Source: Candidatus Bathyarchaeota archaeon (GTDB lineage Archaea > Thermoproteota > Bathyarchaeia > Bathyarchaeales > Bathycorpusculaceae). From it: a stretch of DNA of 64,000 nt. A program made the position numbers and the translations under genes. The number at the start of each line of letters is the position of its first letter. Position 1 is the first letter of the stretch. The stretch is taken from the NCBI GenBank assembly GCA_963767735.1, contig CAVYES010000004.1:288001-352000 (forward strand), given 5' to 3'. The notes under the pieces were generated by a model. That model was not told where the DNA came from and searched no databases. It worked only from the letters and a program-made list of their open reading frames with translations. Positions 1-64,000 of this stretch are shown here, piece after piece.

Positions 1-174
1 AGCAGTAAACGCTGGTATGATTCGATACAGTCAGAGCAAACAAGGCGCGTTTACTTAAATCGATTGAGGCACTATTGCACTTGGGCTAAAAAAACTCCAG
101 ATGAATTGATAGGCTTAAAACTGCAAGGATTACAGAACCTAAACGGAGAAAAAGAGTTTCAAGCAGTCAGTTAG
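1..174 (+). pseudogene. Fragment of tyrosine integrase N-terminal (SAM-like) domain, runs off window start
   Basis: Frame 1 reads SSKRWYDSIQSEQTRRVYLNRLRHYCTWAKKTPDELIGLK...*. The T-x-R-x-Y..L..YC.W..KTPDELI pattern resembles archaeal integrase N-domains. It stops before any catalytic domain. Confidence 0.6.
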
Positions 175-176
175 CC

Positions 177-724
177 TTCTATTTCACAAGAGCTGGCGGC
201 ATGACTCCTTTTGACATAGTGGAAATCCTCAAGGACACTGTCACGATTCCAACAGGATTTGCCCTTTTAGCTTATATTTGGATACCTGCTTTGATATTTG
301 GCTACTATATGGTTTATCGTGATCCGCCCAAAACATTCAATGAACTAACCCAGAAAGCAATCGGTATAATGCTTATCTTTTTCCTTACCTATTCATGGCT
401 CTCCGAACCATATGTCAACGTGGTAGTCGCATTTGCTCTTTTAGCTTTGCCATTGACCAAGATGAATTTCCGCAATTTCCACTTTTTATGGGTAATTACA
501 CTATTTTTTATGATCCTCACCACTAATTTTTTTCAACTTTTTTTATCTTGTATCTCCCCCGATCCCTTGTCTCATCAGCAATTCTGATTGAACATAACAT
601 CAGAGACTGGAGACTTATTGCGCGGTTCATAATCGCGGTAGTTTGGCAGGCTTTCGCTTGGATGTTAGCTATCAAAATCCTTTTGGTAAAGAAATTTAAG
701 ACGCAAATTAGCCTTGTAGATTGA
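177..724 (+). pseudogene. C-terminal part of polytopic membrane glycosyltransferase (GT87/DUF2029-like), 5'-truncated and frameshifted
   Basis: FTRAGGMTPF...WLSEPY with several TM helices (ORF 201-587). A further TM segment IEHNIRDWRLIARFIIAVVWQ continues in another frame to 724. Confidence 0.5.
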
Positions 725-1909
725 TTATTTTTTGACTACTTCGAACGTTTTCGGTTTCCTAATAAGGGCAATTATCGGTGTAGTACATTCCAGCAAGCCT
801 ATAACAACTGAAGATATCAGAGCTAAGAAATGGAAACCTATCCTCTTTTTCAAATGAAGATATCTACCATTAAAAAAAGCCCCAATCTGATAAGAAAACA
901 ACCACATAAGACTCGTTAAGGAAAAAAAGACTCTTAGACTAAAAGGCAAGTATTGCGGAACAAAAAATGCAGCAATAGAAATTATTCCCGAAATTAAGCC
1001 TGAAGTCCAAATTAATGCTCTGGCGCTTTGCCTAATTTTCTCTTTATAACAAAAATATTTAAAGTTCTGAATTAAACCGTAAAACCATCTTCTTCGCTGT
1101 CTAAACAGGTCTTTGAGAGTTAATGGACTTTTTTCCTCAACTACTCCGCCGTGCCACCCAAAAGCTTCCGATCCATACTTTATTTTTGCTTTAATGGCAA
1201 AGAGTGTGTCTTCAGCAAAAGTTTTTCCGTTTTCCCAGCTGACTTCTTCCTCAATGTCACTTCTCACCAGAAGATTTGACCCATGGATATAAGCTGGATT
1301 TCCAGTAGACATCATATTCAAGCATTCAAAGCAGCAGAATGGTCTAAGTGTATCCATAAGATTTGTTATTTTAATTGCTTCCTTTTCACGCACCGGATAG
1401 ACGATTAAGCTTTCGCTTATCGGTTTAGGATTACCCTCCAAATACGAAAGTATGCTGCAGAGAGTTTGTTTTGTGATTAAACTTTCATCATCAAGATGAT
1501 AAACATAAACGTCCTTGCTGCTTATTTTTTCTTTTCTGCGAAGTTCAACCGCATATTGGAGTGCTCTGCCTTTATGAACAGCGTTGCAAGAATAATCTTG
1601 GGGAACAATTATGGTTCTGCATCCTTCAAATTTTTCTTGAACGTCGGTAACAGCCCATAGAGTGTATTTTGAGTAGCCGATTGTTTTACAAACAGCGTTT
1701 ATCTGGTTAATGGTATCTTGAACAATTCCAATGTTGCCTTTGGTGGTTACTTGAAAAAGTATTTCTGGTGTTCCAAACTTTTCTTTTACTGGTTTTGCAA
1801 TCAGTTTTGAGTGATGGGTAAAAAGGTAAAAGTAAAATCTTATGAACAAAAAGGAAGACAGAACCCATATAATCCAGAGGTAATCCCAAAACACAAGCTT
1901 TAACTCCAT
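725..1909 (-). CDS. Glycosyltransferase family 2 (egghead/beta-1,4-mannosyltransferase-like)
   Basis: KGRALQY, HLDDES, AEDT and QRRRW motifs; N- and C-terminal TM helices. Confidence 0.88.
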   Translation of the reverse strand: MELKLVFWDYLWIIWVLSSFLFIRFYFYLFTHHSKLIAKPVKEKFGTPEILFQVTTKGNIGIVQDTINQINAVCKTIGYSKYTLWAVTDVQEKFEGCRTIIVPQDYSCNAVHKGRALQYAVELRRKEKISSKDVYVYHLDDESLITKQTLCSILSYLEGNPKPISESLIVYPVREKEAIKITNLMDTLRPFCCFECLNMMSTGNPAYIHGSNLLVRSDIEEEVSWENGKTFAEDTLFAIKAKIKYGSEAFGWHGGVVEEKSPLTLKDLFRQRRRWFYGLIQNFKYFCYKEKIRQSARALIWTSGLISGIISIAAFFVPQYLPFSLRVFFSLTSLMWLFSYQIGAFFNGRYLHLKKRIGFHFLALISSVVIGLLECTTPIIALIRKPKTFEVVKK

Positions 1910-2072
1910 CTGCCAAAATAGTTTTAAATTAGTAAAAGCCTAATTGTTTAACCACTTATGGCGACTACTAATGTTAACGTGATTGTACCTATAAATATTG
2001 AGCAAACAAAACTAACCTGAAACCTGCTTCAACAAACATCAGTTTTTTATAATTTTAAAAAATTATCGGAAG

Positions 2073-2951
2073 GTGGTAAGCGTGCATTCTCTTGTAACTG
2101 ACAAGTTATATTCGAGTAATCTTCAAAACCCTATTACCATCGGCCTTGCCAACGAATTGTCAGTAAGACTCTACACAGACTCACGCCCACATTGCATGGA
2201 GACAGCTCCCCTTCAAAAAGGCTTAGTGCTAATGCTTGGTGATAAAGAGTTGATTGAAGAAGGAATTGGCTTCGGAGTTCCAGTTGTCAAGTACGAAGAC
2301 AAAACCTACTTTTCCACTTCAGCCGACGTTCAAGTTCAAAAAAACAATTCAGTCTACCGCATGAAGAAAACTTTTATTTTGGACACAGTCTCAAAAAAGC
2401 TTTGGCGAAACACGATTATCGATGATGAATTCTACTCAGTTTGGCGGAAAAAATTTGCAAAATTGTACTTAAGACGCAGGGAACTCACCCCGCTTCTAAA
2501 TAAGGTCATGGAGCTAAGAGAGGTTGCGAAAGTTAAAACTGAATTTCTGAAAGTAAAATCCAGAGGTGCAATAACCGTGAATTATGAAGTTCAACCCGCC
2601 ATCATTAATGTCAGTGTTGATTGCTCAGATTTAATGTTAAGCGCTTGTCAGGAAGTTTTGGTTTTAAACGAACAAGGCTCAACCACCTTTGGAGAATACG
2701 CTGACACAGGCGGCTTAAAACTGGTCGGTAGCAAAATAGGCGCATGGGCTGCCGTAACCGCAACTAATGCCTCATTATTAAACCCAAAAAAGCAACTGTT
2801 TTTTACTCTTCCTAAAACCAGCGGGGCTACACTATTTAGAGGATACGAAAAAACAAGAAACCGCTTCTCATGGGCGGGATTAAGTTATTCCTTGCAGCCT
2901 AGTCACGGAACTTTCAATTATCCAATTAGACTAGATTATACAGGCTATTAG
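2073..2951 (+). CDS. Hypothetical protein
   Basis: 292 aa ORF divergent from GT2; no family recognised. Confidence 0.7.
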   Translation: MVSVHSLVTDKLYSSNLQNPITIGLANELSVRLYTDSRPHCMETAPLQKGLVLMLGDKELIEEGIGFGVPVVKYEDKTYFSTSADVQVQKNNSVYRMKKTFILDTVSKKLWRNTIIDDEFYSVWRKKFAKLYLRRRELTPLLNKVMELREVAKVKTEFLKVKSRGAITVNYEVQPAIINVSVDCSDLMLSACQEVLVLNEQGSTTFGEYADTGGLKLVGSKIGAWAAVTATNASLLNPKKQLFFTLPKTSGATLFRGYEKTRNRFSWAGLSYSLQPSHGTFNYPIRLDYTGY

Positions 2952-3213
2952 CGGAAATCTTGGATTTCAGCGGAATTGCTTTCGCTTTTCCCATTCTTTT
3001 GGCAATCATGATTTCGCTTGCTTCAATGCAATCTATGGGGAGTTACTTGAATGTTATCGAATAATCCAGAATTTAAAAGTAAAAATCGAAGCGTCCAGGG
3101 AGGCTCTGAATTGCATTAAAAGTGACAACTGTCAACCCTCATAACGCCTCAGCCCATAATTTTATTAACACCTACGATATTGGAAAGTTTTTTATGCTCT
3201 TTAGGTCTATATA

Positions 3214-4890
3214 TTGAGGGGAGTAAATACGATAGCAAACTCTATCGACCTTACTCAATCAAAGCCCAATAAGCAGATTAATCTATTAACATCTTCTTCA
3301 AAAATCCCTTCTCCCCGAAAAAGAGGTAATGGTGATAACGGCAAGGATTTGCTTGAAGAGTTAGGAATAAGCAGTCAACAGTTCAAAATTTTATTTAATA
3401 ATCTTCCTCAAGGCGTGGGTCTGTATAAAATGGTTTGTGACGAAAAAGGCGCGCCGATTGACTTTATTCTTCTTGTGAGTAACAAAGTGTATGATGATAT
3501 TCATTCTTATAAGAGACAACGAATGGAAAAAAAAGCAACGCAGTTTAATTCCAACATAAAAAATGGCCAGATAGACTGGATAGGCGTTTATGGCAGGGTA
3601 GCCACCACGGGTGTTCCAGAGTATTTCGAAGCTTACGGTAAGTCCCAGGATAAATGGTATCAAGTTTACGTTTACAGTCCCAAGAAGACCTATTTTGTTT
3701 CAATATTTATGGATATAACTGAGGAAAAAAATAAAAATGCGAGAGAGCTTGAGAAACAAGAGAGGTGGGAGCAGCAACTTGTTATGTCGGAAAAAAAGTA
3801 CCGCAGGCTCTATGAGACATCTCAAGACGGAATTATGGCACGGGACCTGCAGGGACGAATGGTTGATTGCAACATGGCCTACGCGAGAATGCTTGGTTAC
3901 TCAAAAAAAGAACTAAGACAGATGACTGCCCATGAGTTAATGCCTGAGAGGTGGCATGAACAAAGAGAAAAAATCGTTAATAAAGTGCTACAAACTGGGC
4001 GCTCAATTGTTTTCGAAAGAGAGTACAAGCGTAATGATGGCTCGGTTTTTCCAGCTTCAGTTAGAACTTGGCGGGTGACTGACGGAAAAGGAAAAGTAAT
4101 AGGAATATGGTCCATTGTCCGAGACATAACTGAGCAGAAGGATTTTCAAAAAAATCTGTTAGATCACGCGGGAATTTTAGAAGGAATAATTGAGGACAGA
4201 ACAAAGCAGCTTAAAGATTCTGAGCGTTTAGCAACTATTGGTCAAACTGCAGGCATGGTCGGGCATGACCTTCGCAATCCACTGCAATCGATAACAGGCG
4301 AATTATATCTTGCCAGATGCGAAGTTGAATCGCTTCCTCAAAGCGGACTTAAAAGCAGTTTACAAGAGAGCATACAGATAATAGAAGAGCAATCAGAATA
4401 TATGGACAAGATCGTTTCCGATTTGCAGGCGTTCGTAAAACCAATCAGGATAGAAAAACAACCAATCAGCCTAATCGAGCTTGTTAACGCCGTCATATCA
4501 TCCGTTGCCATTCCAGAAAACATTAACGTTAACGTATGTATGAGGGCAGATTTTCCGCAGGTGAAAGCTGACCCCCAACTCCTGAGGAGGGTTCTAATTA
4601 ACCTGGTAACAAACGCGATGCAAGCCATGCCCGATGGAGGCAAACTGACTGTAAGCGCGGAAGTTAACAGCCAAGGTCGCGTAGTTTTAACGGTTGAAGA
4701 CACGGGCGTAGGCATATCTGAAAAAATTAAACCCCAAATCTTTACACCATTATTCACTACTAAACCAAGAGGACAAGGCTTCGGCTTAGCCGTCTGCAAA
4801 CGAGTAATAGAAGCCCATGGCGGCTCCATCAACTTTGAGAGCCAAGAGGGCAAAGGTACAAAATTCACAATTCAATTTCCAGCAAGTTAA
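3214..4890 (+). CDS. Cytoplasmic PAS-domain sensor histidine kinase
   Basis: Two PAS domains, H-box GHDLRNPL, N-box NLVTNA, G1 DTGVG, F-box, G2 GQGFGL. Confidence 0.95.
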   Translation: MRGVNTIANSIDLTQSKPNKQINLLTSSSKIPSPRKRGNGDNGKDLLEELGISSQQFKILFNNLPQGVGLYKMVCDEKGAPIDFILLVSNKVYDDIHSYKRQRMEKKATQFNSNIKNGQIDWIGVYGRVATTGVPEYFEAYGKSQDKWYQVYVYSPKKTYFVSIFMDITEEKNKNARELEKQERWEQQLVMSEKKYRRLYETSQDGIMARDLQGRMVDCNMAYARMLGYSKKELRQMTAHELMPERWHEQREKIVNKVLQTGRSIVFEREYKRNDGSVFPASVRTWRVTDGKGKVIGIWSIVRDITEQKDFQKNLLDHAGILEGIIEDRTKQLKDSERLATIGQTAGMVGHDLRNPLQSITGELYLARCEVESLPQSGLKSSLQESIQIIEEQSEYMDKIVSDLQAFVKPIRIEKQPISLIELVNAVISSVAIPENINVNVCMRADFPQVKADPQLLRRVLINLVTNAMQAMPDGGKLTVSAEVNSQGRVVLTVEDTGVGISEKIKPQIFTPLFTTKPRGQGFGLAVCKRVIEAHGGSINFESQEGKGTKFTIQFPAS

Positions 4891-5192
4891 GGTTCAACCA
4901 TTTCCTTCTGCTCTTCCGTGCCCTTCAATCTCTGCCGTAAACTGTATAGAAAAGCTATGAACCAGAATGCAACTGTTCCCCACCCGAAAACAAAACCGAT
5001 CACGTTGCCAAGCAAATAGTAAGCTACTTCAAAGCCAACGATAGATAGGAACGTTAAGAAAGATCCAATGATGCTGTATCCGCGCAGCGCGTTCCTGTTT
5101 TTCAGGACAGCTCTCAGCATTAAGAGTAAGGCGGTAAAATTGATTATGCTTGCGAAATCTAAAAATAAATTTGCTATGGCAATTGAGTCCAT
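4887..5192 (-). CDS. Small 3-TM membrane protein (PQ-loop/SemiSWEET-like topology)
   Basis: 101 aa with three hydrophobic helices; no PQ motif, so the family is tentative. Confidence 0.65.
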   Translation of the reverse strand: MDSIAIANLFLDFASIINFTALLLMLRAVLKNRNALRGYSIIGSFLTFLSIVGFEVAYYLLGNVIGFVFGWGTVAFWFIAFLYSLRQRLKGTEEQKEMVEP

Positions 5193-5335
5193 TTCTCTGC
5201 TTTTTCCTCAAGCCAAAACTGCTTTCAGCAACTTAAGACTTACGCCCAGCCAAGCCCTAAGCCGTAAAATGCCTTAAATCCAATAATCACTATTCATTTG
5301 AAGATCGCGAAATGAGAGGGGTGAATTATAAAAAA

Positions 5336-5470
5336 ATGATTTCACGCGATTGTGATGGATGCGAACGGCAACAGCCATGCATTTTGCGTTACCGCCGAGT
5401 TTCTTTAGGCGAAAAGGTCTTCTGCCCAGATGGAACAGCTCATCTGGTAGACAACGCAAGTATGGCATAA
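5336..5470 (+). CDS. Cys/His-rich microprotein (44 aa), putative zinc finger
   Basis: MISRDCDGCERQQPCILRYRRVSLGEKVFCPDGTAHLVDNASMA; GGGGTGA upstream; below the ORF-track cutoff. Confidence 0.65.
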   Translation: MISRDCDGCERQQPCILRYRRVSLGEKVFCPDGTAHLVDNASMA

Positions 5471-5688
5471 CCGCGCGCAAAGTAAGAAGAGTAGCCTAAG
5501 TATTCTTCACCACTACCTTTTTGACTCCACTTTTTCATTATGCATGTTCCACAGTTTTCATATTTTTGACTTGTTGAAGTGGGCTGAAAATAGCAGAACG
5601 GGACGCTTGAATGTTAATTTTATTAAGTTAAGTGTAAAATGTTTTAAAACTAAATCGAGGCCCATTTTTCAGGCGTTATTCTGCAGTC

Positions 5689-6396
5689 TTAACCCATGGC
5701 CGCGCCACATTGTTTACAAAACGAGGCTTGGGCCTTGTTCTTTGTTCCGCAACAGTTGCAAGTCAACTCTGAAGAAGGCTCAGCGTTAACCGTTTCGTCC
5801 TCAAGTTTTTTACCGCAGCTCTGGCAGTAAACGGCGTCAGGTTCGTTGCTTGAGCCGCAGAACTTGCAGACAAGCGCTATGAGACTTTCGTCGCAAAGAG
5901 CATTCCATTTGCCGGCTATCCAAAGCTTATCCTTCAAGCCTTTGATCGCAGAAATAGTTTCCATCAGTTGTTGGAATTGCTCTTCATCGGGAGCAAATTT
6001 CGATTCACAGTCCTTACTCAATATCACAAACTTCGGCGTTTTTCCCCAAACCAATTTGACCTCTTCAATTTCCTCGTTAGTGTAGAAACAGCTTTTTTTG
6101 CTTAGCTTCAAAATGTCGTCTAAAGACCAGTCTTTTATTTTTTCGTCAATCGATTCGCTTTTCTTTGTCTCTTCCGTGTTCGATGCCATGGGCGGAGGCA
6201 CTCCAAACACCGAAGGCATTAAGGAAAGCGACTCTGACGTCTCAGATTCAAAACGGTCTGCCCGCCCCAAGCAAACAATCGCAACACGCCTGTCAGTAAA
6301 ATAAACATCGTACCTAGTGCTCACGTCAACCGGCAAAACGACGTCTTTAACAATTCCCCACAACCTCTCAGAACCTGACATGCATTTAATCCCCAT
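5689..6396 (-). CDS. Double zinc-ribbon domain protein with PH-like N-terminus
   Basis: C-terminal CKFCG..CQSCG and CNCCG..CKQCG; YFTDRR motif. Confidence 0.85.
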   Translation of the reverse strand: MGIKCMSGSERLWGIVKDVVLPVDVSTRYDVYFTDRRVAIVCLGRADRFESETSESLSLMPSVFGVPPPMASNTEETKKSESIDEKIKDWSLDDILKLSKKSCFYTNEEIEEVKLVWGKTPKFVILSKDCESKFAPDEEQFQQLMETISAIKGLKDKLWIAGKWNALCDESLIALVCKFCGSSNEPDAVYCQSCGKKLEDETVNAEPSSELTCNCCGTKNKAQASFCKQCGAAMG

Positions 6397-6871
6397 CAGA
6401 TGGTTCTGCTTTTGCTAATTCATAAGGTTTCTTATGGTTTAAACCCACGCTTCTGGTTTAAGATAAACTGGTAGATGGGGTGGAAGTTGAACCCTCAACT
6501 ATATAGATATCACCTCAAAGCCCTTTCTTCTATTTTGATTTCCAACCACACCTCAGGGTTGATTGATTTTGGTTTTGCCTAAAACCTTAATTAAATTTCT
6601 TATTGGTCAATTTTGACCAATTTTGGGGGGACCACTTTTTTTTGGAAAAGACTTAGTTTTGGTTGTTTTTGGTCAGTGGCCTTTTTTTCGCGGCTTATTT
6701 GGTCTGTCGATCCTTGAATTTTTGCAGATTTATTATGCAGTTTTTTCATGTTTGATTTGAAGCTAAATCTTCAAAAGGCTCTAAATTTCAAGTAAGAAGA
6801 AGCTCAATTTAATGTTAGAAACGTTCAGGCGCAGTGGAGAAGGGTTAGTGTCATTTGAAGTTGTGAAGAAA

Positions 6872-6942
6872 TCTGACGTGATTTATACGCTTTTTTGCGC
6901 TAATTATACGTGACTTTGCGCATATTTGACGCTTCTGCGCGG
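6872..6942. repeat. Degenerate ~10-11 bp phased tandem repeat (about 7 units, core TWYRCGY)
   Basis: tctgacgtgat ttatacgcttt tttgcgctaat tatacgtgac tttgcgcatat ttgacgctt ctgcgcgg. Confidence 0.5.
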
Positions 6943-7298
6943 TTAGCCAAAAGCCCGAGTGATTTTGACCTTAAGGGAAAAAACATTCTTAGGGCAGTTG
7001 CTTTCCACATTTTTTCAGAACGTCTCAGCTCTTATTCTTGGTTCCGCAATTAGCGAAGATTTCCGTAAGTTGAGTCTCTTCAAGCCTAAATTCAAAGCTG
7101 TTTGAAATTCTGAGTTTGACTTCTTGGATTGCCCAGCAAGCGCGTTTATACAAGCGTGTACACAAGAACTTGCGCAATGGGCAATTGCATAATCGCTGCA
7201 ACAGGCCAAATAGACCATGCAAGAATACTATCAGACGACCCACATTTCGACTGCATAAAAGAAACAAAACGAGTCTGGATTTAACAATTAACAAAAAA

Positions 7299-7323
7299 TG
7301 GTGGACGAGCCGGGATTTAAACC
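7299..7323 (-). other. tRNA 3'-end remnant (Ala-like), possible att site
   Basis: Minus strand GGTTTAAATCCCGGCTCGTCCACCA followed by a T-run; no matching 5' half. Confidence 0.6.
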
Positions 7324-7405
7324 ACGCTTTGAAATTTCGATTGACTTTTCAACTCTCGCGATGCATAATGCTTAAATTGTTTTTGTTCGTGCTATGTGTG
7401 GCTGA

Positions 7406-7510
7406 GGGCTGGTAGATCAGTCTGGCATGATCGCCACGTTGGCATCGTGGAGGTCGCGGGAAGCATGGCAATTTCGGCTGTGCTCGCGAATTCAAATCCC
7501 GCCCAGTCCA
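7406..7510 (+). tRNA. tRNA-Ala(GGC) with 30-nt non-canonical intron at position 53/54 (7461-7490)
   Basis: Acceptor GGGCTGG/CCAGTCC with G3:U70; anticodon arm CCACG-TTGGCAT-CGTGG. The T-arm GCGGG-TTCAAAT-CCCGC is restored by removing 7461-7490. BHB-like CGCG/CGCG helix with GG|A and AA|T bulges. Confidence 0.93.
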
Positions 7511-8271
7511 TTCTGGAGCGGAAGGGGAGATCCCTTCCCAGCCCATCCTCCTAACTTTGCGCTGTGCTTTATTGAAGAGAAACCATGTTTTTTGCATGCA
7601 TTATGGAACTCTGCTTTTCTCAAATAGACGTGAAAAACGTCATAACTGTATTTTTTCGAATGTATATCCATAAGAGAAGAAATCCTCATGATGTTTTCCG
7701 CTAACATTGGCGAAGAAGTCGAAATGTACAATTTTTTGGTTCCACCTTCGGCATCTATGATTCCGCAGAGAAACCCAAACAAGAAATCGTCAGAATAAGA
7801 ACTGAAGTCAGCTAGGTGAACGGATTTGGATTTTCTGGTGCCTTGCCACCTGAGATATTTCTCAACAAAATAATAGAATTTCTTGTTTTTGCATCTAACG
7901 TAAACCCGTTTGCCCTCGATGGATCTCCATGTTTTTAATCCGCATTTAGAAAGGAAGAATTCGACACGTTCCACTATCATGTATTCGTTTTCGTTTAGTG
8001 CAAACTTGATGCTGTAAGAATAGTCTTGTTTCCTTAGATGGCGGCTGCCGTCACCGGCGTAACAGCCGATAAGCCAACCGAGCTCCAAATCAACCAATTT
8101 TTCTATATTCATTGTTTTTTCCCTTGGGTTCTTTGCTCTTACTTTGGCGACATGATATTGAACGGCAGACTTGGAGCGTCCCGTCTGGGCACTTATCTCA
8201 TTTAGACTTGCCCCTTTCTCTACAAGCGTTTTAATGTGGTCAAGTTCGGTGGGGGAGAAACGTTTCATCAA
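7492..8271 (-). CDS. Free-standing double-motif LAGLIDADG endonuclease-family protein with N-terminal HTH
   Basis: WLIGCYAGDGS and FLCGIIDAEGG motifs; HTH GASLNEISAQTGRSKSAVQYHV; no intein splice motifs. Confidence 0.85.
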   Translation of the reverse strand: MMKRFSPTELDHIKTLVEKGASLNEISAQTGRSKSAVQYHVAKVRAKNPREKTMNIEKLVDLELGWLIGCYAGDGSRHLRKQDYSYSIKFALNENEYMIVERVEFFLSKCGLKTWRSIEGKRVYVRCKNKKFYYFVEKYLRWQGTRKSKSVHLADFSSYSDDFLFGFLCGIIDAEGGTKKLYISTSSPMLAENIMRISSLMDIHSKKYSYDVFHVYLRKAEFHNACKKHGFSSIKHSAKLGGWAGKGSPLPLQNGLGGI

Positions 8272-8411
8272 AGGTCAATGTTAGTATATTTGGGGTTCAT
8301 TTAAAAAAACTATGACAAATAACGCATAACGCTAACTAAGCCTTGAAAAATGTCGGCGTAGCTTTTTATAATGCATTCGCAAATAGAGAAGCCAAGCAAG
8401 GTGCAAATAGC

Positions 8412-9464
8412 ATGCCTAAAGTAAAAGTTGCATTGATCGGTGTTGGAAACTGCGCTTCAGCCTTTGTCCAAGGCTTGCAATATTATGGGAAACTTGTGAA
8501 AGCGGAAGATTACGTTGGATTGCGTAATCCAGTTTTGGCGAATTTAAGCCCGAAAGACATATCGGTAGTTGCGGCTTTTGACGTGGATGAGCGCAAGGTT
8601 GGCAAAGACCTCTCAGAAGCGATTTTTGCTCTTCCCAATAATGCGCCAAAAGTCTCCGATGTACATTCAACAGGTGTAAAGGTAAGCAAGGGTCCACTGT
8701 TGGATGGTTTGGGCGAATCAAGTAAAGTTATTGTGCAAGTCAGCAAGTCGCCTGATGCGAATGTTGCCAAGGCTCTCAAAGATGTAGGCGTTGAGGTAAT
8801 GGTTAATTTGTTGCCCAGCGGAGCCTCAAAAGCTTCGCAGTGGTATGCTGAACAAGCCTTAGCGGCAGGCTGCGCTTTTGTCAATGCCACGCCGACCTTT
8901 ATTGCCAGCGATCCTGTGTGGGCTAAACGGTTTGCTGATGCAAAGCTCCCCCTCGTCGGCGATGACTTGGTTGATCAGGTTGGGTCAACTTCTTTACATA
9001 AAACGTTGCTTAAGCTGCTTTCAGACAGTGGAGTAAGAATAGATGAGACTTACCAGCTTGACGTTGGCGGAGGCACCGAATCTGTCGACACAATGGATCG
9101 CACTCGTGATGCAAAGCGTGCCATAAAAACGGAGTCAGTAGCTGCTTCAATACCTTACAAGGCTGAGATAGTGGCTGGCTCCACGGATTACGTGGATTTT
9201 CTGCAGAACAAGCGTGACAGTTACTTCTGGATAAGCGGCGTCTACTTCTGCAATGCACCCATGAAGATAGACCTTAAATTCCAAACCGTAGACGCGCCAA
9301 ACGCAGGCTCCGTACTCTTCGATGTAGTACGTGCCTTGAAACTTGCATTAAACAAAAAGCTTACTGGAGCGGTGGAGCCGGTTTGCGCCTACGCCTTTAA
9401 ACGACCGCCACAGATGGTGCCGCTTGAGGTTGCAGAAAAAGAATTCGCAAAGTTCATGGCTTAA
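8412..9464 (+). CDS. ino1: myo-inositol-1-phosphate synthase
   Basis: KVALIGVGNCASAFVQG, AAFDVD, FVNATP, GDD, DAPNAG motifs; ATG 8412 is the likely start. Confidence 0.9.
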   Translation: MPKVKVALIGVGNCASAFVQGLQYYGKLVKAEDYVGLRNPVLANLSPKDISVVAAFDVDERKVGKDLSEAIFALPNNAPKVSDVHSTGVKVSKGPLLDGLGESSKVIVQVSKSPDANVAKALKDVGVEVMVNLLPSGASKASQWYAEQALAAGCAFVNATPTFIASDPVWAKRFADAKLPLVGDDLVDQVGSTSLHKTLLKLLSDSGVRIDETYQLDVGGGTESVDTMDRTRDAKRAIKTESVAASIPYKAEIVAGSTDYVDFLQNKRDSYFWISGVYFCNAPMKIDLKFQTVDAPNAGSVLFDVVRALKLALNKKLTGAVEPVCAYAFKRPPQMVPLEVAEKEFAKFMA

Positions 9465-9470
9465 CGTAAG

Positions 9471-10574
9471 TCACCTAAGCTTTGCTAACTCACTTATTAT
9501 TTTTTCTTTAACGCCGTTTTCTTTCAAGGAATCTTTAAGATAGTTTACAGTTTTTACGGGCGTCGGGTCTACTCCGTGCAGAAATGCCAAATAGACGCTT
9601 GTGAAGTCGCCGATGCAAATTGTTGTCAGCATCTTTGCCAATGGACTTTTACCCTGAGCAGATACTTCAAACGTTGCCACGCCAGCTTTGCCCACCAACT
9701 CTTTTGTTATCGCAATTCTACTGCGAATCGCCGTGGGCTCCTCTTTGTCTCTGATGAAGATTGCCGAGAAGCATTTGCCGAGGTCACCAGCCCGCTCCCA
9801 ACCCACCACCTCGTTATGGTTAAGCTCCGAGAAAACCTCCCATTTAGCAGGAACCTTGGTGTTCTCATTAAACTGCTGCTTAAAACGCTCCGCTACACCG
9901 CGGTAAAAACCAAAACCGTAAATCACGGGCGAAGTCTTCCCAATGTTTAGGGCTAAGGTTTTGGCAAAGTTTTCTTTCGCTGGCTTCTCAGGTGAGTTAT
10001 CCTTGCTAACTTTTTCAAGAAGGGGCAGAGCTTCAGAGAGTTCTTCAGAGGCGTCTGAAACCAACCCCCTTTTCTCAATGCCCAAAAGCAGGGGAACAAA
10101 CAAATAGGGAAGTGCCGCTCGAGGAGGCATACCGCTTGGAATTTGTAAATAGGGCACCTTGAGTCTTTCAGAGTTCTCCAGCAGGGCGCCGCCGCTGCTT
10201 ACGCAGAAAATCATGCATTTGCGCTTCAAAGCGTCAAGAAAAGCGCCTAGAGATTCTTCTGTGTCGCCTGAATAGCTTGTTATGAACACTAAGCTTTTTT
10301 TGCCTGCATATTTTGGCAGGTCGTATTCGCGGTTAACTTCAATGGGCACAGCTGTTTTGTTTCTTGCCCAGTCCTTGAGGAGGTCTCCGCCGATTGCTGA
10401 GCCACCCATTCCCGATACAATAATGTTGTCTGGTTTAGGAAAGGCTACTTTGATTTTTTCAGCTAATTTTGCCGCTTCAAGGTAACGCTTAGCGGAATCA
10501 ACACTAAAATTAATCATGTTGCTCTTATCAATTGCTTTAAAGTTCTCAAATCCGTCTAAAATGGGTCCATTCAT
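9471..10574 (-). CDS. Bifunctional phosphoglucose/phosphomannose isomerase
   Basis: SIS motifs GMGGSAIGG, SYSGDTEE, PRAA, QFNENTK, ELNHNE. Confidence 0.93.
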   Translation of the reverse strand: MNGPILDGFENFKAIDKSNMINFSVDSAKRYLEAAKLAEKIKVAFPKPDNIIVSGMGGSAIGGDLLKDWARNKTAVPIEVNREYDLPKYAGKKSLVFITSYSGDTEESLGAFLDALKRKCMIFCVSSGGALLENSERLKVPYLQIPSGMPPRAALPYLFVPLLLGIEKRGLVSDASEELSEALPLLEKVSKDNSPEKPAKENFAKTLALNIGKTSPVIYGFGFYRGVAERFKQQFNENTKVPAKWEVFSELNHNEVVGWERAGDLGKCFSAIFIRDKEEPTAIRSRIAITKELVGKAGVATFEVSAQGKSPLAKMLTTICIGDFTSVYLAFLHGVDPTPVKTVNYLKDSLKENGVKEKIISELAKLR

Positions 10575-10673
10575 TTATAATCCTCCGATAACCCGCAATT
10601 TTATATCTCGTCTCCCACTTTTAAGCTCAGCGACAAACGCAACGTTTAACCAAGCGACTGGAAGCATAAAGTC

Positions 10674-11520
10674 ATGGATAAAAAGAAACTTGCAATCGCC
10701 ATTCCGGCATCAGTAATCTCCGACACGCCGCATTTGCGAGAAAAAACAGCGAAGATCGGCTTGATCGGACGAACGGCCGCTATTTTCAGAGTCGACGAAA
10801 TCATAGTTTACCAAGACAACCCCAAAGCCAGGCAGGAAAGCGACTGGATTTTATTGCATTACTGCTTAATTACTGGAAACGCCTCAGTATCTTCGCAAAA
10901 GCCTCTTCAAACTTGAACCCAGCCTGCAATTTGCTGGGATTTTGCCTCCGTTGCGTACGCCTCATCACCCGTTGAGCGGTAAAACTCGGGATTTAAAAGT
11001 TGGCGAGTACCGAGAAGGAATAGTTTTGTCGAAGGCTAAGGAAGGTTTGCTTGTGGACATAGGTGTAGAGCAACCTGCGGTTTTGAGGGAAACGCAGTAT
11101 GCCATAGGCGACCGCTTAACCCTGCAAATTGTTAACGTTGGCGGACGAGTTGAGGTTCAAACAGCAAATCGCGACGATATTCCGGTATATTGGGGCTACA
11201 GAGTTCGAGTGGAAAAGCGGCCGTTTGCACAGTTTGTAACCGATGACGAGTTCGATTTGACCATTGCAACGGCAAAACTTGGCGATAAATTCATTGATGT
11301 TGCAGGTAAAATTCAGAAAAAATGGAGTAACGCCCAGCATATTTTAGTTGCGTTTGGTGCGCCACAGCGTGGTTTGCATGAGATTGCCAAAGAGGAAGGC
11401 GCAAAGCTTGAGGCAATGGTGGATTTTACAGTAAATATGGTTCCTGATCAGGGAACGGCGACGGTTCGAACTGAAGAGGCGCTTTTGGCTACGCTGGCAA
11501 TTTTCAACGTTTATTTTTAG
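10674..11520 (+). CDS. SPOUT RNA methyltransferase (DUF171/MTH1-like), two apparent 1-nt deletions near 10843 and 10873
   Basis: LAIAIPAS..AIFRVDEI..ETPQYLRK..LPPLRTPHH..NMVPDQGTATVRTEEA spread over three frames. Confidence 0.85.
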
Positions 11521-11651
11521 TTATGCGGTTCTAATTTGTCGCTGAAAAAGGCTAGCTAAATGTAGACCATCTTTCTCGACACTAACGCAAAAAGCAGGCT
11601 ATGCACTGCGAGTTACTGTATCGCTGTATAAGTTGAGGCTTTCTTCCATTT

Positions 11652-12854
11652 TTGGCTAAATGCATAAATGAGTCGCTGATTATTTTGCTCTCTATGCCCA
11701 CTCTTGACATTGCAATGCCACTCGCATTGTTCGCTGTAGTTATCGTTGCCTTGCTTTTGAACAAGCGCACTGAAGGAAAATTGATGTCAACGGTTGAGGA
11801 AAAAGAGTTCAAAATGAGAGACGTAGTTATCCTTGTTGTCTTCATGGCAATAATTATTACGGGATTAGCCTTCGCTGCAATGTATAATCCCGGCGGACTT
11901 TTTGAAGACGTGATACTTCTATTCTTTTTGTCATCATACACTACGCTGCTTTTCACTATTTCATATGTATTCAGCGGAATCACAAAAATCAGGGCTCAGC
12001 TCATCTCCATCGGTTTTGGCGCTGCATCAATAGTTGCAGGAGTCGTCTGCGCATTAGCTCCATTTCATGATGCCTTCACAATCTTTAGAGTTGTAGCATT
12101 CATAGGGTTGGCCGCCTTCTGCTTTGGCGTAGCTGTTTACGAGCAGATAAAGACATCGCTTAAACAACGTTGGTACGTGGCTGTGCAACCACCTGCAATA
12201 TTTGTTCTGCTATTTGTCTTCTTTAACTTCATAAATAACTCAGGGACTGCAGCAGTGTGGTCTCCTTACCTCATGGATGTTTTCGGCTTGACTTTTGCTG
12301 TTTTGATTATTTTGTATCTTAGCTCGCTGTTTAACTGGAAGACAGTGGGGCTCTTTGCTGTTCTTTTGACGTCAATGGACATTATTTTGGTTATAGGTTC
12401 AACGGCAATGCTAACTGCTGCAAATTCGTTCACCGGCTTGGGGCTTCCTGTACTGGTTATCTTGCCGAACACTCCTATCGTTACAGCAATCAATCCTGCT
12501 ACAAATATCAGTGGCATTGTGTATAGAGGGCTTGGTTTAGGCGACTTCTTCTTTGCAGGAGTATTGGCAGTGCAAACATACAAAAAGTTCGGAATGAAAA
12601 CAGCTATTATTGCTACAGTTGCGATGGCTGTATCTTTCGGCATCTGGGAAGCATTTCTGCAGGATATCATCAATGCCCTTACACCCATTCTTGGAAGAAA
12701 CATAGGAGGATGGCCCGCAACCACATGTATGCTAACGGGTTGGGCGCCAGTTGTAGCCTGGAAATTACTTAGTGACAGAAGAAAAGCAGCCAAAATGCCT
12801 GTTGTCCAGCAACCGTCTGAAGTACCCAAAGAGCAAAACTTACCAATTCAATAA
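11652..12854 (+). CDS. Presenilin/signal peptide peptidase-like intramembrane aspartyl protease
   Basis: Polytopic; SMDIILV, GLGLGDF (GxGD) and a PAL-like WPAT motif. Confidence 0.8.
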   Translation: MAKCINESLIILLSMPTLDIAMPLALFAVVIVALLLNKRTEGKLMSTVEEKEFKMRDVVILVVFMAIIITGLAFAAMYNPGGLFEDVILLFFLSSYTTLLFTISYVFSGITKIRAQLISIGFGAASIVAGVVCALAPFHDAFTIFRVVAFIGLAAFCFGVAVYEQIKTSLKQRWYVAVQPPAIFVLLFVFFNFINNSGTAAVWSPYLMDVFGLTFAVLIILYLSSLFNWKTVGLFAVLLTSMDIILVIGSTAMLTAANSFTGLGLPVLVILPNTPIVTAINPATNISGIVYRGLGLGDFFFAGVLAVQTYKKFGMKTAIIATVAMAVSFGIWEAFLQDIINALTPILGRNIGGWPATTCMLTGWAPVVAWKLLSDRRKAAKMPVVQQPSEVPKEQNLPIQ

Positions 12855-12939
12855 ACGGGTTCTTAGCGTTTAACTTCTAGATAATGTGAATAAATATTTT
12901 TTGGGAAAAAATTGGTTAAAAATAAGAGAGAGGCTTATT

Positions 12940-13263
12940 TTACCCGAATAGGGCGCCTAATCCTTCTAGTGCTGCTTCTTCTTTGGCTTTTTCTTCTTCA
13001 GCTTTCTTCTTCTTGTCTTCTGGAGCTGCGGCTGCTGGCTTTGCTTCTGCGCCTGCTGGAGCTGCAACTGGCGCGGCGGCCATCATTGTTGGTGCGGCTT
13101 TGATTGCTTCATCAATGTTTACTTCGCTGAGTGAAGCAACAAGTGCTTTTACTTGTATCGGGTCAACTGTGATTCCTGCTGCTGTGAGAACCTTTGTTAC
13201 TGAATCTTCGTCTATTTCTTTTCCTGCCTTATGAAGGAGCATCGCTGCGTAAATATTTTCCAT
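12940..13263 (-). CDS. rpl12: 50S ribosomal protein L12 (P1)
   Basis: MENIYAAMLLH...Ala-rich hinge...EEAALEGLGALFG; GAGGTGA SD upstream. Confidence 0.97.
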   Translation of the reverse strand: MENIYAAMLLHKAGKEIDEDSVTKVLTAAGITVDPIQVKALVASLSEVNIDEAIKAAPTMMAAAPVAAPAGAEAKPAAAAPEDKKKKAEEEKAKEEAALEGLGALFG

Positions 13264-13538
13264 ACCTTTTCACCTCTTCATCGAACTATTTTAACTTTTC
13301 AGTCGGTCAGACCAGCCTCTTTTTTGTGAAGCTAAGTCGTTACCTTGAATTGGCAGTTGGTTCCGCCATTTCTTGCCGTTTACAAGAATGCCTAAGTGTT
13401 TAAGAACCTTTCGCACATGGGCTTAACGTAGGTAGCTTCAACTTTTGGTTTCAAGTTATGTTTCCAAAAACCGTGGGGTTTCATAACGCTTATCTTTAAG
13501 GCACGGCACAATACGGTGATTTACAGGTTAATGATACT

Positions 13539-14510
13539 ATGGGAAACATAACTGTCGCCCTCCTCGGCGCTTTAGATTACGGCAACAGCCTTGGCAAAAA
13601 AGGCACCTCCACAGACATAACATTCTACAACATAAAAAAAGGCGAAGCCACAGTAACCCTCATTGAACCAACACGGTACCCCGAAAGGCTAGCGCCGCTG
13701 TTCTACGCTGTCTCTTTGTCGAAAAAGGCAATAGTTGTCGTTGATGAAATAAACGCGTCTTTCGGCGAATGCCTAGTAATGCTCCAATGCGCAAACATCC
13801 AAAGCGGCTACATAATCCTAAGAAACTACATTCCTAAAGAAAAAATCGCGCCGCTTCTAAAAGGCACAAGTCTCGAAAAATTTGAATTTATCGCGGATGA
13901 CCCTACATATCTAAGAGAACAGCTCTTAGCTGAAGCGGAGAAACAAAAATCTCCCGAAGCCTCTGCGGGACAGCCCTCGACTGGAACAGTGCCGGTAGAT
14001 CACGCTTTTAACGTTAAAGGCGTAGGCGTTGTCATCTTGGGAGTAGTTACAAACGGCGTAGTCCAGAAGCATGCCACGCTAAATGTTTTGCCGGGAGGAA
14101 AATCGGCGCAGGTTCGCTCCATCCAAAAGCACGATGACGAATTCGACGTGGCAGGTGAAGGCGACCGCGTTGGGTTGGCGTTAAAAAACGTTGAAGTTGA
14201 AGAGTTAGACCGTGGGTCGGTTTTAACAAATGACCCCTCAATCAAGACTGCATCTAAGTTGGAAACGCCGGCTTCTCTGGTGAAGTATTGGCAGACGCCG
14301 ATAAAGCAGGGCATGGTCATGCATATTGGCCACTGGACACAGTTCATCACCGCCAAAGTGGATGCTGTCGCAGAAACAAGTGACCCGAAAAAGCCAACCT
14401 TAACCTTAACGCTGGATAAACCGCTTGTCTACCGCCCAAACGATAAAGGGGTGTTGATGTATTTGGAGGGCGCAAAGCTTCGAGTCGCAGGAACCGTGGA
14501 GCTGCCTTAA
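13539..14510 (+). CDS. Archaeal SelB-like / EF-Tu domain II-containing protein
   Basis: LGKKGTSTDIT, VDHAFNVKGVGVV, VRSIQ, GDRVGLALK; degenerate G domain. Confidence 0.85.
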   Translation: MGNITVALLGALDYGNSLGKKGTSTDITFYNIKKGEATVTLIEPTRYPERLAPLFYAVSLSKKAIVVVDEINASFGECLVMLQCANIQSGYIILRNYIPKEKIAPLLKGTSLEKFEFIADDPTYLREQLLAEAEKQKSPEASAGQPSTGTVPVDHAFNVKGVGVVILGVVTNGVVQKHATLNVLPGGKSAQVRSIQKHDDEFDVAGEGDRVGLALKNVEVEELDRGSVLTNDPSIKTASKLETPASLVKYWQTPIKQGMVMHIGHWTQFITAKVDAVAETSDPKKPTLTLTLDKPLVYRPNDKGVLMYLEGAKLRVAGTVELP

Positions 14511-14610
14511 TTTAGCTATCTTTTTTGCAATTATCACGCCAAATCTGAACAGCTTGTTTTGGGTTGCTTTTTTGAATCAAAGCTTAAATCTTTAACAGAT
14601 AGTGTGTTTA

Positions 14611-14670
14611 TTTGTGGCAATTTGAGCCTATTTGTGCCAAATTGTGCCATTTTGTGTCGAATTGTGTCTG
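14611..14670. repeat. Six 10-bp tandem repeats (consensus WTTGTGCCAA)
   Basis: tttgtggcaa tttgagccta tttgtgccaa attgtgccat tttgtgtcga attgtgtctg. Confidence 0.8.
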
Positions 14671-14698
14671 GATCGTAAGTGAAGGATATGGAGTTAGG

Positions 14699-14977
14699 AT
14701 GCCGTTAAGTAGAAAAGTTAATTTTAAAACCACTTTAAAAAGAAGGAATCTCTTGCAGGTTCCAAATGTAATTATATGGGAATTCAAAATGGAGAAAGGC
14801 GAAGCCCTAAAAGTAACCGTAAACGTAGTTGGTTTATTCTCAAACACGGAAAGCTATTGGACTAAAATGAGGAAAGACGGACGCATAACAGTGCCTAAGC
14901 TGATTATAGCTTTGTTGAAGCATGAAGAGCCAAGTCTCGAAGGATACGCTATGGAAGTTACCCTTGAACCAGCATAA
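14699..14977 (+). CDS. AbrB/MazE-like DNA-binding protein (two swapped-hairpin units)
   Basis: LKRRNLLQVP..IWEFKMEKGEALKVTV and MRKDGRITVPK; ATG 14699 after GGAG. Confidence 0.7.
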   Translation: MPLSRKVNFKTTLKRRNLLQVPNVIIWEFKMEKGEALKVTVNVVGLFSNTESYWTKMRKDGRITVPKLIIALLKHEEPSLEGYAMEVTLEPA

Positions 14978-15348
14978 CACGTACCAATCAATCGCTGGGT
15001 AAAGAGCCCCAAAAACGGAAAAAGTTTCGCCTAACTTGAGCGTTGTCTTCGGATTAACTGTTATTGGCGTTATCTCTATTGTTAAAGGCAGCGAAGAACT
15101 GATAGATGGCAACCTTACTGATGCAGTAATATGCATTGTTGACGGCATCAATTCTGTCAAGCAGAATGCTCCGCAAGTAGCATAAGAAGCAAAAACTGCA
15201 ACAAGAACTCAGAATTTTCTTTTTCTTTCTTTTTTTGTTTAATAGTTTTAGATATCTATTTTTCGGCATTTAATTTATGGTTTAGGGGAAACTGTTTACC
15301 GGGTGTGTTTAACGAGCCTCGCGCTTATGTTAGGTTTTAACTTAAATA

Positions 15349-15618
15349 TCAAAGAAGCTTTGAGAAGTCATCGTACACTTTTTTTCTGTGACCGACAAAA
15401 AGCACTGTTACTTGGTTTTGCTCCACATTTATTTCGTAGATAGCTCGGTAGTCGCCTGATCTTAGGCTCCAATAATCAGAAGGATGTAAGGGTTTTCCCG
15501 CTTTAAACGGATCCGCCTCAAGCTCCCCAAGCGCCTTTTTCAATCTCGCCTTCTCTACTTCTTCGAGTTTTCTTAGAGCTTTCGCCGCATTTGGATGCAA
15601 CAAAACCTTGAAAAACAA
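15349..15618 (-). CDS. RelE/ParE family toxin
   Basis: FKVLLHPNAAKAL..DPF..GKPL..WSLRSGDYRAIYEI..VGHRKKVY. Confidence 0.92.
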   Translation of the reverse strand: MFFKVLLHPNAAKALRKLEEVEKARLKKALGELEADPFKAGKPLHPSDYWSLRSGDYRAIYEINVEQNQVTVLFVGHRKKVYDDFSKLL

Positions 15619-15623
15619 AAACC

Positions 15624-15842
15624 TTAAGCTTCCCCTAAAGGAATCAGCTTTTCAGGATGCGCCTTAGCTTCTTCGCTGCGCTTGTGTAATAACTCATAAA
15701 ACTGACGGGTTTTCTCGCGCTCCTCATAGAGGCTTATGATAGTTTTTATGGCGTCACTGCGGCTTTTGAACCGACCCTCAGCAACCCAGCAATCAATTTC
15801 TGCAATCATCTTCTCAGATAATCTTAGCTGAACTTGAGCCAT
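15624..15842 (-). CDS. Ribbon-helix-helix antitoxin
   Basis: VQLRLSEKMIAEID.WV.EGRFKSRSDAIK; directly upstream of the toxin. Confidence 0.88.
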   Translation of the reverse strand: MAQVQLRLSEKMIAEIDCWVAEGRFKSRSDAIKTIISLYEEREKTRQFYELLHKRSEEAKAHPEKLIPLGEA

Positions 15843-15851
15843 CCAAACCAC

Positions 15852-15871
15852 TGTAAACAATACTGTTTACA
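15852..15871. promoter_or_regulatory. Palindromic operator of TA operon
   Basis: TGTAAACA-ATAC-TGTTTACA between TATA-like TTTAAG (minus) and the antitoxin start. Confidence 0.7.
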
Positions 15872-16140
15872 ATAACACTTAAATATTTTCCCCGTGAAAT
15901 CAGAAAAACCATTACGCCCACTTGAGGAAAAATCGTTGCCCAAGAAACAATCCAACAGCCTCTTGATAAATCTTAGAAAGCTACGATGAAAAAACTGGAT
16001 TATCTGACAGATGGAAATCCTAAATGGAATAAAGATGACGAAAAAACAATCAAACAGCGCGCTTTGCATAGACGTAGGAAAATGTGTCTGCAGAAATAAG
16101 ATTAGGGAAGCTTAGGGTTTACTGTTCTTGTGAAGCTTTG

Positions 16141-16911
16141 TCATGAAATTGTGCTGTTGCCGGGTGGTGCATAAACGTATGCATTAATGTTTTGACCTGA
16201 AATTGTGCTATTACCTGCGGGTGCATAAACGTATAAACTGCCTGCGTAGTAGGTGCCGCCAAATTCAATGTCGCCGATTCCCTGATTGAAGCTTACGGTT
16301 ACGTTGTAAGTATGCTCGTTTTGAAGAGTTATGGAGTAATCGCTTGCACTATTGTCTATGGAGATAAACGGAAAAGTTACAGTGTAAATTGCCTTTGTTT
16401 GTGCATCTTGGAACTGAACTGAATCGAGATACCCATCAGGATATACTAGGTACACCTCTAATCTTCCTGATACCTCAACGTTAGCACTTAGCACCGACAC
16501 AATGCAAGATGCATTTTCTACTGCTTCACCCCTTGATGCGGTAACAGTCAAAGAGTAATTACCCGTTGGAGTCGAATCTGGTACATGCACTGTTAGAACA
16601 CTCATAAAGTTAGATGCGCCCGTTGCAGGTTCAAAACTGCATCCTAAACCACTATCACCCGTGTCACCGCTTAAGGTAACATTCTCAAGATTTCCTTTTG
16701 AAGTCACATCAACTTCTGCTTGCAAATTGTTTCCTTGTATTACATTTGTTTGATTAAAAGAAACACGAAGATCAAGTGATGTAGACGTTTGCTTTTCTAC
16801 TGATGGTTGATAATAGAATATAATCACCGCTACAGACGAAATAACCAGCACGGCTATTACTATGACAGCAATGGTCATATTCTCTTGTTTCTTGGTTGAG
16901 GTTTGAGCCAA
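16141..16911 (-). CDS. Membrane-anchored Ig-like surface protein
   Basis: N-terminal TM; VPDSTPTGNYSLTVTA; duplicated C-terminal YVYAPxGNSTIS. Confidence 0.8.
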   Translation of the reverse strand: MAQTSTKKQENMTIAVIVIAVLVISSVAVIIFYYQPSVEKQTSTSLDLRVSFNQTNVIQGNNLQAEVDVTSKGNLENVTLSGDTGDSGLGCSFEPATGASNFMSVLTVHVPDSTPTGNYSLTVTASRGEAVENASCIVSVLSANVEVSGRLEVYLVYPDGYLDSVQFQDAQTKAIYTVTFPFISIDNSASDYSITLQNEHTYNVTVSFNQGIGDIEFGGTYYAGSLYVYAPAGNSTISGQNINAYVYAPPGNSTIS

Positions 16912-16951
16912 ATAGCATCAATTCTCTTAACTGTTTAATTTTATTTGGCGA

Positions 16952-17608
16952 TTATGGCGTATTTGTCCACACGGGCGTTATAGTCCAATTAGAAACAACT
17001 CCCTCGTGAAAAATAGCTATTTCAAAGTTAGCTGTCTGCCCTACATCTAAACTTCCAAGTTGCAACGAACCAATGGTGCCAAGGTGCAACGCAGCAAATT
17101 CACCTTCCGAAATGGTCGAGCGAGGATTGCCTAAAATTAAAGCGTCAGTTGCACTATCTGTTCCAAAAATTCCGTTAGCCAAAGGAACAGTCATGTTTAT
17201 TTCCAATGTACCATCGGTGGCATAAGCAACAACATGAAATCCTGCGCTGAATGCTGTGACGTGTCCTGAATTGGTTACTGAACCATTAATGCATAGATTA
17301 TCATATGGAATATTAACGGCTAAAGTGGGGAACATTTGTACTAGAGGTGCATTATTCGGCTCTTCAGTTACGGAAAATGAGGTAATAAGGTTCGCAGATG
17401 TTAAATTTGTTATTTGGCTAGTAAGGTTTGAAATTTGGCTGTTTAAGCTTGCTATTTCAGCGGTTAGATTGGTTATGTCATTGTTTAGCGAAGATATTTT
17501 AGAATTTTCACTGCTTACTACACTGTTGTAATAAAATATCGTTCCAGCAATTGCACTTACAAAGAGTATAGCTATCAAAACTGATACGGCTATTATCTTT
17601 TTGTTCAT
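16952..17608 (-). CDS. MNKKII-family membrane-anchored coiled-coil + beta-sandwich protein (copy 1)
   Basis: Signal anchor, heptad repeat, GSVTN..AG.HVVAY..INMTVPL..NWT.TPVWTNTP. Confidence 0.85.
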   Translation of the reverse strand: MNKKIIAVSVLIAILFVSAIAGTIFYYNSVVSSENSKISSLNNDITNLTAEIASLNSQISNLTSQITNLTSANLITSFSVTEEPNNAPLVQMFPTLAVNIPYDNLCINGSVTNSGHVTAFSAGFHVVAYATDGTLEINMTVPLANGIFGTDSATDALILGNPRSTISEGEFAALHLGTIGSLQLGSLDVGQTANFEIAIFHEGVVSNWTITPVWTNTP

Positions 17609-19047
17609 TCAATCACTACATTTCTATTTACGCTATTTACGCTATTTCTCTTTCTTGCAAATACAATTGACAGCAGTATTGCTGATGTAAAAAGTGGCAG
17701 AATTATCCATGTTGGAAATTCTGGAACAGAGGGGGAAGGTGTGCCACTGAACCCTGAAACAGAAGGGGAAGGTACAGTGTTTTGGCTGGTGCCGATGGCG
17801 TAGACTTTTCCGTCGTTTGAGCCCACGTAAACCACACCGTATGCCACGGCGGGAGAAGAATACACTGGTCCGCCTGTTCTGTATGTCCAAATCGTTGCAC
17901 CCGTAGTGACGTTCAAAGCGTAGATGCTATGCCCTTCCGTTGCTCCTAGCGGAGAGGAAGAATTGTCGGAGCCGACGAAGACTACGCCGCTAGCAACTGC
18001 TGGAGAAGAATACTGAATTGAACCCACCGAATTGTTCCAGAGCAACGATCCCGATTCTGCGTTTAAGGCGGTGACTCCTGGAGGTTGGAGAGTGCCTTTT
18101 GTTCCGCCCCAGCTTGTAGACGCATAAATCGCGCCGTTGGCAACGGCAATCGTCGAAGAGGAAACTGCTCCTTTAATATTGCCACTCCAAACGAACAAGC
18201 CGGTGGAAGCGTTCCAAGCCTCAACTGTCTGATTAGTAGTGCCTATGTAAACTAAGCCGTCACTGATTGAAAGAGAAGAATACCCAAAATAAATTACGCT
18301 TCCACCATAGGAAGTGGGTCCGTTGCTTACGACAAAGTAGCTCCAAGATGGTTCTCCCGTGGCTGCATCCAAAGCTACGACTTCTTGACTGGTTCCAATG
18401 TAAACCATGCCGCCGAAAATGGTAGGGGAAGACGGCATATAGGCATTACCAGGAGCATATTTCCAAACAAGGTTACCCGTTGACGCATTCAAAGCGTCAA
18501 GTTCGCCGCCCACGCCATTATTGTCTATATCAACGTAGACTAAGCCGTTTGCAACGGCTGTAGAGGAGATTTCGTCGGGATAAACAGAATCGGTTGGGCT
18601 ACTCCAGATCAATGCACCAGTGTAAGCGTTTAAAGCAAAGATTGCATGACTGTGAAATCCACCAACATAAACTACGCCGTCAACTACAGCTGGCGAAGAC
18701 TGCACAGGTCCACCCGTAGAATAATTCCATATTAAAGCCCCATTCGCAGCGTTCAATGCGTACACGCAGCCGTCGTCTGAGCCAACATAAACTATGCCGT
18801 TTACGACTGCAGGAGAAGACTCAACTGCGCCTCCCGTGGTAAATGTCCAGAGGGTCTGGTTAGTCATGGGTACGGTGGAAGTTGAGTAGCCAGTGTGTGC
18901 TAAGTCATGGTTAAACATTGGCCAGTCTCCAGTTGTACCGCCTTGAGCCTCGCCGAAATGCATACTACCCACAAGAGCCGCCCAGCTAAGTATTATAGCT
19001 ATTAAGAATATACTCAAGAAGGTCTTCGATAACGCCATAGTAGTCAA
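17605..19047 (-). CDS. PQQ-binding-like (BamB) beta-propeller surface protein with PEF sorting tail
   Basis: DWPMF; SSPAV..VYVGS..VYALNA repeats; VPEF-TM-RKR. Confidence 0.93.
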   Translation of the reverse strand: MTTMALSKTFLSIFLIAIILSWAALVGSMHFGEAQGGTTGDWPMFNHDLAHTGYSTSTVPMTNQTLWTFTTGGAVESSPAVVNGIVYVGSDDGCVYALNAANGALIWNYSTGGPVQSSPAVVDGVVYVGGFHSHAIFALNAYTGALIWSSPTDSVYPDEISSTAVANGLVYVDIDNNGVGGELDALNASTGNLVWKYAPGNAYMPSSPTIFGGMVYIGTSQEVVALDAATGEPSWSYFVVSNGPTSYGGSVIYFGYSSLSISDGLVYIGTTNQTVEAWNASTGLFVWSGNIKGAVSSSTIAVANGAIYASTSWGGTKGTLQPPGVTALNAESGSLLWNNSVGSIQYSSPAVASGVVFVGSDNSSSPLGATEGHSIYALNVTTGATIWTYRTGGPVYSSPAVAYGVVYVGSNDGKVYAIGTSQNTVPSPSVSGFSGTPSPSVPEFPTWIILPLFTSAILLSIVFARKRNSVNSVNRNVVIE

Positions 19048-19208
19048 TTAATAATGCCGCGCATGCTCTTAAGAGCGTTTTTGTAAAAATTTATTGTCAA
19101 AAGATTTCTTGACTAATGTTTAGCTTATTCCGCACTGTGCAGATTTGAGACTTACCCTCAAGGAAACTTTAAGAAAAAGAATGAATAATGTTCTTGGCTC
19201 TATGTTGA

Positions 19209-19748
19209 TTACGGAGTGTTTGTCCACACTGGTGTTACAGTCCAATTGGTTACAGTGCCTTCGTGATAAATAGCTATAGCGATTGATACATTCTGCTCGC
19301 TGTATAAATTTCCAAGTTGTAACAAGCTTGTTTGATAAATACTTGAAACATAAGCGTTAGTTGCAGCATCGGTTCCAAAGGTAGCATCATAATCCATAGG
19401 AACAGTCATGTTTATCTCTACTTTGCCAATGGCATCATAAGCTACAACATGTAATCCTGCGTTATATGCTGTGCTTTGTCCAGTATTAGCAACTGATCCA
19501 GTAATGTAAAGATTATTAAATTTTGTAGGATTGCCCTTATTTCCAGAATTATTAGGTATAACTTCCGCAATTCCTAAGGCGGTTGTAAGATTTGCAGTTG
19601 TCAGCTTTTTCAATTGAGCTTTAAGGTTTGAAATTTGGCTGTTTAAATTGGATACTTTGTTATTATAGTAAAATATCGTTCCAGCAATCGCACTCACAAA
19701 GAGTATAGCCACTATCAAGAATGAAACAGCTATTATTTTTTTGTTCAT
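19209..19748 (-). CDS. MNKKII-family protein (copy 2)
   Basis: Paralog of 16952-17608. Confidence 0.85.
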   Translation of the reverse strand: MNKKIIAVSFLIVAILFVSAIAGTIFYYNNKVSNLNSQISNLKAQLKKLTTANLTTALGIAEVIPNNSGNKGNPTKFNNLYITGSVANTGQSTAYNAGLHVVAYDAIGKVEINMTVPMDYDATFGTDAATNAYVSSIYQTSLLQLGNLYSEQNVSIAIAIYHEGTVTNWTVTPVWTNTP

Positions 19749-19752
19749 TCAA

Positions 19753-21686
19753 TCACACATTTCTATTTACGCTGTTTCTCTTTCTTGCAAATACAGTTAA
19801 CAGTAGTATTATTACTGCAAACAGTGGCAGAATTATCCATGATGGAAACTCTGGAACGGTTGGAGCTGGCGATACAGATGGCAAAGAGGCATCGGAAACA
19901 AACTGAATAGTCCCATTACCCATATCAAGCATTACATTCTTCCCTGAATCATAAACCATCGAATCACTATCTATTGGAACAGTTTCAATAACGCTTCTTG
20001 TCCTATCCGATATGATGTATGTGTCATACACAGCGCCGGCAAATAAGACGCTTTTCACTGGGTCATAGGCAACATTAATAGGAGAAAATTGTGGCGGGAA
20101 ACTTTCTAACGGAATAGAATCTATTACTGTATGAGTCTTATCAGAAACAACTAACACAGAACTATTAAAGGTAGGCAGGTATATCTCGCCTGTTGCTGAA
20201 TCATATGCCCCAGACCCAAGTAAAGTTATGCTTTTGTCTAATGGTATGGTTGCTATAACGGAATTAGTGGAATCCGATATAACCGAAATGTAATTTTCAG
20301 AATACTGGCCTAGAAAACCAGAACAGCTAACGTATATTTCTCCCTTAGCTGAATCGTACGTTAAGGCTCCTAGCGGGGATTGCCTCCTAAAGGTATGCTT
20401 GCCACGACTTGGTTGGTAATATCTGAGATAACTAAGACTCCTCCGAAAACCCCGCTGCTAACAAACATCTCCCCTTTGCCTGAGTCATAAACTATGTTTC
20501 CCGCGCTACTAAGGTTTGTATTCGAATCGATGGTTGCCACCACCGAATTGCTCATATCAGATATAACCACCACACCATTTCCATTTGTTGTAACATAAAC
20601 TTCATGGAGAGCAGAATCATAAGCAAGACTGGTTGGATTTTGACCAACTGTAACGTTTGCAAGTACTGTATTGTCGCTGTCTGATATTGCTAAAACCGTG
20701 TTGCTTGGTAGATATATTGGCATTCCCATCGCGCCATATCCAGATAAATAGTCAGGGTTTACCCACACTGCGCTTTTGTAGGAATCATATACCATTATAG
20801 GCTCACCGTTAAAGGGCACTGATTTGACTATTTCAACCGCGGTTAGCGAGGAAGAGGGCGTAGCGGTAGACGAGAGAGTAGGGGGAGAAGTAGGCGAAGA
20901 ACTGGGTGAAGTAGGTTGTGATGATGCAGAATTTGACAAGGTTAATGAATCAACAACTGATAAGTAACTTGTGATTTCATTTGTTAATTGCGATGTCTCA
21001 TCTGTGGGTGATGCGTAAAACTTAATCGGTGAGTCTATAGGTAATGAGCTAGTCAAATAATTCGTAAAATTCAAACCTACAACTGCCCCACCAACATTGT
21101 AAAATGTAGTAACAACCCATGGGTCTTGCGCCACTTGATTGCCATTGTTCACAACGGTTCCAATAACATAGTACGAGCCGTTACCGGGTAAATAAGAGGC
21201 ACTGCTCCCTGCTGGAATCGTCAAACCTGAATATTGAGTTGCAGTTGTTTCAGTAACGGAAGTAACTGTGACGGCGACAGTGCTAACACTGGAGACCCAA
21301 CTGAGGTCTTTGCTGATGCTGCTCTGAGCATTAAGGTCTATGTAGAAAGGTGCTTTTTGTTCAGGAAGCATGTCATACACGAATGCTTGGCTTGTAGTTG
21401 TGGCCAACTCTGTTCCAGTGGAGCTAAAAGCACTGCCTTCGACAGTTACGTTTCCTATAATGTTTGAACCAACATTTTCTACTTCACCAACAATGATTAA
21501 ATCGCCAGGTTCTGATGCTAAGACAGTTGTCGAAGGCGCAACATACGAACTGTAACTCAGAACTATAACCCCTGAAATTGCCCTTTCTGCAACAGCGTTT
21601 ACTGAGCTAACAGTATCTGTTGTTGCCAAAACCATCGCGCTAATCATTAATGCTATTAATACGATGCTTAAACGCGACTTATACAT
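19753..21686 (-). CDS. FxLYD-like domains + YncE propeller + PEF tail; frameshift near 20378
   Basis: IVGEVENVG/VIGTVVNNG domains. YDS..GE.FV repeats continue in the next frame (LGALTYDSAKGEIYVS) to VPEF-TM-RKR. Confidence 0.8.
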
Positions 21687-21839
21687 CTCCTAGCTCCATC
21701 CTAAACTTATTGTTGCTTTGTTCATTATTTTATTTGCTTCTCTTTTGCTTCCACAAGGCTATTTCCGTGCTTTTCAGATTTAAGGCTTATCGTGGTTTCA
21801 AAAAGCCAAAAAAAAGAATAATATACACATAACTTATTT

Positions 21840-22925
21840 TCAGTGCTTGCGTTTCCTGCAGTAGACCAACAAACCAGAAGCCACCATTATAGTGAGCAGT
21901 AGCGGAGTTGTCCATATTGGAAACTCTGGAATAGAAGAGCTAGGCAACAGGAGCGAGGGAGCTGATATCACCGAGACCTTATTGCTTTCAGAATAGGTCA
22001 CAAATATCGCCCCTTTGCCGGCATCATAACATATGCCTTGGGGGTGGGTTTCCAGAGCTATGTTTGCAACAACAGGATTGTTACTGTTTGATATCACCGA
22101 GACCGAGCTTGAATTATAGTTCGCTACAAAGACCTGGCCATTACCAGAATCATACACCACACCGTTGGGACCGACTCCTACGTCAACGGTTGCAACAACC
22201 AGGTCTGTGCTACCTGATATTATTGATACCGAACTGGAATTGAAGTTGGCTGCGAAAATTTCTCCTTTAGCAGAATCATAAGCTAAGCTTAAGGGTTGAC
22301 TTCCCACGGTTACGTTTGCAACAACGGCGTTAGAGCTGTCCGATATCACTGAGACCTGATTGGAAGCAGCATGACCTACGAAGATTTCTCCTTTACCTGA
22401 ATCATAAGCTACTGCACAAGGTTGACTTCCGACAGTTATGTTTGCAACCACAGTATTGTTTCTGTCGGATATAACTGAGACCGAACTGGAATTGTAGTTG
22501 GCTACGAAAATTTCGCCTTTATCAGAATCATAAGCTGCAGCAATGGGCTGACTTCCTACGGCTATGTTTGCAACAACAGTATTGGTGCTATCCGATATCA
22601 CCGAGACCAAATCGGATGCATAGTTAGCTACAAATAATTCCCCATTGGCAGAGTCATAAGCTATTCCTACTGGCTTGCTTCCTACAGCTAGGTCTGAAAC
22701 GACTGTATTAGTGCTGTCTGATATTACATAGACCAAATCGAAATCCCCATTGGCTATGAAGATTTCGCCTTTATCAGAATCATAAGCTATGCCATAGTAG
22801 CCACCCGGTTTTTCCAACGTTATCGTGGCGGTTATTTCAACGGCGTGAATGGCATTGGTTGCGGATAAGACAAGAATTATAGTGATTAGAATTGAGACAA
22901 GGAAAGCTTTGTTTTGGTCTTTCAC
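21840..22925 (-). CDS. YncE/YVTN beta-propeller surface protein with PEF tail
   Basis: Seven VG.QP..AYDS.KGEIFVAN..S.SVSVISD repeats; IPEF-TM-RKRKH. Confidence 0.93.
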   Translation of the reverse strand: MKDQNKAFLVSILITIILVLSATNAIHAVEITATITLEKPGGYYGIAYDSDKGEIFIANGDFDLVYVISDSTNTVVSDLAVGSKPVGIAYDSANGELFVANYASDLVSVISDSTNTVVANIAVGSQPIAAAYDSDKGEIFVANYNSSSVSVISDRNNTVVANITVGSQPCAVAYDSGKGEIFVGHAASNQVSVISDSSNAVVANVTVGSQPLSLAYDSAKGEIFAANFNSSSVSIISGSTDLVVATVDVGVGPNGVVYDSGNGQVFVANYNSSSVSVISNSNNPVVANIALETHPQGICYDAGKGAIFVTYSESNKVSVISAPSLLLPSSSIPEFPIWTTPLLLTIMVASGLLVYCRKRKH

Positions 22926-24691
22926 AAATATGCCTTCCGCTTAGATTTAAGGTGCACAAAAGTAACTGCGATAACGCCCGTTGCCATCACTAAAATGAGC
23001 GCTGCACTGTTGAACTCTGGAACAGTTGGAGTAGGGGTTGGCGTTATGTTTGGAGTAAGCGTTGGCGTCAATGTTGGCGTCGGCTGACTTGAATCTATTG
23101 TGAAATAAACAGTATTAACCCAAGTGGTTTGGCTAATTAATGTGTCTGCCGTTATATTGCCGCTATAGAGTTCTTCGTCAATTCCAATACTTAATTGATG
23201 TGAACCATTAGGTAGTTGCGGTAACTGAAATGACCCATTTACCGTATAGTATTCTGGGATGGGAATGGAATTCGGATTGAGACTCCAAGGCAAGCCACCT
23301 TGATATTGTCCGTCAATGCTATAGTTTAATGAGCTTTGGACACCTTTTGGGCAATTGAATGTGCCGTTGCATTCTACAACATTAGAATTATATGTTGTGT
23401 TGACTGGTGAATAAAGGGTAAGTCCAGAAGAGAAAACAATAGAGTTGACCTTCGGTACAGGAGTGGGAGTTGGTAGGGGAGTTGGGGTGGCGGTCGGCGG
23501 TGAAGTTGGCGGCGATGTAGCATTTAACGCATAAACATCTCCATTGACTGAGCCTACGTAGACTACGCCGTTGACGACAGCAGGAGACGACTCAACCCAA
23601 TTGCCCGTATTATAATTCCAAAGTTTGGCACCTGTATTTGCATTCAAGGCATAAACGTTGCCGTCCTCAGAACCAACGTAAACTATACCGTTTGCAACAG
23701 CAGGAGACGAAACAACCACGCCACCAGTGGTGTAATTCCAAAGCTGGATGCCGTTAGCAGCGTTCAAAGCATAAATGTTTCCGTCACCCGAACCTATGTA
23801 AACTGCGCCATTGACGATTGCGGGTGACGAATCAACAAATTTGCCCGTAGTGTAATTCCATAGTTGGGTGCCGCTTGTTGCGTTCAAAGCGTAAACGCTG
23901 CCATCTTCAGAGCCCACGTAGACCGTGCCACCAATTACTGCTGGCGATGAATAAACATAGCCGCCTGTGGTGTAGTTCCAAAGTTGGGCACCCCCACTGG
24001 CATTTAGGGCATAAACGTTGCTATCATCTGAGCCCACAAAAACTATGCCGTTGATAAAGGCTGGAGATGAAACAGCCCAGTAGCCAGTTGAGTAATTCCA
24101 AAGTTGAGATCCGTCGCTGGCGTTCAAAGCGTAAATGTGGTCGTCTGCAGAGCCGAAATAGACTACGCCGTTGACTACGTTGCAGGGTGAAACTGCGTTG
24201 CTACTAAATACTCCATTGTCGACTCTGGGAGATGAAAGCCCGACTCCAGTTACGTAATTCCATAGTTCGGTACCGTCTGTTGCGTTTAGGGCGTAAATGT
24301 CTGCCACCAAAGAAACCGTTGACGGTTGGGTTGCAGTAGGTCCAAAGGAGCCGACGTAAACTACCCCGTTGACAACGGCAGGAGACGAATCATCCTCGTT
24401 GATAGTGTTGAACTTCCAAAGTTGTATGCCGTCAGCACAGTTCAAAGCATAAACGTTTCCGTCACCCGAACCTATGTAAACTACGCCGTCGACAACTGCG
24501 GGAGACGAAGTAACAGAGCTACTTGTGTTAAAGCTCCAAAACGGCACGGAATTGAAGGGCGAATTTTCCGTTCCTATGCCTGTGTGAGATGGATCTGCAC
24601 GGAACATTGCCCAGTCAGCGTTTGCAAACGGAATCAAAACTACGCTGGAAATAAAAATTATGCAAACTAATGCCCCGACGGTTTTTTTCAC
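22922..24691 (-). CDS. PQQ-like beta-propeller + Ig-like domain surface protein with PEF tail
   Basis: Eight propeller repeats, PT linker, NYSIDG..GSHQL domain, VPEF-TM. Confidence 0.93.
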   Translation of the reverse strand: MKKTVGALVCIIFISSVVLIPFANADWAMFRADPSHTGIGTENSPFNSVPFWSFNTSSSVTSSPAVVDGVVYIGSGDGNVYALNCADGIQLWKFNTINEDDSSPAVVNGVVYVGSFGPTATQPSTVSLVADIYALNATDGTELWNYVTGVGLSSPRVDNGVFSSNAVSPCNVVNGVVYFGSADDHIYALNASDGSQLWNYSTGYWAVSSPAFINGIVFVGSDDSNVYALNASGGAQLWNYTTGGYVYSSPAVIGGTVYVGSEDGSVYALNATSGTQLWNYTTGKFVDSSPAIVNGAVYIGSGDGNIYALNAANGIQLWNYTTGGVVVSSPAVANGIVYVGSEDGNVYALNANTGAKLWNYNTGNWVESSPAVVNGVVYVGSVNGDVYALNATSPPTSPPTATPTPLPTPTPVPKVNSIVFSSGLTLYSPVNTTYNSNVVECNGTFNCPKGVQSSLNYSIDGQYQGGLPWSLNPNSIPIPEYYTVNGSFQLPQLPNGSHQLSIGIDEELYSGNITADTLISQTTWVNTVYFTIDSSQPTPTLTPTLTPNITPTPTPTVPEFNSAALILVMATGVIAVTFVHLKSKRKAYL

Positions 24692-24843
24692 GCGATTTCT
24701 CCCTCAATTTTGCGGTGATTCACAGGTGCTTTAGCTTTCAGAGAATTTTCGGTTACATCGTCAGAAGACAACGCAGGCTTAGCCACAATTACGCAAGGTA
24801 CAGTTTGGAAGACGAGAGCAAGCACTAAGGCGAGATTTTTCAC
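24688..24843 (-). pseudogene. Truncated secreted protein (signal peptide + start of a Kelch-like protein)
   Basis: MKNLALVLALVFQTVPCVIVAKPALSSDDVTENSLKAKAP then an abrupt tail overlapping the next start (GTGA). Confidence 0.5.
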
Positions 24844-25017
24844 TCAAGCTCATCTAACCTTACTTAAGCAAGGGTGGCGATAAAAGAGTTCTTGTAAAGA
24901 TTACTTGACACATGATTTCTTGACTTGTGGTTTAGGTCATTTCTGCGCTTTTCAGATTTAAGACTTATCTTCACAAAAACTTTGGGAAAAAGAATAATGT
25001 TCTTCTTTGATTGATGA

Positions 25018-25599
25018 TTATGGCGTATTTGTCCACACAGGCGTTACAGTCCAATTGGAAATATAGCATGAGCCAAAAACGTTTAGATTAATTTGAGCAG
25101 ATTGTCCTCCATCTAAATCTGTTAGAGAATAACTGATTAGAGAAGAAGTGCCATTGCCTAAGTACTCAGACCCAAAGCCCATAAAATCTCCTTGAGTTAA
25201 TGGAACGGTCATGTTTATTGATAGTACATTACTTACAACAGTACCATTCGTTTCAGGAAATTCACCATATGCAACTACATGTAATCCTGCGTTGTGTGCC
25301 ACACCTTCTCCTATGTTAGTTACTGTGCCATAAAGATTGAGTTGGGGAAAACCTGCTACGCCTCCAGTAGTGTTTCGCCAACCTGCGGTTTCGGTTAGAT
25401 TAGTTACAAGATTCGCAGGCATTTGGCTTTCAAGGTTTGAGAGTTGGTTAGTAAGATTTGCTATTTCAGTGTTTAGAGAAGCAATCTTAGAGTTATCACT
25501 ATTAACTATTGCTTTATAAAAAAAAGCTGTGCCAGCAATCGCACTTACAAAGAGGACAGCTATCAAAACTGATACGGCTATTATTATTTTTTTATTCAT
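25018..25599 (-). CDS. MNKKII-family protein (copy 3)
   Basis: Paralog ending NWTVTPVWTNTP. Confidence 0.85.
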   Translation of the reverse strand: MNKKIIIAVSVLIAVLFVSAIAGTAFFYKAIVNSDNSKIASLNTEIANLTNQLSNLESQMPANLVTNLTETAGWRNTTGGVAGFPQLNLYGTVTNIGEGVAHNAGLHVVAYGEFPETNGTVVSNVLSINMTVPLTQGDFMGFGSEYLGNGTSSLISYSLTDLDGGQSAQINLNVFGSCYISNWTVTPVWTNTP

Positions 25600-25624
25600 T
25601 CAATCACTAACATTTCTATTTACG

Positions 25625-27061
25625 CTATTTCTCTTTCTTGCAAATACAATCGATAGCAGCATTGTTGCAAAAAGTGGCAGAATTATCCAAGTTTCTAAAC
25701 CTTGAAATAATGTACAAGCACAATGAAGTAGCCGCTCCGACGGCTGCAATTATTATGGCGAGTACAAAGAAAAGCTGCCCTTTTGAAGTGTCGATGTTGA
25801 CGGATTGGGTAAGGTATGGCTGAATTAACGGATATTCGTCCGTGTTGTTGCCGCCAATAGTGTATGGGGTGTCACCTATATCGTCCCCGTTGCGGGCAGT
25901 TCCATTGTAGCTGCTCCAGTAGTTGCCTTCCTTACCATTATCCCAATAGTTTATCGACAAAGATGAATTTCCCAAAAGAAGCAAGGGTTCGGAGTCGTTA
26001 ACGAAATTGTTATGGTAGAGGGTGTTGTTGCCAAATGGGTAATCGTCGCTGGAGCCACTCACCATTACTGCGTAACTGCAATTTGCGACAGTGTTTTCGT
26101 AGATAGTGCTGTTTACGCCGCCAAGGCTTAAGCCTGATTCTGAAAAGTTGAATATGTTATTTTCGTAGATAACGCTGTAGGAACTAACTCCGATGGCATC
26201 TATTCCATTTACCATGGTGTTTCTTGCGACTGTTCCGTTGTCGCCAGCCCCTATCGGATCCACCACGTTTACTAAAACATTGTCGATTATTGTGTTCGAG
26301 TAACTAAAGCTCATGGATATGCCAGTCGTCGCGTCGCTAATGTTATTTTTGGAAATGGTGTTGCTTACTGATGGCCCAAAACCATACCAGCTAGTATAAC
26401 CTATTGCAGTCGTTGAGTTGCCAAAGGTATTGCCCGTTACTGTTGTATCATTAGCTGAGTTTACATCTACCCCAGTGTTAACGTTTGACAAAACATTATC
26501 TTGAATGATTACGCTTGAGCAGTTTTGTATCCATATGCCTTGCCAAAACAAGCTAATTTGAAAGTTCTTGATTGTGACGTTGTGTACGTCCTGAAGGTCA
26601 AAGCCTTCAAGAGCATATCTGTTGCCGTAGTTGAAACCTTGCAAGGCATGACCTGCACCGTCAATTATGATGTTGTCGCTTTGAACGTTGATGGTTTGAT
26701 TAATAATATCTTGGGTTAATGTGTAAACATCTCCATTTCGCTGAATAGGTGCCGCAGTTGAGTTTACGCTTCCGTTCGCTTCGATCGTTATGCTACTAAG
26801 GGGATTAGCAAAAAATACCTGATAACTCGATGCTGAAGAAAATGAATTTGAGGCTGACAAGAACGGCTCGATTGACAAGCTTGAAGGAATTGTTGGTAAC
26901 GTTGATTGTGCCGTCGATCCTGCCTGCGAAGGAAAGAAGCTGAAGCTTATTCCACCTAGCAGAAGCGCGGAAACTATTGCAATCGTAATAGTGATGACGA
27001 TTTTGATTTTCTGTTGACTCATATCTGCCACTTCGTGAGATTTGATAAAGGCGAGGGTCAT
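25625..27061 (-). CDS. NosD/CASH right-handed beta-helix surface protein
   Basis: IDGAGH, Asn ladders, YHNNF, WDNGKEGNYWS..GIGDTPY..DEYPL; C-terminal TM. Confidence 0.92.
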   Translation of the reverse strand: MTLAFIKSHEVADMSQQKIKIVITITIAIVSALLLGGISFSFFPSQAGSTAQSTLPTIPSSLSIEPFLSASNSFSSASSYQVFFANPLSSITIEANGSVNSTAAPIQRNGDVYTLTQDIINQTINVQSDNIIIDGAGHALQGFNYGNRYALEGFDLQDVHNVTIKNFQISLFWQGIWIQNCSSVIIQDNVLSNVNTGVDVNSANDTTVTGNTFGNSTTAIGYTSWYGFGPSVSNTISKNNISDATTGISMSFSYSNTIIDNVLVNVVDPIGAGDNGTVARNTMVNGIDAIGVSSYSVIYENNIFNFSESGLSLGGVNSTIYENTVANCSYAVMVSGSSDDYPFGNNTLYHNNFVNDSEPLLLLGNSSLSINYWDNGKEGNYWSSYNGTARNGDDIGDTPYTIGGNNTDEYPLIQPYLTQSVNIDTSKGQLFFVLAIIIAAVGAATSLCLYIISRFRNLDNSATFCNNAAIDCICKKEK

Positions 27062-27198
27062 GTGGGGATTACCTTTGATTGTTTTTGTAGCCTCGCTTTA
27101 TTTTGTCAAGTTAACCAACTGCAGGCGGCTACTTAATTCTACATTTTAGAACAAAACGGCTTGTTTACAGGGTATCTGTTCAAAAGTCTTGAACACGG

Positions 27199-27669
27199 AT
27201 GCGCTTAAATCCACCATCCAAATTAATTGAAAGAGCAGTGGCTACCTTGGGGTCTGACAAAACCGACGATGTACTCAGAGGAACAACCCTTGAAGTCTAC
27301 CATTTCATCCTAAAAAGCGGTAAACCCGTTGGAGTTCGGGAAGTTCAAAGAGCCCTCAACCTGAGTTCACCCTCATTGGCAGTATATCACATGTCCAAAC
27401 TTGAAGAAGCTGGACTTCTTAAACGTGAAAACGGTGACTACGTAATTAACAAAGTTGTGCTAAAAGACACCGTCAAAATTAGTCACTTCTTCATACCAAG
27501 ATACCTATTCTATGCGATATTCACCGTCGCAGCCCTCATAATTGAACTAACACTGCTAAGACCACCTATTATCACAAGCGGGTACTTCTTTACAACAGTA
27601 GTCACTGGAGTGTGCGCAGCTGCATTCTGCTTTGAAACCGTGAGAACATTGATTAAGGGCAGCTTCTAA
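27199..27669 (+). CDS. Membrane-anchored winged-helix transcriptional regulator
   Basis: LRGTTLEVY..PVGVREVQRALNLSSPSLAVYHMSKLEEAGLL plus 2 C-terminal TMs. Confidence 0.88.
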   Translation: MRLNPPSKLIERAVATLGSDKTDDVLRGTTLEVYHFILKSGKPVGVREVQRALNLSSPSLAVYHMSKLEEAGLLKRENGDYVINKVVLKDTVKISHFFIPRYLFYAIFTVAALIIELTLLRPPIITSGYFFTTVVTGVCAAAFCFETVRTLIKGSF

Positions 27670-28164
27670 AACAAACTGACAGTTCTGCTCTTTACTCTCT
27701 TATTTAAAAATCCTTGTTGCCATCGATCTTCCACTTTTCATCAATCCAAAGCTGTCATGTTCTCAATTCGGTTCTTGCTTCTTTGCAGAGAAATAAGGTT
27801 TAGGCCCTCGCGGAGGGCGTCAACGAAATCTTCAATGTCGACCAGCGCCCTCTTTGTTTCCTCAACGAACACGCGGTTCTATTCGTTGATTGATACTGCG
27901 TCCTTGGCAACCTGCCGTTTATCCATAAACGTGCGATAAGCCGTCCGCACGGCATTGTAAAGTCTAAGCTCTCCTAATAACAAAGCCACGAATGAAGTCT
28001 CCTAACTGTTAGGCAAGAAACTGATGAATGAAAAAAAGGGAGAACGCAGAAGCGAAAATTCTAGCTGTCGATACGGGCTATCTCAGACAGAACTGAAAGA
28101 GACACAATTTTTCACCTAACAGTTGCGAAAGCTGTATAAGATAATTGAAGCAAACAAAATCTTT

Positions 28165-29358
28165 ATGAAGAACCTAAAGAAACTCTCATCCATCTTGATT
28201 TTATTCGCTGTAGTTCTTGCGTTGTCACTAACCAATTCGGTTCACGCAGTTGGAGTAATTGGCACAATAACGGTGGGCGATAATCCTGCAGGACTCGCTT
28301 ATGATACAGGAAAAAGCGAAATTTTTGTTGCCAATTACAATGATGGAACAATCTCTATTATTTCTGACACCAGCAATAATGTGGTTGGGCAACTTGCAAC
28401 TGGCCCCTCGCAGAACGCTCTCTCTACTCCTGACGACGTAGCCTATGATTCGGTGAAAGGAGAGATCTTTGTAACTAATACTAACCTAAATAATGTGTCT
28501 GTAATCTCAGACAGCACTAACACTATAGTTGCGAATATAACTGTAGGCGAACAGCCAGTGGGGATAGCCTACGATTCTGGCAAAGGAGAGATGTTTGTGG
28601 TTAACGCTGCTTCTGGCACGGTCTCAGTTATATCAGATAGCACAAATACCGTGATTGCAAACATGACCGTTGTTGCCAACACTTCGCTCGTGCAAGCACA
28701 CGCTGAATATCCAGTTAGTATAGCTTACGACTCTGGTATGAACGAACTCTTCGTTACTACGGACCCAGGAACGGTCTATGTTATTTCGGATAGTAGCAAT
28801 ACTGTGGTTGCTAATGTGACTGTTGGAGATAGCCCTGCAGGTTTAGCTTATGATGCTAGTAAGGGGGAGGTTTTCGTTACTAATTTTGATTCCCAAACTG
28901 TTTCAGTCATTTCGGACAAATCTAATGAGGTAGTTGCAACCGTGCCCGTTGGAGGCTACCCAGAAAGTGTTGCTTTCGATTCGGGCAAAAGCGAAATGTT
29001 TGTGGTCAGCTCTGGTTCTAATACTCTCGCGCCACAAGACACTCTTGGCAGTGTTTCCGTCATATCGGACAGCAGTAATACCGTGATCGCTAACTTCACC
29101 GTGGGGGGCTGTAATGGTGTAGCCTATGATTCTGCTAAGGGCGAGGTCTTCACGACCAATGCTGGTTTCGGCACGGTCTCTGTCATAACCGATGCCTCTG
29201 ACACATCAGCGTCGCCAAGCCCAACTATATCTACAATTCCTAGTCCAACTGTTCCCGAGTTGAGCAACCAGGCTCTCATTTTGGTGGTCGTATTAATCGT
29301 GGCATTGACCTTTTGCGCGTTGTATCGGCATATAAAAAATCGACCCGACTTGCATTAG
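28165..29358 (+). CDS. YncE/YVTN beta-propeller surface protein with PEL tail
   Basis: AYDSGKGEMFV repeats; VPEL-TM-RHIKNR. Confidence 0.92.
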   Translation: MKNLKKLSSILILFAVVLALSLTNSVHAVGVIGTITVGDNPAGLAYDTGKSEIFVANYNDGTISIISDTSNNVVGQLATGPSQNALSTPDDVAYDSVKGEIFVTNTNLNNVSVISDSTNTIVANITVGEQPVGIAYDSGKGEMFVVNAASGTVSVISDSTNTVIANMTVVANTSLVQAHAEYPVSIAYDSGMNELFVTTDPGTVYVISDSSNTVVANVTVGDSPAGLAYDASKGEVFVTNFDSQTVSVISDKSNEVVATVPVGGYPESVAFDSGKSEMFVVSSGSNTLAPQDTLGSVSVISDSSNTVIANFTVGGCNGVAYDSAKGEVFTTNAGFGTVSVITDASDTSASPSPTISTIPSPTVPELSNQALILVVVLIVALTFCALYRHIKNRPDLH

Positions 29359-29525
29359 ATCATGCGCCACAATGAAACCCCGCTTAAATCTAATGAACGT
29401 TCGAAATGCAGCCTACGTTGACGAGACCTGCTTACGTCTCGCATCTTCGATGTTCTAAAGGATAGAACTAAATATTGCAGTCTTTAATCTTAGGATAAAG
29501 AAATTCCTCTGGCGGCCTGGCTTAA

Positions 29526-30224
29526 ATGGGACTCTCTAGGAAACTGGTTTTTACTGTGCTTCTGCTTGTTGCAGTTTTCCTAATATCTTTTCTTGTTGCT
29601 TTCTTTGCCTTTTCGCTTACCCCTTATGGACATGTTACCGAGCGAGTGTATTCGCCAATCTTTCCTTATTCCTATGCTGATAATGACACTTCAACTATAG
29701 GAGGCGCATGGCAAAGCCAACTTCTTTCTCCACAGCCAGAAGCTGGTTCAACTAACGTTTCACGTGATACGACAATTTTGATTATCGAACCTAGACCCAT
29801 AAAGATCGAGAATCTGACTTTAAGCCCTCCACTGCCTATAACGATAAAATCTAGCGATTACGTTTTTTCAGCATATATGGAGGCCTATCCTGCCGCGCTT
29901 TTGCAGCCGAACACAACTTACAATGTGTCAGCAATAGTGGCTGGCACACCGTCATGGTGGATTTTTACCACGTCGTCTGAACCTTCTCAGCCAACATTCA
30001 GCACTCACTTAGCACCTTACGATACATGGGTGGCGTTTACAGCAGCGATTCTTGTGACATTAACAGTCTCAGTAATTTTGATCCAAAGAAAAACGAATAC
30101 TTGGTTTCTGGGTAACTCGGTTACAAACACGAGCAAACCAACACCTGAAGCGCGTTGCCTATCCCTCTCGACCTCATTTTCGTTCTCCACATCCAATCAG
30201 CCTAAAGCTGTCATATTCACTTGA
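29526..30224 (+). CDS. Membrane protein with Ig-like (Big_5-type) domain
   Basis: P..GSTNVSRDT..LLQPNTTYNV..WIFTT; TM at both ends. The C-terminus reads into remnant sequence. Confidence 0.8.
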   Translation: MGLSRKLVFTVLLLVAVFLISFLVAFFAFSLTPYGHVTERVYSPIFPYSYADNDTSTIGGAWQSQLLSPQPEAGSTNVSRDTTILIIEPRPIKIENLTLSPPLPITIKSSDYVFSAYMEAYPAALLQPNTTYNVSAIVAGTPSWWIFTTSSEPSQPTFSTHLAPYDTWVAFTAAILVTLTVSVILIQRKTNTWFLGNSVTNTSKPTPEARCLSLSTSFSFSTSNQPKAVIFT

Positions 30225-30359
30225 CTATTTAATGCCCCGTTAATAGACCTCACAGGTTAAAGAATAAAAGTTAAGTCCAGTTTTCTGGACATTACAAAGC
30301 CAAGTTATCTTTACAAGCAACCTTTTATCGGTCTTACTTCTTAACAGCTTATTGAAGAG

Positions 30360-31647
30360 ATGGATGGTGTGAGCAAGCGTTTAGCATTAGCAGTCACTTT
30401 TATCTTATTGACGGTTATACTGCCCTGTGCGACGGTAAACGCTCAGGCGTCTTCTGACGATTGGCCAATGTTACGTGCTGACCCGTCGCATACGGGAGCC
30501 GCCACAGGCGACACGGTGGTTACTCCCAATCTGCTTTGGAGCTATCCCACTCATGGCGGACCCGACAGCGGGGAATCTTCCCCAGCCATCGTCAAAGGCA
30601 TATTATACTTCGGTTCGACCGACGGAAACCTTTACGCTTTAAATGCAACAGACGGCATGAAGTTATGGAACTATAGCACTGGAGGCCCAGTTGAATCTTC
30701 GCCAGCAGTTGACAACGGAATCGTCTATGCTGGCTCAAGTAACGGCAGCCTTTATGCGTTAAATGCAACTAACGGTGACAAAATCTGGAGTTTCAGCACC
30801 GATATAATATATTCCTCACCGACTTTTACTAGATGACGTAGTTTACTTTGCAGGCAGCCACACTGTTTATGCTTTGAACGCCAAAAGCGGGTTGATGCTT
30901 TGGAATAACAGTATCACCTCGGCTTATTGGGGGATTTACTCATCTCCAGCCGTCGCCAATGGAGTTGTCTATATTGGCTCAGATGATCATAATCTTTATG
31001 CCCTGAACGCGACAGACGGCCGTCAACTCTGGGTTTACCCTACAGAAAACTGGGTTGAGTCATCGCCCACCGTTGCCAACGGCATAGTTTATGTCTCATC
31101 AGAAGACGAAAACCTGTATGCCTTAAACGCAGCTAACGGCCAAAAAATCTGGAACTACAACATTACACTTGACACTGCAAACGGCGAGTCTATCGCGGTT
31201 GCCAACAACGTGGTTTACGTTTTAAGCGGCCTTAACGGAGAAATTAAAGCTTTAAACGCCAAGACTGGAGAGCTAATATGGAGTTCAAGCACAACTGATT
31301 GTCAGCCATTCCCAATAATTGTAGGCAACGTGTTATATGTTGGAGGTATCGACAACCTTTTTGCTTTTAACGCTACCGATGGCAGTTGGCTCTGGAACTC
31401 TAATCAGACGGGAAATATTTTGTCTTCGCCTGCTTATGCCAACGGGGTAGTTTACGTTGACTCCACAAACGGAAACATTTACGCTTTTGGAACACCCTTA
31501 GCCACATCAGCCCAAGCAACGCCATCGCCAGCCTCAACTCAAGCCATCCCAGAGTTTTCATGGTTAGCAATTTCGCCTTTGTTTCTCTCAGTGCTGTTGA
31601 TTGCTGCCGTACTTAGGCATCGGAAAACCCTTAACCTGAAGCTTTGA
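30360..31647 (+). CDS. PQQ-like beta-propeller protein with PEF tail; frameshift near 30828
   Basis: ORFs 30360-30836 and 30874-31647 form one propeller; IPEF-TM-RHRK. Confidence 0.85.
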
Positions 31648-31736
31648 CCTTTTTTCACGGATAGGTGTATAGCCCCAATCGCCTGTAAAATAAAATCTTT
31701 TAAGCAAGGTCAAACCAAATACGAAATAGAAACTAA

Positions 31737-32084
31737 ATGTGGAAACGACATAGAACAGCAATTTTGACAGTAATCATAGTTAACATTTTGTTGGTGATGT
31801 TTTTTGTTTATATCAATTACAGCGTGTGGAATTATTTTAACAGCAATTTTAACAGCAATAACAACCTCGGCACAATTCAGATGAATCCAACTTGGATTTC
31901 GGGTTACATTGCAGGTTATCTAAGCAAGGGCAACTTTATACCCACTGGTGATTTCCTTTCAGCGCCTAACCTTCCTTTCTGGCTATTCTTCGTCTCAACA
32001 GCAATAAATCTAATCTTCATATTCTATTTCGTATTAAGCAGTGAAACAAAGCAGAACCCTTCTCAGAATGCCCCGACCAGTTGA
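31737..32084 (+). CDS. Small 2-TM membrane protein
   Basis: PNLPFWLFFVSTAINL; resembles the repeat unit in 49781-50611. Confidence 0.75.
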   Translation: MWKRHRTAILTVIIVNILLVMFFVYINYSVWNYFNSNFNSNNNLGTIQMNPTWISGYIAGYLSKGNFIPTGDFLSAPNLPFWLFFVSTAINLIFIFYFVLSSETKQNPSQNAPTS

Positions 32085-32178
32085 AATATAACCGTTCTCA
32101 GGGTGTTCTCAAAAAGAACAGGCTAAGGGTCGTGGTGTTCTTGGGGGAGTATTATTAGGCGCTTCGGCTAATAGATGA

Positions 32179-33078
32179 GTGGTGAAAAACCAAATGGTTG
32201 AAAAAAAAGTAATCTTATGTGCAGTACTTGCAATAGCTATTGGAATCGCAACAGTCATACCAATGGAATACATGATGGCGGCCCAAACAAAAGGAAATGC
32301 TGACTTGGCAAACGCTCAAGTTGTATCAACGCCTTGGTTCAACGTTAATGTTACATATGCTTATGTTAACCTTGACCAAAGTGGCTCAAATGGCACAGCG
32401 TCATGGGACGGCGTTGAACTCAATGGACTTGCAAACGTCACATTGACCCCTGCTGGCATGGCTCTCAAAGGTGCAGACGCAAAAATAGAATACTATCAGT
32501 TCCAGATCTCCTCTGACCAAGGACCAATCGCCAACGTAACCTACTCCGTCTGCTCAACCATAGAGGAAATAGGCTCTCATGGAAGCATAAACAACATTCC
32601 AGGCATTCCAGGCGGAGGCTATATGGCAATAACAGGTTATGGTCCAGGCACCAGCTACACCTTTGCAAACGGTGTCACATACAACGGCATTCCAAACTAC
32701 AACGGCTACTCCGGTGGATCAGGAGGCTTTACTGTATTCGTATATAACACCACCAGTACGCCAGGAGGACCAACCAACCAAACTTCTACTCAAGGATTCA
32801 TCAGCTCATACATAGCAAGCTACAACGGAAACCAAAACCAAGCAGTAACTGAACTTAGAAACGCTAAAACATTAAGCATCGACGTAACCAGAATAGGCTC
32901 AGTCAGCTACAACGGCAACGTCACGGTCAACATGGGACCAAGCAACCAAGTCCTGCAACATATAGTGCTTACAAAAGATGGCAACGCATTTATTTACGGA
33001 ACATGTAACCCAACGTTCCCAGTTCCAATCGAGAGCCCATCAAACCCCACCGGAGCTTGGCAAACAACGTATCCATAG
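32179..33078 (+). CDS. Membrane-anchored exported protein
   Basis: KKVILCAVLAIAIGIATVIP anchor; PWFNVNVTYAY; DAKIEYY. Confidence 0.85.
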   Translation: MVKNQMVEKKVILCAVLAIAIGIATVIPMEYMMAAQTKGNADLANAQVVSTPWFNVNVTYAYVNLDQSGSNGTASWDGVELNGLANVTLTPAGMALKGADAKIEYYQFQISSDQGPIANVTYSVCSTIEEIGSHGSINNIPGIPGGGYMAITGYGPGTSYTFANGVTYNGIPNYNGYSGGSGGFTVFVYNTTSTPGGPTNQTSTQGFISSYIASYNGNQNQAVTELRNAKTLSIDVTRIGSVSYNGNVTVNMGPSNQVLQHIVLTKDGNAFIYGTCNPTFPVPIESPSNPTGAWQTTYP

Positions 33079-33092
33079 GTTGTTGGCATAAA

Positions 33093-33534
33093 GTGGCTAA
33101 CGACGAACTCGAAGGCAACACATTAAACGTCTACGCATATGTAGTTCACGCAGCTAAGCCAGTGGGAACAAGAGAGGTAACAAGAGGAGCAAACATTAGC
33201 AGTACAAGCGTTGCGTCCAGGCAATTGCAGAAACTTGAAGACATGGGCTTAATCGAAAGAAACGAGTTATGGCGATTACATCCTAAAGGAGAAAACAAAC
33301 ATCAACGGGCACGTCTGGGTTGGACGAAACCTCGTACCACGATTGATGTTCTACTCCCTATTTTTTCTCGGAGCTTTCGCAGCCGAGATAACAATAATAC
33401 TCCTAAGCGCACTAATAAAGGGCTTTGTGGTTCAAGTCAGCTTCTACTTCTTAACGGGCATGACTGGCGTTGCTATGGCTCTCTTCCTGCTTGAGGGAGT
33501 CGAGTTATACCGTAAGCTTAACCCAAAGTATTGA
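33093..33534 (+). CDS. Membrane-anchored wHTH regulator, frameshift near 33265
   Basis: LEGNTLNVYAY..PVGTREVTRGANISSTSVASRQLQKLEDMGLI; the TM part continues in another frame. Paralog of 27199. Confidence 0.8.
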
Positions 33535-33936
33535 TACCGTCACGGAAAAGCCCATGCAGTTACGCTACTGACGCTAATGACACTATTTCCCCTACTCTTC
33601 TGATGGCTAGACATTTTTAAGCGGATTCTATGTAAGAAAATAGCAAATAAAAAAAAGGGGAACGCAGAAGCGAAAAATCTACTGTTGACATCAAAAGCCG
33701 AAGCCTAGACCAAACTAGACTATGACCAAATTTATAACTAAAAGATGAATTGACTTATCAAAAAAAGGAAGGATACAGTATAAATGCCCTTCTGGAAGAG
33801 TGAGTCCTTCGACTGCGCCAACTTATGCTATAAAAACTACTAGATTTTTTATCCCCTTTTCTTTTTTTGTTTGATCCTTAGGGTGCAGGAAGCGTGGCCG
33901 TAGGCCGCTTTGGGCAGTGAGTTATCATTTTGCAGA

Positions 33937-34527
33937 TCACGTTGTTTTTGGAGTGACTATCATTCCTAACACTAATCCACTGGGAAATGATTCTTCTCCA
34001 CTTGCATTAACAGGGTTACCTATGTTAACGCTAAGCGTATACTGGCCTAATGGCGCATTTGGCGCTAACTTGATTGTGAGAATGGTTGAGTTAGACATGT
34101 TTGGCTGCAGAGCCACCTGATTAGGGCTAAAAGAGTAGTTGAAGGCTTGTTGCTGAATAAGCGCTTGACCATTTTGCTCTACCTCGGGAAAGTCATTATC
34201 GTAATTTATGGTGCTATTGTAATAAATTACTGTCAGATTTTCCATCGGTACGTTTATCGTTTGATTAGTCTCTGATGAAATCGTTATATTTACCTGCAAC
34301 GGTAGCCCTTGCGAAACATTATTGAAATACCACGCGAATCCAGGAACTTCTGTAACTCCTGGGTTTAGAACGGTTACATAACTTGCTACATACCATGGGG
34401 GATTCAAAATTTGACCTGGCATAAATGGGGGTTTACCAGTGTTGAGCGTGTTGTTAGCTATTATTCCAGCGCTTATAGCAACTATCGCAAGAAAAGCCAA
34501 GATTCCAGCTTTAGCCGCCTTGTTCAC
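33937..34527 (-). CDS. Membrane-anchored Ig-like protein
   Basis: N-terminal TM; LTIKLAPNAPLGQYTLSV. Confidence 0.8.
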   Translation of the reverse strand: MNKAAKAGILAFLAIVAISAGIIANNTLNTGKPPFMPGQILNPPWYVASYVTVLNPGVTEVPGFAWYFNNVSQGLPLQVNITISSETNQTINVPMENLTVIYYNSTINYDNDFPEVEQNGQALIQQQAFNYSFSPNQVALQPNMSNSTILTIKLAPNAPLGQYTLSVNIGNPVNASGEESFPSGLVLGMIVTPKTT

Positions 34528-35000
34528 TTTTATCGAGCCCCTTTCTGCTTTAGGGATTAGATAATAAACGTAACAGAATATTTAACGCTTCATAATGGAA
34601 CGGCTATTACACTGTTCTTCTCAAGAGGCTTGTCCAGTTTTCTGGGCATTACTTATTTCTGAAGATAAGTGTGACTTACATTTCTAAGCAGTGCATATTG
34701 TCGATGATGGTTAGGCTACCGTTCTAAAAGATAGGTTAAAGAGCAAATTCAAGCTGAAGTAAATAGGGTGAAATAAGTGCGAGGGCTTTCCCACAGACCG
34801 GTGGGGATTGCTGTCCTTTGATGGAAATCGTTGCTGTCTCGGCGATTGTAGTCTATCATTTTGAAAGTCAACAAATTAAGAATGGAAACATTAATTCTTT
34901 TACAAATAGAAGGCACTCTGTCAACGCCGTCAAATCCTGCTACTACAACCACAGATGCATCTCCAATCTCAAAGGATAAGGCGACGTGTGGCGAAACGTT

Positions 35001-35522
35001 TTATGGCGCTGGAAAGGCTCCAAGCCAACCAAACACTAATTCATAGTGATCTACATCGTGTTGTTGAGTTGTAGTCATGTATATATTAAATGATAAAGTT
35101 TCGCCGTTGCTCAAGCCCTGTTGATTATAATTAGGGTGTGAATCAGGCGGGATGAACTCTTGAGCATTTATCTGTGTGCCGTTCTTATCATATTCTTTAG
35201 CGATCAGAATAAACCACGCATACCCTGTATTATCTTGAGTCAAGTTGTTTGGTGGAGGTTGTTGAGGTGTGTAGTCATTTCTGACTGTTACATTTATTAT
35301 GAAGCAGGGAGTTCCGTCGTATTTGCCGTAACTTGAATTTGCTGACAACAGATAGATGCTACTGTTAACTATGTAACTAGGCGCTGGAGGTTCAACAACT
35401 GCTGCAGAAGGGCCTACACTAGCTGTTGAATTCGCAGTTAACTGCAAGAAAACAACTATTCCTGTTACAATTACTATCACCATAACAACTATAATTTCGA
35501 GAGTTCTCCTTCGAAATTTCAT
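35001..35522 (-). CDS. Membrane-anchored exported protein
   Basis: CFIINVTVRNDYTPQQPPP; paralog of 44020-44555. Confidence 0.82.
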   Translation of the reverse strand: MKFRRRTLEIIVVMVIVIVTGIVVFLQLTANSTASVGPSAAVVEPPAPSYIVNSSIYLLSANSSYGKYDGTPCFIINVTVRNDYTPQQPPPNNLTQDNTGYAWFILIAKEYDKNGTQINAQEFIPPDSHPNYNQQGLSNGETLSFNIYMTTTQQHDVDHYELVFGWLGAFPAP

Positions 35523-35813
35523 GTTAATGATTCGCCCGTCTTTTCTTTTCTACACTATACTATAAGTCGATTCTTATTTATGCAGCTTTAGAACGAGGTT
35601 GTCAATGAACACGCGGTTATGTTCGTAGATTTTAAAGCGTATTCGGTGCCCTGGCTATTATCCTTACACGAAACGATACGCCGTCAGCAGTGCTTTGTAA
35701 ACGCCTCTAACCGTCTTACCTAACAAAGCCATAAACAAGCCCTTCCTAACATTTAGGTAAGAAAGTCCCTCTCACTCCACATCAAGGGTCTTTAGTTAAT
35801 TTTGGAAGCTCTT

Positions 35814-36918
35814 GCTGATTTAAAACCTTATAAGCCGAAAGCATCCAAATAGAATTTGGGGCACTAAAATGTTTCAATATTCATACGCAGCCCAATCAGG
35901 AATACCAACGCTGCAAGAACATTTGGAGCTGCCTGCTAAAACCAAGAAATGTTTCAATAAAAAACTCTTCATCCCTCTAGTCGCCGCGACAGCAATCATA
36001 GTCGTGATTGTTGCGCTTTTGCTCCCTTCGGGATCTGCAACTATACAGTTAAACGTCAACTACAACGTCGGCGAAAAAATGATCTACAACACCACGGATA
36101 CTACAACGTTATTGAATTTACCAAGCGGTAGCAACCTCCAACCCGAAAACAGCACCACCACCAGCACTGGACAGGAAATCATGGACGTACTAAGCTTTGA
36201 CGGACAAACATACACGATTAACGATACAGTCACATTGACCATTGAAGGTCTAACTAACCTAAACAACCTTAACAGACCATTCAGCATCTCTACAACTGAA
36301 GAAATCAACAGAACAGGCTACGAAGAGAGATTCTTAAGCTTCCTAAACACAACTACACAGCTCCCATCAAACGAATTAAACAGCAACCAAGATCTTGAGC
36401 AATTGCTAAGTGTACCCGAAGTAAAAGTTGGCGACACGATAACCATACCAGAACAATCTTTGCTAGGAAACTTATCCTCAGCAAACTTGGAAGTAACGGG
36501 GTATCTGACAATGACATTCAAGGGCTTTCAGGATTTAACTGTACCTGCTGGAACCTTCAGGGTATTTGAAGTAGACTTAGTAAGCCATGACGTATCGACA
36601 ACCATGAAACTGCAGCTGCCAGAAATCACCCCAGAACCGACTCCACCCCTAAACTTATCTTTGACCTATGTTGGAAACTCACCAATTCCTCAACAATCTA
36701 TCACTCCGCATTTAGCCACTTTTACATCAACATCGACCTCGAATATGACTGAGCAGACTTTCATAGAAGTCAACACCATGCGGCTAATCCAAACGACATC
36801 AGACGATACATTCATCACCCAAACACCAAATGGGAACTACACATCGATCTCAATAAGCGCGGAGACCCTCAATCAAGATATTAACCCATAGAAACTTTTT
36901 AGATTGCGCTTGTGGCCA
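35814..36918 (+). repeat. 1.1 kb inverted duplication, copy A
   Basis: Identity spans the promoter TTGCTGATTTAAAACCTTATAAGC to TAGAAACTTTTTAGATTGCGCTTGTGG. Confidence 0.9.
35869..36891 (+). CDS. Membrane-anchored exported protein (copy A)
   Basis: TM, YNVGEKMIY, DLTVPAGTFRVF; near-identical to 53172-54191. Confidence 0.88.
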   Translation: MFQYSYAAQSGIPTLQEHLELPAKTKKCFNKKLFIPLVAATAIIVVIVALLLPSGSATIQLNVNYNVGEKMIYNTTDTTTLLNLPSGSNLQPENSTTTSTGQEIMDVLSFDGQTYTINDTVTLTIEGLTNLNNLNRPFSISTTEEINRTGYEERFLSFLNTTTQLPSNELNSNQDLEQLLSVPEVKVGDTITIPEQSLLGNLSSANLEVTGYLTMTFKGFQDLTVPAGTFRVFEVDLVSHDVSTTMKLQLPEITPEPTPPLNLSLTYVGNSPIPQQSITPHLATFTSTSTSNMTEQTFIEVNTMRLIQTTSDDTFITQTPNGNYTSISISAETLNQDINP

Positions 36919-37083
36919 CGCTCTGTGCTTCACCTCTAATGTCATTTGCAATGGTGCCTTTCTGCCCGTTCTTAACGCTATAAGCCGTTAAGACAAGGTT
37001 GCTCACCCCAATGAGAAGCATGAGACTCAAGTTATCACGAATTTAGGAACACGCATGCGAGCGCCTTTTGCGGTCGCTAATGG

Positions 37084-38433
37084 TCAGGGCTGGGTCTGAT
37101 AGACGTATTCGTAGGAAGATGGCAGTGGGCATTGTGGATCAGCGTAGACGATGTCAGTTCTCAACCCGTGCTGCTGCAGAACCGTTTGCATAAGATTATA
37201 ATATTGCACGGTTGCGTTGTCTGGCTGAAAGATTCCCCAAATATGGTCTGTCGGCCACCTAGCCCCCCAACCATAGTCTGCCGGTAAAACAAGCACCGCG
37301 TCAGCTTTGATTGAGCCTTGAGTTATCTTGTGGTTTACAGCATCGTCCCAGAAGGTCTGCATTGAATTGAAGTCTTGTTGGGTTATAGTGCCATAGGCGG
37401 ATTGGTTGTTAGGGTAGTAATCGAATACGATTATGTATTTGGCGCCGCATTCATATGAGTCAGTCATTTGACTGAGTATGTTAGTTGAGTTATCAAGGTA
37501 GGGAGGTTGCTGGTATTTCCAGGTTATTATAGTTCCCCACTCTTTGCCCTGCAGTGTGGCTGCTCCCCTAATGAATGCAATCTGCTGCGTAACCGACAGA
37601 TTCCACCCTAGTTGCCCTAGCACAACATCGTATCCTGAGAGATAATCGAACCAGAAAAACGCATAATCCGAAGTGAAAACCTTGGCTCCGTTAGTTTTAA
37701 TAAAGTCGATGCTGCTTTGGTCATTTTCCTCGAATCTTTGGGCAGTGTCTGCGAGACTGTTAAAAGGACGGCTGGAGTTGAGCTCTTGGTAGCTTGTATA
37801 GTCGAAGTCGGCTAGCCCATTTGTGGCCTTTACAATTTGGATCGTGCCGTTGGGGTAGAAGGTGGCTTCGTTATCGATGTTTGAATTGCTGGTTGGGTCG
37901 GGCTGGTAGAGGTTGATGTCGCCGTTCATTTCGTACTGGATGATGACGCCGTCCGGTTTCTGGACGACGATGTCTCCGTATTCGGTTTTGGTGATTGTGT
38001 CGCTTGTGGCTGAATCATTAAAGTAGACGTAGGAGTCAAGCATTTTTCCGCCTGGTTCGTCGCCGTAGTAGACACCTAAAAGATGGCTTCCCCACCGCTG
38101 TTCGGCGCTGACGAGCCAAGCCGCGAAGGTCGATGGCACGTAGGCGCCAAAGTAAGGCAGGAAGTACATTCCCGCCGCTACAGCGTAGTCACCAAGCTCG
38201 TTGACGCTGTTGAAATCCTGCTCTAAAACTCCTGACTGTAACACAAAAAGGTTCGCGTAACCTTTCACCTTATCAACCAACTGTTCACCCTGCGCCACAG
38301 AGTTGCCGCCGAAGGACACACCAACAAACGTGTTCGTGAGCTTCTGGTCAGGTCGGTTCGTGTTGAGTATGACAGCGACCAGGGCAACGGTGATGATTGC
38401 CACGAAAAGCATTCCAGCAAGCGTTCGATTCAT
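37084..38433 (-). CDS. Membrane-anchored exported protein, possible glycoside-hydrolase-like barrel
   Basis: FVGVSFGG, YYGDEPGGKMLD, FTSDYA..WFDY, RGAA; paralog of 45948-47501. Confidence 0.85.
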   Translation of the reverse strand: MNRTLAGMLFVAIITVALVAVILNTNRPDQKLTNTFVGVSFGGNSVAQGEQLVDKVKGYANLFVLQSGVLEQDFNSVNELGDYAVAAGMYFLPYFGAYVPSTFAAWLVSAEQRWGSHLLGVYYGDEPGGKMLDSYVYFNDSATSDTITKTEYGDIVVQKPDGVIIQYEMNGDINLYQPDPTSNSNIDNEATFYPNGTIQIVKATNGLADFDYTSYQELNSSRPFNSLADTAQRFEENDQSSIDFIKTNGAKVFTSDYAFFWFDYLSGYDVVLGQLGWNLSVTQQIAFIRGAATLQGKEWGTIITWKYQQPPYLDNSTNILSQMTDSYECGAKYIIVFDYYPNNQSAYGTITQQDFNSMQTFWDDAVNHKITQGSIKADAVLVLPADYGWGARWPTDHIWGIFQPDNATVQYYNLMQTVLQQHGLRTDIVYADPQCPLPSSYEYVYQTQP

Positions 38434-38657
38434 CCTGAGTCCCAAAGTAGAATATATCAGGCAGTTGAAGATAAAATTTTTCAAATTGGCGCTCGGAAAA
38501 AAGGAAGTCGCCGCAAAGCAGGGTTCCAAGAGGTAGCAAACCTGCGTTTAACTGAGACGCTTGCTTGGACAAATGTACAACAGATTTCGGTTCCATGACC
38601 CTTCTGGGAAAAATTAAAATAAGCAAAGTTGCTATAGCACAAGTGAAGGCTTGGCTG

Positions 38658-41258
38658 ATGTTAAGTCGCTTTCAGAAAGTCTTACTTATCAGCTTATTAG
38701 TCAGCGGGATGCTTCTCCCCGCAGAGGTTTCTTTCGTTTCATCCGCTCAGGGCAACATATTCATAAACAGCATGTCCACCAGCAAGGTCGGGCAAATCAT
38801 TCAATCAGGAGGACAAGTAAACCTCTATTTGGGCTATGTAATGTGGGCAACTGACGCCTCTACGATGTACCTGTTCATGAGTACAGATAACTCACCAACG
38901 ATTACGTCAGGCGACTTCGTCTATACTCCGCAATTGACCATCGCCAACGTGGAATCCGCGACAGGGACAACTAGCTACAGCGACAACGACGGCGGTGCAT
39001 GGGTCGTTGGCAACGGCTGGGTCAACGGCACAATAGCACAAAATCTTGCCTTGGGAAACTACTATATTAAAGCTTTCGACCAAAGCAGCAGCAGTAGCGA
39101 AGTCGCGGTAACGGACACCTACATCACCGTCAACACGAAAACATACAATTCAACCCTGAACATTAGTCCATCGGCTGGACCAGGAGGCGTTACGATTCAG
39201 TTCACAGGCTCCAGTTATCCGCCAAACGCTCAAGTTGCAATTTCGTACTACAACCCCACTTTTGGAACTTGGAACCTGATGACTACAACAACCGCTAACC
39301 AAACGGGAAATATCATCGCCACGTCCCAAGCTCCTGACCTCCAGAAATCCCTCCCAAGCGGCGACTCCCCTCAACAGTTCAACCAGATATCCTATAGCGC
39401 CTCGGTCAACTCAATCGTCTACGCCACCGCCAACTACGACGAATATGAACGTGGCTTGTCCATGGTGGGAAATGCGGTCGCCAATGGACTGTACGGCAAC
39501 GGCACTAACTTGGTCACCACAGTCAAAGTTATGCCGGGAGATAGCCTGACCATAGCTGGTCAATGGTTCTGTCCAGGCATAGTCTACATCAGATGGGACG
39601 GGTCGCAGGTCGTTGGCACGGTCACGGCTGACCAATGGCAAAATGCAACAGTCCTAGGCACCACCGCTGCGGGCACAAATGGCACTTTTGAAACCACGGT
39701 GACTATTCCGCAGGCGGAGACAGGTGACCACTACATCCAAATCGAGGACTCACAGACATGGATGGTTGTAACCGTCTTCCTCAGCACCGGAACCCTCTCG
39801 GTTACGCCAAGCAGCGGTCCAGGAGGTGCCACCGTCCAATTCACGGGCACACTTTACCCAGCATCAACCGCAGTGAACTTCACCTACTTGAACCCGACCT
39901 ACGACACCTGGGATTATATGGCGACAACCACGTCGGATTCTTCAGGTAACATCGCCCTAAGCTGCCAGATGCCGGACTTACAATACGTGTATTCACAAGG
40001 CGACTCAGGCTCAGAAAATGCGAGCTTAGGTGCTCTATCATTTATGACAGAAATCAACGGCGCGGTATGGGCCTACGTAACCTACAACGAGCAGTACCGT
40101 GGCTTAGAACAAGTTGGCAACGCGATTGCCAGTGGACTCTATGGCAACGGAACTAACCTGGCGTCAAGCGTCACCGTGACTCCAGGCAGCAGTATTGTCA
40201 TCTCAGGCGAAGGCTTCCATCCAGGCATCATTTACATTCGATTCGACGGTTCAGCATTCGTCGGCACCGTAACTGCAAGCCAATGGCAATCTGCCCAAAT
40301 CTTAGCTTCAACAGCCGCCAGCGCAGGAGGCGACTTCTCAACCTACGTGACGATTCCCACAGCGCAGGCGGGTTCCCACTTCATTCAGGTTGAAGACTCC
40401 CAGACATGGATGGTTGTAACCATAAACGTGGCAGGCTCAACGTCGCCTACACCGACGCCGACTCCATATCCGTCGTCAACTCCAACGCCCACTCCAAGCC
40501 CAACAGCAATCCAGACACCAAGTCCAACTCCAGCATCAAAACTGCCATCCCCGAATTTATCTTTCTGTTGCATAAGTTCTACGACAACTTCTGGATTTAA
40601 CGTTCAAATTCAGGGTTCACTAACATATAATGGAGTAGGCTTATCTGGTGCTGGAATACAGCTTTCTGGCAGCGTCACAGGCGGAGTCACTTGGCAAGAC
40701 TTAACTTACGTAAACACAGATAATAACGGAAGTTTCACGTGCGTGTGGACCCCTTCTGTTTCAGGAAATTATGGCATTAAGGCAACGTGGTCAGGCAACA
40801 GCGACTATTCAAATGCAAGTGCAGAATACAACTTTGCAATTGCCCCTTTCAACAATCAAGAACAAAATGTCTTTTCTGCAACTTCAAATTCAACGCTTAC
40901 AAGCTTAACGTTTGACTCAACAACAAATGAGTTAAGCTTCGGCGTCTCAGGACCTTCAGGAACAACAGGAGTGACGACGGTTTGCATTCCACAATCACTT
41001 ATTCCCGATATTTCAAAACTCACTGTAATGTTAGACGGCACATCAATTAATTATACTTCAATTTCGGAAGGCAATGTTTGGCTAATAACTTTTATTTATC
41101 ATCACAGTAGCCACACCGTAGTTATAGCACTCGGGGTGTCCACTGTTCCGGAGTTTCCAACGTTGATAATTCTGCCACTTTTTGCAATAGCCATACTGCT
41201 ATCAACTGTATTTATCAGAAAGAGAATACCCAAAAAGAACATTACTTTTCTTGATTAA
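38658..41258 (+). CDS. Large surface glycoprotein with internal ~210 aa duplication, Ig-like domain and PEF tail
   Basis: Two PS.GPGG.T.QFTG...GLYGNGTNL...IQ.EDSQTWMVVT units; TP linker; VPEF-TM-RKR. Confidence 0.9.
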   Translation: MLSRFQKVLLISLLVSGMLLPAEVSFVSSAQGNIFINSMSTSKVGQIIQSGGQVNLYLGYVMWATDASTMYLFMSTDNSPTITSGDFVYTPQLTIANVESATGTTSYSDNDGGAWVVGNGWVNGTIAQNLALGNYYIKAFDQSSSSSEVAVTDTYITVNTKTYNSTLNISPSAGPGGVTIQFTGSSYPPNAQVAISYYNPTFGTWNLMTTTTANQTGNIIATSQAPDLQKSLPSGDSPQQFNQISYSASVNSIVYATANYDEYERGLSMVGNAVANGLYGNGTNLVTTVKVMPGDSLTIAGQWFCPGIVYIRWDGSQVVGTVTADQWQNATVLGTTAAGTNGTFETTVTIPQAETGDHYIQIEDSQTWMVVTVFLSTGTLSVTPSSGPGGATVQFTGTLYPASTAVNFTYLNPTYDTWDYMATTTSDSSGNIALSCQMPDLQYVYSQGDSGSENASLGALSFMTEINGAVWAYVTYNEQYRGLEQVGNAIASGLYGNGTNLASSVTVTPGSSIVISGEGFHPGIIYIRFDGSAFVGTVTASQWQSAQILASTAASAGGDFSTYVTIPTAQAGSHFIQVEDSQTWMVVTINVAGSTSPTPTPTPYPSSTPTPTPSPTAIQTPSPTPASKLPSPNLSFCCISSTTTSGFNVQIQGSLTYNGVGLSGAGIQLSGSVTGGVTWQDLTYVNTDNNGSFTCVWTPSVSGNYGIKATWSGNSDYSNASAEYNFAIAPFNNQEQNVFSATSNSTLTSLTFDSTTNELSFGVSGPSGTTGVTTVCIPQSLIPDISKLTVMLDGTSINYTSISEGNVWLITFIYHHSSHTVVIALGVSTVPEFPTLIILPLFAIAILLSTVFIRKRIPKKNITFLD

Positions 41259-41425
41259 CCTTGAGCATTTTAGCCTATTTCTAAGCTTTTCAGATTTAAG
41301 ACTTATCTACTCTAAATAGCGAGGTTCTTAACCCTTGAATGCACTCGGCAATAGCACTGCACGCTTTTTGCGTCAAGAAATCTTTACAAGAACCCTTTTA
41401 TCGAAAACCGTCTCTAAGACTAAAT

Positions 41426-42378
41426 ATGCGTAGTATCAGCAGAGTTTCTCGTTGCTTCTTATTCTTATCTTAGCTGTGTCAAGTCTAATAATGGCTAAAC
41501 CAGCGTTTGCTCAGACACCATCGCCTACGCCAACTCCTGTTTCAACGCTCTCTCCAACCCCAGTACCAACCACAACTCCAACTCCAACGCCAACTCCAGT
41601 GCTGACTGCAACCACACCTGAACCACCAGTGCCAACCGAAACCCCTTATCCAACGGTTCATAGTTCAACGTTGCAAGTTCCACAATTTACAATTCAACTT
41701 GGTAACCACTCGTACGAGGTACCACCAGTTACCACCACTACGACAAACCCGTACACGGGACAACAAACCACAACTACCCAACCTGGTTATTATGTGGAAA
41801 ACGAAACTATTGACTTCACCATTGTCAATCAGCCTCACACTTCAGTATTTGTCCCAGAATACTACGGAATAGACCTGTACTATGACATACGCTACAAAGG
41901 GCATTTTGAAGATACCTGGACTGAACTTTACACATATGATGAAGATGAAAACATATTGCCAACCGCAACAAATTCCACATACACCTTAATTTCAATTCCC
42001 CAAAGCTATCCTTTTGACGCTCAAGTAGATTTTCAGATTCGAGCAATAAACGGAACTATCACTTCAGACTATCCAGGTATTAACCAACCTTTTGCCTATT
42101 GGACATATCAATCAAGCGGCTGGAGCAACATCGAAACAATAAACGTAACCGATGGTTCAGTTACTATTACGCCATTCTCCAATCCAACGCCTATCCCGAC
42201 TTCAATTTCAACGTCCAGCCCAACACCAATGCTGTCACCAACATCTACTTCAACACCTTCGCCAACGCCTACCGTCCCAGAGTTTCCAGCTTTGATGATT
42301 CTGCCACTTTTTGCAGTAGTAATTCTGCTATCAATTGTAGCAAGAAAGAGAAATAGCCTTAGAAATGTCAGTGATTGA
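41426..42378 (+). CDS. Thr/Pro-rich secreted protein with PEF tail (1-nt indel near the start)
   Basis: ATG 41426 (MRSIS) is out of frame by one base with LLLILILAVSSL; VPQFT..SYEVPP..YYDIRYKGHF..SGWSN; VPEF. Confidence 0.85.
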
Positions 42379-42981
42379 ATGAATAAAAAAATAATAGCTC
42401 TATCAATTTTGATAGCTATACTTTTCGTAAGTGCGATTGTAGGAACGGTATTTTATTATAACGACAAAATAGCTAATAAAAACAGCCAAATTTCAAACCT
42501 TAAAAGTCAAATAAAGTATTTAACTTCTGCAAATCTTACAACTGCGTTATTGATAACTGAAATACCTTATATTCAATTTCCTTATGGTGGTCCACCACCT
42601 GATAATTTTTTCTTCCCTGATGACCTTCTCATAAATGGTTCAGTAACTAATGAAGGAGGCTCTGTAGCGTTTAACACTGGATTACATGTTGTTGCTTATG
42701 CTTCCAATGGAACATTAGAAGTAAACATGACTGTTCCTTTGATTGACGGTAGAAAGGTATTCGGAACGGACGCTGCAACGGACGCTTTTGTTTCAAGTTA
42801 TTACAAAGATTACTTAGGCACGTTACAACTTGGGTATTTAGTTAGCGGGCAGACTGTAACCCTTGATATAAATATTTATCACGAAGGCACTGCTTCTAAT
42901 TGGAATGCGACAGCGGTGTGGGACAAATTCTCCATAATCATCAAGTTTCTTTCTATTCTACAAAGTACATTAAACGGCTAG
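42379..42981 (+). CDS. MNKKII-family protein (copy 4); extra G near 42921 alters the C-terminus
   Basis: Paralog. GTGTGGGACAAATTCTCCATAA gives VWTNSP* (stop 42937) if one G is removed. Confidence 0.82.
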   Translation: MNKKIIALSILIAILFVSAIVGTVFYYNDKIANKNSQISNLKSQIKYLTSANLTTALLITEIPYIQFPYGGPPPDNFFFPDDLLINGSVTNEGGSVAFNTGLHVVAYASNGTLEVNMTVPLIDGRKVFGTDAATDAFVSSYYKDYLGTLQLGYLVSGQTVTLDINIYHEGTASNWNATAVWDKFSIIIKFLSILQSTLNG

Positions 42982-43206
42982 GGCTATTAACGAGTTCATT
43001 CAAGGGTTTAAAATGTATTAACTAAGGTCTAATTATTGATTGAAAGGTGCTAAGTACTGATTTTTCATTTGATTCAATTTCCCATAAATCAGTTCCATGC
43101 TTGAAAGTAAATTATCTTTCCCACATCACATAATATCGGGACAAGGCAGCTCGCTAAAAGTTATATGTTCTAAAGTATAGAATTAATAATAACAGTTCTT
43201 CCATCT

Positions 43207-43803
43207 TTGGTTAGTGATCTTCAGATGCAAAAAGGGATTAGGAAACACGCATGGCGTTACGTAATAGTGGCAGTTCTTATCGCTGTAGTGTTGGTTTCGC
43301 TTTACTATCAATTTGGCTACCTGCCTCAGAAGCAAAGCGGAACGTCTTCCAAGGAAACCGTTGGTTCAGATGGGGGTCCTAACATCGCTAGTTCGACTCC
43401 TGCCGTCTTCGCGACGTTGTCTTTTTCGAACGAGACTGGTTTCGAGACGACTGTCTATCCGACTTCAGGAACGATTGAATTTGTTCTGTCGCCGAACAGC
43501 GTGGGTGAATTTACGGTCACGTACACGGGAATCGCCTCCAACGATTTGACGATGTCTTTCTTCACGAATCCAGTTTCCGTGTCGAATGGCACGCTTGGAA
43601 CTGGCTCAGGATTGAGTGTTACTGAATCAAGCATAACAAGGGTAAGCATGTATCAAGTGGTTGTTAACTATACTGTCACTTCGGGAGGGTCAGATGGGCT
43701 ATACGTGCTTGGACTGCCTTCAACGTTTCTCAGCACCATTGTTGACGTTGGAACCCAACCCTACACTGGACCTCTAACATGGCTTAACGGAACTTTTAGT
43801 TAA
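43207..43803 (+). CDS. Membrane-anchored exported protein
   Basis: N-terminal TM, S/T-rich beta domain. Confidence 0.78.
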   Translation: MVSDLQMQKGIRKHAWRYVIVAVLIAVVLVSLYYQFGYLPQKQSGTSSKETVGSDGGPNIASSTPAVFATLSFSNETGFETTVYPTSGTIEFVLSPNSVGEFTVTYTGIASNDLTMSFFTNPVSVSNGTLGTGSGLSVTESSITRVSMYQVVVNYTVTSGGSDGLYVLGLPSTFLSTIVDVGTQPYTGPLTWLNGTFS

Positions 43804-44019
43804 CGCACGCCGAGTGCTACTCAGGCCCTATTTTACGTATTGAAGAATAATCGCTATCGTTGATTACTTACAAAGTTTTGGGCCGCATGGTCCCCCTTCG
43901 GAACCAAACATGACCGAATAGGACATCGAAAGCCCTGTTCTAAAGCATGGTGTTAAATATGGCTAAAGGTTGTAGTTTTACAAAGAAGAAATAATGGGTT
44001 GATTCGCTGAAAGCTTAAA

Positions 44020-44555
44020 GTGAGTTCGATGAGAGTCGGCGCAATAATAATCATTGTTTTAATAGTGATTGCGTCTGTATTGGTCGTTGTGTTAGAAATA
44101 AATCTTAAGAAACCAACTTCAAACGGAATCCCAGGGCTTCCTTCAAGCTATGTACTGCTAGACAGCCCCCAGGATACTTTAATGGAACTAAGCTCTTTCT
44201 GGTTTCAGCCAAATACATGTATGGAACGCATAATGGGCAAGCATGTTTTATAATATATGCCACGGTTAGAAATGACTATACCGCACAACAACCGCCTCCA
44301 ATGGATAACTTCGGTAGTAACAGTTCAGGCACTGTTTATTTTGGCTTGACAGCAAAGCTTTACGGTCAGAATGGGCTGATTGCGACAAGGGATGTGACGA
44401 GCCCTGGGTCAGAGCCATTGGGGGTTCCTGAAATCGGTCTGGACAGCGGTCAAACTTATACATACCAGATAGATATGGCTACCTCAAACGCACAAGCTAA
44501 TGTTGACAACTACAGCATTATCCTTATTGACATAGCGGGTTATCCTATCCCATGA
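44020..44555 (+). CDS. Membrane-anchored exported protein, frameshift in C-run near 44170
   Basis: CFIIYATVRNDYTAQQPPP; paralog of 35001-35522. Confidence 0.75.
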
Positions 44556-45844
44556 GCAAATCAAATTGGTGCTTTATGCATATGAACAGATTACTAAGGG
44601 TCAGATGCATTCTTCTCGCAATCTTCTTTTTGTTTTGTGTTATTGCATTATTGTATCTGCCAGTTCGAGCGCAGACAGTGACTGCGACAATACCCGTTGG
44701 AAAGGCTCCTTTTGGCGTGGCTTTCACACCCAACGGAGCATACGCCTATGTTACAAATCAAATCAGCGGCACCGTGTCAGTCATAAACACAGCTACGAAT
44801 ACGGTGACAGCTACGGTAACTTTGGGCAGCTTCCCCTATGCTGTAGCTGTTACTCCTAACGGTGCATACACCTATGTTACAAATGTCGGCAATAACACGG
44901 TCTCAGTGATAAGCACCGCTACGAACACGCTGGCAGCAACAATAACCGTTGGAAACGACCCTACAGGCGTAGCTGTTACGCCCAACGGCAAACTTGTCTA
45001 TGTCGCAAATGAGGACGCATTGAGTAACAACAATTCGGTCTCGGTGATAAGCACAGCTACAAACACGGTAACGGCAACAATATCCGTTGGAAGAAGTACT
45101 TCCAGCGTAGCTGTTACACCTAACGGTAAATATGCCTATGTTACAAGTTACTCCAACGGTTCGGTATCGGTGATAAACACGGCTACGAATACGGTGACTG
45201 CTACGATTCCCGTTGGACCCTCGCCTTTGAGTGTAGCTATATCCCCAAACGGCAAATACGCCTATGTTACTCACGACATTGCAATCGTCGATTATGTCTC
45301 GGTGATAAGTACGGCTACGAACGCTGAGACAGCAGAGGTAACCGTTGGAGGAAACGACACACAATATGTAGCTTTTACACCCAACGATGAATATGCGTAC
45401 GTCACAGTTTTGCCAGCTGTGCCAGAAATGCCAGCATTTGCAACTTTTGGCAACGGTACAGTTTCGGTTATAAACACAGCCACGAATACCTTGACGGCGA
45501 ACCTATCAATTTTAGGCGAGCCTCTTGGTTTGGCCATTTCGCCCAATGGTGGATACGCCTATGTTACAAGCATGGCAAACGGCGGTGGCGGCACAGTCTC
45601 GGTGGTCAGCACACCCGCCCCAACTGCTGTTCAAGAGTTTCCTGCCCAATCATTTATAATTACGGTGGTTGTGTTTATGATAATATTCTTGTCTGTGGTA
45701 ATTATTGCACAGAAGAGAATAACCCATAAAATCCAACTTGGCCAGAATTCTTTAAACTGTCTTTTAGAACAGCGTTTCCATCATAGACATAATATTCACT
45801 TGCTTGTCCAGAAAACTGGATTTAGATTTTTGTCGCTATTTTGA
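44552..45844 (+). CDS. YVTN beta-propeller surface protein with QEF tail
   Basis: Seven VAVTPNG.YAYVT..VSVINTATNTV repeats; VQEFP-TM-KR then a read-through tail. Confidence 0.92.
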   Translation: MSKSNWCFMHMNRLLRVRCILLAIFFLFCVIALLYLPVRAQTVTATIPVGKAPFGVAFTPNGAYAYVTNQISGTVSVINTATNTVTATVTLGSFPYAVAVTPNGAYTYVTNVGNNTVSVISTATNTLAATITVGNDPTGVAVTPNGKLVYVANEDALSNNNSVSVISTATNTVTATISVGRSTSSVAVTPNGKYAYVTSYSNGSVSVINTATNTVTATIPVGPSPLSVAISPNGKYAYVTHDIAIVDYVSVISTATNAETAEVTVGGNDTQYVAFTPNDEYAYVTVLPAVPEMPAFATFGNGTVSVINTATNTLTANLSILGEPLGLAISPNGGYAYVTSMANGGGGTVSVVSTPAPTAVQEFPAQSFIITVVVFMIIFLSVVIIAQKRITHKIQLGQNSLNCLLEQRFHHRHNIHLLVQKTGFRFLSLF

Positions 45845-45947
45845 CAAATTATAAAAAGAAAGCAAGAAATCTTAACCGTTGGTTACTTTGTGAGGTCACA
45901 TAAAAATTTTTTAAAAAAGATAAGAGAAAAAGTTGCTGCAGTATCGG

Positions 45948-47501
45948 CTATATTGTTTGATTCCAATAGTAAACATCTTTGTATCGCCCCGCAACTGGGT
46001 AGGCGGGATCCTCGTAAACAATGTCCAATTTGGAGCCGTATTTGGCAAGAGACGCCTGTATGGCATTCCAAACCTGTTGCGAACTGTTGTCGGCTTGCCA
46101 CAAACCCCAAATAGTGTCGCTTTGGCTTCTCAGACCCGAACCGTAATCGTTAGGCAAAACTAACGCGTCCTGGCCTGTTACATTGTTGGTTACTTTGGGA
46201 TTTTGCACAACATCCGTCCAGAACTTTTGAATTGAGGCAAACTGCTCGTCTTGCAAAAGTCCCGTGCCATTGCCGCTTGGCGAGTAGTTAAACACGACAG
46301 CGTAGTTAGCGCCATCTTCGTACGCCTGTCGCATCTCATTGTACATCTGCGTGCCGTTTTGCAGGGTAATCGACGAACGATTAGCCCATTCAATCATTAC
46401 GCCCCAATTCTTATCCTGCATGTCGGCGGCACCCCTAACTAAAGCTAAAGTCTGGGCGTCGGTTTGCGTTCCAAATAACTCGGCAAAAACAGTGTTGTAA
46501 CCGCCCAAGTAGTCAAACCAGTAAAGACCATAGTCTGAAGTGAAAAGTTTCACGTCTGATTGGTTACCGATTGAGCTTAGGGTTTGATGCTCTGTGCCCA
46601 CAAACACATTTGCCGCTTCAGAGTAAGTTTGAATGGGGTCTGTGTTCCAAAGCTGTGAGTAGGGTTCAAACTGGGAAATATTGCCTGGGTCGCTTATAGG
46701 TTGGTTAAAATTTGTGACGTAAGTGGCGTTTGGGTACCCAGTCATTACGGTTTCGGTTCCGTTGATGACTTCCCCATTCGGTTGGTAAGTTATCTGATCT
46801 TCGTAAACAAATACATGCGTGCCGTTAGGGTAGGTTGAAGTTTCATCTGGTGAACTGGTGATTGTGCCGTTTGGATAGTAATTGATAGAAGCGTTCTTGG
46901 TGACAGTTACGTTGCTGATGCCGTTGACTGTCTCGTTAGTGGTTGAATCAATCGAAGTATATATTTGTCCTGAAGGCCAGAACTCCACGAAGTCGCTAGA
47001 ATTGTCGTAATTAACCGTTAAGGGCGCACCTATTTGCTGCTTTGTTATCATCTCGTTGTTGACGTAAAGGTTTACGAAGGAATCAAGCATTTTCCCGCCT
47101 GGCTCGTCGTCATAGTATATTCCTAAGAAGTGGCTACCCCAACTTGCCTGAGCACTTTCAATGAAAGAAGGCACGTTGATTGTGGGGATGCCATTGGCGA
47201 AGTACACTATAATGTTTAATCCCGCGTTGACAGCGTAACTGCATATCTGGTTCAATGCGGTGCCGTTATCCATTAAGGGCCCAGATGTCACTACAAAAAG
47301 ATTAGTGTAATTCTTGACCTTGTCAATCAGCTGCTCGGCTTCAGTGACGTTATCGCCACCGTAAGTGACACCGACGTAAAACGGCTTCTTACTAGCCACC
47401 TGACCTGAAGAGTGATCGTAGCTTTCTATGGCAACAAACGCCGAAACAACAATGACCACGATTAAACCAAGAGACAAGACTATTGCCAAGCCCTTTTTCA
47501 T
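45948..47501 (-). CDS. Membrane-anchored exported protein, paralog of 37084-38433
   Basis: FYVGVTYGG, YYDDEPGGKMLD, FTSDYGLYWFDY, RGAA. Confidence 0.87.
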   Translation of the reverse strand: MKKGLAIVLSLGLIVVIVVSAFVAIESYDHSSGQVASKKPFYVGVTYGGDNVTEAEQLIDKVKNYTNLFVVTSGPLMDNGTALNQICSYAVNAGLNIIVYFANGIPTINVPSFIESAQASWGSHFLGIYYDDEPGGKMLDSFVNLYVNNEMITKQQIGAPLTVNYDNSSDFVEFWPSGQIYTSIDSTTNETVNGISNVTVTKNASINYYPNGTITSSPDETSTYPNGTHVFVYEDQITYQPNGEVINGTETVMTGYPNATYVTNFNQPISDPGNISQFEPYSQLWNTDPIQTYSEAANVFVGTEHQTLSSIGNQSDVKLFTSDYGLYWFDYLGGYNTVFAELFGTQTDAQTLALVRGAADMQDKNWGVMIEWANRSSITLQNGTQMYNEMRQAYEDGANYAVVFNYSPSGNGTGLLQDEQFASIQKFWTDVVQNPKVTNNVTGQDALVLPNDYGSGLRSQSDTIWGLWQADNSSQQVWNAIQASLAKYGSKLDIVYEDPAYPVAGRYKDVYYWNQTI

Positions 47502-48024
47502 GTCAAGACCTCATCTTTACATGCGACACTATCACTCGAATTTTCTGCCTATTTCCTTCTGTAACGCGAGTTTAAATGCTTTGGGATGTAGTGGGTTCGC
47601 CTTAACAAACTTCATTTGTTGCTTTCAAAACGAAAGATAGCTTAGGGTTACTTGCGTATTCACAGTCTTCTGTGATGGGGAAATGTTATTGACTTATCTA
47701 AAAATTAATTTTTTCCTTAGATTTGGTTCTGCTTATTTCTGGCGGATTGTACCATTTCCAAATTTTATCCGCTAAGTCCTCGGAATATCCAGAATTGGCA
47801 AGACCCTCTTTAACGAGCGTTCCGAAGGCGCGTTCTGCTTTTTGCCGTTCTTTCGCCGCATAGCGTTTCCAAAGTTAGGGCTAAAAATAAACATTGTGAA
47901 CGGCTAATCTTATCAGTAGATACGTACAACATAAATACATAAAAGATAGTCGCCGAACCCGGTTGGATGGGGGTAATCATTAAGTGAATAAATGGAAAAG
48001 GAGAATGCTTTTCCCATTTCTCAC

Positions 48025-48183
48025 TTAGTTGTTGTTTATCTTAGAGGGAGGCTGCATTTTTGCTCGCAAAGTTCGTTTGCCACAGCAAGTCCACCTGAAC
48101 GTTTGCCGATGACAACTTGAGCAGAATCGCAAGTGGTCTGCGAACTCTGGATTCTTCAAACCCTTCTTGGCGAACTTACTCAT
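48025..48183 (-). CDS. Small zinc-ribbon protein (Nop10-like Cys spacing), 52 aa
   Basis: MSKFAKKGLKNPEFADHLRFCSSCHRQTFRWTCCGKRTLRAKMQPPSKINNN; GGGGTGA SD. Confidence 0.65.
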   Translation of the reverse strand: MSKFAKKGLKNPEFADHLRFCSSCHRQTFRWTCCGKRTLRAKMQPPSKINNN

Positions 48184-48234
48184 GTACTTCACCCCACCGT
48201 TTGGTGCTTATACTTCCGTTCCGTTAGTCAACCT

Positions 48235-49062
48235 CTAAATAGGAAATAAGGACAAAAATACCGCGATTGCCAAGAGCAGTGTGAATAGAGTCGGAAGCAA
48301 GAATGGTCGCTTCTTTATACTCACCGAAAATACACCAGCCCAACCTAACGCTAAACAAACAATTCCTACGGGATATAATACCCAGGAAAACAGCACCACG
48401 GGATTACTAAGTTGAACCAGTAAGGAGGAAGAAGTAAAACTCGAAGGAAATAAGTGAAGTGAGGAAATAAGGGCACTAGCCAAGCCCATGGCCGAGCCGA
48501 TGGCAATAGCATAATACGACTTTTTGAGTAAGCTGGTCAACGCTGACCATTTAGGAAGACCCAGAAATACCATTAATCCACCTGCAAATGCTGCAAACGA
48601 AAAATACACAGCATAAGGCGCAATTAGCGAATCGTATTGTATTATAGTTATTTTCTCTTCCTCAAACACCAAAAAGATGTTGAAGAATATACTAAGAGCT
48701 AACAATGTTAATCCAGCTATCAAGCAGGGTCTTCTTAGTTTAATAGGATCAGATTGTGTAGAATGCGCATTCAATGTCATACCAACCACTGCAAAAGTGA
48801 TTCCGACAACAAATATTAGTGGAAATAACTGTTGGCTGTTAAAAAGAAAACTGGAGCCAGAAGCATATGCTAACCCGTGATAAAGATATAAAACCATTAG
48901 AAAAACCCCGACACCTGATAGTAATACACCGCTAGCGCGGAAAAATATAGGAGCTAACGGGGTTGGGCGCGACAGATTTGCTTTGACTGTTTTTTCGGGT
49001 CGTTGAGGCTCTTGAGGAAGCCAGCCTCGAATACGGTCTCTCAAGTAATTTATCACGTTCAT
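48235..49062 (-). CDS. Polytopic membrane protein
   Basis: RIRGWLPQEP N-terminus and ~7 TM; start overlaps the upstream stop. Confidence 0.8.
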   Translation of the reverse strand: MNVINYLRDRIRGWLPQEPQRPEKTVKANLSRPTPLAPIFFRASGVLLSGVGVFLMVLYLYHGLAYASGSSFLFNSQQLFPLIFVVGITFAVVGMTLNAHSTQSDPIKLRRPCLIAGLTLLALSIFFNIFLVFEEEKITIIQYDSLIAPYAVYFSFAAFAGGLMVFLGLPKWSALTSLLKKSYYAIAIGSAMGLASALISSLHLFPSSFTSSSLLVQLSNPVVLFSWVLYPVGIVCLALGWAGVFSVSIKKRPFLLPTLFTLLLAIAVFLSLFPI

Positions 49063-49547
49063 GTTTTTATCTCCGGAATTAGTTTACAAAAAATTTCGTG
49101 AGCCAACTTGGCAGGGTGAATTGATGCCGCTTTAGGTATTTCTATGCCTTTTTCTTTGGCGAGGTCGAGCAGGTAGGTTTGGGTTTGTTTTAGGAATTGT
49201 GTGTTTGTGACTTCTTCGGGGTTGTCGTGCCAGTACCAGACCTTTACACCGTTGTTGGTGGTATAGGTGATTATGGCTTTGCGTTTAAGATCGGGGTGGT
49301 AACCCAATAGTATGCCTTCTTTGGGGTATAATTTTATGATTTGGAGGTCGTTGGCTTGGGCGATGTCTAAGAGGGTTGTGGATAGTTTGGCTTCTGCGAC
49401 TAGTTTAGTTTGGTTAACGAATTGGCGGGTGGTGTTTAGTTTTTCCGCGATGGTGACGACGGAGAAGCCTTTGCTTATCAGTGCCCAGACGGCTTTTTGT
49501 TTTTGGCTAAGTGGGGCTGTTAAGGTGCAGTTTGGTCGCATACACAT
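49059..49547 (-). CDS. HTH transcriptional regulator
   Basis: LSQKQKAVW..GFSVVTIAEKLNTTRQFVNQT. Confidence 0.82.
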   Translation of the reverse strand: MCMRPNCTLTAPLSQKQKAVWALISKGFSVVTIAEKLNTTRQFVNQTKLVAEAKLSTTLLDIAQANDLQIIKLYPKEGILLGYHPDLKRKAIITYTTNNGVKVWYWHDNPEEVTNTQFLKQTQTYLLDLAKEKGIEIPKAASIHPAKLAHEIFCKLIPEIKT

Positions 49548-49551
49548 TCAA

Positions 49552-49571
49552 GTAAACACTTAAGTATTTAC
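49552..49571. promoter_or_regulatory. Palindromic operator upstream of HTH gene
   Basis: GTAAACACTTAAGTATTTAC, a near-perfect inverted repeat. Confidence 0.6.
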
Positions 49572-49780
49572 AAATATTTAAGATTTACCATCCGTAACAC
49601 CGCGCTAAAGTTATCCCACGTGTAAGGATAAGAAGCAGGGCGCCAACGAGTACTAACCCCGCCGTAATCTATGAACAGAATCGCGTGTTCGTTGAGGAAA
49701 CGAAGAATTTACCCGCTTTTTGTGTCAAGAAATCTTTACGAATAGATTTTTATTCTAAAAGGGACAAAACAAGTGCCAAC

Positions 49781-50611
49781 ATGAAACTACCGAAAATCAA
49801 CGCTCAATTTACAACAGCTGGAGTAGTTCTCATTATATTCGGGACTCTGTTTCTGCTTGAAGCATTAGAGCCAAAATTTGAACCCTATAACTTATTTTCT
49901 GCATTTTTAATGTACTTCGGAAGTCTAATTTGTATTGCAATAGGTAGCTTACTTATTGCTCTGAGCTTTACAGCTATAACAAACACTATAAAGAAAACTT
50001 TACTAAAAAGTGACGAAATAAGTGAGTGGCTTAAAGGAGCTATCTTTCTTAATATTCTATTGTTTGTTCTCTACATATCGTTTGATGCTTTGGCATGGTT
50101 TAACATGGGAGGTATAATTTCGTTTAGTGGATACAATCCAACATACAACTTTTTGACAAATACCTTTTACATATTCCCTTTATCAGGTGCTGGTACTGGC
50201 ACTTTCTTTTTCCAAAATACGCCTTTATGCTTTTTCTTAGTAGCATCCATTGTAAGCATTGTTTTCATCTGTATAATGATGCAAAAAAGCAAAAACAAGA
50301 GTAATAACTACCCGAGAAGTGTTTGGTTGAATGTACCTATGGCTGTTTTGCTTAACGTTCTTTGGATAATTACGTACATGGGGTTGGATGATTTCGTATG
50401 GTATAACATGACAAACGGACACACAATAAATTCACATTATGGTTTATGGGTAAGCTCCTTCACAATAAATTATGGAAATACTCTAACCTACACCAATATA
50501 CCTTTACTAATTTTTGTTTTAACATTAATCCTGAATGGGTTGATAGTGATTAAAGCCAACAAGCAGTTTAGCATCAACGGTTTTAAGACCTTTTCTAAAA
50601 AACCAGATTAA
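49781..50611 (+). CDS. 6-TM membrane protein
   Basis: Hydrophobic, AT-rich, with two similar 2-TM units. Confidence 0.78.
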   Translation: MKLPKINAQFTTAGVVLIIFGTLFLLEALEPKFEPYNLFSAFLMYFGSLICIAIGSLLIALSFTAITNTIKKTLLKSDEISEWLKGAIFLNILLFVLYISFDALAWFNMGGIISFSGYNPTYNFLTNTFYIFPLSGAGTGTFFFQNTPLCFFLVASIVSIVFICIMMQKSKNKSNNYPRSVWLNVPMAVLLNVLWIITYMGLDDFVWYNMTNGHTINSHYGLWVSSFTINYGNTLTYTNIPLLIFVLTLILNGLIVIKANKQFSINGFKTFSKKPD

Positions 50612-50812
50612 GAACACATTTTAGCTGGTCTCCTTATTCTGGGGATTGGTTTTGGAAGTAACGATCCTTTTTTGGCGTCCACCAGGCAAAACCCAATATG
50701 TGAATTCGATAAGCTGCGTTAGAATCCTCGCTTGCCTCCCCATGCAATCTTTTATCCTTCTTCTGATTTATATCATCTTAAAACCGATGACTTAGACGGT
50801 GGAACAATATGA

Positions 50813-51225
50813 GTGAGAATTTGCCTTCCGAAGAAAAAGCAAAACGAATTGACAAACTTTGGATCAGGTTTGGCGGTTTTGGCTTGGGATATCACACCAT
50901 CTGTAAGTGACCGTGTTCGATTTATTATGGTCAATACCTTCTTCAAAATGCCTCCAGAAATCGTTGAATGGGCGTGGCTTCATCTGATCTTCGTTTCTTC
51001 AAGTGAGAGCTTCATAGATTTACTTTGCCAAAACAAGTTTCTTTGGGCGACATAGAAGGCGTTATTTTTCTCTCGGATTATTTTCTAGACGAACCCGAAA
51101 AAACGCAGTCTTTCATAATTGCACACGAAATGGCAAATGTTAAACTCAGGCATAAACCAGGTTGCCTCGTCGGATTATCTCCGAAGGAAGAAAAAAAGCA
51201 AGAAGAGGAAGCAGATGCTAGCTAA
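50813..51225 (+). pseudogene. Degraded zincin-like metalloprotease gene
   Basis: FIIAHEMAN (HExxH decayed)...EEEAD; broken across frames. Confidence 0.5.
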
Positions 51226-51648
51226 GAAATGGCTTTCCAAAAAATGATGACTCGTTAATTTCCTTCATTTAACCGAGGAATCCAGTCTGGTCAATGCGCG
51301 GAGAACATCTAAAGATCGTGTAAAGACACACATTGTCTTTGTTGTGGCGAGGTCAAAGTGAAAGGATAGGTAAAGTGGCGTCTGGTCCATTGTTTACTTG
51401 GTCACCCAAAAAGCGATTATTACTGCCTGCCGTGCGGTAGCATCGTGAAGCAGAGTAAGTCTTTCGAGAAAGCTACTCTACCGTTAAATTTAGTCCTCTT
51501 CCAAATGGAAGATTACTAAGTGGCGATTTCTCCCACAACAACTAAAACCATCCTTTTTCTTTTTTGGGCTTTCGTTACAGAAACCGAATCCTTGACATTG
51601 AGTTTATCACCAAGCAGAGAGAGGGTACCCATAGTCATGGGGAAAGGT

Positions 51649-52947
51649 CTATTGAGATGGTTTAGCGGTTTTTCGATGCTTTTTATGATACAATACAGTA
51701 AGGCTTACTCCGACAGCAATTATTATTATAATTACAAGAACCGCTATCACGAATTCAGAGGAAAAAGGCTCTGGCTTGGCAACGTTAAAATCGATAGTTT
51801 TGGAAATCCCGATTATACCAAACGTGCTGTTAGCGTAAACTGAAATGCTGTGTGAGCCGTAAGCGATGTTCGGGATAGTAGTGTTGCCGTTGATTGTGAC
51901 ATTACTTTGTCCATCAAGACTGTAGCCTATCCAATCAAACGGCTTATCAACTGAGAACACTAAGGAAACGTTAGAGTTGTCATACACTTTGTGTAATGGC
52001 GACGTAACTGAAACTTTAGGCGGAATTATTTCCTGCTCATAGTTTGCAAGAAAAGACGAATTAAACGGTCGAATAAGCGGATAACGGTCTATGTTCTTTG
52101 AATCTAACACGTATGGGCTATCACTTATTCCAGTGTTGTCTATTTCTTTTCCAGTCTGTACTCCCCAATAGTTTCCACCAGCAGGAAAGCCATCATCCCA
52201 AACGTTAGCGGAATTAGGAGTGTAAGGAGTCCCACCCCAATCGCCATTACTAGCCGCCGTTCCATACACTAAATTGTCTATGATGTTGTTATGATAAATA
52301 GTGTTATTAGAAGCGTCACAAAACCAAATTCCAATGCTTCCAAGATCGTCTTGACTTGCGTTATCCACGATGTTATTATTAATAATCAAGTTTTTTTGCG
52401 TATTGTCAAAATACAGTCCAGTAGCATCATTCAAGATTAGATTTCCAGTTATAACGTTTGAACTTCCCCCTTCAACATCAATACCATGGAATCCCACACC
52501 GTTCAATTCCCAAATGCTCCAAATATTGAAAATAGTATTGTTTACAATCATAACATTTGAAGTATTGGATAACAGAATACCGTCCTCAGCACTACCATCC
52601 TCAGGGTAGCCAACATTAGCACCAAACTGATTTCCTGTAATGACAAAGCCATTTACCGTTATGTTTGAAACTTCATATAACAAAAGCCCATTGGATAAGC
52701 TAAATCCGTTTCCATTAAGTACAATGTTGCTTCTATTCACAGTTATGCTTCCGTCTATGTTACTCGTCAAATTACAGGTGTTTCCTGAAGGAGTTATTGG
52801 TGCTGATGTTGGAGTTATGGTTCCGTCAGCATTTATTGTAATATTGCCTTGATATTGAGCCTTAACAGGTTGTAGGTAGAATATGCTTGAAGCTATCAGG
52901 CACAGAAGGATCAAGCCGAATGTGATTATAGCTTTACCTTTTGCCAT
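51649..52947 (-). CDS. NosD/CASH beta-helix + Ig-like surface protein with PEPF tail
   Basis: ITINADG, LNGNG, YHNN, GNYW..DRYPL, WIGYSLDG..GSHSISVYA, PEPF-TM-KKHRK. Confidence 0.92.
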   Translation of the reverse strand: MAKGKAIITFGLILLCLIASSIFYLQPVKAQYQGNITINADGTITPTSAPITPSGNTCNLTSNIDGSITVNRSNIVLNGNGFSLSNGLLLYEVSNITVNGFVITGNQFGANVGYPEDGSAEDGILLSNTSNVMIVNNTIFNIWSIWELNGVGFHGIDVEGGSSNVITGNLILNDATGLYFDNTQKNLIINNNIVDNASQDDLGSIGIWFCDASNNTIYHNNIIDNLVYGTAASNGDWGGTPYTPNSANVWDDGFPAGGNYWGVQTGKEIDNTGISDSPYVLDSKNIDRYPLIRPFNSSFLANYEQEIIPPKVSVTSPLHKVYDNSNVSLVFSVDKPFDWIGYSLDGQSNVTINGNTTIPNIAYGSHSISVYANSTFGIIGISKTIDFNVAKPEPFSSEFVIAVLVIIIIIAVGVSLTVLYHKKHRKTAKPSQ

Positions 52948-53144
52948 AATTCTACATTCAAGTTGTTCGCAAATAAAAGCGTTCTTGTATAGATTCCTTG
53001 ACTCGGTTAAGTAAGTTTCTGGACCAAACCTAAGGTACACAGCTATTATCAGGTGGTACTTTCATTTGCAAACTTACCTCGCCAGCTAACCGCTATCAAA
53101 CATGAGGTTGATGGCGGTATCAAAGATGTTTATCCACCCTTTGT

Positions 53145-54248
53145 TGACCACAAGCGCAATCTAAAAAGTTTCTATGGGTTAATGTCTTGATTGAGAGTCT
53201 CCGCGCTTATTGAGGTCGATGTGTAGTTCCCATTTGTTGTTTGGGTAGTGAATGTATCCTCTGATGTCGTTTGGATTAGCCGCATGGTGTTGACTTCTAT
53301 GAAAGTCTGCTCAGTCATATTCGAGGTCGATGTTGATGTAAATGTAGCTAAATGCGGAGTGATAGATTGCTGAGGAATTGGTGAGTTTCCAACATAGGTC
53401 AAAGATAAGTTTAGGGGTGGAGTTGGTTCTGGGGTGATTTCTGGCAGCTGCAGTTTCATGGTTGTTGATACGTCATGGCTTACTAAGTCTACTTCAAATA
53501 CCCTGAAGGTTCCAGCAGGTACAGTTAAATCCTGGAAGCCCTTGAATGTCATCGTCAGATACCCCGTTACTTCCAAGTTTGCTGAGGATAAGTTTCCTAG
53601 CAAAGATTGTTCTGGTATAGTTATGGTGTCGCCAACTTTTACTTCGGATGCACTTAGCAATTGCTCAAGATCTTGGTTGCTGTTTAACCCGTTAGAAGGA
53701 AGCTCTGCAGTTGTGTTTAGGAAGTTTAAGAATCTCTCTTCGTAGCCTGTTTTATTGATTTCTTCAGTTGTAGAGAAGCTGATGGGTCTGGTTAGGGGCA
53801 GGCTGGTTAAACCTTCAAAGGATAAAGTGACTGTATCATTAATCGTGTATGTTTGGCCGTCAAAGCTTAGTACGTCCATGATTTCTTGTCCAGTGCTGGT
53901 TGTGGTGCTGTTTTTTGGTTGCAAGTTACTGCCGCTTGGTAAATTCAATGACGTTGTAGTATCTGTGGTGTTGTAGATCATTTTTTCGCCGACGTTGTAG
54001 TTGACGTTTAACTGTATAGTTGCAGATCCCGCAGGGAGCAAAAGCGCAATAATCACGACTATGATTGCTGTCGCGGCGACTAGAGGGATAAAGAGTTTTT
54101 TGTTGAAACGTTTCTTGGTTTTAGCAGGCAGCTCCGAATGTTCTTGCGGCGTTGGTATTCCTGATTGGGTTGCGTATGAATATTGAAACATTTTAGTGCC
54201 CCAAATTCTATTTGGATGCTTTCTGCTTATAAGGTTTTAAATCAGCAA
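53145..54248 (-). repeat. 1.1 kb inverted duplication, copy B
   Basis: Reverse complement matches 35814-36918 including flanks. Confidence 0.9.
53172..54191 (-). CDS. Membrane-anchored exported protein (copy B)
   Basis: Near-identical to 35869-36891. Confidence 0.88.
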   Translation of the reverse strand: MFQYSYATQSGIPTPQEHSELPAKTKKRFNKKLFIPLVAATAIIVVIIALLLPAGSATIQLNVNYNVGEKMIYNTTDTTTSLNLPSGSNLQPKNSTTTSTGQEIMDVLSFDGQTYTINDTVTLSFEGLTSLPLTRPISFSTTEEINKTGYEERFLNFLNTTAELPSNGLNSNQDLEQLLSASEVKVGDTITIPEQSLLGNLSSANLEVTGYLTMTFKGFQDLTVPAGTFRVFEVDLVSHDVSTTMKLQLPEITPEPTPPLNLSLTYVGNSPIPQQSITPHLATFTSTSTSNMTEQTFIEVNTMRLIQTTSEDTFTTQTTNGNYTSTSISAETLNQDINP

Positions 54249-54436
54249 AACGGATCTAAGGCTCGGAAAACTATGCCTCATAAAACCAGGCGAGAAAGGT
54301 TAAACAAGAAGCGTTCTAAGCAGGTTTATCCGCAAAGTCGGAGAAACCCGCCTCAATTGATAACAAACAAAACTCATAACAGTCAATAAGAAAAAATCAT
54401 ATATCTCTACGACAATTCATCACCAAGAGTCGACTA

Positions 54437-55570
54437 ATGTACCGAACTGGTGTAGCTAACCTGCCACTTCACGGTGGAAAAGCACCTTCATGGCTTACTG
54501 TGCGCATGCGTAAGTTAGCCAAAGAAATAGCAGACATCATGATTGAGGAGCAGGGCACAGCCAAGTTTATCAAGCGCCTATCTGACCCGTATTGGTTTCA
54601 AGCGTTCGGCTGCGTCTTAGCCTACGACTGGCACAGCTCTGGAGTAACGACCGTGGTCACAGGCATCCTCAAAGGCGCATTGTCACCGGAAGAGCACGGC
54701 ATCGCTGTTTGCGGAGGAAAAGGCAAAACCTCACAGAAAACACCCAGCGACATCGCTTGGGCTGGCGCAAAGTTCGGTTTTTCTGAAGAAACAATCAAAA
54801 CGCTCACTTACAACAGCAAAATGGCTGGGAAAATAGACAACACCGCCATCCAAGCGGGATACCAGCTCTATCACCACGCTTTCTTGGTAACTAAAGATGA
54901 GAAGTGGGCAGTGATTCAGCAGGGCATGAGCGCGGAAGACCGGTCAGCGAGGCGTTACCATTGGTTATCTGACAACGTAGTTGACTTTGTTGTTGAACCA
55001 CAAAACGCCATCGTCGGAAACGTGAAACGGGAAACTGCCTTGAACATGGTGGCAAAAGACAGCGAAGCCGCCCGGAAAGCCTCAGTCGATTTAGCAAAGG
55101 AGCCCACCCGCAAACTCATGAATCTCATCAAGTCCACGGCAAAACCGCCAAACCAAACGTCCCTGCAAAATTGGCTACCCAAAACCAGCGATCCGTGGCG
55201 GCAAACCCTAACCAGCCTCAACATGCCCCGAAACATAAACTGGGACACACTAAGCCGAGTCTACGAATTCCAACCTAACAACTACGAGGAACTCTTAAGC
55301 GTAAAAGGCGTAGGACCCGCCACAGTCCGCGGCTTAGCTCTGGTAGCCGAACTGGTTTACGGCGAGAAACCCAGTTGGGAAGACCCAGTGAAATTCAGTT
55401 TCGCCTATGGGGGCAAAGACGGCGTTCCCTATCCTGTTGACCGCAAAGCATTGGATGAATCAATCGAAATCCTCAAACAATCAGTGCAGGAAGCCAAAAT
55501 CGGCGACAAAGAAAAACTGCAGTCCCTCCAAAGCCTAAGGCGGTTTGTTCCAGAGAACGCAAACTCTTAA
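54437..55570 (+). CDS. DUF763 domain-containing protein
   Basis: RTGVANLPLHGGKAP, DWHSSGVTT, GYQLYHH, HhH KGVGPATVR, FSFAYGGKDG. Confidence 0.92.
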   Translation: MYRTGVANLPLHGGKAPSWLTVRMRKLAKEIADIMIEEQGTAKFIKRLSDPYWFQAFGCVLAYDWHSSGVTTVVTGILKGALSPEEHGIAVCGGKGKTSQKTPSDIAWAGAKFGFSEETIKTLTYNSKMAGKIDNTAIQAGYQLYHHAFLVTKDEKWAVIQQGMSAEDRSARRYHWLSDNVVDFVVEPQNAIVGNVKRETALNMVAKDSEAARKASVDLAKEPTRKLMNLIKSTAKPPNQTSLQNWLPKTSDPWRQTLTSLNMPRNINWDTLSRVYEFQPNNYEELLSVKGVGPATVRGLALVAELVYGEKPSWEDPVKFSFAYGGKDGVPYPVDRKALDESIEILKQSVQEAKIGDKEKLQSLQSLRRFVPENANS

Positions 55571-55644
55571 AACAAGCTTTTTCTTTGAAACGAATATATT
55601 TTTATTGTTGCTGTTTCACTTATTTGCTTCGACTAGACCACGGT

Positions 55645-55817
55645 GGGGTCGTAGTCTAGACAGGTATGACGACGGGCTCCAGAAGCAAGCAACGGGTTTG
55701 CTGACCTCGCCCAGAGGAATGACGAAGTTCTGGAGCGTGTCTAGAGAAACCCGTAAAGGACCGCTTTGTGCGGTTCTTGGGTAAAGGTCGTCGGTTCAAA
55801 TCCGGCCGGCCCCACCA
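55645..55817 (+). tRNA. tRNA-Trp(CCA) with two introns: 37/38 (55683-55748) and 43/44 (55755-55784); CCA encoded
   Basis: Acceptor GGGGTCG/CGGCCCC; anticodon stem ACGGG/CCCGT; CCA at 55679-55681; T-arm GTCGG-TTCAAAT-CCGGC; BHB-like junctions at both introns. Confidence 0.93.
55683..55748 (+). ncRNA. Intron-encoded box C/D-type guide RNA
   Basis: ACGGGTTT-G-CTGA, CCTC/GAGG stem, ATGACGA, TTCTGGAGC. Both guides are complementary to the pre-tRNA. Confidence 0.75.
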
Positions 55818-56495
55818 AATTAACATAAAAAAAACTATGGCCACGTGACACGTTGGCGGGGGGTCAGCTTAATTTTAGCTCATTTCGTATATGGATAATT
55901 TTTCTGGTCCATGCATTTCCGGAGAGCGTTTAAATCTTACAGACACCGAAAAACACAAGAGAAAGGCTTTATCAAAGGCGGGCTCAATTAACAAATCGAA
56001 TCCTTGATGCGTCAAATTTTGAGATACCTCAAGACGTTCTTACTTGCGCTATCTACTCAGATTAAATTTAGGGTTTCTTCTGCCTCGTTATGTGTCATAC
56101 TCACAAGCTGCACTCCCAACTTTTGGGTGAAGGGGGCGAAGACTGAAAATAGCATAGGGAGCTAACGCTCGCCCAAATATCTGGCGCAGTAGATATAGCT
56201 TCAACCTTAAAAAACTACCTCTTTGGTTAGTTACCCTCTGCTCGCCGTATCTATGATTGACGATGTAGAAAAGAAAAAGAGCGTGCGGATTCTTTCTTGC
56301 AGGTTTAACTATTTTTCGCTACTGAGCCGTGTTTGCACCCGCGCGCCAGTATTAATTTTTTTTCCTATTCCATCTGCGGTTACCAGGTGGTCCTATAAAA
56401 AAATAACCTATTAACATAATAGCAATGGTTACAACGATAATTATCACAGCTGTTACTTCAGTCGTTACTCTCACCTCCATTTTTAGTGTCTAAGT

Positions 56496-56699
56496 CTAAA
56501 TACTTCGACTTAGTGCAGCGTAATTTTTTTCGGCGTTTATTACCTCAACCTGGAACTTTTTTGGCAATGACGAAAAGTATGATTTATTAACGCCTTTTTC
56601 GCCATCCACTTCTATGGCGGTGTATTTTAGAAGAGGGTTCACATTAACAATAATGGTGTGTTTTTCAGTCTCTCCTATTTCAAACTTGGCTTTTGTCAT
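56496..56699 (-). CDS. Small hypothetical protein, possibly truncated
   Basis: KFEIGETEKHTI..IEVDGEK; GGAGG SD; follows the permease. Confidence 0.5.
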   Translation of the reverse strand: MTKAKFEIGETEKHTIIVNVNPLLKYTAIEVDGEKGVNKSYFSSLPKKFQVEVINAEKNYAALSRSI

Positions 56700-56727
56700 T
56701 TTTTTGAACCTCCCTTCTCTAACTTCG

Positions 56728-57471
56728 CTACTTCCACTTTGTTAGTATTTCCTCCCTTCGGAAAGTTGCTGTGCTAACATAGAACAGCGCTACATCAACT
56801 GCTAAAAGTATACCTGAGATTATAAGCAGGCTGTTTACGTCAAGGGTTATTATGCTTGTCTCACTGGCAAGGTATATGCCCAGGAGGGGGAAGAGGATAA
56901 AAACTCCAAAACTGCTAGCGCTGCGCACATCATTAACTCTCGAAGAAACAATCACACTGAACAAAACGCTCATTACAATGGCAACCGGCATCAGAACCAG
57001 GAGCAAAGTGGCGATGTTCCAGTTTGGAAAATAATAGTAGCCAAGCGTACTGAAAGTAGCCTCATCAATGCCCACCATGAAGACTGCTGCAGCCGCATAC
57101 ATTGCTACTAAAGTTGGAATAACTGCGGAGATGGCTTTTCCAAGCAATATTTCTCCATCAGTAAGGGGCGTTGCTAGAAGCGGTTCCAGGCTTTTCTCCA
57201 CTTTCTCCCCCACTATGCTGTAGGAGGCAATCCCTAAGGGAACGTACGCTGCTCCTATAACTAAAAAGAAGGAAAAGGAGGTGAGCAAATTTGGAAGCAC
57301 GGCCGGCGCTGCGAGTCCATGACTGCCCCTTGCTTTTACATACTCCAGTATCACCGGAAACAGTACAGAGATGACAACGGGGAAGACGATGATTGAAACC
57401 CAGACGTTTTTTACTCGCCTAAATATTTTGAAGTCCCTGGCTGCTATAATCCACGCCTTTGAGAGTCTCAT
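56728..57471 (-). CDS. ABC-2 type transporter permease
   Basis: SIVGEKVEKSLEPLLATPL..ILLGK; 6 TM. Confidence 0.93.
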   Translation of the reverse strand: MRLSKAWIIAARDFKIFRRVKNVWVSIIVFPVVISVLFPVILEYVKARGSHGLAAPAVLPNLLTSFSFFLVIGAAYVPLGIASYSIVGEKVEKSLEPLLATPLTDGEILLGKAISAVIPTLVAMYAAAAVFMVGIDEATFSTLGYYYFPNWNIATLLLVLMPVAIVMSVLFSVIVSSRVNDVRSASSFGVFILFPLLGIYLASETSIITLDVNSLLIISGILLAVDVALFYVSTATFRREEILTKWK

Positions 57472-57473
57472 AT

Positions 57474-58391
57474 TTATTTCCTCACAAGTTTTAGATAGGT
57501 ATCTTCTAAAGTTGAGCCCACCACATTGATTGATCGGACATGACCGCCCGACAGCACTATAGCTTCTATAACAGGTGAGTTTTCCTTGTCTGGGTTTTCC
57601 ACGTCAAATGTTATCGTGTCGCCGCTGGTGGACAGGTTTTTGAGCGCCAGTTTTTTCAGTGCCGCCAAAACGGCATCGTTTACTTGCTGTTCCAATCCGA
57701 TAACTGTCTTCTTACCGCTAACGGACCTTTCAAGTTCTTGCGGAGTACCAATTGCCCTAAGACTCGTATTCATTATTGCTACCCTGTCGCAGATTCTCTG
57801 CGCCTCGTCGAGATTGTGAGTGTTCAGGAAGATTGTCTTCTTCTCTTTTTTTAGTTGAAGAATGAAATCTCGGACTGTTTTCGCAGCCTCAGGATCTAAA
57901 TTTGCAGTAGGCTCGTCCATGAAAAGGACCTGCGGGTCATGAATTAGCGCCCTGGCTATAGCGAGTTTTTGTTTCATGCCCTTGGAAAAGGTCCCTGCTA
58001 AATCGTTTCTCTTATCCCAAAGCCCAAGCATCTCAAGAAAACGCTTATTGTTCTCTTTTCTTTGTGCTTCCGAGCAGTCGTATATTTTTCCGTAAAAATC
58101 TATGTTGTCGTAGGCGGTCAGATTTTCAGATAACCCAACGTTGTCAGGAACTAATCCGATGATTTTGCGGATTTTAATTGAGTCTTCCTTTTTTCCTATG
58201 TCGTAGCCGCCTATGTTTGCGCTCCCACTAGTTTTTGATATTAGGCAGCAAAGCATTCTGACAGTTGTTGTTTTTCCTGCGCCATTCGGGCCCAGAAAAC
58301 CGAAGACTTCACCGTCGTTAACCTGAAGAGTAAGATTGTCTATCGCTGTTAGATCCCCAAACTTTTTTGTAAGGCCCTCAGTATCTATCAA
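57474..58391 (-). CDS. ABC transporter ATP-binding protein
   Basis: GPNGAGKTT, FSKGMKQ, FMDEPT, H-loop. Confidence 0.96.
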   Translation of the reverse strand: MIDTEGLTKKFGDLTAIDNLTLQVNDGEVFGFLGPNGAGKTTTVRMLCCLISKTSGSANIGGYDIGKKEDSIKIRKIIGLVPDNVGLSENLTAYDNIDFYGKIYDCSEAQRKENNKRFLEMLGLWDKRNDLAGTFSKGMKQKLAIARALIHDPQVLFMDEPTANLDPEAAKTVRDFILQLKKEKKTIFLNTHNLDEAQRICDRVAIMNTSLRAIGTPQELERSVSGKKTVIGLEQQVNDAVLAALKKLALKNLSTSGDTITFDVENPDKENSPVIEAIVLSGGHVRSINVVGSTLEDTYLKLVRK

Positions 58392-58467
58392 TGCGATTAC
58401 CCTTTGGACTAAACGTTGCCCATTGTTTGTTAGTAAGGGACTAGTGTTTTATAAATAACGTTCCACA

Positions 58468-58484
58468 GGTACAAAATTTGTACC
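58468..58484. promoter_or_regulatory. Palindromic operator between divergent ABC and regulator operons
   Basis: GGTACAAA-A-TTTGTACC. Confidence 0.65.
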
Positions 58485-58543
58485 AGGAAGATAAAAGTCA
58501 AAAGAGCCGTAGCACTCAGATAATGAAATTAAGGAGCTAAAGC

Positions 58544-59215
58544 ATGGTCGAGGACGTTTCACCAGAACAAATTAAGCGGGTCGCAGAAAAAGCCCTAGTT
58601 ATAGAACAATACATACTAGAGAGGGCTTGGGGACTCTGTTATGCTGCAGTCGCCGCTGAAATTGTCCTCATACCTTTTCTGCCCTTGATTATCCTATTCC
58701 TTGGGCTTTCACCTGGCTATTTTCTTGTTGTTGCGATCGTGGTTAACACAGCGGTGAGCATTGTAGGCGCTGCCATGATTGCTTGGATTTTCAAGAAGGC
58801 TTATAACTCCATGCTTGTACGCAGAGAAATTGTGGATTCAATATGGACAAAATTGCTGAGACCTTTGTGGATAGTATTAGTTTGGACGGCCTACTATTTG
58901 CCGATTCTTGCCGCAATTTTCTTGCTGCGCCACGACTTTTTGGTTTTTAGATTCGGACTTTTGGCTACAACAGTGATTCCTCTGTTCTTTGTCCTTAAAG
59001 GTTCGTTCCCTGAGCGGCTACCACGAGAAAGTGTAGCCGTTGTGTCGGCATTAACTATTTACACGTTAGGGGGTTTTGTTGTTGCTCTCCTAAAAGCCAA
59101 TGCGGGCTTTTACCTGATTCTTTGGGTAATCTTTCTTGTCGTTCTTATCTTAGCTTCTGCACATGCCCGCAAACGGAAACCTCCCATCTCTCTGGAGGAT
59201 TCCCCAAATTGGTAA
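58544..59215 (+). CDS. 6-TM membrane protein
   Basis: Hydrophobic; overlaps the regulator start. Confidence 0.8.
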   Translation: MVEDVSPEQIKRVAEKALVIEQYILERAWGLCYAAVAAEIVLIPFLPLIILFLGLSPGYFLVVAIVVNTAVSIVGAAMIAWIFKKAYNSMLVRREIVDSIWTKLLRPLWIVLVWTAYYLPILAAIFLLRHDFLVFRFGLLATTVIPLFFVLKGSFPERLPRESVAVVSALTIYTLGGFVVALLKANAGFYLILWVIFLVVLILASAHARKRKPPISLEDSPNW

Positions 59216-59550
59216 CTGACGACCAACCTAACTCCAAAACCCCTAGCGAAGAAGCAATTAAATCTTTAAGCGAGCAACTAGGCGACCCCACATTCAAATC
59301 ATCAACCAGAATACTGATTTTGATTCTGCTTGCCATGAACAAGAAGTTGACTTCTGTGGAGTTGCGTTCTTTCGTAGGGTTGGGAAAGGGCAGTTTAGAG
59401 AATCACTTGGCAAAGATGGAAGCTTCCGGTCTGATCAGAGTCCGCTCTGTTAATTCGTGGGGCGGCGTACATCAGGTAGTGGAGATAACTGAGAAGGGGT
59501 TGGAAGATTGCAGGTCGCTACTTAGAAAAATTCACAGCTTGAATGTATAA
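59209..59550 (+). CDS. Winged-helix (MarR/HTH_34-like) regulator
   Basis: RILILILL..ELRSFVGLGKGSLENHLAKMEASGLI..EITEKG; TTG 59209 is the likely start. Confidence 0.88.
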   Translation: MVTDDQPNSKTPSEEAIKSLSEQLGDPTFKSSTRILILILLAMNKKLTSVELRSFVGLGKGSLENHLAKMEASGLIRVRSVNSWGGVHQVVEITEKGLEDCRSLLRKIHSLNV

Positions 59551-59661
59551 TAATGGAATGTCAAAAAATGGTTTAATCCATATTCATTACTAAAACGAGC
59601 AACAAGATTCCAATGAGGCGACCATATAAGTATAAATTGAGAAAAATCCAACTTTGATGGT

Positions 59662-60867
59662 CTATGCAACGGGCTTCCACCTTCTCATATTTAGTATCGA
59701 GCCAACCGTTGTCACTATATTAGTGAGGATAATCACGTAGGTTACGATGTTTAGGAAGGTGTCTGCCAGCGGCAACTGGAGGCTTACGGCGAGGACAGCG
59801 AGTGTGGCAGGGGTCAAGCCCATAGCACATGTAAACAAAATCTGCCTTCTTTCGTTGTTTAGTCCAGATTTGAAAGTTGAGATTTTCACCGCTGCAAATC
59901 TTGTTGCGAGAAGCATGACAAGAATCAGAAGACCTATCGACAGGTTGCTGACGACCAGGGCGGGGGTTATTACGAAGGTCAATCCGAGAAAGACAAAGAA
60001 CAAAGTTTCCAGAAAAAACGAAATTTCTCCTTGAAACATTTCAAGCTGTTTCTCGACAGGATCCATGTTTATTTGTCTTCTGAAAAGTTTATTCAAGAGG
60101 CGGTAGTTTCCAAGAATTATGCCGAAGATTAGGACAGCAAGAATGCCGTTGCCCCCAAGAAAAGTGCTCAAGGTGTAAGTGATCAGGACGAAACCTAAAG
60201 TTAAAACGTAAGTCAATTTCTGTTTTTGGAAACGATCCAACAGGAAAATCCAGGGCAAACTGAGGACAACTCCAGCAGCTATCCCGATTAGAAACTGCTG
60301 TGATATGCCAAAAACGATGGATAGCCATTCAATCCCAGCGCTGTGATAAATGCCTACAAAAGCAAAGAAAAACACAACGGACAAAATCGAGTTCATCGCA
60401 GACTCCATTGTAAGAAACGCAACGGCTCCCTCTGAAAGCTTCATAGCTCTTGAGAGAGGCACAACGACTGCAGCCGTAGTTTCTCCCCCAATGATTGAAG
60501 CGAGGATGAATGATGATAGAACATTCCATTTCAAGATGAAAATTCCAATAAGACCTATTAACACCATGCTCAACCCAACGTAGATTACTGTCTGAAGGAA
60601 AGCTCTGCCTCCGTTTGCAAGAACTAAACCAAAATTTAAGCCCAACCCGCCGTAAAAGAGAACCATAAACAAGGTAAATTCTGCAAAAATGGCAAGTTCC
60701 GGAATTAGCGCTTCTCTTGGAAAAAGATTCAGGACTGGGCCAAGAATGATGCCAGTCAGTATGAGAAAAATGTAAATGGGTATACCGGTTTTCTTGAAGA
60801 ATAATTCACCTGCGAAACCAATGACTATGATTCCCGCAACCAATGCAAAAATAGCGGATACATCCAT
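59662..60867 (-). CDS. Cation:proton antiporter (NhaP/CPA1)
   Basis: GIILGP, LFYGGL, ESAMN, GGNGILA, FFVFLG. Confidence 0.93.
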   Translation of the reverse strand: MDVSAIFALVAGIIVIGFAGELFFKKTGIPIYIFLILTGIILGPVLNLFPREALIPELAIFAEFTLFMVLFYGGLGLNFGLVLANGGRAFLQTVIYVGLSMVLIGLIGIFILKWNVLSSFILASIIGGETTAAVVVPLSRAMKLSEGAVAFLTMESAMNSILSVVFFFAFVGIYHSAGIEWLSIVFGISQQFLIGIAAGVVLSLPWIFLLDRFQKQKLTYVLTLGFVLITYTLSTFLGGNGILAVLIFGIILGNYRLLNKLFRRQINMDPVEKQLEMFQGEISFFLETLFFVFLGLTFVITPALVVSNLSIGLLILVMLLATRFAAVKISTFKSGLNNERRQILFTCAMGLTPATLAVLAVSLQLPLADTFLNIVTYVIILTNIVTTVGSILNMRRWKPVA

Positions 60868-60894
60868 CTTTTCTTACCTTCCGTCTTCAAGGGG

Positions 60895-62115
60895 TCACTG
60901 GTTTGGCTTCAGCTCTCTCTCGCTCAAGATCGCTCCAGCTGTCGTAACGATGTTCGTAAGAATTATTATGTATGTAACAATGTTCACAAATGTGTCTGAA
61001 TTTGGCAGCTGAAGGCTTAAAGCGAGAATTGCAAGCGTGGCTGGTGTAAGTCCTTGCGCGCACATGAGCCATATCTTCCTTTTCTCACTCGATAACGGTG
61101 AATTGGAAGTTGATGCGCGTGTAGCCACATATCTGACTGCGAGAAGCAACACAAGAATCACAATTGCAATTGAAAGGTTAGTGGGAATATGTGATGGGGT
61201 AATCACGAAAGTCAAGCCCAGAGAGACGAATAGTAGGCTGGTGAGTAGAAATGAAATTTCCTGTTGAAATGCTCCAAGCTGACTTTGAAGAGAATCCAAG
61301 TCCATTTTTGTTCTGAAAAATTTATTCACGAGGTAGTAGTTTCCAAAGACGATTCCGAAGACAAGCACGGCAAGTGTGCCGTTGCCCCCGAGTTCTGTTG
61401 TCAAGGAGTACGTGATTAGGATTAGTCCTAATGTCAGGACGTACGTGAACTTCAGTTTTTGAAAACGATAAAGTATAAAGATCCATGCCAGACCCAAAAT
61501 GGCGCCTAGCACTATTCCAACTGAAAACTGAGACGCGACACTAGAAAGGGCTGAGGTCAAATTAATTGGGTTCGCGTAGACATCGACAAAAGTGAAGAAA
61601 AGCACGATGAGGAAAATGGAGTTTATTTCAGCTTCTATGGTTAGGAAAGATGATGTTGCTTCCGACATTTTCATCCACCTTGAGAGAGGTACGAGAAGTG
61701 CAGCCGTTGTTTCGCCTGATATCATAGAAGCGAAGATAAACGATGGCAACGTGCCCCACTTCATAACGAAAATTCCTATCGCTCCAATCAGTATAGAGCT
61801 TAATCCAACGTAGATTACTGCTTGAATCAAAGCTCTTCCTCCATTTGCAAGAACCGCAGTGGATTTCAAGCCTAATCCACCGTAAAAAAGAACCATTAAA
61901 AGTGTCAACTCTGCAAAGGGTGCAAGCACTGAAATTAGCGATGCTCTTGGAAAAAGATTCAGGATTGGACCCAGGATTATTCCTACAAGTATGAGAAAAA
62001 TAAAGATAGGTATGCCGGTTTTCTTAAAGAAGAATTCTCCAGCGAAACCAATGACTATGATTCCCGCAACTACTGCAAAAACAATAGACGTATCCAACAT
62101 ATCCGGCTCCGTCAA
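60895..62115 (-). CDS. Cation:proton antiporter (NhaP/CPA1), tandem paralog
   Basis: Same motifs; clearly homologous to its neighbour. Confidence 0.93.
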   Translation of the reverse strand: MTEPDMLDTSIVFAVVAGIIVIGFAGEFFFKKTGIPIFIFLILVGIILGPILNLFPRASLISVLAPFAELTLLMVLFYGGLGLKSTAVLANGGRALIQAVIYVGLSSILIGAIGIFVMKWGTLPSFIFASMISGETTAALLVPLSRWMKMSEATSSFLTIEAEINSIFLIVLFFTFVDVYANPINLTSALSSVASQFSVGIVLGAILGLAWIFILYRFQKLKFTYVLTLGLILITYSLTTELGGNGTLAVLVFGIVFGNYYLVNKFFRTKMDLDSLQSQLGAFQQEISFLLTSLLFVSLGLTFVITPSHIPTNLSIAIVILVLLLAVRYVATRASTSNSPLSSEKRKIWLMCAQGLTPATLAILALSLQLPNSDTFVNIVTYIIILTNIVTTAGAILSERELKPNQ

Positions 62116-62338
62116 GTATCAAATGTAAATTTGACTATTTTTGTTTTGCCAATTGCAGAATACCAGGCACATTCTCAGGCGATTTTGACGGCGATTGCCA
62201 CGGGCATCTCATAAATATATTTAGCTCAAAAAATATCTCAGGATAGAAATATTTCTTCGAGTCGAAGCCAATACAAGAAAAAGTTCAAAGATGTTCGAGC
62301 ATGCTCTAATAGTTCAGAGCAAATACAATGAGTGGAAA

Positions 62339-64000
62339 CTATTGCGTGTATGTTTTTGCTTCTGTCAGGGTCTCAGCAACATTGTCATATGCCTTCATCA
62401 CATCTGTTCGAGTAACTATTCCAAGCAGTTGACCTGTCTGTCGTGAAACAACCGGCATTCTCCCAATTCCATTTGTAGTCATTTTATGAAGAACATCATG
62501 AAGTGACTCATCTGGATACGTCACGAGAACGTTCTTAGTCATAATATTCGCAAGTTGAGTTGAACCCATCTGTTCTCTGGGAACGCGTATTACGTCAGAC
62601 ATCGACACTATACCCACAACTTTCTGGGAGTCTAAAATTGGTAGCCCATTGAAGTGCTTCTCAAGCATCAATTGATAAGCCGTCTTAACCATGTCATTGG
62701 GTGCAAGAGAGATGCAGTGGGGGTTTGTCGCATCCATCACTTGAATCTTTGTCAGCAGAGGAACGTTGTACTCCCCTCTGTGAGCAGGAGAATCAGCCCT
62801 AGTCTTGACTTGACTACGGTAAATCGTGTATTTTGAACCGCAAACAAAAAAAGCTATCACAACTGCAACCATTGAAGGTGCAATTAGAGAAAGGTTGCCT
62901 GTCATCTCACTTACCATTAAAATCACGGCTATTGGAACCCGACCGACACCCGCAAACAAAGCCATCATACCCACAATCACGAGTGATCCAGCCAAAGGAA
63001 TAAATCCGGGAAACAATGAGTTGGTCGCAACCCAAAGAGCGGCACCTACGAATCCTCCTATTCCTAATGCAGGTGCAAAAACTCCGCCGCTTCCACCTGA
63101 GCCAACAGTTAAAGACGTTGCAAAGATTCTGAATACAACTATCAGTGACAGAGTGATGATTAATGGAAGGGCGATGTAGTTTGTTGTGATCATGTTCAGC
63201 TTTCCATCAATCAAGAATTGTAGGAAACCGTAGCCCAATCCTATAACCTGTGGAAAGAAGATGCCTATTACACCAGCGAATGCGGCTCCAATCGCTGGTT
63301 TGAAGTAATTAGGAAGCCGCACAGAGTTAAAGTATGATTTTACCGAGTAAAAAGTGGTTGTGTAGAATCTGCCTATAAGACCGCATAGCACTCCAAGAAT
63401 TGCGAAGATTACGATGGTCCAAGGATTACTAAAGGAGAAGACAGAAGAGGAAGTTCCGAAAATTGGAGTGAAGCCGGTGAAAGATCCAAAGATAACATAT
63501 CCTACAGGTGAAGCAATGAAGGCGGGGATGAGGGCGCTGGTTTCAAAATCTCCTCCACTATAGAGTATTTCCGCGCTGAGGATAGCCCCGGCGAATGGAG
63601 ATTTAAAGATTGAGCCGATTCCAGCGCCTATACCTACGGCCACCGCTATTCTTCTGTCACTTGCAGACAGCTTAAGGGCATCCGAAATTGAAGAGCCAAA
63701 ACCAGCTGCAATTAGTGCAGTTGGTCCTTCTCTGCCAGCGCTGCCTCCCGAACCTATTGTGAATGCGGATGCAATAGTTTTGATTATGGGTACTCTCTTT
63801 CTGATTTTTCCGTTTTTTTGATGAAACGATTCTATTGCCGCATCGGTTCCGTGTCCTTCTGCTTCGGGTGCAAATTTGAACACTAATAAACCTGCGATTA
63901 GACCTCCGATTATTGTCGATACGGGTATTAGCAGGAAATTGGGGTGTGAAATGACACTTGTTGAAAGCTCTCCAGCTGCAGTTGGAGGGTAGAATCCAGT
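62339..64000 (-). CDS. ClC chloride channel/antiporter with CBS pair (5' end outside window)
   Basis: GHGTD, GREGP, GGVFAP, two CBS domains; frame open to the window end. Confidence 0.94.
   Translation of the reverse strand, partial: TGFYPPTAAGELSTSVISHPNFLLIPVSTIIGGLIAGLLVFKFAPEAEGHGTDAAIESFHQKNGKIRKRVPIIKTIASAFTIGSGGSAGREGPTALIAAGFGSSISDALKLSASDRRIAVAVGIGAGIGSIFKSPFAGAILSAEILYSGGDFETSALIPAFIASPVGYVIFGSFTGFTPIFGTSSSVFSFSNPWTIVIFAILGVLCGLIGRFYTTTFYSVKSYFNSVRLPNYFKPAIGAAFAGVIGIFFPQVIGLGYGFLQFLIDGKLNMITTNYIALPLIITLSLIVVFRIFATSLTVGSGGSGGVFAPALGIGGFVGAALWVATNSLFPGFIPLAGSLVIVGMMALFAGVGRVPIAVILMVSEMTGNLSLIAPSMVAVVIAFFVCGSKYTIYRSQVKTRADSPAHRGEYNVPLLTKIQVMDATNPHCISLAPNDMVKTAYQLMLEKHFNGLPILDSQKVVGIVSMSDVIRVPREQMGSTQLANIMTKNVLVTYPDESLHDVLHKMTTNGIGRMPVVSRQTGQLLGIVTRTDVMKAYDNVAETLTEAKTYTQ

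What the first reader, a model, noticed from the sequence alone, without database searches (positions are those of the whole stretch)
7406..8271. Free-standing LAGLIDADG nuclease abutting a tRNA-Ala with a non-canonical T-arm intron: candidate collaborative-homing unit
Seen: an HTH + two-motif LAGLIDADG gene with acidic catalytic positions present (GDG, AEG) converges on tRNA-Ala(GGC). Its stop codon (7492-7494) lies in the T-loop just after the 3' splice site of a 30-nt intron at 53/54. Known: in phages, free-standing homing endonucleases can pair with adjacent nuclease-less introns that destroy the cut site. How archaeal non-canonical tRNA introns spread is unresolved. Inference: the enzyme may cut intronless tRNA-Ala alleles across GCGGG/TTCAAAT, so intron and nuclease spread together.
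Basis: partly seen in the sequence, partly recalled or inferred. Interest (0 to 1): 0.8.

Follow-up and report, generated by a model that had tools for sequence, protein, structure and literature searches.

The report
Homing-endonuclease cassette overwriting a tRNA-Ala gene
A small selfish DNA cassette, made of a DNA-cutting enzyme gene plus its own intron-bearing copy of an alanine tRNA gene, has replaced the normal intron-free tRNA gene of this archaeon, which points to a concrete, testable way in which oddly placed tRNA introns spread in archaea.

Summary
Window 7406-7510 is tRNA-Ala(GGC) with a 30-nt BHB-type insert at 53/54. An HTH+LAGLIDADG gene (7492-8268, minus) converges on it and stops in the T-loop.

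All 30 evaluable of 31 orthologous loci carry the same intron-bearing tRNA. Six genomes keep the intron without the nuclease. Eight of 9 distant relatives also adjoin tRNA genes.

The unit is not an intron plus nuclease converting a resident allele. It is a ~1-kb cassette: promoter, intron-bearing tRNA-Ala, trailer hairpin and nuclease. It sits in inverted orientation inside a resident intronless tRNA-Ala(GGC) gene. The broken halves of that gene still flank it in many loci. The window keeps the old 3' end (7299-7323). Congeners have the intact intronless gene at the same site.

I infer that the nuclease targets intronless tRNA-Ala DNA, and that its site spans both the ~41/42 junction and 53/54. 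The intron would then protect the cassette's own tRNA. Cleavage is untested and no structure model could be obtained.

The scan has noted similar cassettes on other Bathyarchaeia tRNA genes before. I found no published description.

The parts
7299..7323 (-). Relic of the resident (old) intronless tRNA-Ala(GGC) gene. It runs from the last bases of the T-stem 5' strand through the T-loop, T-stem 3' strand and acceptor 3' strand to the encoded CCA.
   Evidence: A regex hit. One search aligns window 7294-7323 to the 3' end of the intact intronless tRNA in empty-site congeners L031, L037, L023 and L016. Homology stops at 7323. Coordinates.
7324..8355 (.). Filled segment (cassette, 1032 bp). It replaces positions about 1-51 of the old tRNA plus about 120 nt of its upstream region.
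   Evidence: homology to empty sites ends at 7323 and resumes at about 8356; the same flanking genes bracket an intact intronless tRNA in G009 (L031) and G013 (L037).
7340..7405 (+). Promoter and leader region of the cassette tRNA, with a TATA-like GCTTAAATTG at 7370-7379.
   Evidence: This region is conserved upstream of the intron-bearing tRNA in related loci. Coordinates. Promoter function is inferred.
7406..7460 (+). tRNA-Ala(GGC) 5' exon (positions 1-53).
   Evidence: Rfam. Alignment A2. Stems are 100% paired in 32 rows.
7461..7490 (+). 30-nt BHB-type intron at 53/54.
   Evidence: It is absent from 27 intronless loci of the genus. No RNA data were available to show splicing.
7491..7510 (+). 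tRNA-Ala 3' exon (T-loop, T-stem 3' strand, acceptor 3' strand, discriminator A). No CCA is encoded.
7520..7544 (+). Conserved trailer element: hairpin GGAAGGG-GAGAT-CCCTTCC (7520-7538), followed by the 7-mer CCAGCCC (7538-7544), which is the exact reverse complement of the tRNA's 5' acceptor strand.
   Evidence: a hairpin of 5 bp or more in 32 of 32 rows, and the exact-complement 7-mer in 30 of 32; the element is kept in all six nuclease-less intron-bearing genomes and is absent from intronless G070. Its function is unknown.
7492..8268 (-). HTH + double-motif LAGLIDADG nuclease gene (258 aa from the ATG). The conserved protein ends near 7558. Bases 7495-7557 encode a read-through tail.
   Evidence: D74 is at 8050-8052 and E175 at 7747-7749. 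It is single-copy in G000. dN/dS among orthologs is 0.10-0.30.
8269..8355 (-). 5' region of the nuclease gene inside the cassette, with a T/A-rich TATA-like stretch about 35 nt upstream of the ATG. No relic of the old tRNA 5' half is here.
   Evidence: In 21 of 31 related loci a copy of old tRNA positions 1 to about 41 lies at this place. Here it is missing.

Best explanation
The finding is one end of a ~1-kb selfish cassette. The cassette holds (i) a free-standing HTH+LAGLIDADG homing endonuclease gene and (ii), convergent with it, its own promoter-equipped tRNA-Ala(GGC) gene. That gene has a 30-nt BHB intron at 53/54 and a conserved trailer hairpin.

Shown: the cassette lies in inverted orientation inside the resident, intronless tRNA-Ala(GGC) gene. 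In related loci that gene is split near position 41/42, and its halves remain as flanking relics. In this window only the old 3' end remains. Congeners have the intact intronless gene at the same chromosomal site.

Inferred: the nuclease cuts intronless tRNA-Ala(GGC) DNA, and repair from a filled locus copies the cassette in, using the conserved tRNA halves as homology arms. Because this destroys a needed tRNA gene, the cassette brings a replacement.

Inferred: the replacement escapes the nuclease because the intron interrupts the recognition site. The site must span both the ~41/42-44/45 junction and 53/54, since neither relic nor the cassette tRNA should be cut.

After fixation the nuclease decays, leaving an intron-bearing tRNA gene with no visible cause.
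For: Association. 27 full and 3 partial of 31 ortholog loci have the intron-bearing tRNA-Ala abutting the nuclease. The one other locus ends before the tRNA.

Relics. A copy of the old tRNA positions 1 to 33-44, with acceptor GGGCGGG unlike the cassette tRNA, lies 60-100 nt upstream of the nuclease on its strand in 21 of 31 loci. An intronless old 3' part (GCGGG directly followed by TTCAAAT, then CCCGTCC-A) lies within 400 nt beyond the cassette tRNA's promoter in 12 of 31 loci, in the window, and in G036 and G030. Both relics occur together in 10 loci.

Empty site. In G009 and G013 an intact intronless tRNA-Ala lies between homologs of window genes 5689-6396 and 8412-9464, in the orientation of the old gene. 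Ten further intronless loci of the genus have it next to the 8412 homolog.

Nuclease features. The acidic motif residues are conserved. dN/dS is 0.10-0.30 in 14 of 16 pairs, with 2 pairs saturated.

Decay. Copies are broken in L038/L044 (a stop at W66), L040 and L066. The nuclease is deleted in G036 and G030, which keep 3' remnants.

Unit inheritance. The nuclease clades match the cassette tRNA variants.

Young relics. Relic p-distance is 0.13 against 0.56-0.58 at four-fold sites of the adjacent nuclease, over 136 and 45 locus pairs.

Immunity logic. Intronless alleles of the genus equal the cassette tRNA from position 8 to 55 and again after the intron. L050 holds an intact nuclease alongside relics identical to the cassette tRNA for 8-44 and 46-66.

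Splicing capacity. G000 has two EndA-domain genes.
Against: No cleavage, target or splicing data exist. No RNA run holds the locus. No structure model could be made: the service gave no place.

Within the genus a single gain is not rejected. On the host-gene tree the filled loci are not one clade, but the AU test gives p = 0.069.

No synteny could be shown for genera g43 and g47.

The window lacks the old 5' relic, and its old 3' relic starts at about 52 rather than 42.

Junction positions vary from 33 to 44.

In several loci the relic anticodon stem (CAGCG/CGCTG) differs from the cassette's (CCACG/CGTGG). That difference could protect instead of the intron.

Relic conservation could reflect selection, for example as a promoter or leader for the nuclease, rather than repeated homing.

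The trailer hairpin has no role in this model.
Confidence: 0.62

Rival explanations
1. The nuclease cuts intronless alleles at GCGGG/TTCAAAT, and the repair tract copies the intron and the adjacent nuclease gene into the resident tRNA gene, which stays in place.
For: The nuclease and intron are strictly associated. Exons of the intron-bearing gene are nearly identical to intronless alleles. The inferred site must cross 53/54.
Against: The intron-bearing gene lies on the opposite strand from the resident gene, whose relics flank it. It has its own promoter, a different acceptor pair and no encoded CCA. The resident gene is split near 41/42 and its 3' relic is still intronless.
Confidence: 0.08
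2. The cassette is real but is moved by something other than the LAGLIDADG protein, such as general recombination between conserved tRNA sequences or an integrase acting in trans. The nuclease would be a passenger or a post-segregational addiction factor.
For: No cleavage data exist. tRNA genes are classic integration sites for archaeal elements (PMC4390854 passage; PMC3293823 abstract).
Against: The ~1-kb cassette encodes no other protein. The nuclease is under purifying selection and keeps its catalytic acids. Distant relatives of the same protein family sit at other tRNA genes.
Confidence: 0.12
3. The nuclease is a vertically inherited, domesticated DNA-binding neighbour (a WhiA-like regulator of the tRNA locus), and the linkage is only synteny.
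For: An HTH domain is present. The arrangement is conserved across proteins 55-83% identical.
Against: The gene is present or absent at one chromosomal site within a genus. Copies are broken or deleted. Only G000 among 401 class genomes has an ortholog. The catalytic D/E is conserved. Relics of a disrupted gene are present.
Confidence: 0.06
4. The 'old' halves are not relics but a working tRNA-Ala gene with a ~1-kb nuclease-encoding intron near 41/42, like LAGLIDADG-bearing BHB introns of archaeal rRNA. A second tRNA-Ala gene would be nested antisense within that intron.
For: The nuclease is on the same strand as the old halves. The halves are well conserved and together cover the whole tRNA in 10 loci.
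Against: Old 5' pieces in L040, L047, L048, L054 and L055 lack the anticodon, and L063 has a mutated acceptor. Ten of 31 loci and the window lack the 5' piece. Co-folding the two junctions in 9 loci showed no bulge-helix-bulge. A complete second tRNA-Ala gene would then be superfluous.
Confidence: 0.07
5. The protein is a maturase-like helper needed to splice the unusual 53/54 intron.
For: The nuclease is strictly linked to the intron-bearing gene.
Against: Six genomes keep the intron-bearing tRNA as their only detected tRNA-Ala(GGC)-type match without the protein. Three loci have a broken gene. G000 has EndA genes.
Confidence: 0.03

Closest known systems
Collaborative (trans) homing in phages: free-standing F-CphI beside the ORF-less psbA intron of cyanophage S-PM2, and T4 mobE with the nrdB intron. 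I read passages of PMC3984707. PMC2790892 and PMC6083498 were seen only in search listings.
   Same: A free-standing nuclease gene sits next to a gene with a nuclease-less intron. By inference, the intron interrupts the nuclease's target, so the carrier is immune, and intron and nuclease travel together.
   Different: Here the intron is an archaeal BHB intron in a tRNA gene, not a group I intron. The whole intron-bearing gene is part of the mobile unit and lies inverted inside the disrupted resident gene. The resident allele is destroyed, not converted.
Intronless homing by free-standing homing endonucleases (T4 Seg/Mob type). Passage of PMC3984707.
   Same: A free-standing nuclease gene spreads with flanking DNA into nuclease-less genomes at a conserved gene.
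   Different: Those elements insert beside or between genes. This one splits an essential tRNA gene and compensates with a replacement copy.
LAGLIDADG endonucleases encoded in archaeal rRNA BHB introns (I-DmoI, I-PorI type). The names are recalled. For 16S rRNA introns in Thermoproteales I saw only the abstract of PMC4496867, in a search listing.
   Same: An archaeal single-chain two-motif LAGLIDADG enzyme is associated with BHB introns in stable-RNA genes.
   Different: Here the ORF is outside the intron and antisense to the intron-bearing gene. It has an extra N-terminal HTH. The intron is only 30 nt long.
Mobile-element model of tRNA gene disruption at tRNA-Thr(GGU) of Caldiarchaeum subterraneum (Sugahara et al. 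2012, PMC3293823; abstract read).
   Same: A tRNA 5' fragment is left beside an inserted element and a tRNA copy with an additional intron. Intron gain is tied to insertion of a mobile element.
   Different: That element is 1.8 kb and is predicted to encode a recombinase. Here the only gene is a LAGLIDADG nuclease, the replacement tRNA is inverted, and both halves of the old gene and empty sites are seen.
Randau and Soll's hypothesis that disrupted tRNA genes are kept as protection against integrating elements (as summarised in PMC4390854; passage read).
   Same: An intron in a tRNA gene acts as a shield against a DNA element that targets the uninterrupted gene.
   Different: Here the shield would belong to the selfish element itself and protect its own tRNA copy. 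It would not be a host defence.
Earlier notes of this scan on Bathyarchaeia tRNA-Tyr, -Asp, -Val and -Arg loci with LAGLIDADG cassettes. These are unpublished AI notes and serve as leads only.
   Same: A LAGLIDADG gene sits against a tRNA gene, with a replacement tRNA part and a leftover old part.
   Different: Those notes describe replacement of the back part of the tRNA. Here a complete, promoter-equipped, inverted tRNA gene is carried, and the intron is at 53/54.

Membership tests
LAGLIDADG homing endonuclease (single-chain, two-motif) | Two LAGLIDADG motifs in one chain | tested here: met
   Pfam LAGLIDADG_3 at E 1e-6, above its cut-off, in two stretches. The motifs are at residues 64-77 and 163-178.
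LAGLIDADG homing endonuclease (single-chain, two-motif) | An acidic catalytic residue at the end of each motif | tested here: met
   D74 is invariant in 20 orthologs and position 175 is D or E. The same positions are invariant or at least 90% D in 44 sequences 24-31% identical to the window protein.
LAGLIDADG homing endonuclease (single-chain, two-motif) | The alpha-beta-beta-alpha-beta-beta-alpha fold with a saddle-shaped DNA-binding surface | not tested
   Structure prediction had no free place at eight tries. The only sequence matches to solved structures are PI-PkoII at E 0.0038, and I-AniI and 2dch at E 0.11.
LAGLIDADG homing endonuclease (single-chain, two-motif) | Site-specific double-strand cleavage | not testable with these tools
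   This needs purified protein and tDNA substrates.
Mobile homing-endonuclease element | Presence or absence at the same chromosomal site in related genomes | tested here: met
   Filled loci: window, G036, G254, L038 and L066. Empty loci with an intact intronless tRNA: 12 loci beside the same gene, 2 of them with both flanking genes.
Mobile homing-endonuclease element | Distribution not explained by vertical descent alone | tested here: inconclusive
   Filled rows are not one clade on the host-gene tree, but the AU test gives p = 0.069. Relics are far younger than nuclease divergence. Intron-bearing and intronless genomes co-occur in genera g1, g43 and g47, but synteny was not shown for g43 and g47.
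Archaeal BHB intron | Two 3-nt bulges separated by a 4-bp helix, with splice sites in the bulges | tested here: met
   My reading of the sequence gives helix C48-G51 with intron bases 25-28, and bulges GG|A and AA|T. These bases are invariant in 32 rows. The inner helix covaries. The outer helix is weak, so this is a relaxed form.
Archaeal BHB intron | Removal from the transcript by the splicing endonuclease | not testable with these tools
   No RNA run holds the locus. The genome has two EndA-domain genes over the Pfam cut-off.
Collaborative homing unit | A free-standing nuclease gene next to a gene carrying a nuclease-less intron | tested here: met
Collaborative homing unit | The nuclease target coincides with the intron insertion site of the intronless allele | not testable with these tools
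   Only an inference is possible. The site must span 53/54 and ~41-45, because the relics and the cassette tRNA are otherwise identical to targets.
Collaborative homing unit | Intron and nuclease are copied into the resident allele by co-conversion | tested here: not met
   The resident gene is split and left as relics on the opposite strand. The intron-bearing gene is a separate, inverted copy.

The most novel reading that the evidence does not exclude
Non-canonical BHB introns in archaeal tRNA genes are, at least in Bathyarchaeia, largely the self-immunity devices of tRNA-targeting LAGLIDADG cassettes. Each cassette overwrites an intronless tRNA gene with its own intron-protected copy. The nuclease then decays, leaving an 'unexplained' intron. 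The large HTH-LAGLIDADG family would be a set of such elements, each specialised on one tRNA gene. That family has 256 representatives at E<=1e-10, and 8 of 9 sampled relatives sit beside tRNA genes.
Probability: 0.35. Interest if true: 0.88.

Novelty: new variant of a known kind. Interest (0 to 1): 0.78.

Why it matters
How archaeal tRNA genes acquire introns at non-canonical positions, and why disrupted tRNA genes persist, are open questions. The reviews I read offer protection from integrating elements, and mobile-element insertion, as hypotheses.

This locus family keeps the 'before' and 'after' side by side. The broken intronless target, the intron-bearing replacement and the nuclease all lie within about 1.2 kb, and empty sites survive in congeners. 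That turns the hypothesis into a bench test with one protein and four short DNA substrates.

It also shows an end state that looks like an ordinary intron-bearing tRNA gene. Six genomes are in that state, so many 'orphan' tRNA introns may have this origin.

The nuclease would also be a new specificity, for a tRNA gene, with an added HTH module.

Tried and rejected
Structure. Structure prediction was tried and never got a place, so there was no fold model or fold search.

RNA evidence. The look-up of sequencing runs listed no RNA holder. Laying contigs of four DNA runs gave short pieces and no joint across the nuclease or the intron.

Viral vector. A scan of viral contigs found only distant matches of 25-48% identity and no ortholog.

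Synteny in g43 and g47. Comparing intron-bearing and intronless congeners gave nothing beyond the tRNA itself.

BHB at the old gene's junctions. Co-folding in 9 loci showed none.

An alternative acceptor pairing could not be counted, because my structure string was unbalanced and I did not resend it. I used a script count instead.

Earlier scan notes. There were none for this genome or for this protein sequence.

One error corrected. In one search I translated the neighbour gene one base out of frame, so its identity values are wrong. I redid it, and the synteny conclusion is unchanged.

Two readings considered and rejected.
- The trailer hairpin as a decayed old T-arm. It is conserved with compensating changes in 32 rows and does not resemble the T-loop.
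- An integrase-type integrative element. The cassette holds no such gene.
Full report
OBSERVATION

Rfam's tRNA model matches window 7406-7510 (+) at 39.9 bits, with 37 nt in place of the 7-nt T-loop. ARAGORN reports no tRNA in the whole window.

The sequence reads as follows.
- 5' exon 7406-7460: acceptor GGGCTGG, anticodon GGC, T-stem strand GCGGG.
- A 30-nt insert at 7461-7490.
- 3' exon 7491-7510: TTCAAAT, CCCGC, CCAGTCC, A. No CCA is encoded.

The insert fits a relaxed bulge-helix-bulge. A 4-bp helix forms between CGCG of the exon and CGCG near the intron's 3' end. It is flanked by 3-nt bulges GG|A and AA|T, followed by an 8-bp inner helix. This is my reading.

In an alignment of 32 distinct copies, the junction and helix bases are invariant. 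All four tRNA stems are 100% paired, and G3.U70 is present 32 times out of 32. Six of 8 inner-helix pairs change on both sides. None of 500 shuffles reaches the observed covariation score.

The ORF 7492-8271 (-) is real. It matches Pfam LAGLIDADG_3 above its cut-off, and matches an HTH model only weakly. The N-terminus matches the HTH repeats of PDB 2lvs at E 1.3e-7. Its stop is the TGA complementary to TCA of the T-loop.

The first acidic motif residue is invariant and the second nearly so. This holds among 20 orthologs and among 44 sequences that are only 24-31% identical to the window protein.

Most orthologs stop near residue 238. The last ~21 residues here are read-through over the tRNA trailer.

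The protein has 48 homologs at E<=1e-3 among 191 candidates, at 55-85% identity. DNA around relatives was fetched from 6 named Bathyarchaeia MAG contigs and 25 metagenome contigs.

In 27 of these 31 loci the nuclease abuts, convergently, a complete tRNA-Ala(GGC) with an insert at the same place and with the same ends (AAGC...CTCGCGAA). Three more loci are cut by the contig end but show the intron's 3' part. One ends before the tRNA. None lacks the intron.

The converse does not hold. In the window's genus, 27 fetched loci have an intronless tRNA-Ala(GGC). G036 and G030 have the intron-bearing gene but only 3' remnants of the nuclease, residues 233-259 and 215-259.

In a draw of 401 genomes of the class:
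- the intron junction occurs in 5 genomes (G000, G432, G254, G411, G430);
- the intronless junction occurs in 92;
- an ortholog of the nuclease occurs only in G000.

So six genomes carry the intron without the nuclease. The nuclease gene is also broken in L038/L044 (an in-frame stop at W66), in L040 and in L066. It is intact in the remaining loci, with dN/dS of 0.10-0.30 in 14 of 16 pairs and two pairs saturated.

WHAT THE UNIT REALLY IS

A BLAST hit beside the nuclease in one MAG, together with earlier notes of this scan, led me to look for leftover tRNA pieces.

In 21 of 31 loci, a copy of tRNA-Ala positions 1 to 33-44 (mostly 41 or 42) lies 60-100 nt upstream of the nuclease, on the nuclease's strand. 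In at least three loci (L041, L053, L065) part of a tRNA promoter precedes it. Its acceptor is GGGCGGG, the type found in intronless alleles. The cassette tRNA has GGGCCGG or GGGCTGG instead.

In 12 of 31 loci, the matching 3' part lies 54-359 nt beyond the promoter of the intron-bearing tRNA, again on the nuclease's strand. It runs from the variable region through GCGGG, directly followed by TTCAAAT, then CCCGC, CCCGTCC and A. That is, it is intronless. Ten loci have both pieces.

The layout is therefore: old 5' half, nuclease, trailer hairpin, intron-bearing tRNA with its promoter (these last two on the other strand), old 3' half.

The resident intronless gene has been split by about 1.0-1.07 kb of foreign DNA that brings an inverted, complete tRNA-Ala gene.

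THE WINDOW ITSELF

Window 7299-7323 (minus strand) is the old gene's 3' end, from the last T-stem bases to the encoded CCA. It is of the allele type common in the genus.

In G009 and G013 an intact intronless tRNA-Ala lies, in that orientation, between homologs of the window's zinc-ribbon gene (5689-6396) and inositol-1-phosphate synthase gene (8412-9464). Ten further intronless loci have it next to the synthase homolog.

Homology between the window and these empty sites stops at 7323 and resumes near 8356. So 1032 bp have replaced about 175 bp. The old 5' half is gone here.

G036 lacks window 7577-8350, that is, the nuclease, at the same site.

MOBILITY

Nuclease clades coincide with variants of the cassette tRNA (CTGG+TTCGAAT, CTGG+TTCAAAT, CCGG+TTCAAAT), so the two parts are inherited as a unit.

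The relics are much less diverged between loci than four-fold degenerate sites of the adjacent nuclease: p = 0.13 against 0.56-0.58, over 136 and 45 pairs. This fits repeated entry into fresh, conserved tRNA genes. Selection on the relics is the alternative.

On a tree of the neighbouring synthase gene, five filled and four empty genomes share one well-supported clade. Filled rows are not monophyletic in the best tree or in any of 200 bootstrap trees. Holding them together is not rejected, however (AU p = 0.069).

Intron-bearing and intronless genomes coexist in three genera. I could not show shared sites in two of them. No ortholog was found on viral contigs.

MECHANISM (INFERENCE)

If the nuclease is active and its target is the tRNA-Ala gene, three sequences present in one genome must all escape it:
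- old positions 1 to ~41-44;
- old positions ~42-45 to 73, contiguous across 53/54;
- the cassette tRNA, contiguous from 1 to 53.

In L050 all three are otherwise identical to one another, and the nuclease is intact. In the window's genus the intronless alleles equal the cassette tRNA from position 8 to 55 and again after the intron.

The site must therefore cross both the insertion junction and 53/54. That is a span of at least ~13-16 bp, which is well within a LAGLIDADG site, and the HTH is available for extra contacts.

On this reading the intron is the cassette's immunity. After the nuclease decays, what remains is an intron-bearing tRNA gene, as in six genomes.

One caveat: in several loci the relic's anticodon stem differs from the cassette's by two base pairs, which could protect instead of the intron.

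G000 has two EndA-domain genes. From memory, that fits the heteromeric enzymes that accept relaxed BHB motifs.

WIDER FAMILY

A profile of the orthologs finds 734 representatives at E<=1e-3 and 256 at E<=1e-10. Nine distant relatives turned up in the 401-genome draw. Their contexts are as follows.
- Four are followed by tRNA-Asp(GUC) with a ~27-31-nt insert after the anticodon stem.
- Two overlap, convergently, a tRNA with a 19-nt insert in the anticodon loop.
- One, which is broken, faces an intronless tRNA-Pro.
- One overlaps an intronless tRNA-Thr.
- One is cut by the contig end.

One tRNA-Asp locus also has extra tRNA-Asp pieces on both sides.

COMPARISON WITH WHAT IS KNOWN

The logic resembles collaborative homing in phages (passages of PMC3984707). 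It differs in that the resident allele is destroyed and replaced rather than converted.

It resembles the mobile-element model for tRNA-Thr in Caldiarchaeum (abstract of PMC3293823), but a LAGLIDADG nuclease takes the place of a recombinase.

It inverts the protective hypothesis of Randau and Soll (passage in PMC4390854), because the shield belongs to the invader.

Five full-text searches found no description of a free-standing LAGLIDADG cassette in archaeal tRNA genes: LAGLIDADG with tRNA intron and archaea; collaborative homing; Bathyarchaeota with tRNA intron; free-standing homing endonuclease with tRNA gene and BHB; and tRNA gene disruption. Subscription journals are not covered.

This scan has noted similar cassettes at other Bathyarchaeia and DPANN tRNA genes. 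I treat those notes as leads, not as support.

UNEXPLAINED

Right after the tRNA, all 32 copies have a GC-rich hairpin. In 30 of 32 it is followed by a 7-mer that is the exact reverse complement of that copy's own 5' acceptor strand.

The element stays with the intron-bearing gene after the nuclease is lost, and it is missing from the intronless G070 allele. It plays no part in my model.

LIMITS

There is no biochemistry, no RNA data and no structure model. Host trees rest on one gene.

Noticed in passing
window 7520-7544, and the same place in 31 other aligned copies (A2): A trailer hairpin is followed by a 7-mer that is the exact reverse complement of the tRNA's own 5' acceptor strand (30 of 32 rows). 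Together they look like a T-arm plus an acceptor 3' strand with C70 instead of U70. RNAalifold pairs the 7-mer with the acceptor strand. Its function is unknown.
   Followed up: partly
L011 (G070), tRNA at locus 1451-1555 minus strand: This congener has the cassette-type promoter and exons (GGGCTGG...CCAGTCC, no CCA) but no intron and no trailer hairpin. Homology to the window ends 3 nt after the tRNA. It is either a precise intron loss or the ancestor of the cassette tRNA.
   Followed up: partly
window 6487-6973: A dispersed repeat lies between the zinc-ribbon gene and the old tRNA relic, with about ten copies at 71-77% identity elsewhere in G000. The empty sites of congeners have only ~85 nt here.
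   Followed up: no
L041 2865-2938, L053 2850-2939, and similar places in other loci: The old tRNA's promoter and first ~41 nt sit directly upstream of the nuclease on its strand. The nuclease may therefore be transcribed from the captured tRNA promoter.
   Followed up: no
L069, L070, L071, L073 (G400, G421, G049, G419): Distant relatives of the nuclease (54-92 bits to the profile) are followed on the same strand by tRNA-Asp(GUC). That tRNA has a ~27-31-nt insert after the anticodon stem. ARAGORN mislabels these genes. L070 also has extra tRNA-Asp pieces on both sides.
   Followed up: partly
L072 2705-2799 and L075 1731-1825 (G326, G379): Relatives of the nuclease overlap, convergently and by 19 nt, a tRNA (anticodon loop reads CUGAC) with a 19-nt insert in the anticodon loop. 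This is the same tail-to-tail geometry as in the window.
   Followed up: no
L038 3001-3777: The closest relative (83% identity) has a single in-frame stop in place of the W of the first LAGLIDADG motif and is otherwise intact. This is either a very recent inactivation or a sequencing error.
   Followed up: no
G447:C130:18771-18829: A second match to tRNA positions 1-59, which include the first intron bases, lies on another contig of the MAG that holds L039. It may be a second intron-bearing copy or a binning duplicate.
   Followed up: no
L041 2699-2773, L053 2725-2802: A tRNA-Val(GAC) gene lies just upstream of the old tRNA-Ala 5' half in two loci. This could serve as a synteny marker in the search for empty sites.
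   Followed up: no
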